DNA of 33,264 nucleotides, from contig JBFXGO010000026.1 in the NCBI GenBank assembly GCA_050239825.1, positions 1 through 33,264 of the forward strand, written 5' to 3'. This DNA comes from a bacterium. Lineage in GTDB: Bacteria > Hydrothermota > 32-111. Position 1 is the first letter of the stretch; each line of letters opens with the position of its first letter. The notes beneath the pieces are model-generated. The model worked only from the letters and a program-made list of their open reading frames with translations, was not told the DNA's origin and ran no database searches. Below, one piece after another: positions 1 to 33,264 of the stretch. Both the position numbers and the translations under genes were made by a program.

Positions 1-91
1 GATTATGACATACTTCACTGAATTGACTCTCTTTTACAACGGTTTTTTAACAATTGATGTGTAAAATGAATGAAAATAATCAGGAGGATAT

Positions 92-2929
92 ATGAAAAAG
101 TTTCTTCTCTTGATGCTGATAATTGCATTAACTGTCACCGTTTTCCCAGCTGATATAAATCTCAATGGATGGCAGTTGAAGCAGTTTAATTCAACACAGA
201 CATACACCTTCGGAGACATTACTGTTCCCGGAGGCAGTTATGTGATAGTGTGCAGAGGAAGAAAGAAGGCAGATTTTGAAGCATACTACGGAGTTACTCT
301 CGGAAGCAATGTAATATTTCTTGATTCTGTTGCGGTTATGCCTCAAATAAACGGAGCTGAAACTTACTCGCTCTATGATAGCACTGCCGCAAAGATAGAT
401 ACTACATATATTTCACTGACGACAGGCGGAATATATTACAGGGATTCTACAAATACAAATACTTTCACGAGAATTGTTTTTGCCACAACTTCAGCGACTC
501 CGGGATCTCTAGGTTCCACTGTCGCAAACAAGGGCAAGGGCATGATAATCACCGAAGTTGTCGATGCAGCTGTTTATCAATGCGAATATGTGGAGCTTTA
601 CAATGATACGGGAACCGGCGGAGCTCCTACCAACACGCCCCCTTCAATAAACTCACTATCCCATACACCTTCAACGGTTACACCGGCGACCTCTGTCACT
701 GCCACAGCCAATATCACAGACGGTTCGGCGGTTTTGGCGGACACTCTCTTCTATCAGATTGACGGAGGAGCATGGACAAAGATGACCCACACATCATTTT
801 CCGGAAGCGACTATTCTTACTCAATGGGTCTCTTTTCTGCAGACAATGTCGTTAATTATTATGTAAAAGCTGTGGATGATTCTTCAGCATCAACGCTTTC
901 AGACACAAACTCCTTCACCGTAATAACTCCGGTTACTGTGGTGATTAATGAATTCTGCTCCAACGGAGATGCCGCGACCGATGATGACGGAGAATGGATA
1001 GAGCTTTATAATTACGGCACATCTTCTGTTGACATATCCGGATTCGTGTTATCGGACAATCCTGCGGCAAACGGAGGAACTGAGGGTTCATTTATAATAC
1101 CTCCAAGCACTATTCTGCCCGCAAAATCATTCTATCTCTGCGTCAACAATATAACCGCATTCTCAGCAATGTATCCGTCGACTCCGGATATTGAATACGG
1201 AGCAATTGATGCAGGAATGGTTTTGGCAAATACGGGAGATGATATTTATCTCTTCAATGCCGATTCAATGACTATTGACATTGTTTACTACGGTTCGGTC
1301 GGCACAAATCCTGTAACCGCCCCCGCTGAAAGCTTATCCGCAGTGCGTTCGCCTGACGGACAGGATACTGATGTGTGTTCTGCCGACTTCGCAGTCGGCG
1401 CTTCAATAATGCCGACTCCCGGCTGGGGAAGCAGCGGTACATCAATTACAAATATAACTCGTTCTCCGTTCCTTCCGTATGCTGAACAACCCGATACAAT
1501 AAGAGCAAAGGTCATTGACTCCGACGGTTTGAAGCTGGTGAGGCTTATTACAAGCGCCTATGATTCTACCGATATAGACACATACAATATGAATGCATAC
1601 TCCGGTGACTCTCTCTATCAGTATGTTCTTCCCGGCAGAGGAAATGACTGCAGATTTGAGTACTATGTTGAAGCTTTAGACAGCAATGACGATATCGCAA
1701 AATCATCATCCGGAAAATTCTTCTGGGGCTACACTTCAATTCCCCGTTATAAGGAGAATACGGCGGACGGATATGCAAAATGGATAGGATATAATGTAAG
1801 AGCTACTGGAATAGTCACGGTGGGCACAGGAGCATTCAATTCAACCCAAAATATAATAAATTTCCAGCAGAATTATATTCTCGGCGCAGTGTGGAAGAAT
1901 GACTCAATAAAGACCGATGGAAGCGAAACGGTCATTACGGGAGATTCCGTGGAAGTGCAGGGCACAATAATCTTCTCCGTGGGTCAGACAAGAATAGGAA
2001 ATCCATATTCTGCTCTTACAAAATTCACATCCGGACACGCGATAGACACGATACTTCTCAATGCCGATCACCTTATGGACACAATTGGAGATACTTATGA
2101 AGGACTCCTTGTTCAGATAAATGCAAGAGCCAGAAAGTCTGCCACATGGCCTATGGCTGATTCAAGCGCCCTTGTAGTGATGTACGATACGGTTCTTCCT
2201 ACAAAGGGTTCAAACTCAGACACATTCCTTATATGGATAGACCCGGATACAGACATTGACGGAAGCGTAGAACCCACTTGGCCTAAAAAGATAATCGGTG
2301 TAGTCACTCAATATGACATTTCTTCCCCATACTGGTCAATGTATGAAATTTATCCGAGAGCTTTCGCCGACATTTCGACCGACCTGGCAATTCAGGATTT
2401 TTATCTTACAGCGGGAATTGAGAACGGTTTTGTTTCATTGAAATGGAGCATTGTAGGAATGGATGACATATCATCATTCAGGATAGAGAGAAAGTATGAA
2501 GGAGAAGAGTATTTCAAAATACTTGCTACGGTAAATTCTACTACTTTTTCCTATAAGGATAATTCATACGACACAAAGAGGAATGCAGAATACAAGGTCG
2601 TATGCATTACTTCAAATGGAAGAGCCCTTGAATACAGTTCAATAAAAGTCACAGGTTCGATGTTCATAAGGGAATTTTCAATGTCAGCAGATCAAAACAC
2701 GATTAAGGAATCGGGTTGGATCACACTCTCTTCGCCTTCCGAGAAATCGACCGACATAAAGCTGTACAATCTCGACGGAAGAGCAGTCAAAACACTCTAT
2801 AAAGGGCATCTGTCCTATGGTAAAACAAATCTTTTGATAAAGACAGATGAATTGCCGTCAGGCATTTATATAGTCAAAGATGCATCGGGTGCTTTTAAGA
2901 ATGTATTGAGATTAAATATAATCAAGTGA
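92..2929 (+). CDS. Secreted multidomain protein: two lamin-tail domains, Ig-like linkers, OB-fold-like region and C-terminal T9SS/FlgD-like sorting domain
   Basis: Signal peptide MKKFLLLMLIIAL; LTD motifs VVINEF..EWIELYN..VDISGFVLSD..PTPG; C-terminal IKLYNLDGRAVKTL..LPSGIYIVK; SD AGGAGG upstream. Confidence 0.85.
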   Translation: MKKFLLLMLIIALTVTVFPADINLNGWQLKQFNSTQTYTFGDITVPGGSYVIVCRGRKKADFEAYYGVTLGSNVIFLDSVAVMPQINGAETYSLYDSTAAKIDTTYISLTTGGIYYRDSTNTNTFTRIVFATTSATPGSLGSTVANKGKGMIITEVVDAAVYQCEYVELYNDTGTGGAPTNTPPSINSLSHTPSTVTPATSVTATANITDGSAVLADTLFYQIDGGAWTKMTHTSFSGSDYSYSMGLFSADNVVNYYVKAVDDSSASTLSDTNSFTVITPVTVVINEFCSNGDAATDDDGEWIELYNYGTSSVDISGFVLSDNPAANGGTEGSFIIPPSTILPAKSFYLCVNNITAFSAMYPSTPDIEYGAIDAGMVLANTGDDIYLFNADSMTIDIVYYGSVGTNPVTAPAESLSAVRSPDGQDTDVCSADFAVGASIMPTPGWGSSGTSITNITRSPFLPYAEQPDTIRAKVIDSDGLKLVRLITSAYDSTDIDTYNMNAYSGDSLYQYVLPGRGNDCRFEYYVEALDSNDDIAKSSSGKFFWGYTSIPRYKENTADGYAKWIGYNVRATGIVTVGTGAFNSTQNIINFQQNYILGAVWKNDSIKTDGSETVITGDSVEVQGTIIFSVGQTRIGNPYSALTKFTSGHAIDTILLNADHLMDTIGDTYEGLLVQINARARKSATWPMADSSALVVMYDTVLPTKGSNSDTFLIWIDPDTDIDGSVEPTWPKKIIGVVTQYDISSPYWSMYEIYPRAFADISTDLAIQDFYLTAGIENGFVSLKWSIVGMDDISSFRIERKYEGEEYFKILATVNSTTFSYKDNSYDTKRNAEYKVVCITSNGRALEYSSIKVTGSMFIREFSMSADQNTIKESGWITLSSPSEKSTDIKLYNLDGRAVKTLYKGHLSYGKTNLLIKTDELPSGIYIVKDASGAFKNVLRLNIIK

Positions 2930-2942
2930 TTTGTTTTTAATT

Positions 2943-2974
2943 AAAAAAAGGGCTCCTTTCGGAGCCCTTTTTTT
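2943..2974. terminator. Bidirectional rho-independent terminator
   Basis: AAAAAAAGGGCTCC-TTTC-GGAGCCCTTTTTTT between convergent genes. Confidence 0.92.
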
Positions 2975-2986
2975 ATACTATGATTT

Positions 2987-3877
2987 TCACACAATATCAT
3001 TAACAAATTCGTCTTTATCAAAACACAGAATGTCGTCGAGTCCCTCCCCTGTTCCAATATAGGATATGGGGAGACCCAGCTCGTCTGATACTGTGATTAC
3101 GGATCCGCCCTTCGATGTTCCATCCATCTTGGAAAGGAATATTGCATTGACAGAAGCCGCGCCCTTGAATTCTTTTGCCTGATTAAGGGCATTCTTTCCG
3201 GTGTTTGCATCCATCACAAGAAGAGAAAAAATGTTGAGAGAAGAGTATTTTGATTTAAGCACATTCACAATTTTATTAATCTCCTTCATCAGCCCTTCAT
3301 TGTTATGCATCCTTCCCGCTGTGTCTATTATCATTATGTCGCATTCGTCATCGATTCCCTGCCTAACTGTTTCAAAGGCAACTGCGGCCGGGTCCTTTGA
3401 TTCTTTCGAAATATATATCATTGAATTTGTTCTCTGCGCCCAAATGCGGAGCTGTTCGTCCGCCGCCGCCCTGAATGTGTCGCATGCGCCGAGCATTACT
3501 TTCTTTCCCTGCTTCTGATACATACCGGCGAGTTTTCCTATAGTGGTTGTCTTTCCCGATCCGTTTATTCCGCTGACAAGAATCACAAGGGGTTTCAAGC
3601 CGTCATCAGGATAAACAGGAGTAGGCAGCAGATTCTTTATTATCTCTCTTAGAATGTCGAGGAGATTCTCCCTTCCTATCACGACGCCGTCCTTTGCTTT
3701 TCTTTTAAGCTCTTTTATTATCTTCTGGGATGTCTCTATTCCTATATCTGCAAGAATCAACTGCTCCTCGATAAAATCATAATCCTCCTGTTTTCCGCCC
3801 TTGAAAGCGCTCTCCAAAAGAGAGGAGAGTGGAAGTTTCGCCTTTTTAAACAGGCTCTTTATCTGATTTAACAGCAT
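2987..3877 (-). CDS. ftsY: Signal recognition particle receptor FtsY (NG domain only)
   Basis: GINGSGKTTT, DTFRAAA, DTAGR, SKMDGTSKGG motifs; follows smc. Confidence 0.96.
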   Translation of the reverse strand: MLLNQIKSLFKKAKLPLSSLLESAFKGGKQEDYDFIEEQLILADIGIETSQKIIKELKRKAKDGVVIGRENLLDILREIIKNLLPTPVYPDDGLKPLVILVSGINGSGKTTTIGKLAGMYQKQGKKVMLGACDTFRAAADEQLRIWAQRTNSMIYISKESKDPAAVAFETVRQGIDDECDIMIIDTAGRMHNNEGLMKEINKIVNVLKSKYSSLNIFSLLVMDANTGKNALNQAKEFKGAASVNAIFLSKMDGTSKGGSVITVSDELGLPISYIGTGEGLDDILCFDKDEFVNDIV

Positions 3878-6800
3878 TCTCTAAAAACTTTTGTGATATT
3901 GTCTGAAGGTTAAGGGAGAATACGCTCGTCACGCCGGATTCCTCCATAGTGACTCCGAACAGATAATCACAGAATTCCATTGTGCGCTTGTTGTGGGTTA
4001 TGAGCACAAACTGGGTTTTGTCCCTGAATTTCTTAAGGAGATTTATGAAGTTTTCAACATTGGCGTCATCCAGAGGAGCGTCAATTTCATCCATAATGCA
4101 CACCGGTGTTGGTTTTATCATATACATGGAGAAGAGTAGAAGTATTATCATCATTGCCCTCTCCCCTTCCGACAGCTGAACCAAGCGTCCTATCTTCTTA
4201 TCGCCCGGTTCAAATGTTATCTGTATGTCGCTGTCAAGCGGGTCATTTTCATCAACAAGATTTATATCCGCATTGCCATTTTTGTATATTTCAAAGAAGA
4301 GTTCCTTGAATGTCGTTTTAATTGTGTCAAAATACTGCACGAATATAGTTTTCGCTTTTGCATCAATGGTTTTTATTGTCTTCTCAAGATTCTCCTTTGA
4401 CTGGACAATATCATCCTTCTGACGCACCATCTGCTCAAGCCTCTCTGCGACTTCTGTGTACTCCTGAAATGCCAGCTGGTTGATCGGACCCATAGTAGCC
4501 AGCTTGTCGGTCATGTATTTCAGCTCCTCCTCGGCATTTTCTGAATACTTTGATACAATTTCATTGTCAATATCTATCGTCTCATCTATATTCTTTTTAT
4601 TAAAATCCTTTTCAGCAATGTGTTTTTCTCTCTGCAGAAGCAGTTCTTCCCTGTCGGTCTTGACTGTCTCGGCTATTGAGCGATTTTCATCCTCCTTCTC
4701 CTCCATTGTTCTCGCCGCATTGTCAAGTTCATCCATCTTGTTTTCAAGTTTTTTCATCTCTTCGTCAATAGAAAGAAGAACCGATTGAAGCTTTCCTTTC
4801 TCCTCCTCCTTCGTATCTATTGATTTCTGCATAGTGAGAATCTGCGAAGAAGATTCATCAACGAACCTTTCAAGGGTCTCTATATCTGTCTCAAAAGATT
4901 CAATAACTTCTTTAAGGTCGCTTATCTCTTTTTCAAGAATTCGCTTTTCTCCTGACAAACTCTCAAATATCGACTCTATTTCCCCTTTTCTGCTGGTGAA
5001 GATAATGTATTTTTCCTTGAGAGTGTTCAATCCGGATTCTTCATTTGACAGCGCTTTGGAGGCGGCTTCTATTTTTGTTTCTGACTCCGAGATTCTTTCC
5101 AGAAGCTCCTGCTCCTCCCTGATAAGTCCGTCCATCTCCTTCTGCAGTATAGAAAAGTTCTCTTTGAGTCTCTGAGAGTATGAATTTTTCGCCTCTATAT
5201 TCTTCTTTATCGCCCTTAGAGTTTCAAGCAGAAAAACCCGTTTGTTCTCCAATTCATTTATATTGCGTTTCTTTGCGTTTATTTCATTATTCAGATTTCC
5301 TATCTCATTTCTTGATTTTTCCAGTTCATCTGAATTTTTGACAGAATCTTTTTCAAGCTCTTCTATCCTCTTCTGCGCTTTATCCAAAGCGTCCCTGAAA
5401 TTGATTATCTTGATTTCACCTGATTTGACGATAAGTTTCTCCGGAGTCACGAGTATTCCGTTTTTCCTTACATGATAGAAACCGTCAATTCCGGTTAAAT
5501 CGGAGTTTTCATCCTGTGACACAATGAATCTCGATAGGAATCTTTTCACATAATCCGGCGCTTCGACAAAGTTATCCAAAGTGTCATCTCTCTTCGATGA
5601 TTCAAGCGATGAATCCGACAGGATGACAGTGAGAAGCGGAAGGTTTAGTTTTTCTATGCTGGAAATATCATCGTTGCACAAAACTATCGCATTCAATATA
5701 TGGGAGAGTGCTGTTTTAAGCGCATCTTCATATCCGTCCTTTGCCCTTACAAGATTGCGCATTTGTTCGATCCCGCTCTTCGAAAGCGCTTTTTCGATCT
5801 CCTCTATGGATGATTTGCTCTCATTTATTCTGTTTATAATCTGTTCTCTTCTGCTCTTTTCCGCGGAGAGTTCCTTTGCTATCTCTTCTTTCTTTGCAAA
5901 GAGTTCTCTCTGCTTGCCTTTCTTTTCCGAAAGCAGATCTTCCAGTTTAATTGTCTCCCCTCTGAGTGTTTCAGCGGCGGCATTTGTTTCATCCCCGGCT
6001 TTTGTTTTTTCATCCGCCTCTTGCGATAGTTTTAAGATGTTCTCATTTTCTCTGTCAATCTCGGCATTCTTTTCATCCATCCTCTTAAGCTGGTTTTCCT
6101 TCTTTATGTTTATGGCATTTATTTTTGATCTCATCAGAAGTATTTCATTCTCAATTTTTCTCTTTTCCGACATCTTTTTGTCATAGGCATTCTGTGCCTC
6201 TCTGTACTCTCTCTCTATGTCTTTATTGAGTTCTTCATTCCTCTCTTTTTCAACTTCGGTGACCCGTCTCTGCAATGTCTGCAACCTCTCTTCATTGTTC
6301 TTCATCCTCTCTTTTTTTGCCGGATGCTCAAGAATCTGCTTCTCTTTGAATTCCTTTTTGCTCTTCATCTGCTCTTCTAATGATTTTATCCTTTCCGCGA
6401 GAACCAGAATCTCTGAATTTATCTTATAGAGGTCCTCTGATCCCTTCTCTTTCTTTTCATTCAATGCAGAGTGCTCTTCCTCTATGCTTTTTCTCTGCCC
6501 CCTTGTATTCATTATCTTCTCTTTTGTCTCTTCAAGCTCCATCCCTATCTCTTCTATCTTATCTCTCTTTACCTTTATGGAAGCATCAAGGGATTCTATC
6601 AGCGCAGATATCTCTCTGTCCTTCTTTCTGTAAACATGCTGTCCGAGATGCTTGACTGTTTCAGTCATCTCATTGTATCTTTTTGCCCTTCCTGCCTGCT
6701 TCTTGAGCTCCTTCTCCTGTTTTTCTATTTCCTGTATAAGGTCGTTTATCCTGTAAAGATTCTCCTGAGCCGCTATCAGTTTTCTCAGAGTCTCTCTCTT

Positions 6801-7316
6801 TGAATGTCTGTAAAGAGAAATTCCCGCCGATTCCTCAAAAAGATTTCTTAAAGCATCGGGTTTGTTTTGAACAATATCCTCTATGAGAGACCTTTTAAAA
6901 AGCGAGTATGTGCGCGCCCCGAGTCCTGTATCTGCAAGCAGATTCTGAATGTCCTTCAATCTGACCGTCTCTTTGTTTATCAGATACTGGGATTCACCCG
7001 ACCTATAGACCTTTCTCTCTATCTCAAGTTCGGAAAAATCAAGCGGCAGTTCTCCTTCATTGTTGAATTTCAATGATGAGGAGGCTAAATTGGCAGCGGA
7101 TTTTTTCTGAGTTCCGCTAAATATCAGATCCTCCATGAGAGTTGCTCTGAGCTCTTTAGCGGATTGTTCGCCTAAAACCCACCTTATGGCATCTACTATA
7201 TTTGATTTTCCGCTCCCGTTGGGTCCTACGAATCCGGTTATTCCCCTGTTCAGTTTAAGAGTCATCGGCTCAGGGAATGACTTGAATCCGTAAATTCTGA
7301 TTTCGTTTAAGTACAA
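3846..7316 (-). CDS. smc: Chromosome segregation protein SMC
   Basis: GFKSF, Walker A GPNGSGKSN, long coiled coils, Walker B/D-loop MDEIDAPLD, ITHNK; 1156 aa. Confidence 0.96.
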   Translation of the reverse strand: MYLNEIRIYGFKSFPEPMTLKLNRGITGFVGPNGSGKSNIVDAIRWVLGEQSAKELRATLMEDLIFSGTQKKSAANLASSSLKFNNEGELPLDFSELEIERKVYRSGESQYLINKETVRLKDIQNLLADTGLGARTYSLFKRSLIEDIVQNKPDALRNLFEESAGISLYRHSKRETLRKLIAAQENLYRINDLIQEIEKQEKELKKQAGRAKRYNEMTETVKHLGQHVYRKKDREISALIESLDASIKVKRDKIEEIGMELEETKEKIMNTRGQRKSIEEEHSALNEKKEKGSEDLYKINSEILVLAERIKSLEEQMKSKKEFKEKQILEHPAKKERMKNNEERLQTLQRRVTEVEKERNEELNKDIEREYREAQNAYDKKMSEKRKIENEILLMRSKINAINIKKENQLKRMDEKNAEIDRENENILKLSQEADEKTKAGDETNAAAETLRGETIKLEDLLSEKKGKQRELFAKKEEIAKELSAEKSRREQIINRINESKSSIEEIEKALSKSGIEQMRNLVRAKDGYEDALKTALSHILNAIVLCNDDISSIEKLNLPLLTVILSDSSLESSKRDDTLDNFVEAPDYVKRFLSRFIVSQDENSDLTGIDGFYHVRKNGILVTPEKLIVKSGEIKIINFRDALDKAQKRIEELEKDSVKNSDELEKSRNEIGNLNNEINAKKRNINELENKRVFLLETLRAIKKNIEAKNSYSQRLKENFSILQKEMDGLIREEQELLERISESETKIEAASKALSNEESGLNTLKEKYIIFTSRKGEIESIFESLSGEKRILEKEISDLKEVIESFETDIETLERFVDESSSQILTMQKSIDTKEEEKGKLQSVLLSIDEEMKKLENKMDELDNAARTMEEKEDENRSIAETVKTDREELLLQREKHIAEKDFNKKNIDETIDIDNEIVSKYSENAEEELKYMTDKLATMGPINQLAFQEYTEVAERLEQMVRQKDDIVQSKENLEKTIKTIDAKAKTIFVQYFDTIKTTFKELFFEIYKNGNADINLVDENDPLDSDIQITFEPGDKKIGRLVQLSEGERAMMIILLLFSMYMIKPTPVCIMDEIDAPLDDANVENFINLLKKFRDKTQFVLITHNKRTMEFCDYLFGVTMEESGVTSVFSLNLQTISQKFLENAVKSDKEPV

Positions 7317-7377
7317 TTAACCTCCGCTATAAAAATAGATTAAATTTATACCAAAATACTTTGTCTGTGTCAATAAC

Positions 7378-8499
7378 CTAACAAAGCAGCCGTTCAAGTT
7401 CTCTTCTTATTATCCGTGATGTCTCAGCCCTCTCATAATGAATCTGGCATTCTGCTCCTTTGCATCCGTTCTCTTTTTGTTTGACCGATTCAAAGGCTCT
7501 TTTTATGTCAGAGTATTTGTGGGATGATGAGATTACAGATGCGCTGAGAGGCCTTCCCTTCTGTCTGTCTCCAATAAGCAATGACGGGATCCTCAGATAA
7601 GGACATTCGATTACCAATGAGGAGGAGTTTCCCATCACGCAGTAGGAATTCTTCATCAGAGAATTATACCTGACAAATCCCAGATGACCCGCCAAGACTA
7701 CTTTCTTATTTTCATTGGAAATATGTTTAAGCTGTTTTAAAATATAGTCGCCTCCGTAATCGGCATTAGGCGCAGTGCAGACAACATGCATTTCTGTTTC
7801 AAGAAGAAATTTTTTTATGCCTTCAAACTGGTCATTTACATTGAAAGAGGTAATGGTCTCCGGATGGTATGTGAAAAGAATGAAATTATCCTTTTCAAGA
7901 GGAATGTTAAGTTCTTTTCCTATCTCTTCAAGAGGCATCTCCTTTGTATTCTCTATGTGCTCAAGAATAGGGTCTCCTGCGTTAATGATGTTTTTGTCTG
8001 AATGAAGAAACTCCGACAGACTCTTCTTGAAATACTCACCGGAAACAAAATGCACATAGGAGACAAGGGAAAGCATTCTTCTCACATAATCATCAACCGC
8101 TCCCTGTGTTGTCTCTCCTCCGGAAATGTGAATGATCTTTTTACCCATTATAAGAGAGAGATTTATCACCGCAAGAAGCTCTATTCTGTCTCCAAGCACC
8201 ATGATATAATCCGCCTTGACCATTTTTATCAGGGTTCTCAGTTTCTTTTCAAATGAGACCACAGAAGCGAAAAGCTTCGCTTCGCTTGACCAGTCAATTA
8301 CAGTCCGTATTTTATAATCAGGCTTTATTCCTGTCTCGTAAAGCTCATCGAGAGACATTCCTCTCTGCCTGTCAAAATGCCCCCCCGTGGCTACAAATAT
8401 CATGTTTATCTGCTTCGATTTTTTCAGTTCTTTCAATGTGAGAAAGAGATGCGAGTAATCGGCTCTATTGGTCGAAAGTACAAGTATGTTTGTCTTCAT
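7378..8499 (-). CDS. neuC: UDP-N-acetylglucosamine 2-epimerase (hydrolysing, NeuC type)
   Basis: RADY, LGDRIE, HISGGE, TYHPET, GNSSS, IGDRQKGR motifs. Confidence 0.88.
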   Translation of the reverse strand: MKTNILVLSTNRADYSHLFLTLKELKKSKQINMIFVATGGHFDRQRGMSLDELYETGIKPDYKIRTVIDWSSEAKLFASVVSFEKKLRTLIKMVKADYIMVLGDRIELLAVINLSLIMGKKIIHISGGETTQGAVDDYVRRMLSLVSYVHFVSGEYFKKSLSEFLHSDKNIINAGDPILEHIENTKEMPLEEIGKELNIPLEKDNFILFTYHPETITSFNVNDQFEGIKKFLLETEMHVVCTAPNADYGGDYILKQLKHISNENKKVVLAGHLGFVRYNSLMKNSYCVMGNSSSLVIECPYLRIPSLLIGDRQKGRPLSASVISSSHKYSDIKRAFESVKQKENGCKGAECQIHYERAETSRIIRRELERLLC

Positions 8500-9677
8500 A
8501 GCGCGCAGAGCAGAAATGATTTAAGGTATTCCGCCTCTTTAAAATGAAAGAGAACCGGATGGTCTGGAGGCATAAATGTCTTTTTCATTATTTTAACATC
8601 CCTCTTTGTCTCTTTGATTGACTGTTCTATGATGTTGGCAAACATTTCGGCCGTAACAACCGATGTGCAGGAAGATGTCAGTATCAGGGCTCCCGATTTC
8701 GCTTTTTTCAGAACAGCTCCATTTATGAATTTGTATGCCTTCTCAGCCTGCCTTGCTTCGGACAAATGCTTGGCAAATGCCGGAGGGTCTATAATAATAA
8801 TGTCAAAATCTTCAATATTTTCATTTGCGACATAATCGAACATACTTGCCTTCACACTAAGATTCTTGTCGGAACTTATATTATTCAATTTTACATTCAT
8901 GTCAAGAAGATTTAAAACTTTTGATGAGATGTCAACCGAAACTGTGGAGGAGGCTCCTCCAATAAGCGAGTATAATGTAAATCCGCCTGTATAAGAGCAG
9001 AGATTCAATACTCTCTTCTCTGAGGATATTTTGCTTACAATCTCCCTATTCTCCCTCTGGTCTAGATAAAATCCGGTTTTATGTCCGTTCATTATATCCA
9101 CATAGAAGAGAATCCCATTCTCCTTCATTATTACATTTTCCTCCGAGAGAGACCCATAGAGCAGATTTCCTTCAGATAATCTTTCAAATTTTTCCAATCT
9201 GTAAGCATCATTGTCAGTCCTGTCGATAATCGATGCCGGAGAGAATGAAGAAACAAGAGCTTCGACAATCAAGTTTCTGTTTCTCATCGCGCCCGCAGAG
9301 TTGGTTTGTATAACAAGGTTGCCATCATAATCATCGACAATCAATCCGGGAATGAAATCTCCTTCTGAGAAACAGAGTCTGTACATGTTCGTCTCTTTGC
9401 TTAAAAAAAACTTCTTAAGCAGGCGCATTTTATTGAATCTCTCTACAAAAAAATCCTTATCCGTCTTCACTTCCGCGCGGGATATCATCCTCACACAGAT
9501 CGAATTTTTGGGCGAAACGAACCCTGTTCCGAGGAATGATCCTTCACAGTAAACATAAACTGTCTCTCCTGACTCATATTGGTCAAGAGGAGAAATTATT
9601 TTGCCGGAAAATATCCACGGATGGCCGGCCTTAACTGCATTCCTTGCGCTTTTAGCTATCTCAATTTTTTTATACAT
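8496..9677 (-). CDS. rlmI: Class I SAM-dependent rRNA methyltransferase, RlmI (m5C1962) family
   Basis: GHPWIF PUA domain, SEGDFIPGLIVD, GHKTGFYLDQRENR, YTGGF, DPPAF. Confidence 0.88.
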   Translation of the reverse strand: MYKKIEIAKSARNAVKAGHPWIFSGKIISPLDQYESGETVYVYCEGSFLGTGFVSPKNSICVRMISRAEVKTDKDFFVERFNKMRLLKKFFLSKETNMYRLCFSEGDFIPGLIVDDYDGNLVIQTNSAGAMRNRNLIVEALVSSFSPASIIDRTDNDAYRLEKFERLSEGNLLYGSLSEENVIMKENGILFYVDIMNGHKTGFYLDQRENREIVSKISSEKRVLNLCSYTGGFTLYSLIGGASSTVSVDISSKVLNLLDMNVKLNNISSDKNLSVKASMFDYVANENIEDFDIIIIDPPAFAKHLSEARQAEKAYKFINGAVLKKAKSGALILTSSCTSVVTAEMFANIIEQSIKETKRDVKIMKKTFMPPDHPVLFHFKEAEYLKSFLLCAL

Positions 9678-9724
9678 AAACCTTCTTGTTTTATTTTTAT
9701 TTAATTGTATAATTATATGGTAAA

Positions 9725-10348
9725 ATGAAAAAAAATAAAGGTTTAATTTCGTTTCTTTTGTTTGCTCTTTTTCTTCCTCTCTTGGGAGATTTTTTTGCCG
9801 ATGTTTTTTACCTTCCCATCAGTGTCGAAGAGAGAAGAATTTTTAAGAGCGAATACATATCACCAGCGGGTGAATTCGGAATCTGGAGAAAACCCTACAA
9901 AAAGATAAGGGGGCATTACCATACTGGAATCGACTTGAAGAATCCCGGAAGAATGAGCGGGGCTCTTGAACCGGTATTTTCATGCGCAAACGGCATTGTT
10001 TTGTCCGCCAGTTCAAGCAAATCTTCATCTTATGTAATCATAGAACACAATCTAAGGTCGGGTGACAAAGTTTACTCTGTTTACACTCATATTTCGGATA
10101 TTATGGTTTCTCCCGGAGACAGCGTAAATCATCTCTCCGTCATAGGGTCATTCATAGATTATCAGAAGCTTGACAAATGGGGGGAATACCTGAACCATAT
10201 TCATTTTGAGATGCTTAAAACAAGGCCAAAGACAGCAGGTTTTGCAAACAACAGAGAGATTTTCTCATCATATTCAATCGACATAACGAAAAAATCAGAT
10301 ATAGAAAAGTTTTTTTATGACCCTAAGATATTCTTCATTCGGAAATAA
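9725..10348 (+). CDS. M23 family metallopeptidase
   Basis: HTGIDL and HIHFE zinc motifs; N-terminal hydrophobic segment. Confidence 0.85.
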   Translation: MKKNKGLISFLLFALFLPLLGDFFADVFYLPISVEERRIFKSEYISPAGEFGIWRKPYKKIRGHYHTGIDLKNPGRMSGALEPVFSCANGIVLSASSSKSSSYVIIEHNLRSGDKVYSVYTHISDIMVSPGDSVNHLSVIGSFIDYQKLDKWGEYLNHIHFEMLKTRPKTAGFANNREIFSSYSIDITKKSDIEKFFYDPKIFFIRK

Positions 10349-10385
10349 TAAATCTTGACTTATTTGCATTTTATATATAATATAA

Positions 10386-11387
10386 ATGTTTAACGGTAAA
10401 AATATGAAGGGGATAATACTATCAGGATTCAGGCCCACTGGAAGGGCGCACATAGGAAATCTTATTGGCGCTCTTGAAAATTGGGTAAGATTGCAGGATG
10501 AATACACCTGCTATTTTATGATTGCCGACTGGCACCATCTCACCACAGGGTATGATTCCACGGAAGATATACAGACAAACATAATTGAGATGGCCGCTGA
10601 CTGGCTTGCCGCCGGACTTGACCCTGATAAATCGACAATATTCATTCAATCCGGGATAAAGGAACATGCTGAGCTTCACCTTTTATTTTCAATGATAACG
10701 CCTATTTCTTGGCTTGAAAGGAATCCTACATTAAAAGAGCAGGTGAGGGATCTCAACATCAGCGACAACATGAATTACGGACTTCTCGGCTACCCTGTTC
10801 TTCAGGCCGCAGATATTCTCTGCTACAAGGCGACAGCAGTGCCTGTCGGAGAGGATCAACTCCCGCATGTGGAGCTGGCGCGAGAGATAGCCCGCAGGTT
10901 CAATTCACTCTATGGAGAGGTCTTTCCGGAGCCCAAATCTCTTTTGACGCAATTTCCGAGAGTTCCCGGAATAGACGGAATGAAGATGTCAAAATCTTTG
11001 AATAATGCAATTTATATAGCTGATTCTGAAGAAGAAATTGTAAAGAAGGTAAAGACATGTATTACGGATACAGCCAAGGTTTACAAGAACGACCCGGGCC
11101 ACCCTAATGTCTGCAATGTCTTTCAGTATCACAGAATATTCAACAACAACGAGGCAAACGACATAAAACAGGAATGCGAGGCGGGCGCTTTGGGGTGCGT
11201 TGACTGCAAGAAGAAGGCCGCCTCAAAAATAAACGAGTATGTTCGGCCGATAAGAGAAAAGAGGAATGACCTGATGAAGAGACCTGATTACATATACGAT
11301 GTTCTGAGTAAGGGTGGTGAAAAGGCAAAAGAGAGAGCCGAAGCAACCCTCAACGAAACACGCAAATCAATGAATTTAATAAAATAA
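10386..11387 (+). CDS. trpS: Tryptophan--tRNA ligase (start may be ATG 10404)
   Basis: SGFRPTG, HIGN, YPVLQAADIL, VPVGEDQ, KMSKS. Confidence 0.97.
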   Translation: MFNGKNMKGIILSGFRPTGRAHIGNLIGALENWVRLQDEYTCYFMIADWHHLTTGYDSTEDIQTNIIEMAADWLAAGLDPDKSTIFIQSGIKEHAELHLLFSMITPISWLERNPTLKEQVRDLNISDNMNYGLLGYPVLQAADILCYKATAVPVGEDQLPHVELAREIARRFNSLYGEVFPEPKSLLTQFPRVPGIDGMKMSKSLNNAIYIADSEEEIVKKVKTCITDTAKVYKNDPGHPNVCNVFQYHRIFNNNEANDIKQECEAGALGCVDCKKKAASKINEYVRPIREKRNDLMKRPDYIYDVLSKGGEKAKERAEATLNETRKSMNLIK

Positions 11388-11399
11388 ACAGGAGGTTCT

Positions 11400-12539
11400 A
11401 TGATAAAACTTCACTATAACTTCAAGGACTTGTTCAGGAGCACCCGTCTTGGTTTGTCAATCAAGAAGATGTTCGTGATGCTCTGCTCACTCCTTGCGGG
11501 AGTCTTTGCCTATGCTGTGTTTACTTACATTGCATACATGGTGAATGGCTCTTCGTTCTCTCTCATTTGGTCAACATACAAATTCATCCCGGTGCCTGTC
11601 TTCGGCTATACTGCATTGACATGGTACTCATGGATAATATGGGGAATAGGAGCGGTTCTTTTCTTCATAGCATTCATATTCGGGCAGACAGCAGTCGCCA
11701 AAATTACATTTGAACAGCTGAAGGGAAATGAGTTTTATGAAATGAAGGAGTCTGTTAAGTACGCCTTTAAATACTGGAAATCTGCATTTCTTGCGCCAGT
11801 CACTCTTGTAATACTCATCTGCCTGATGTTTCTCGGCGCATTTTTATTCGGCCTCATAGGGCGCATACCTTACTTCGGCCCCTTATTCATACTGCTTCTT
11901 GTAGTGCCGATAATTTTCGGGGCCCTCTTCACAGTCTATCTTATGATTGTGTTGTTTGTATCTTTGTTCATCTCTCCTGTGGTTACAGGCACATCCAAAT
12001 CGGATACTTTTGATACACTCTTTGAAATATTCTCTCTTGTGTGGGACCATCCATGGCGTCTCGTGATATGGGGCGGCCTTATCGGGGGTCTCAGCTCGAT
12101 AGGATTCATTGTCTTTTCAGCCATTGTCAAATACACTCTTGAAATAACAAGGTGGGCGCTCTCTGTATGGAACAACGGCACATGGCTTTCAATATGGTCA
12201 AACGGCTTCTATTTTCTGCCGCCGGTTCCCGCATACACAATAAGCGAAAAAATAGTCGGATATGTTGCGCCTTTTATGCTTTCAATGCATAATTTCACGC
12301 AGGGCAACTGGGCTGTGACTTTGACATCGTTTATTATGGGAATTATTTTCTACATAATCGGATTCACAGTCATCTCATATTTCATTACATCATGGACAGC
12401 CGGGCTTACAATACTCTACATCAACCTTGTTAAAATGAAGGATGATGTCAACCTTCTTGAAGAAAAAGAAGAAGAGTTTGATGAAATAGAAGAGACGAGT
12501 GAAACTTCTGAAGAAAAAAAAGAAGAAGAGAAAAAATAG
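11400..12539 (+). CDS. Polytopic membrane protein of unknown function with acidic tail
   Basis: Several long hydrophobic segments; SD AGGAGG; Glu-rich C-terminus. Confidence 0.8.
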   Translation: MIKLHYNFKDLFRSTRLGLSIKKMFVMLCSLLAGVFAYAVFTYIAYMVNGSSFSLIWSTYKFIPVPVFGYTALTWYSWIIWGIGAVLFFIAFIFGQTAVAKITFEQLKGNEFYEMKESVKYAFKYWKSAFLAPVTLVILICLMFLGAFLFGLIGRIPYFGPLFILLLVVPIIFGALFTVYLMIVLFVSLFISPVVTGTSKSDTFDTLFEIFSLVWDHPWRLVIWGGLIGGLSSIGFIVFSAIVKYTLEITRWALSVWNNGTWLSIWSNGFYFLPPVPAYTISEKIVGYVAPFMLSMHNFTQGNWAVTLTSFIMGIIFYIIGFTVISYFITSWTAGLTILYINLVKMKDDVNLLEEKEEEFDEIEETSETSEEKKEEEKK

Positions 12540-12548
12540 TTCAAACAG

Positions 12549-12573
12549 AGGAGGGGGCATAAAGCCCCCTCCT
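12549..12573. terminator. GC-rich intergenic hairpin (weak terminator or stabilising stem)
   Basis: AGGAGGGGGC-ATAAA-GCCCCCTCCT, 10-bp stem, no real U-tract. Confidence 0.55.
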
Positions 12574-12588
12574 TGAAATGAGGTGTGT

Positions 12589-13284
12589 ATGGGAATTTTG
12601 CTTGCCGCTATCATTCTGGGAGGGTTGGCCTTTGGAGGATGGGCTTTCTACATGAACAAGCTCAATGAAACATTCTCTGTACCCGAATCATTCAAAATAA
12701 ACACCAAACCGACAATGCCGGCAGGAATGACGACTTCATTCTTTGTAAAGAAAAGCAAGGAATTCTCTGACAAAAAGTATGAAAAACTCGGAGATTTCAC
12801 TATTGACGGTTTCCCTTATCCGAACTATCAGCAGGGTTTTTTCGATGCTCAAAACAATGTTTATATAGTCACAACTCAGTATATCCCCAATCCCCTGCAG
12901 AAATTTATGGGGCTTACTGAGACGCCCTTTATCTCAATCTACTCTGTTTTCAACAACGGCTCCGACATGGAGACCACAACAAGAACAGTTAATGATAAGG
13001 AGAGCAAACCTGATTACAGAAAGGTGTTCAATATGAGCGACATACCAATTGAACTTATGGTAAACAAACACCGCGAACATCTTGATAAGGTCGAGATATC
13101 GGGAATCAAAGAGGTAAAGCTAAGCAAAGAGGATTTCTTCAAGCATATTGAGAGGGGCCTCAGAATCGATATGGGTCATAAATCGACGCACGGAAACCTC
13201 GTCAAAATGGACGTTGAAGAGATAGTAAAGAAACTCGGCTTGAAGCTTGTTCTGGTACACGACGAAGAAAACAAAGAAGGATAA
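12589..13284 (+). CDS. Hypothetical protein with N-terminal membrane anchor
   Basis: Long ORF; GAGG upstream of ATG 12589; N-terminal TM helix. Confidence 0.72.
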   Translation: MGILLAAIILGGLAFGGWAFYMNKLNETFSVPESFKINTKPTMPAGMTTSFFVKKSKEFSDKKYEKLGDFTIDGFPYPNYQQGFFDAQNNVYIVTTQYIPNPLQKFMGLTETPFISIYSVFNNGSDMETTTRTVNDKESKPDYRKVFNMSDIPIELMVNKHREHLDKVEISGIKEVKLSKEDFFKHIERGLRIDMGHKSTHGNLVKMDVEEIVKKLGLKLVLVHDEENKEG

Positions 13285-13551
13285 TGGCTCTCTTGTCAAG
13301 ACACAAGATTTTGATAAATTGTGTTTACTGTTAAGCTGTTTGAACATTCGTAATACCTCCATAAACTTCAGATGGAGTTTTGTATTTTATGATTGAGACC
13401 CTCTTTTATATTTTTTAATATCAACCTCACTTATTGCCTCCAGTGCCACCCGCGCCTTGAATCCTGATTCGTGTCTCTTAGAGTCCATTTCTGCCTCCTT
13501 TTTTAACACATTCTATCATTAAATCGTGTCCTATTTCAAGAGGCCATTATA
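13281..13551 (-). mobile_element. IS3-family remnant (left end plus first ~19 codons of OrfA)
   Basis: Minus strand TATAATGGCCTCTTGAAATAGGACAC (13551-13526) resembles an IS3 IR; SD plus ATG 13488 gives MDSKRHESGFKARVALEAI then degenerates (stop at 13387); similar ATAATGGCTCTCTTGTCAAGACAC at 13281-13304. Confidence 0.65.
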
Positions 13552-13660
13552 ATGCGGGAGGGTACCCCCTGTATATTGAAAAACCATCATTCATAGTGTA
13601 TTATTTACACTATATGAGGACACTATCGCTGAAAAACTCGGTAATAGAACTTCAATCATA

Positions 13661-13688
13661 TTGACTTGCATGCGGTAAGTGTTATGAT
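13661..13688 (+). promoter_or_regulatory. Sigma70-type promoter
   Basis: TTGACT-N16-TATGAT with extended TG, followed by SD AGGAGG. Confidence 0.6.
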
Positions 13689-13708
13689 TTTAGTATTAGG
13701 AGGTGAAA

Positions 13709-14467
13709 ATGAAACGAGAGAGAATAACTTTATATTTCTTATCACTTATAATAATGCTTTCATTTACACTCTTTTCAAATTGTGCTGTGTATTATTTTTC
13801 AGCGAAGACTCTTGAACCTAAGAAATTCGAAATAGGTGTTGGCACAGATGCCGGATTTCAGAAGAACTATTTAAATAGTGCAGGTGCTGACTCAACTATA
13901 GAAGATTTATGGTATCCTCCGCTTCATTTCTACGGAAAAATCGGTCTGCCTCAAGATTACAATCTCTCTTTTAGTATGAGAACTATTCTTATATTAACAG
14001 GATTATCTGCCGGAGTATCAAAACGAATAGTGCAGACTCAAGATAAATGCAAAGAACTTGCTATAGAGGCAGGAGTGTTCGTTTTACCGGATTTTGGAAG
14101 TCAATCAGTAACTGTTGTGGATGATTCAATAATTGAATACGGAGGACTATTCAATTACTTGGGTTTTTATGAATGGGGTGTATATTCATCATTAAATCTT
14201 TATCAATCGATGAAATTTGGAGGATATTCACTTAAATTAATTCTGGAATACCAATACATTGAACCAACAGTTGCTTCTGATTTTATGGTGAGCCCTATTT
14301 ATGACAGATTAACTATGATTTTTTTATCGACCTTTGAATTAAAAACATGGAAGAATATCCATATAATGCCTTATGCCTCTGTTCTGGCTGGGATTGATGT
14401 GTATCAAATCAATGATTTCTATTTAGGAGGGCAGGCAGGCCTTACAATATTTTTCAGATCCAATTAA
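13709..14467 (+). CDS. Hypothetical lipoprotein / outer-membrane beta-rich protein
   Basis: Signal peptide ending LFSNC; amphipathic beta pattern; aromatic C-terminus; AT-rich; SD favours ATG 13709. Confidence 0.7.
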   Translation: MKRERITLYFLSLIIMLSFTLFSNCAVYYFSAKTLEPKKFEIGVGTDAGFQKNYLNSAGADSTIEDLWYPPLHFYGKIGLPQDYNLSFSMRTILILTGLSAGVSKRIVQTQDKCKELAIEAGVFVLPDFGSQSVTVVDDSIIEYGGLFNYLGFYEWGVYSSLNLYQSMKFGGYSLKLILEYQYIEPTVASDFMVSPIYDRLTMIFLSTFELKTWKNIHIMPYASVLAGIDVYQINDFYLGGQAGLTIFFRSN

Positions 14468-14541
14468 TAAATTTTGATTTCTCAACTGATTCCATATTTT
14501 ATTTTTTACAGATTATGTTATAATGTTTAAAAGGAGTATTG

Positions 14542-15003
14542 ATGACAAAGAAAGAGATTTTCGATACAGTTCTTTCAGAAATAAGAGAAAGAATTATAGA
14601 TGAGAGTGAAATGAATTCAGCTCTTCAGTTTATATGCGACACTCTTAGAGAGAGAGTTGACCATTATGACTGGGTTGGATTCTATCTTGTCGAGGGAGAG
14701 AATGAACTTGTTCTCGGTCCCTATGCCGGAGAGCCGACAGTCCACACGAGAATAAAATTCGGAAGCGGAATATGCGGACAGGCGGCGCAGACAAAAAGAA
14801 TCTTCGTCGTTCAGGATGTCTCAAAGGAGTTGAATTATCTCTCCTGCTCGCCGACAGTCAAATCGGAGATTGTTCTTCCGATAATGAAATCCGGAACAAT
14901 TGTGGGGGAGCTTGACATTGATTCTCACAAAATAGGACCGTTTACGGATGATGATAAGGAATTTCTCGTGCGAGTCTGCTCCATGGTGGGAAAATACTTT
15001 TAA
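14542..15003 (+). CDS. GAF domain protein, free methionine-R-sulfoxide reductase (MsrC/YebR)-like
   Basis: WVGFYL, LGPYAG, GICG, YLSCS..KSEIVLP, LDIDS. Confidence 0.85.
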   Translation: MTKKEIFDTVLSEIRERIIDESEMNSALQFICDTLRERVDHYDWVGFYLVEGENELVLGPYAGEPTVHTRIKFGSGICGQAAQTKRIFVVQDVSKELNYLSCSPTVKSEIVLPIMKSGTIVGELDIDSHKIGPFTDDDKEFLVRVCSMVGKYF

Positions 15004-15584
15004 TAAACGACAATCGAGTCAAGTAGAAGAAATACCGAATCCTTCATGATTCCCACAATTCCTTCTTCATGAGTGGCTATGAATTTGTTTGAGAATGAAG
15101 TATCCCCCTCAAAAGTCGAAAGATTAATTGATGTCGTTATAAAATAGGCATTTTCGAAGATTCTTTCTTTATATTTCAAATCGGCAAGAGAGTCCACAAT
15201 ACAAACAAAACTGTATGAGTAAAGGTTTCCCTCATAATCTTTGTGCTCTTTCATTCCTTCAATCAGAATCTGGCTTAAGAATGGAATTACGACAATTGTT
15301 TTGTCATAATCAATTCTCTCATATACATACTGTTCGGTATAAAGAAACCGCCTTAATGTAAAATCAAAGTAAACCTCTTTAAAGAACTGATTATCAATGA
15401 GAGTATCATTTTTGGTCTGCAGAACTGTCTCATCGGCATTGGATGAATAGAATCTGGCGGAATATTCAGGAAGGGAGAATCCCGTCACATCCCCTCCTAT
15501 TCTGTCAACTACTTCAAAGTCGGCCGCACAGCCGCTAAAAAGCAAAGCCGACAGAAATGCCAATACCAGCATAGCTTTTGCCAT
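15000..15584 (-). CDS. Hypothetical lipoprotein
   Basis: MAKAMLVLAFLSALLFSGC lipobox; ATG 15584 with AGAGG upstream. Confidence 0.7.
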   Translation of the reverse strand: MAKAMLVLAFLSALLFSGCAADFEVVDRIGGDVTGFSLPEYSARFYSSNADETVLQTKNDTLIDNQFFKEVYFDFTLRRFLYTEQYVYERIDYDKTIVVIPFLSQILIEGMKEHKDYEGNLYSYSFVCIVDSLADLKYKERIFENAYFITTSINLSTFEGDTSFSNKFIATHEEGIVGIMKDSVFLLLDSIVVY

Positions 15585-16050
15585 CAATAAACCTCTCTGA
15601 TAGATATTTAGTATAAAGTGATATATAACTCTTTTCCGCCGCCATGTATGAAATATCAAGTTTAAGCGCATAGAATTCATTCAATCCGGTCTCCTGGGCT
15701 TCATCATACTTTCTTTCTATTATGGATAGGCCGACTGACGGACTCATTGACATTGAAAGCTTTCCATTCTGAAAAAACGAATATGAGATGCCTGCCGGTA
15801 TATGCATTATGTTTACATGATAGAGGTCCGCCGTTGTTCTGTACGATAAAATATCTGCCCCGCTGAATATTTTCAGCTTGGGTATTATATCCCTTGAATA
15901 TATTATTCCAAAAGAGTTTCCCGTTTTAAGTTCGCTTGACCAGTCGCCAAGAGGTATCCCCGTCTCCATCATAACTTCAATTGCGTCAGAAGAGGCATTC
16001 ATAGAGAGAACCGCCAGCAATGAAATTAAAATGATTTTGAAAAATAAAGA
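15535..16050 (-). CDS. Small outer-membrane beta-barrel-like protein; start codon uncertain
   Basis: Signal-like KIILISLLAVLSMNASS, beta-strand pattern, C-terminal GISVGFAF; frame stays open through the upstream tRNA. Confidence 0.6.
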   Translation of the reverse strand, partial: SLFFKIILISLLAVLSMNASSDAIEVMMETGIPLGDWSSELKTGNSFGIIYSRDIIPKLKIFSGADILSYRTTADLYHVNIMHIPAGISYSFFQNGKLSMSMSPSVGLSIIERKYDEAQETGLNEFYALKLDISYMAAEKSYISLYTKYLSERFIDGKSYAGIGISVGFAF

Positions 16051-16051
16051 A

Positions 16052-16125
16052 TGGGCGAAACAGGATTCGAACCTGTGATCTCCTGCGTGTAAGGCAGGCG
16101 CTTTCACCAGCTGAGCTATTCGCCC
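16052..16125 (-). tRNA. trnV: tRNA-Val(TAC), CCA not encoded
   Basis: Acceptor stem GGGCGAA/TTCGCCC; D-arm AGCTCAGCTGGTGAAAGCG; anticodon arm CCTGC-CTTACAC-GCAGG; T-loop TTCGAAT. Confidence 0.97.
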
Positions 16126-16135
16126 GAGGATGTGT

Positions 16136-16164
16136 ATTATATTAAACTTTTCGCATTTAGTCAA
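16136..16164 (-). promoter_or_regulatory. Sigma70 promoter for tRNA-Val
   Basis: TTGACT-N17-TATAAT ending 10 nt before the tRNA. Confidence 0.8.
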
Positions 16165-16168
16165 CAGT

Positions 16169-17482
16169 TCACCTCGCATCCGTATAACCCTCTTTTGCCT
16201 TTTCGAGGGTTTTGTCTATTATTGCCTCTATTCTGTATGTTCCCATAGTCGGAGCGCGCATGAATCCGTCCCAGGCCGCCTGCGCATATCTTCCGCTGTC
16301 AAGAACATAGTAGAGCCAATCCTCAGTGTAAATAGGATTGTCCTGAGTAAAACCTGATGCAATATGCCGTATCCAATTGTCATTAAAGTGTTCATGAGCG
16401 CCTACTGGCGGAGCAATAATAATCGGAAGGCCGAGAGCTGTGTAAAATGTCAGCTCTGACGGCTTTGTCCAGAGTATGTCCGTATTGTGCAGTTCTTCAT
16501 TGAACATCCTGAAATACTCGGTCTTTGTCTTTGCGTAAATAATTTTCAGACAGCCTCCGCAATCCTTGTCAAGCCCCATCTCATTTATCTTCTTCTCAAA
16601 AAAGTCTTTTACGCTCTCTCTTATTCCTGCGACAAGATTGACTTTTACTTCGCCTTCAAGGATTCTTTTTTTGAGAGACTTTACCACATCCACTCCAATA
16701 TCGGACTGGGCGCCTGCTCCGCCCACCATGAAGCATATTGTGAGAGGCCTATCAACACTGTCAGGGATGCTCCCAAGATTCTCTTCGAGAACGCTTCTGT
16801 ACACTTTGAGAAACTTGCCCTTAGGGTCAAGTTTTCTAATTCTTCCCGCAAGATCCCTCTTTAAAATCTTCTGGTCAAGTCCTCCTATATTCTCCTTAGG
16901 AAGCGGGAATCCCGTTATATATATTCTTTCAGGCGGAACTCCGTATTTTAAGAGTCTCATCGTGGCATGCCTGCTTGGGGATAAAAAAGTTATGTTGGAT
17001 TTTGTCGGGTTGTCGCTCACCCACACGCGGTTTATGTCCGTATCCGTTATCACAGAGTATATATTCTTGAATCCATTGTAATCAGCCGCAAGGGAGGGCA
17101 TAAAATGCGTAGTGATAATCGGCAGATCCTCTTTCGATACATGGTCGAGGATGCCTTTGCACAATCCCGATTTTATAAAGTTTTTCGCTGAAGTGACATT
17201 TCCATTCGGTCTCTCATCTACATTGAAAGGATAAAACGGAGCTATATCCTGAAGTTTGTCGTACATTCCGAATATGGCATTGCCTATAAAAGGAATGGAT
17301 TTCATCCTTGACACTGTTTCATAACCCGATTGAGTGAGTCTCCAAAGAATTCTTTCCTTGTCGGAGACTGTATAATCTGAATTCGCTGTCAAAACTCCTT
17401 CATCCGAAAGTCCGTTCAACGGATATGCGGCTCTCTGGTGTCCGTAACCCATATCAACCGACAGAACCCAGGCTTTTGACAT
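16169..17482 (-). CDS. GT-B fold glycosyltransferase-like protein (MGDG synthase/UgtP-like)
   Basis: MGYGHQRAA, ITTHF, VITD, ITGFPL, VGGAG, WTKP. Confidence 0.75.
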   Translation of the reverse strand: MSKAWVLSVDMGYGHQRAAYPLNGLSDEGVLTANSDYTVSDKERILWRLTQSGYETVSRMKSIPFIGNAIFGMYDKLQDIAPFYPFNVDERPNGNVTSAKNFIKSGLCKGILDHVSKEDLPIITTHFMPSLAADYNGFKNIYSVITDTDINRVWVSDNPTKSNITFLSPSRHATMRLLKYGVPPERIYITGFPLPKENIGGLDQKILKRDLAGRIRKLDPKGKFLKVYRSVLEENLGSIPDSVDRPLTICFMVGGAGAQSDIGVDVVKSLKKRILEGEVKVNLVAGIRESVKDFFEKKINEMGLDKDCGGCLKIIYAKTKTEYFRMFNEELHNTDILWTKPSELTFYTALGLPIIIAPPVGAHEHFNDNWIRHIASGFTQDNPIYTEDWLYYVLDSGRYAQAAWDGFMRAPTMGTYRIEAIIDKTLEKAKEGYTDAR

Positions 17483-17483
17483 A

Positions 17484-19054
<1,571 letters not shown>

Positions 19055-20473
19055 CTATTTTAACATTTCTTTCAAAAGTTTATTGATAACCGCCGGACTG
19101 ACGCTTCCTTTTGCTTTTTTCATGCAGAAGCCCACAATGACTCCGAAGAGCTTTGCCTCTCCGTTTTTATACCTCTCAACCTCTTTCGGATTTTCGGCAA
19201 TAATCTCAGCAATTATTTTTTTCGCCTCTTCATCGTCATTCGTCTGCCTGAGATTCAGCTCATCTATAATTTTAGCGCACTTTCCTCCGCCCTTGGACAT
19301 CCTGTCAAGTATTATCTGGGCTGAATTGAGGTTGACGCTCTCCCTCTCTATTTCAATAAAAAGCTCGTTCAGGTCATCCGCGGTGAATTTCAATCCCTCA
19401 GTATTTATATTGTTCTCATTTAATAGAGCCGGAATCTCCCTTATGAAGAAGTTTATCACTCTCTTCTTCTGATTTATGTTTTTCATTGATTTTTCAAAAA
19501 AATCAGCAAGTGATTTTTCCGAAACAAGAGTTTCACTCTCTTCTCTACTAACATTATATTCTTTCATGAATCTCTCTCTCTTGCTTTCGGGAAGCTCTCC
19601 TATGGTCTCTTTCATTTCAGACACGAATTTCTCTTCAAGCACAAGGTCTGGAAGGTCGGGCTCGATGAAGTATCTGTACTCGGAGGCGGATTCTTTTTTC
19701 CTCATCGGTACAGCCTCCTGCCTCTTCTCATTGTACAGCATCGTTTCAGAGGTGACCTCGCCTCCGCCTATTACTATCCTCGACTGTCTCTCAATTTCAT
19801 AATTAATGCCCTTCTCAATCGCTTTAAGAGAGTTAAGATTTTTTATCTCCGTCTTGGTTCCCAGATTGTCTTCTCTGTTCTTCCTTACAGAAATATTCGG
19901 CTCTCCTCTAAGTTCGCCCCTCTCCATATTGGCATCTGAGACTCCGGTATATCTTAGAATCTCCCTTATTCTCTCCATATACTCCACAGCTTCGTCTGCA
20001 GATTCAAAATCAGGCTCCGTGACTATTTCTATGAGGGGAACTCCCGCTCTGTTGAAATCAATAAGAGTGTCCTCGTCCTGATCATGAATCATTTTACCCG
20101 TGTCTTCTTCAATATGAAGCCTTCTTATCCTTATCCTTCTGTTGTTTGAAAGCAGAATGTGCCCTCTCTCGGCAATTGGCTTTTTAAACTGCGTTATCTG
20201 ATATCCCTTCGGAAGGTCAGGATAGAAGTAATTCTTTCTTGCAAATCCGCTTTTTAAATTAATCTCGCAATTCAAAGCGAGTCCCGCTCTTACCGCCTGT
20301 TTTATGACTTCAAAGTTAATTGACGGCATCACTCCGGGAAAACCCATGCACACAGGACAGATGTTGGTATTGGGTCTCTCCGTGAATTCAACTGCGCACC
20401 TGCAGAATATTTTGCTTTTGCTCTTAACCTGCGCATGAACTTCCAGCCCTATCGTTGGAATTAGATTATTCAT
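19055..20473 (-). CDS. gatB: Asp/Glu-tRNA amidotransferase subunit B
   Basis: IGLEVHAQ, RKNYFYPDLPKGYQI, HIEEDTGK, EIVTEPD; start MNNLIPTIG overlaps gatA stop. Confidence 0.97.
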   Translation of the reverse strand: MNNLIPTIGLEVHAQVKSKSKIFCRCAVEFTERPNTNICPVCMGFPGVMPSINFEVIKQAVRAGLALNCEINLKSGFARKNYFYPDLPKGYQITQFKKPIAERGHILLSNNRRIRIRRLHIEEDTGKMIHDQDEDTLIDFNRAGVPLIEIVTEPDFESADEAVEYMERIREILRYTGVSDANMERGELRGEPNISVRKNREDNLGTKTEIKNLNSLKAIEKGINYEIERQSRIVIGGGEVTSETMLYNEKRQEAVPMRKKESASEYRYFIEPDLPDLVLEEKFVSEMKETIGELPESKRERFMKEYNVSREESETLVSEKSLADFFEKSMKNINQKKRVINFFIREIPALLNENNINTEGLKFTADDLNELFIEIERESVNLNSAQIILDRMSKGGGKCAKIIDELNLRQTNDDEEAKKIIAEIIAENPKEVERYKNGEAKLFGVIVGFCMKKAKGSVSPAVINKLLKEMLK

Positions 20474-21851
20474 TGTCACTCCATATTTTCTCTGCTTCCA
20501 CGGCAAATTCAAGCAGATTGTCGTCATCGTGCCTTCTGCCTATGAGTTGAATGCCACATGGAAGATCATTTACATACCCTCCGTTGATGCTTATAGCAGG
20601 AACATTAGCAAGATTTGCAAATGCGGTGAGAGAGTCGGACAAATGCATCTGAAGCGGACTTTTGGTCTTCTCGTTGAATCTGAAGGGAAGGGTAAGGGAT
20701 GTCGGTAGAACAATTGCATCAACATCCTCAAAGAGTCTGTCTATCCTATTCGCAATGTAATCTCTGAGCTTAAAAGACAATTCATAGTATTCCCCCTCTT
20801 TGTGCGTCAGAAAGTAGGTTCCTATAAGAACTCTCCTCTTTACTTCATTGCCGAATCCCTCGCCTCTGACCGCCGAATAGATTGCGCGCAGATTCTTCCC
20901 CTCTCTCGGCTGAAGCCCATATTTTATTCCGTCAAATCTCGCGAGATTGGATGATGTCTCGCACATTGTCTGTATCTGGTATGTTGAAATTGAAATATCT
21001 ATGAAATCCATTTTGACTTCAACAGTTTCAAATGTCTCTTTCAGCATTCCCAGTCTATCTTCATATATTTTTTTCACAGAGCTGTCAATGTGGGGTATGT
21101 TTTTGATATATCCGACTTTTTTATATTTTTTTCTCTCCATGGTTTTATCTTCTATAGTCGAATCTCTGCCGTCTTCCCCCCTTATAGTTTCAAAAGTTAT
21201 TTTCGAATCATTTACATTTTCGGAGACAATGCCCATTGTATCGAGAGATGACGAAAATGCCGTAAGCCCGTATCTGGATACAGCTCCGTAGGTGGGCTTG
21301 AATCCCACGCTCCCGCAGAAAGAGGCAGGTTGTCTTATCGAACCGCCCGTGTCAGACCCTATTGAAATGCATGCATGCTCTGAAGAGACAGAGGCGGCGC
21401 ATCCGCCGCTTGAACCTCCGGGAACATACTCCTTGTTTTTCGGATTTTTGACGGGTCCGAAGTATGATGTTTCATTGGAGGATCCCATTGCGAATTCATC
21501 CATATTTGTCTTGCCCACTATTATTCCGCCCTTCTTCATTATTCTCTCAACCGCTGTGGCGCTGTAAGGGGATATGAAGTCGGAGAGGATTCTCGATGCG
21601 CATGTCATCCTTATGTTTTCCACTGCAATATTATCCTTTACCGAGAAGAATACTCCGTCGATTTCAGAGAGAGGCTTCTTCTCTTCGTACCTCTTCTTTG
21701 ATTTATATGCCTCTTCATAGGCGATATTTTTGGTGAGAGTTATATAATCGTTGAGGTCATCCTTCTCTATCCTGCTGTAGATGCTGTCAAGGAGAGTGAC
21801 CGGCGTCTCCTCTGAAGATTTATATTTCTTTGTTATTTCCGACGATTTCAC
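20466..21851 (-). CDS. gatA: Asp/Glu-tRNA amidotransferase subunit A
   Basis: KDNI, GKTNMDEFAMGSS, GGSSGG, GSDTGGSIRQPAS. Confidence 0.97.
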   Translation of the reverse strand: MKSSEITKKYKSSEETPVTLLDSIYSRIEKDDLNDYITLTKNIAYEEAYKSKKRYEEKKPLSEIDGVFFSVKDNIAVENIRMTCASRILSDFISPYSATAVERIMKKGGIIVGKTNMDEFAMGSSNETSYFGPVKNPKNKEYVPGGSSGGCAASVSSEHACISIGSDTGGSIRQPASFCGSVGFKPTYGAVSRYGLTAFSSSLDTMGIVSENVNDSKITFETIRGEDGRDSTIEDKTMERKKYKKVGYIKNIPHIDSSVKKIYEDRLGMLKETFETVEVKMDFIDISISTYQIQTMCETSSNLARFDGIKYGLQPREGKNLRAIYSAVRGEGFGNEVKRRVLIGTYFLTHKEGEYYELSFKLRDYIANRIDRLFEDVDAIVLPTSLTLPFRFNEKTKSPLQMHLSDSLTAFANLANVPAISINGGYVNDLPCGIQLIGRRHDDDNLLEFAVEAEKIWSDNE

Positions 21852-22141
21852 TTATCCTCCTTTATCAGCTTCGGCACGAGTATATAGCCGTCCTTCTGCC
21901 TTTTGGCATTCATCATCATCGTCTCCCTGTCAAAAGCCCTTTCAGGAGAGTCATTTTGAAGCAGGTTTAGATTCTTCTTAAAATACTCGCCCTCCTTCAC
22001 TTCATTCAGATTCACGGTATCCAGCGTCTTTTCAATGCTGTGAACAATCTCCTCAAGCTCGTTTAGGAATCTCTCGGCTTGTTCGTCTGTGAGATTTATA
22101 AAGGCCGTCTTCGCCAGCATGATTATTTTTTCTTTTTCCAT
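21848..22141 (-). CDS. gatC: Asp/Glu-tRNA amidotransferase subunit C
   Basis: 97 aa directly upstream of gatA; C-terminal NA..KDGYILVPK. Confidence 0.88.
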   Translation of the reverse strand: MEKEKIIMLAKTAFINLTDEQAERFLNELEEIVHSIEKTLDTVNLNEVKEGEYFKKNLNLLQNDSPERAFDRETMMMNAKRQKDGYILVPKLIKEDK

Positions 22142-22142
22142 A

Positions 22143-24338
22143 TTATATCCTTTTCATGTTTGCATACTGAAGAAATATTTTCTTTGTTTCTCCGTTGAGA
22201 AATGCCACTGTGGCTATTGTATCCTCTCCCGAACCTTTCATGCTCTTTATTACTCCGTTTCCGTAGAACGGATGGTTCACTCTGTCTCCGACATCAAAGA
22301 GATGTTCTCTCTTCACCTCGCTGCGCGCGGGCGTTGCATCTGCTTCATGCCTCCTCTGCAGAGGCCTGTAATACTCCGAATTCATTGCATCTGCAAGAAT
22401 CTTCTCCTCTCTGACATCTTTCACGCCCTCTGCATCAATCTCTCTTATGAACCGCGACATTATTGAGGCGGAACCCATGCCATACCTCTTTCTTGATGCG
22501 GCGGAAGTTATGCAGAGAGATTTTTTGGCGCGCGTCATAGCCACATACATCAATCTCCTCTCCTCCTCTATTCCGTTTGCCGTCTCAAAGGAATTAAAAT
22601 GCGGAAAGACACCCTCCTCAAGACCGGCTATAAAGACAGTTGAAAATTCAAGCCCTTTTGCATTATGGACTGTCATTATGAGCACAGAGTCGCTATCATC
22701 ATCCGCATCATCTATGTCCATATAGAGAGATATCATGTCAAGATAATCGGCTACTGATATCTCTTCGTTCTTTTCTGAAAATTCGCGCACCGAATTCACA
22801 AGTTCCTGGATGTTTTCCAGTTTTGATATCTTTTCAATCTCGTCGAGATTGGAGAATATCGATTGATAATCAGTAAGCTGCATGAGGCGCTCAACCGCCT
22901 CTGCCGCGCTCTCCTTTGACTTCTGAAGCTCCTCAATGAGATTTTTGAATTTCAAAAGTCCGTTCACCGCTTGTTTTGACAGTCTCTCTTTGTACTCGCC
23001 GCACCTCATCGCCGCTTCGGTCATTGAAATATTTTTTTCCTCGGCAAAAGTTTTTATCTCTTCAATTGCTTTATCCCCGAGCCCTCTTCTTGGAACATTT
23101 ATCACTCTGTTGAATGAAACCGAGTCCGCAGGATTTACAAGAAGAGATAGGTATGCAAGAACATCCTTTATCTCCTTGCGCTCAAAGAATTTTATGGATC
23201 CGACCACAGTGTAGTTTATGTTTCTCTTCCTGAACTGCTCTTCAAAAGGCCTCGATTGGGCATTTGTTCTGTACAGCACTGCGAATTCATTGAGAGAGAT
23301 GTTTTCTTCGCGCCTCTTTTTGTCTATTTCATTTGCTATGAAAGATGCCTCGCCTTTCTCGTCATCTGTTAAAACAACTCTCACATTCTCTCCGCCCTTC
23401 TTCTCGCACCAGAGGTTCTTTTCTTTTCTGTTTTCATTGTGGGATATAACCTTATTGGCGGCTGTGAGTATTATCTCTGTCGAACGGTAGTTCTGCTCAA
23501 GCTTTACAATATGGGTCTTCTTGAAATCATCGTCGAATTTGAGTATGTTGCCCACCTCTGCGCCTCTGAAACCGTATATCGACTGGTCATCGTCCCCCAC
23601 GACTGTTATATGATTGCTACCCGAGTATAGAAGCTTGAGCATAACATACTGCACATAGTTGGTATCCTGATATTCGTCGACAAGAATGTATTTGAATATT
23701 GTCTGAAGCTTCTCCCTGAAAAGAGGGTCGCTTTTGAGTATTGAGACTGTTTCAAGCAGAAGGTCGTCGAAATCAAACGCATTGTTTCTTTCAAGAAGCT
23801 CCTGATACTTCCTGTACACAAAGGCAATATTGGATTCCGTGACGCTTGTCACCTTAGAGGAAAAATCATGCGGGCTTATCATTGCATTCTTCATCTTGCT
23901 TATTGCTTTGCAGACCGATTTTGCATCAATCAGTTTTTCAAGCTCATTCTCCTCTATTATCTTTTTCACAAGATGTTTTGCATCATCGGAATCATATATG
24001 GAAAAATCCTGACTCTTTGATGTTTCCCGTCTGTGCTGTTTTATCATTCTGACGCACATGGAATGGAAGGTGCCCACCCACATACCCCTGATTGGGATGG
24101 ATGTGAGATTTTCCACTCTCTCCTTCATCTCATTTGCGGCTTTATTGGTGAATGTGACTGCAAAGATATTGTATGGAGAGATTCCGAGTTCCTTTATTAT
24201 GTATGCGATTTTATGAGTTAAAACCCTTGTCTTGCCTGAGCCTGCCCCTGCAAGCACGAGAAGCGGCGAATCAAAATAGAGAACCGCCTCATTCTGTTTG
24301 TCATTTAGATTTGAGAGTATCTGAATCTGAGAATTCAT
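22143..24338 (-). CDS. pcrA: ATP-dependent DNA helicase PcrA/UvrD
   Basis: AGAGSGKT, VDEYQDTN, GDDDQSIY, LEQNYRS, HNAKGLEF, EERRLMYVAMTRA, C-terminal Tudor-like GDRVNHPFYG. Confidence 0.95.
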   Translation of the reverse strand: MNSQIQILSNLNDKQNEAVLYFDSPLLVLAGAGSGKTRVLTHKIAYIIKELGISPYNIFAVTFTNKAANEMKERVENLTSIPIRGMWVGTFHSMCVRMIKQHRRETSKSQDFSIYDSDDAKHLVKKIIEENELEKLIDAKSVCKAISKMKNAMISPHDFSSKVTSVTESNIAFVYRKYQELLERNNAFDFDDLLLETVSILKSDPLFREKLQTIFKYILVDEYQDTNYVQYVMLKLLYSGSNHITVVGDDDQSIYGFRGAEVGNILKFDDDFKKTHIVKLEQNYRSTEIILTAANKVISHNENRKEKNLWCEKKGGENVRVVLTDDEKGEASFIANEIDKKRREENISLNEFAVLYRTNAQSRPFEEQFRKRNINYTVVGSIKFFERKEIKDVLAYLSLLVNPADSVSFNRVINVPRRGLGDKAIEEIKTFAEEKNISMTEAAMRCGEYKERLSKQAVNGLLKFKNLIEELQKSKESAAEAVERLMQLTDYQSIFSNLDEIEKISKLENIQELVNSVREFSEKNEEISVADYLDMISLYMDIDDADDDSDSVLIMTVHNAKGLEFSTVFIAGLEEGVFPHFNSFETANGIEEERRLMYVAMTRAKKSLCITSAASRKRYGMGSASIMSRFIREIDAEGVKDVREEKILADAMNSEYYRPLQRRHEADATPARSEVKREHLFDVGDRVNHPFYGNGVIKSMKGSGEDTIATVAFLNGETKKIFLQYANMKRI

Positions 24339-25300
24339 AGTTTGTAATAATTGTTAAACCATGAATTGAATTTTCTGACTCCTTCGGCGAACTCTGTCTT
24401 GGGCTTGTAGGAGAATGCCTTTTCAGCCCTGCTTATGTCGGCATAGGTCTTTACCATATCGCCCTTCTTTCTCTCCGCTGTCTCAAATGAGAAGTTCGGT
24501 AAATACTTTTTGATTTCTCTGACTGTGTCTTCGGTATCTATCGGATTGGAGGAGCCTATATTGAATATGTTGATTCCATTTGTATCAAGGAGATATTGAA
24601 AACCTTTTTTTATCCCCTGCACCCCGTCATCTATGAAAGTATAGTCCCTTGAAGTGTTCCTGTATATCACAGAGATTCTCTTGTTTATATGATTTAGGTA
24701 AAGCTTATGAAGAAGCAAATCGGGTCTCTGCCTCGGTCCGTAGAGAGTGAAAAGTCTCAGAACAAGTATGTCGAGACCCATCTGTTTTGCATAGAAAGCC
24801 GCCATAACCTCATCCTGCGCCTTTGTCATGCCATAAGGCGAAATCGGATTCATTGAGTATGACTCCTTAAAGGGCATTTTTTTGTTCTCTCCATAGACAG
24901 AGGATGAAGAGAGAAAGAGCACCTTCTTTATCTTCTGCTCCACAGCGAGCGAGAGTATATTCAAAGTGCCGTCAACATTGACTGAAAAATACTCCTTCTG
25001 GTGCTCGAATGACTGTTGCACTCCCGCCATTGCGGCGCAGTGGATAATTGCGTCCGGCTTGACCTCTAAAAGAATTTTCTTCATAAGGTAATAGTCCCTT
25101 ATATCGCAGTTGAAAACATTCTGCACTCTGTCTTTCTTCAGTATGGAGGAGTTCATATCAAGGTTGGTGAGTTTTTGTTTTATGTCGTAAAAAGGAATGA
25201 AGTTATCGGCTATATAAACATCATACTCTTTCTTCATTGAGTCGTAAACGGAGCTTCCTATAAAACCGGCGCCGCCTGTTATAAATACTTTTAACTTCAT
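24335..25300 (-). CDS. NAD-dependent epimerase/dehydratase (UDP-glucuronate 4-epimerase-like)
   Basis: TGGAGFIG, SSSSVYG, YGMTK, YGPRQRPD, RDYTFIDD. Confidence 0.88.
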   Translation of the reverse strand: MKLKVFITGGAGFIGSSVYDSMKKEYDVYIADNFIPFYDIKQKLTNLDMNSSILKKDRVQNVFNCDIRDYYLMKKILLEVKPDAIIHCAAMAGVQQSFEHQKEYFSVNVDGTLNILSLAVEQKIKKVLFLSSSSVYGENKKMPFKESYSMNPISPYGMTKAQDEVMAAFYAKQMGLDILVLRLFTLYGPRQRPDLLLHKLYLNHINKRISVIYRNTSRDYTFIDDGVQGIKKGFQYLLDTNGINIFNIGSSNPIDTEDTVREIKKYLPNFSFETAERKKGDMVKTYADISRAEKAFSYKPKTEFAEGVRKFNSWFNNYYKL

Positions 25301-25350
25301 ATCTTTTTATCTTATCAAATTATATAATTAAGTCAACATGGACAAAGAAG

Positions 25351-25395
25351 TGTCTTCCTGAACTCCTCTATTCTTTTCTCTACTGTGAAGGAACT
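25351..25395 (+). repeat. 45-nt REP-like element F, copy 1 (others at 26096-26140 minus, 30527-30571 plus)
   Basis: TGYC-NNNC-TGAAC-N21-GTGAA-GNNN-CT in all three copies. Confidence 0.7.
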
Positions 25396-25416
25396 GTCAA
25401 ATGAATTATTCGTTAG

Positions 25417-25439
25417 GGAGGGTTCTAAACCCTCCTTTT
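25417..25439 (+). repeat. REP-like or terminator-like hairpin
   Basis: GGAGGGTT-CTA-AACCCTCC followed by TTTT. Confidence 0.5.
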
Positions 25440-25522
25440 ATGTTTCGCACAGGTTATCTCTTCAGTGAAGCATTTATTAGCATCTTACTCATAACAAGCG
25501 ATATTGAACTATTGATACCCTT

Positions 25523-27340
25523 TGAGTAAATAACTTGCCTTTACAGTTCCGAGGAAAAATTCCAGTACAGTTAACACTCAATATACTGCTGATTAATATT
25601 TTGTCTTTACAATAATCTTCACAAAGTTCTGGTGCAACCCGTTCCTTTCTATCATGGACGCTCGCGTCCATTACACCCTCGCCAATGTGGGGACATTCCT
25701 TCGGTGTGTCCCCACTGCAACAGGCAATTAAATAACTTATTGATACACGAAAGCTTCAAGTCGGCGAGGACGCTCCGCGCAGACGCCCATCAAGTGGTTG
25801 ACCCCTCGCTACGCTATCCCATCTTGATAAAGCGGCGAAGCGGAGTGTGTGAGCCGACGCTACGCTATTCATCAGCCCCCAAACCAGCCTTGAGCCGTGT
25901 GCCGTGTGCCTTGAGCTTAATACGGGGAGTTGATTAATATTTATTCTTTTCAATAATCTTCACAAAGTTCTGGTGCAACCCGATACCTCTATCATGTGCG
26001 CTCGCACACATTACACCCGCGCCAATGCTTTGTGAAGATTTTGGGGACATTCCTTCGGTGTGTCCCCATAACAGGTTAATAATCAATAAACTGATAGACC
26101 CTTCACGATAGTCATAACTAAAGCATAGTTCAGGGTGACACTGCTGAATAATATTTTGTCTTTTCAATTCCGAATGAGAAGCCTGTCCACAGCGCTCGTC
26201 TTTTCAATGCTTCTCATGAGGACAATCAATTAAATAACTTATTGAGAGTGAAAGCTACAAGTCGGCGAGGACGCTCCGCGCAGACGCCCATCAAGTGGTT
26301 GACCCCTCGCTCCGCTTTCCCATCTTGATAAAGCGGCGAAGCGGAGTGTGTGAGCCGACGCTATGCCCGCGTTCAGCCCCCAAGTCAGCCCTGAGCCGTG
26401 TGCCATGTGCCTTGAGCTTAATACGGGAAGATGAGTAAATGATTTGCCTTTACAACTCCGAATGAGAAGCCTGTCCACAGCGCTCGTCTTTTCAATGCTT
26501 CTCATGAGGACAATCAATTAAATAACTTATTGAGAGTGAAAGCTTCAAGTCGGCGAGGACGCTCCGCGCAGACGCCCATCAAGTGGGCAACCCCTTGCTC
26601 CGCTATCCCATCTTGATAAAGCGGCGAAGCGGAGTGTGCGAGCCGACGCTACACCCGCGTTCAGCCCCCCAAGTCAGCCCTGAGCCGTGTGCCATGTGCC
26701 TTGAGCTTAATACGGGGAGCTGATTAATATTTATTCTTTTCAATAATCTTCACAAAGTTCTGGTGCAACCCGATACCTCTATCATGTGCGCTCGCACACA
26801 TTACACCCGCGCCAATGCTTTGGAAGATTCAGGCAATTAATTAACTTATTGATAATCGTAAGCTTCAAGTCGGCGAGGACGCTCCGCGCAGACGCCCATC
26901 AAGTGGTTGACCCCTCGCTACGCTATCCCATCTTGATAAAGCGGCGAAGCGGAGTGTGCGAGCCGACGCTATGCCCGCGTTCAGCCCCCTATATTTCTTG
27001 ATTAGCGACCAGTGATATTGGACTAGTGATAGCTTTTGATTAAGATTTTGTCTTTACAGTAATCTTCACAAAGTTCTGGTGCAACCCGATACCTCTATCA
27101 TGTGCGTTCGCGTCCATTACACCCTCGCCAATGTGGGGACATTCCTTCGGTGTGTCCCCACTGCAACAAGCAATTAATTAACTTATTGATAATCGTAAGC
27201 TACAAGTCAGCGAGGATGCTCCGCGCAGACGCCCATCAAGTGGGCGACCCCTTGCTCCGCTTTCCCATCTTGATAAAGCGGCGAAGCGGAGTGTGTGAGC
27301 CGACGCTACACCCGCGTGCAGCCCCCAAATATTTCTTGAT
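25523..27340. repeat. Non-coding modular array of palindromic repeats (modules A-F plus AT-rich linkers)
   Basis: C x5 (25760, 26261, 26549, 26869, 27206); A x4 (25614, 25955, 26745, 27061); B x3 (25688, 26042, 27134); D x3 (25891, 26392, 26681); E x2 (26174, 26462). Confidence 0.92.
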
Positions 27341-27407
27341 TATTAATTCATAATCTTGATGTTTAAAAATGCAGCTTTTTGAAACCACCGTCCCTTAGAA
27401 TTCTAAA

Positions 27408-27689
27408 TCAAATCCTCTCTTCAAGCATTTTATAAACTTCGCTCTTTTCCCTCTTTCCGATTATCAGGACAGTAATGCTTTTGTCGCCGTTTACTCTGTA
27501 AGCAAGCCGATAACCCCATTTCTTTAGTTTTATTTTAAAAATATTCTTCATTCCTCTCAAACGGTCTTTCTCAACAACAGGTCCTTTGAGTCTCTCTTCA
27601 AGCTTCTTTTTGAACTGCAGCTTAACTGAATTGTCTAGTTCCTTCCACTCCCTCAATGCCTTTTCGTCGAATCTGAGCTTATATTTCAT
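27408..27689 (-). CDS. Type II toxin, RelE/StbE family
   Basis: YKLRFDEKALREWKELD, FKIKL..GYRLAY, IIGKRE. Confidence 0.9.
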   Translation of the reverse strand: MKYKLRFDEKALREWKELDNSVKLQFKKKLEERLKGPVVEKDRLRGMKNIFKIKLKKWGYRLAYRVNGDKSITVLIIGKREKSEVYKMLEERI

Positions 27690-27930
27690 TTATATCAACT
27701 TCAACTTCCCTGTTCTTCTCTTTCAATCTCGCCTTAACTTCCCCGACGAACATCAGCTCATCGTATGCCTCAAGAAGTTTCTCATACTCGGAAGGAGGAA
27801 CAATATACGCAACCGGATTATTGTGATTCAAAACAGCTACAGCATTGTTGCCGGATTTATTTATTACGGATGATGGGTTCCTCTTCAAATCACTCACCGA
27901 AACGGCATATTTTGCATGAATCTCTTTCAT
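27679..27930 (-). CDS. Type II antitoxin, Phd/YefM (StbD-like)
   Basis: SVSDLKRNP..AVAVLNHNNPVAYIVP..YE; overlaps toxin start. Confidence 0.9.
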   Translation of the reverse strand: MKEIHAKYAVSVSDLKRNPSSVINKSGNNAVAVLNHNNPVAYIVPPSEYEKLLEAYDELMFVGEVKARLKEKNREVEVDINEI

Positions 27931-27993
27931 TTTGTCTCCTTATTTGTCTCTTTATTTATCTCTTAATATAGCACAATCTATTCACTCTGTCAA
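27931..27993 (-). promoter_or_regulatory. Promoter and candidate operator of the Phd/RelE operon
   Basis: TTGACA-N17-TATATT (27993-27965); three tandem 12-mers TTTGTCTCCTTA/TTTGTCTCTTTA/TTTATCTCTTAA (27931-27966). Confidence 0.7.
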
Positions 27994-28087
27994 TCTCCCT
28001 CTTTGGATTATTGTCGGTAACTGCGAGCACTCCGCGCCAATCTCTTTACTTCTATCGCTCTTTTTCTTCTCTTTGGATAATGGATCG

Positions 28088-28375
28088 GTGACCAGTGACC
28101 AGTGATGTTTTTTCCCGCAACCCGTAACTCTCTTTTGTCTTTTGTCTTTTGTCTTTTTCTCGCCCATGGCACACGGTTCATGGCGTCTTCTCAACTCTCA
28201 ACTATCAACTATAAACTATTAACTTTCTTTTCTTGCCCCCGGCTCTCGGCCCACGGCACCCGGCGTCTTGTTGACTCTCAACTCTCAACCATCAACTATT
28301 AACTATTAACTTTTTTACCAGCGTACTAGCTTACTATTTTACTCTTTGATTTCTCGCCCACAGCACCCGGCGTCT
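28088..28375. repeat. Patchwork of degenerate heptamer tandem repeats
   Basis: (GTGACCA)2, (CCGYAAC)2, (TCTTTTG)3, TCTCAAC/TATCAAC/TATTAAC tracts at 28189-28223 and 28269-28310. Confidence 0.85.
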
Positions 28376-28452
28376 TCTCTGTCTCGCTTAAAAGTATTGC
28401 CAAAACCTATCGTCCCCGCCATTTTTATCGATCCTACATTATGTGTGATTTT

Positions 28453-29598
28453 TCATGTCAAACTTTTTTCAAAAATATCTAAATACCTTCTATAAACATA
28501 CACCTTGTTATATTTAACTTTATCATCCTTTATTTCTAAAATTCCGGCTGAAACAAATCGGTCTATAAGTTTTTGCGTGCCCGCTCGAGTATTAAATCCA
28601 GCCCAACTTTTAACAATCGCGACAGTGACAATCGGCTGCACAAAAAGTTTTGGCAATATAAGCATTGCGCTTTCAGATGATGTTTTGTTCATTTTGCTGA
28701 TTTTAGCAATATCCTGCTCCCGCAGTTGGGTTATTTTTTTGGCTGTTTCAATAGCCGATTCAGCAGTTTCGATTATTCCATCAAGAAAAAACTCAATCCA
28801 TTTTTCCTCTCTTCCTTCCCTATAATCTGTTAACCGCTGATAATAAACTTTTTTATACTTTTTAAAATAAGAAGAAAGGTATAAAACCAATTTTTCCAAC
28901 AAGCCCTCTTTCCAAAGATAAAAAGCGATAAGCATACGACCTGTTCTTCCATTGCCATCCAAAAACGGATGAATGGTTTCAAATTGCGCATGAATAATAG
29001 CAGTTTTGACTAATGGCGGAATCGCATCTTCTGAGTGAAGAAATTTCTCAAAATCTCCAAGCGCAGTCATCATAGCATCCACCGGAGGAGGAACGAACTC
29101 GGCATCACTCGGACTTTTTCCATTAATCCAATTCTGGCTCCTGCGGAAGTTTCCGGGATCTGAAAAATGACTGGCTCTTGCGCCTTTCATCAGTTTTTGG
29201 TGTATTTCGCGAATAAAGCGAAGAGACAAAGGAAATTCTTTCAATCTATCTAATCCATAATCAAGCGCCTTTATATAATGCAAGATATCATCAACATCTG
29301 ATGACTTTTTGTTTTCAATTTTCACCACTGCTTCTATTGCATCAGTCATACTTGCTTTTGTTCCTTCTATTTGACTGGAGGCAGTAGCGTCTTTGCGAAC
29401 ATACATATAAATAAAGAAATTCACATCAGGAAGTAATTGCGTGATTCCGTCCAGTTTACCCAATAACCTTGACGCTTGAGCATCTTTTTTAACAATTGGC
29501 GAAGCAAGCGTATAAAGTCCTTTGTCAGGAAAAGGATCAGGAATAAAGGCATTAAATCCATTCGGTTGTTTTATATTTTTACCGATCATATTAAACAA
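28453..29598 (-). CDS. Fic family protein (start may be 29589)
   Basis: Canonical HPFLDGNGRTGR; N-terminal SSQIEG inhibitory motif; wHTH-like C-terminus. Confidence 0.93.
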   Translation of the reverse strand: MFNMIGKNIKQPNGFNAFIPDPFPDKGLYTLASPIVKKDAQASRLLGKLDGITQLLPDVNFFIYMYVRKDATASSQIEGTKASMTDAIEAVVKIENKKSSDVDDILHYIKALDYGLDRLKEFPLSLRFIREIHQKLMKGARASHFSDPGNFRRSQNWINGKSPSDAEFVPPPVDAMMTALGDFEKFLHSEDAIPPLVKTAIIHAQFETIHPFLDGNGRTGRMLIAFYLWKEGLLEKLVLYLSSYFKKYKKVYYQRLTDYREGREEKWIEFFLDGIIETAESAIETAKKITQLREQDIAKISKMNKTSSESAMLILPKLFVQPIVTVAIVKSWAGFNTRAGTQKLIDRFVSAGILEIKDDKVKYNKVYVYRRYLDIFEKSLT

Positions 29599-29624
29599 TA
29601 TATAAGCGCATAATCAATGTTTAC

Positions 29625-29653
29625 AGTTTACACCAAACAGCATACATTGTCAA
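29625..29653 (-). promoter_or_regulatory. Candidate promoter of fic
   Basis: TTGACA-N17-TAAACT. Confidence 0.5.
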
Positions 29654-29835
29654 TGCCAATGTTCACTATTTTATAGAAACTTTCCTGAAACGGTGTCCGT
29701 ATCATTTACGCTCTCTGTCAGTATTTCCTCTGTCTTTAAATCTGTCCCTTTTTGTTATTATATCCCAGTATAATCTAAAATAAATATGAAGAATGCATTT
29801 TTACAGGCATTGTCCCTTAGAGAAGCTTTCTGCTC

Positions 29836-29872
29836 TTGACTTTTATAGAGCGTTGTATTACAATGTCTTACA
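29836..29872 (+). promoter_or_regulatory. Promoter and operator of the RHH/PIN operon
   Basis: TTGACT-N17-TACAAT; palindrome TTGTA-T-TACAA over the -10 plus a second site TGTCTTACA. Confidence 0.72.
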
Positions 29873-29882
29873 GGAGGCAATG

Positions 29883-30101
29883 ATGAACAAAACAATTACA
29901 GTGCGTCTCGATGATGAGACATCTAAAAGACTGAAGGAAATACAGAGTACCGATAAAAAAACTCTCAGCGAGATAGTGCGTGACTCCATAGAGAGCTATC
30001 TCATGATACAAAAGTTCAGAATTCTGAGGAAGAAGACTCTCCCCTATGCTGAAAAAGCAGGGCTTCTTACTGACGAAGACATCTTTGAAGCATCAAGATG
30101 A
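29883..30101 (+). CDS. CopG/ribbon-helix-helix antitoxin
   Basis: TITVRLD..L..LSEIVRDSI; C-terminal GLLTDEDIF; SD AGGAGG 5 nt before ATG 29883. Confidence 0.85.
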   Translation: MNKTITVRLDDETSKRLKEIQSTDKKTLSEIVRDSIESYLMIQKFRILRKKTLPYAEKAGLLTDEDIFEASR

Positions 30102-30496
30102 AAATAGTCCTTGACAGCAATGTCATAGTCTCCGCATTTGCTTCAAGAGGTTTGTGCTCATCCCTCTTTGAAGTTCTTATAGCAAAAGAGCAGGTAATCA
30201 CCAGTGAGCATATTCTTTCCGAAGTATCAAGAGTATTGAGAAGCAAAATAAAACTGCCTGAGAAGAATACCCGGGAGATAATTGATTTTCTTGGGGAAAC
30301 AACCGAAGTTACAGCTTACGGGAAAATGATTCAATGTGTAAGCAGGGATAAGGACGACGATGAAATGATTGCGCTCGCAGTTGCAAGCAAATCAAAATTG
30401 ATTATAACCGGAGACAAAGACCTTCTGGTTCTTAAAAAGCACAAAAACATTCGTATTCTTTCGCCAAAGCAATACTGGCTTCTCTTCCTCTCCTGA
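30098..30496 (+). CDS. PIN-domain toxin (VapC-like)
   Basis: MKIVLDSNVIVSA, RDKDD, IITGDKDLL; ATGA overlap with antitoxin. Confidence 0.92.
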   Translation: MKIVLDSNVIVSAFASRGLCSSLFEVLIAKEQVITSEHILSEVSRVLRSKIKLPEKNTREIIDFLGETTEVTAYGKMIQCVSRDKDDDEMIALAVASKSKLIITGDKDLLVLKKHKNIRILSPKQYWLLFLS

Positions 30497-30581
30497 CATC
30501 TTTCTTCTCCATTTTACTCTTTTGTTTGCCATTCTGAACGCATCTTATCACTGTTCTTGTGTGAAGAATCTATCAACCCAG

Positions 30582-30604
30582 TTGTCGCGAGCGAAGCGCG
30601 ACAA
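30582..30604. repeat. REP-like hairpin with GCGAAGC core
   Basis: TTGTCGCG-AGCGAAG-CGCGACAA. Confidence 0.6.
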
Positions 30605-30712
30605 TTTCTATGTCTCTCTTTGAACTTTTTCTCTTCTGATAATTTGTTGTGACTTCATTTCAACGGCTGTCCCCAAAATTCCAATTTTTCCACCCTCGCC
30701 GCCAATTCTTTT

Positions 30713-31138
30713 TTAGAATCCGATTTTCTTTTGCTTCTCTTCAGGTTCTTTAATCAATTGCCTTATTACCGAAAATACAGCTTTGAACTGATTGTCATAT
30801 TTTTTTTCCATATTCTCTATTTTCCTCAGTAAATCAGTATGTGATGATAATAGCAACCTAATTTTCACAAATGTTCTCATTATTTGTATATTCACACTAA
30901 TAGCTCTTTTGCTTCTCAATACACTTGAAAGCATTGCCACTCCTTGTTCGGTAAACGCATAGACTCTTGGTGCGTGTTTGATTTTCGAACTTGTCACAAT
31001 TTGTGATAAGTTCATAATCTCTTCTCTTGTTAATGAAAACATAAAATCATCGGGAAACCTCTCTATATTTCTCTTCACCGCTTGATTTAACACTCCTGTT
31101 TTTACTTTGTATAGTTCAGCCAAATCTCTATCAATCAT
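30713..31138 (-). CDS. ORF6N-domain DNA-binding protein; conserved N-terminus extends upstream without ATG
   Basis: DRDLAELY, NQAVKRNIERFPDDFMF, YAFTEQGVAMLSSVL, terminal KIGF. Confidence 0.88.
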   Translation of the reverse strand: MIDRDLAELYKVKTGVLNQAVKRNIERFPDDFMFSLTREEIMNLSQIVTSSKIKHAPRVYAFTEQGVAMLSSVLRSKRAISVNIQIMRTFVKIRLLLSSHTDLLRKIENMEKKYDNQFKAVFSVIRQLIKEPEEKQKKIGF

Positions 31139-31234
31139 AACCCTCTGATGTCTTATTAAATATATTTTATTTTCAATCAGACTTGAACCGATTTCTGCCC
31201 TCTTCGCCTCCTGATTTTCTTTCCATCAATTCAA

Positions 31235-31264
31235 AATTGTCAAGAGGTCTTGCACCGTACCCCC
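31235..31264. repeat. 30-bp direct repeat, copy 1
   Basis: AATTGTCAAGAGGTCTTGCACCGTACCCCC, identical to 32440-32469. Confidence 0.92.
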
Positions 31265-31267
31265 TAG

Positions 31268-31690
31268 TCAATCAGAAAATATTTTTTTTATCTCCTCAAC
31301 ACTTACAACAATATGTTTGATAAAAAGAACTGCCACAGTCAGACCTGATGCAACAAAAACACTTAAAACTGCATATAACAGAGGAGTCATGTCTGAATGT
31401 TCACTGTTGCCAAGTTCTCCTCCGATAAGCCCAAGTGTAAATACAGTTGTTCCTATGAGCGTCACAAAAGCTCCTATTTTCAGAGTTTCGCCTACTAAAA
31501 AATTAGTTGCTACAATGCATACTTTAAGAATCCTTCCTAATGTCTTATCTTTAATTGGCATATCTTTATTTTGTTCAGCTTCAGTTTTTAAACTCCTTTC
31601 GTTATCTATGCCTTCACCGAATACTTTCAGAGGATTGATTGATGCAACAATAATAACCATGAATAAAACTATCAGTATTTTAGTATCCAA
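31268..31690 (-). CDS. Hypothetical membrane protein
   Basis: TTG start overlapping upstream gene; N-terminal hydrophobic segment plus C-terminal TM helices. Confidence 0.6.
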   Translation of the reverse strand: MDTKILIVLFMVIIVASINPLKVFGEGIDNERSLKTEAEQNKDMPIKDKTLGRILKVCIVATNFLVGETLKIGAFVTLIGTTVFTLGLIGGELGNSEHSDMTPLLYAVLSVFVASGLTVAVLFIKHIVVSVEEIKKIFSD

Positions 31691-32318
31691 TATAGTATTC
31701 CCATAAACTTTGAATTAATTCTTCAAAAAGCATTGAAATCAAATCAAAAGAATAAAATAGTGCTATAGCAACTGGAGCCGGTACAGCAATTAACAATATG
31801 GTTTCAACCAGCTGAAAGTCGGTATTATTTATAAACGACATCGCAGCTATAACAGGAATACTCAGTATCGGAACAGCGAGCAAACACCCTAGACAGAGCA
31901 ATCCCGTGTCTGCAATTTTTAAATACGGAGGATAGTATCTTCTATTAAGGCGCTTAAGATAATATTTCCAAAGACCTTCTCCTTTTCCAAATACCGCACT
32001 CAACTTTTTATTTCTTTCTTCAATGTATATTTTGTTCTGATATTGGTCCATCCTGAAAAATCCTTCAATTGTATATTCATTATCATCTTCAAAAACAAAA
32101 TCATCAACAGAATCTGTCTTTTGCCTGTCTATGAACAGACTATCATAGTCAGTCAGAGCTCTCCTCAAAGTTTTTATTCTGCTTCCTTTAAAAACAAACG
32201 TTTCTTTTATCAGGCTGTCGTCGTTTGTTTCAAAAATGTACTTTATATCCTTATGTGCGCCATGTATATTTGCCGTCATTATCAACAAGGCAGTAAAAAA
32301 AATGAAGAAATTCTTCAT
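31680..32318 (-). CDS. Hypothetical membrane protein
   Basis: Signal peptide MKNFFIFFTALLIMTANIHG; two C-terminal TM helices; AT-rich. Confidence 0.65.
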   Translation of the reverse strand: MKNFFIFFTALLIMTANIHGAHKDIKYIFETNDDSLIKETFVFKGSRIKTLRRALTDYDSLFIDRQKTDSVDDFVFEDDNEYTIEGFFRMDQYQNKIYIEERNKKLSAVFGKGEGLWKYYLKRLNRRYYPPYLKIADTGLLCLGCLLAVPILSIPVIAAMSFINNTDFQLVETILLIAVPAPVAIALFYSFDLISMLFEELIQSLWEYYIGY

Positions 32319-32439
32319 ATGTATGATATTGGTTCTAAAAAATTTATGGTTCTTCGTCTAATCAATTACTCCTCCGACTTTAAATCTATACCTTTTTATA
32401 ATTATATCCCGACACAATTTAAAATCAATAGTGTAATTG

Positions 32440-32469
32440 AATTGTCAAGAGGTCTTGCACCGTACCCCC
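32440..32469. repeat. 30-bp direct repeat, copy 2
   Basis: Identical to 31235-31264; C-run extends to 32473. Confidence 0.92.
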
Positions 32470-32473
32470 CCCC

Positions 32474-32565
32474 GTTCTGTGTGAACCTTCCTGTCCCTCA
32501 AATGTGCACTTGTTTTTTATCAACACCTTGTCTATTTCCCTCCACCCGAGAGATTTCAGCTTCAT
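32474..32565 (-). pseudogene. hicA: Truncated HicA toxin (first 30 codons)
   Basis: ATG 2 nt after hicB stop; MKLKSLGWREIDKVLIKNKCTFEGQEGSHR with GSH motif, then runs into the repeat. Confidence 0.75.
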
Positions 32566-32567
32566 AT

Positions 32568-32885
32568 TCAGGAAAATGTGGGTATTGGAATATTATTCCT
32601 TTCAATTATATTCATTGATTTTTTTGTCGATTTTCTCACTGGCGGTTCAATGGTGAGTTTCGCCGGATTAATCTTCCATCCCTGTTTTAGCAAATCCTGT
32701 TCCAATGTTCCGTGCTTTATTGTCTCACTGAAATATATTTTTATTGCTTCTTTAAAATTCCTTTTTGCCGATTGTAAAGTATCTCCGCAAGTAGAAATAT
32801 CAAGAGCATTTGTATGAGCTATGAACATTTCATCCTCTTTAAAAATTATAACAGGTATAGTTCCAACAATTTTTATTTTAACCAT
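32568..32885 (-). CDS. hicB: HicB-like antitoxin
   Basis: IFKEDEMFIAH..LDISTCGDTLQSAKRNFKEAI; SD AGGAGG. Confidence 0.8.
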   Translation of the reverse strand: MVKIKIVGTIPVIIFKEDEMFIAHTNALDISTCGDTLQSAKRNFKEAIKIYFSETIKHGTLEQDLLKQGWKINPAKLTIEPPVRKSTKKSMNIIERNNIPIPTFS

Positions 32886-32902
32886 TTTTGCCTCCTAGTA
32901 AA

Positions 32903-32931
32903 AATATACATCTTAATTCGTGAATTGTCAA
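32903..32931 (-). promoter_or_regulatory. Promoter of hicB-hicA
   Basis: TTGACA-N17-TATATT. Confidence 0.68.
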
Positions 32932-33264
32932 CATAAACGACCTGTTTTGCCGCTCTTAGTCAGAATGGTGATTTTTGCAACCACCGACCCTAAAAATTGT
33001 CGTCCTGACGTTTTTTCTCATAACCCGCAACTCGTAACTTTCTTTTTTTGGACTCGTGATATTTTTTTTGCTTGAATTTACAAATTTACATGCACCGTCC
33101 CCGCCCACTTAATCGCGGCCAATTCGGCCAATTAACAGCCAATTATTTCAAAGTATAAAATGCACCTCTGCCTTTGGTGGCTGGCGGGTTAAAAAATCCT
33201 TTTTCAACCAGTTCTCCTTTTATATCCTTCTTTTATATTCTCTGACTCCATGCATTCTTTCTTG

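Follow-up and report, generated by a model that had tools for sequence, protein, structure and literature searches.

The repeated motif that punctuates the gene island at 27365–33101 of the window (the whole stretch of DNA analysed, 33,264 nt) is, on sequence comparison, the outer tip of 25–30 nt terminal inverted repeats (TIRs) of several families, not a stand-alone 9-mer. The window motifs are thus lone ends of TIRtrons, whose cognate Y1/HUH transposase (TIRYT) genes, of the subclass 2.1 type, lie elsewhere in the genome. Head-to-tail order of lone ends in this WOR-3 family is new here, and gain, loss and reordering of units at TIR ends is seen in the relatives G010/G013, G001, G002, G006 and G012.

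All eight motifs named in a sequence-only reading of this DNA were found at their coordinates and on one strand. Through the 2.1-Mb genome, and thus well beyond the island, CACCGTCCC occurs 56 times against 3.0–3.8 expected under order-4/5 Markov models. The excess over background does not extend to the looser variants, which as 9-mers are near expectation: CATTGTCCC (17 vs 14–16), GCTGTCCCC (3 vs 5–8) and CATCGTCCC (6 vs 5). The short GGG(G/T)ACGGTG recognition site that had been proposed gives way to a repeat of 25–30 nt rather than 9, forming the outer end of TIRs that flank Y1/HUH transposase genes. Window ends were scored as 32-mers against TIR ends of other contigs, the null being every other position of the genome with the same terminal 5-mer. 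The ends at 27394, 28416, 32990 and 33101 outscored every null position, and the scores of those at 31262 and 32467 were matched by 2 of 1517. By this comparison we class six of the eight sites as clear TIR ends and two (29816 and 30673) as decayed.

All ends in the island lie on the minus strand. The first, of family B (GGGACGGTGGTTTC... on that strand), is at 27365–27394; 27365–27395 agrees at 31 of 31 positions with C5:5123–5153, the TIR that lies upstream of a Y1 gene on contig C5. Next come minus-strand genes for a RelE/ParE-family toxin (27408–27689; PF05016, E 7e-11), with its stop 13 nt outside the TIR end, and a Phd/YefM antitoxin (27679–27930; PF02604, E 3e-13), with a promoter-like site at 27993–27965 (11/12). 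G001 and G002 carry this relBE unit elsewhere in their genomes, with 81% identity. A non-coding spacer (28000–28383) is a mosaic of short repeat modules known from other islands of the genome (blastn: C28, C44, C49, C63, C15, C24 and others). The lone TIR-like end at 28384–28416, of family F (GGGACGATAGG...), has near-identical copies on C8, C24, C28, C44 and C47 and in G001; we found no Y1 gene flanked by family F ends. Behind it is a minus-strand Fic-domain (SoFic-like) gene at 28453–29589 (PF13784, PF02661; PADLOC SoFic, E 2e-111; promoter-like site 29653–29625), followed by a minus-strand leader module (29726–29786) that recurs as an 80% identical direct repeat at 32370–32430 and on C8, C15, C17 and C46.

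The probable decayed end at 29790–29816 is weakly B-like, its score being reached by 14 of 1326 null positions; at its place in G001 an intact TIR end stands in front of the same RHH-PIN unit. That unit, a ribbon-helix-helix antitoxin gene (29883–30101; PF01402; promoter-like site 29836–29864) and a PIN-domain toxin gene (30098–30496; PF13470, E 3e-14), lies on the opposite, plus strand. Two decayed ends follow, one A-like at 30645–30673 (score matched by 4 of 1326 null positions) and one D-like (GCGGCGAGGGTGG...) at 30680–30702 (4 of 3144), the latter missing from the earlier list. The minus-strand ORF6N-domain gene at 30713–31138 (PF10543, E 7e-27; PADLOC PDC-S05) has an uncertain start, its frame being homologous to ~31177; an 84% identical counterpart in G002 has a TIR end behind its stop.

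Two TIR ends of an E variant (GGGTACGGTGCAAGACCTCTTGACAATT), at 31235–31264 and 32440–32469, form a 30/30 direct repeat with no third exact copy in the assembly; the first carries a TTGACA box, the TTGACA at 31243 being part of the TIR itself. The second heads a 1205-bp unit (31265–32469) with two minus-strand orphan genes from the ORF list: a membrane-protein-like gene (31268–31690; stop 3 nt outside the TIR end), whose product matched no family above cut-off in Pfam, NCBIfam or PADLOC, and a 212-aa gene (31680–32318) with no match in those databases or by Atlas features. At the outer end of this TIR a minus-strand hicA 5' fragment (32470–32565) breaks off after codon 30. It is 69% identical to residues 3–31 of the intact 73-aa protein encoded in a hicB-hicA pair of G007, and no 3' part of it turned up in this assembly; hicA is thus interrupted at the 32467 end, as had been read. 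The adjoining minus-strand HicB-like antitoxin gene (32568–32885) matches PF15919 weakly (E 0.029) and has a promoter-like site at 32931–32903. Beyond are lone ends of a family B variant (GGGTCGGTGGTTGC...; 32961–32990; 96% to C22:10779–10805, outscoring all 1908 null positions) and of family E (GGGACGGTGCATGTAAATTTG...; 33075–33101; 96% to the TIR before a Y1 gene start, C56:108–135). The translated 3' end of a further minus-strand gene (33143–33264, cut by the contig end) has its stop 41 nt outside the last TIR end. The source contig continues past the window into another spacer module. The window matched contigs of the probable source run, which did not bridge the 30-nt repeat.

Several features of the island had thus been read correctly. 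Motif ends were measured at 13, 36, 39, 3 and 41 nt past minus-strand stop codons, where four at 3–40 nt had been claimed, and TTGACA/TTGACT promoter-like sites precede the relBE, fic, RHH-PIN, ORF6N and hicBA units (27 such sites found vs 17.6 ± 4.4 in shuffles). The cargo was as named for ParE/RelE with Phd/YefM, Fic, RHH with PIN and ORF6N, all by Pfam, and for the two orphans; HicB was recovered only weakly.

The genome has four complete Y1 genes, all between inverted copies of a TIR, of families A, B, C and D respectively; the family D pair flanks the gene on C18, and family E ends adjoin fragments of Y1 genes where contigs stop. The coexisting TIR families number at least five. TIRs also flank Y1 genes at 17 of 20 further family loci and at 58 of 80 distant loci. 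One TIRtron locus is conserved in genus g5, and two are common to G000 and G002. All four Y1 proteins carry HYH (the HUH motif) and YxxNP, and H59, H61, Y118, N122 and P123 are invariant in the seven aligned. The genes fall in PF01797, and the C5 protein scores 73 bits against NCBIfam REP_Tyr_transpos, with a cut-off of 80. A C-terminal helix-turn-helix of HTH_23/HTH_7 type was detected in two of the four, just below curated cut-offs (E 3e-5 for C14, 5e-4 for C5); the C56, C18 and G013 proteins have a long C-terminal extension with no Pfam HTH match. Genes for such proteins are flanked in this genome by the TIRs whose end the motif forms, which makes a HUH/Y1 (RAYT-like) protein the most likely enzyme. 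The trans-acting HUH/RAYT-type enzyme suggested earlier therefore stands in kind, although both enzyme and site belong to the TIRtron/TIRYT system (Di Nocera, De Gregorio and Rocco 2013, PMC3733652), which is subclass 2.1 of TnpA-Y1 (Quentin et al. 2018, 10.1101/279083) and so not undescribed.

In the survey of Quentin et al., subclass 2.1 was the second largest Y1 group, with 14.9% of the strains sampled (10.1101/279083). The relevant passages of the two papers describe TIR singles, dimers and clusters, and contain no cargo arrays or mechanism; we found no biochemistry of the subclass in the literature searched. As in those passages, here a Y1 gene lies between TIRs with a G-rich head, the protein has Y---NP and a C-terminal HTH, and TIRs occur singly, as dimers and in groups. 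The head here, GGG(G)ACGG, is close to the published consensus GGGGWSAS but one letter off: GGGGACGG agrees at 7 of 8 positions and families A and B (AGGGACGG) at 6 of 8, and family D has GCGGCGGG. The coexisting families, the head-to-tail arrays of lone ends around genes, and the units reordered, gained or truncated at outer ends go beyond what those passages describe.

REP/BIME sequences with TnpA-REP (RAYT) offer a parallel: there too a domesticated HUH enzyme, encoded at a fixed locus, serves many short sites in trans and cuts outside the site that it binds, a cut that we infer here (Ton-Hoang et al. 2012, PMC3333891). In that account E. coli TnpA-REP cuts away from its site and exchanges strands, and circles and uptake of flanking genes are proposed. 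The TIRs here differ in lacking a GTAG-footed hairpin, being linear 25–30 nt sequences that start GGGACGG or GCGGCGG, and in heading kilobase gene units rather than BIMEs. Membership of the REPtrons was ruled out, as no GTAG-footed palindromic REP flanks the Y1 genes. IS91/ISCR elements undergo one-ended rolling-circle transposition, with a HUH enzyme, one fixed and one variable end, and capture of neighbouring DNA; the mechanism proposed below would share these four features. They are mentioned as gene-acquiring in the RAYT study (PMC3333891). The present system differs in its Y1 enzyme of IS200/RAYT fold, symmetric TIRs, an enzyme gene unlinked to the array and many lone ends in series; the PF01797 Y1 cognate genes, symmetric ends and location on other contigs argue against membership of IS91/ISCR.

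Neighbouring ends within 4.5 kb in this genome comprise 30 direct neighbours, 13 same-family inverted pairs and 4 others, and 20 of the 30 direct neighbours are from different families that share only ~9 nt. Eight relatives gave 57 direct neighbours, 17 facing within 1.1 kb, none facing beyond that distance and 3 back-to-back. Across 80 loci of distant phyla (58 with a TIR pair) there was no orientation bias, lone ends near the gene being co-oriented in 13 cases and opposite in 9.

Gain, loss and reordering at the motif is seen among relatives; the sequential capture inferred in the sequence-only reading is conjectural for the window's own units, whose homologues in two congeners mostly lie beside other repeats. 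G010 and G013 carry orthologous arrays, of 9 and 7 ends, in which the TIR-headed units common to both follow a different order and one is duplicated; homology begins at GGG, and three genes there are cut on the TIR outer side with 7–24 nt of filler. In G006, G012 and G010, extra TIR-headed units stand at the outer end of a TIR that was already there. G001 has a 6.45-kb stretch of eight called genes at the outer end of its family-B TIRtron, and this stretch starts with a copy of the outer flank of that TIRtron's other end. Two cassettes of G002 are each found at two TIR-bounded places (92–93% identity), and one TIR-headed unit is found at three unrelated places. Breakpoints, which had been supposed to fall exactly at the motif, lie about 0–45 nt outside it, often with filler. 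Among 15 orthologous TIR pairs the outer side had changed in 6 by the script rule (8 with the inclusion of one block edge 10 nt and another 19 nt outside) and the inner side in none; 7 were unchanged, and many lone ends have kept their place between orthologous sites. The flank together with the TIR head is tandemly duplicated at 9 of the 220 ends of six genomes, none of the nine being in this genome, vs 3 of 781 control positions (Fisher p 1.2e-4). Small indels did not favour the outer side (of 24, 2 were outer and 2 inner), and in 190 kb of G013 vs G011 four of seven breaks were far from any TIR. The homology of window units in G001 and G002 spans promoter to stop codon only; no TIR end follows relBE in either genome, and in G002 none precedes RHH-PIN.

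We consider it probable that TIRYT works at lone ends in an integron-like way, nicking outside the TIR, joining on the same strand and moving TIR-headed units. Each enzyme family would read the interior of its own TIR, often a short repeat with a ~9-nt period and probably bound by the C-terminal helix-turn-helix. Because of HUH chemistry and the junction scars, the nick would most likely fall on the strand reading GGGACGG, a few to ~25 bases outside the TIR, with the enzyme staying on the TIR-side 5' end, which would then be linked to a different 3' end. If it rejoined once a short extension had been made, a small head duplication would result; if the partner were a distant 3' end, outer-side DNA would be deleted or replaced, as in the broken hicA; and two same-strand nicks that exchanged ends would excise or insert a TIR-headed unit. 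Since strand polarity would be kept, ends would accumulate head to tail as punctuation in arrays of toxin-antitoxin, defence-like and orphan genes. The outer-side changes and head duplications fit such nicking just outside the TIR and same-strand joining.

A different account, which we think unlikely, is that the enzyme only makes or refreshes ends, as RAYT does for REPs, that lone ends are TIRtron or mini-element leftovers between genes, and that host recombination or slippage between direct ends shifts, doubles and deletes units. The 13 complete inverted pairs, of 120–980 bp, favour it, being behind stop codons as often as lone ends (9 of 26 ends vs 15 of 60 within 50 nt); position directly behind a stop codon is not peculiar to lone ends. 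So does genus g5, where ends within a genome are near-identical 29-mers that change together by species; the strongest evidence of shuffling is from this other genus, with its one TIR family, and 29-nt direct repeats could recombine without an enzyme. Against leftovers stand the direct neighbours of different families; moreover, a crossover inside a shared repeat would not cut outside genes, leave filler or double the head with the outer flank, and the near-absence of back-to-back ends would be unexplained.

It is more doubtful still that the islands were built otherwise, by other repeat-linked nucleases, integrases or transformation, with TIR ends coming later and only trimming the outer side until selection halts them at a stop codon or promoter, no unit being mobilised. 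Such trimming would agree with the G001 island at the window locus, which has cargo and mosaic spacers and no TIR end in the 3.3 kb examined, with island spacers that are mosaics of several unrelated repeat kinds, and with the C14 TIRtron, where, compared with the empty site of G001, the TIR has taken the place of the neighbouring gene's stop codon. The order change and duplication in G010/G013, the unit at three unrelated places and the gains at outer ends are not deletions, and argue against it.

Integron and CALIN arrays hold unrelated accessory genes, with co-oriented sites directly behind stop codons, an order that varies between relatives, and toxin-antitoxin and orphan cargo. The island resembles them in its accessory-gene array, co-oriented sites behind stop codons, such cargo and a probable enzyme in trans. 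It differs in having no attC or IntI found and no attI shown, in imprecise junctions and in cargo with its own promoters on either strand; the chemistry, from the enzyme class, would also differ, being HUH with a 5'-phosphotyrosine. For all the likeness of cargo, a CALIN with decayed attC sites and an incidental motif is very improbable: in line with the earlier reading, neither attC nor an integron integrase was found, a pattern-and-pairing scan of 27300–33264 giving two R-box pairings, neither with matching R and L boxes, and no Rfam match of note, the three PF00589 stretches over cut-off in the 67-contig assembly (catalytic stretches only) scoring higher with XerC/XerD/XerA profiles than with TIGR02249, and the units having their own promoters.

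More tentatively, domesticated TIRYT and lone TIR ends may form a HUH-based counterpart of the integron in the WOR-3 family, judged from the sequences compared. TIR-headed units (toxin-antitoxin, defence and surface genes) might be released by the nicking as single-stranded circles and joined, like any incoming 3' end, before another head, which would build and reshuffle the arrays, with several enzyme-TIR pairs per array. It has long been asked why hosts keep domesticated Y1 transposases, and the comparisons give a testable answer: the enzymes would remodel DNA outside a short linear site, building variable gene arrays, and the junction scars predict the nick strand and its rough place. If the process is enzyme-driven, it would be a second route to cassette arrays, missed by attC-based searches, and would offer a small recombinase with a 30-nt site.

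The sequence-only reading had placed eight copies of a motif between the gene units of 27384–33105, and all eight are present there, all on one strand. Each motif copy forms the tip of a longer repeat, and the 20 adjacent bases sort the copies into families. Within the assembly (2.1 Mb in 67 contigs, the window being the complete contig C48), CACCGTCCC occurs 56 times where 3.0–3.8 copies would be expected; looser 9-mer variants stay at background frequency genome-wide. Thirty-five seed 22-mers, allowed up to 4 mismatches, gave 118 matches in the genome and 0 in the reversed genome at the same level. Once overlaps were merged and five doubtful 4-mismatch matches removed, 100 ends of terminal inverted repeats (TIRs) were kept. 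With all other genome positions ending in the same 5-mer as the null, four window sites outscored every null position; the score of the two identical variants of family E (31235–31264 and 32440–32469) was reached by 2 of 1517 null positions, that of site 30673 by 4 of 1326 and that of site 29816 by 14 of 1326. One more TIR end, in a decayed state, lies at 30680–30702. Genome-wide, 26 of the 100 ends form 13 same-family inverted pairs, namely four TIRtrons (a Y1 transposase gene between inverted TIRs) and nine mini-elements; the remainder are 60 lone ends, which have no inverted partner, and 14 ends that point towards a contig end.

The genome encodes four complete Y1_Tnp genes, each between inverted copies of one family (A on contig C14, B on C5, C on C56, D on C18), and family E ends adjoin partial Y1 genes where contigs break off. 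Window positions 27365–27395 are identical to a TIR end of C5, and 33075–33102 match the TIR end at the start of C56 with 96% identity. For family F (28416) there was no cognate gene among the Y1 genes examined. The Y1 proteins carry HYH and YxxNP, two have a C-terminal Pfam HTH match, and their closest named relatives are from Stahlbacteria and WOR-3. TIR pairs also flank the Y1 gene at 17 of 20 further loci in the family and at 58 of 80 distant loci. TIRtrons and their transposase, TIRYT, are described in passages of Di Nocera et al. 2013 (PMC3733652), and a passage of Quentin et al. 2018 (10.1101/279083) equates TIRYT with subclass 2.1. The window motifs are almost certainly TIR ends of this kind; site and enzyme are both members of an already described family.

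Many families have a repeat of 5–7 nt with a ∼9-nt period in the TIR interior (as in window 33075–33092, L202, L204 and L208). It reads, for example, TTGAC..TTGAC, TTGTAAAT..TTGTAAAT or TGCAA..TGCAA and is a candidate for paired HTH sites; the family E version resembles a −35 box directed towards the unit. Family G ends stand at contig ends of C3, C9, C13, C23, C28 and C41, and family E ends at those of C10, C67, C21, C56 and C57; identical element ends at so many contig breaks indicate a multi-copy TIRtron left unassembled, one that has perhaps been active recently. C3 and C56 have 17 nt of outer flank (DNA beyond the GGG-side tip, or head) in common and differ in TIR family. On our reading of the sequence, TIR ends abut tRNA genes at C5:5152, C56:11936, C28:13896 and C7:21003, and in genome G013 at C1:1147957.

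Neighbouring ends in this genome are mostly co-oriented. Among neighbours at most 4.5 kb apart, with the 13 pairs excluded, 30 were direct and 4 were not. Host recombination between passive direct repeats could draw on such an arrangement, and we regard it as a possible if unlikely source of the arrays; 20 of the 30 direct neighbours belonged to different families. In eight relatives, counted from lists of pattern matches to the heads (exact or with one mismatch), with G009 and the partly listed G011 excluded and the kin not independent of one another, 57 neighbours were direct, 17 faced each other within 1.1 kb, 0 did so beyond 1.1 kb and 3 were back-to-back. Comparable arrays occur on C28, C17, C44 and C18 of this genome and in G002, G004 and G007. 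The one at C28:35815–46484 has five co-oriented ends behind stop codons and a repeated two-gene head. A replication-strand bias behind the co-orientation was unsupported: contig skew does not determine end orientation, and on a 1.39-Mb contig of G013 both orientations are interleaved.

Comparison of relatives places change on the outer side of the ends. In G006 and G010–G013, a different genus of the same taxonomic family, a genome mostly has a single Y1 gene, located at a conserved locus, and a single TIR family. Orthologous arrays of G010 (9 ends) and G013 (7 ends) have common units, 82–93% identical and differently ordered; G013 has two copies of one of them, and homology between units starts at GGG. 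One TIR-headed unit recurs at three sites whose upstream DNA is unrelated. Three G010 genes are cut on the TIR outer side, with 7, 12 and 24 bases of other sequence before GGG. Of 15 TIR pairs at orthologous sites, 6 had changed on the outer side by our script's rule, 2 more had a block edge outside the head (at 10 and 19 nt) and 7 were unchanged; no pair had changed on the inner side. Trimming only, the loss of flanking DNA with nothing gained, is an improbable account of the arrays; DNA has also been added. In G006 (39 bp), G012 (128 bp) and G010, additional TIR-headed units adjoin an existing TIR at its outer end. Beyond the outer end of the family-B TIRtron, the congener G001 has 6.45 kb that includes eight called genes, where this genome and the congener G002 have none; the insert opens with a copy of the other TIR end's outer flank. 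G002 itself has two cassettes each at two TIR-bounded places (92–93% identity). However, along 190 kb of G013 compared with G011, 4 of 7 breaks had no nearby TIR, and small indels favoured neither side (2 and 2 of 24); both results argue against outer-end change, as do the 7 unchanged pairs. Of 30 block edges, chosen by hand after removal of tile edges, 13 fell 0–45 nt outside the head, 3 within the TIR and 14 far away. The expectation of gain and loss exactly at the motif is borne out in relatives as to gains, losses and reordering at TIR ends, but not as to exactness: breakpoints there lie some 0–45 nt beyond the motif.

Twelve short TIR-bearing contigs of G010 were considered as circles, and rejected since the placeable ones match ordinary chromosomal junctions. 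G010 also has two CRISPR-like arrays of a 30-nt repeat with spacers (L077:13130–17800 and L111:6100–7750), which stop 22–36 nt outside a TIR outer end, one of them beside a cas2-like frame; G013 has different DNA at both places.

Some junctions carry scars. Of 220 distinct TIR heads, 9 show a doubled stretch of 15–27 nt, against 3 of 781 control positions (p 1.2e-4); the stretch consists of ∼7–14 nt of outer flank plus the first 4–14 nt of the TIR. Such doublings occur in six genomes and in none of the window genome's heads. They are what would be expected of a nick just outside the head, short extension of the free 3′ end and rejoining; slippage is possible for individual cases. Six ‘inner’ duplications were left uncounted, as they derive from the TIR internal repeat (5) or the element interior (1). 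G001, which has the C14 element's empty site, showed no target-site duplication there; at C14 the TIR now provides the neighbour's stop codon.

Passages on E. coli TnpA-REP (PMC3333891) report 5′-phosphotyrosine links, cutting at a distance from the site and strand exchange, and propose that it excises circles and acquires flanking genes. We hold it reasonably probable that TIRYT ends are nicked outside the TIR and joined in the same orientation. TIRYT would bind the TIR interior through its HTH and nick the GGG strand some bases outside the TIR, and the TIR-side 5′ end would be joined to another 3′ end. Head duplications, outer-side deletions and excision or insertion of TIR-headed units would all be outcomes, with orientation constant. 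A full-text search of main papers, mostly open-access ones, turned up neither a description of gene arrays delimited by TIRs nor any biochemistry of subclass 2.1; neither subject comes up in passages from Bertels et al. 2017 (PMC5581495), and those from Corneloup et al. 2021 (PMC8266576) leave TIRs unmentioned.

A decayed cluster of attC cassettes is hardly credible. As the sequence-only reading expected, our scan of 27300–33264 found no attC (0 of 2 candidates passed), and no integron integrase was found among the catalytic stretches scanned, the genome's tyrosine recombinase stretches scoring best as Xer; a weak PF00589 match on the C14 Y1 protein was rejected as its HTH tail. Proximity to stop codons, considered as an attC-like mark of lone ends, carries no weight because it is common to lone and paired ends (stop:start neighbours 15:2 and 9:1, by our own gene caller, which missed several island genes).

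The cargo of the window comprises ParE/RelE-Phd, Fic, RHH-PIN (on the opposite strand), ORF6N, two orphans and hicB-hicA′. The junction said to interrupt hicA does so: the gene breaks off after 30 codons, where it meets the outer end of the repeat at 32467, and a search of the assembly did not find its 3′ part. This break and the 1205-bp unit between the identical family E ends fit the proposed nick-and-join mechanism as possible products of it. The 212-aa orphan had no usable match in profile and feature searches, and an Rfam scan of 25000–33264 gave a single chance match (E 0.99). At 31139–31200 the ORF6N frame extends upstream past GGAGG, with AGG where G002 has ATG; its start may be lost or shifted. 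A leader module with a promoter-like and a ribosome-binding-like part (29726–29786 and 32361–32436; also C8, C15, C17, C46 and L025:1787–1842) precedes different cargo genes in this genome and G001. On one strand, the spacers at 28000–28380 and 30500–30640 stack tandem repeats of 7 nt together with modules of the GTCATT...GAAGAATCT type; these modules also fill the TIR-free island of G001. An array of modular hairpin repeats (25520–27340; ∼300–350 bp, >100 copies in the genome) supplies the genome's most over-represented 9-mers, and some copies contain family-B TIR ends.

The window's own units could be compared only with congeners, at ∼80% identity. There relBE, RHH-PIN and ORF6N are at other loci, with homology running from about the −35 box or the start to the stop. 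A TIR end precedes RHH-PIN in G001 and follows ORF6N in G002; there is none behind relBE in either or before RHH-PIN in G002. At the window locus G001 has an island whose spacer modules are similar and whose examined part contains no TIR end; G002 has one end there, facing the opposite way. Four sequencing runs were compared with the window as contigs only (X1 is probably the source run; X2 gave short pieces only, X3 and X4 next to nothing); a joint 28417–32393 in run contigs most likely comes from another genome locus, C8 having both pieces.

TIR interiors vary in concert within each species, orthologous sites included, which suggests that ends are rewritten, or selected, to match the resident enzyme. 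At the 80 distant loci, lone ends near the Y1 gene were few and unbiased (13 co-oriented vs 9 opposite), lending no support to arrays outside the family. The comparative support for cassette-like behaviour of TIR-headed units is real, and, given the few, unbiased lone ends at distant loci, dense TIR arrays may be a trait of the window genome's family.
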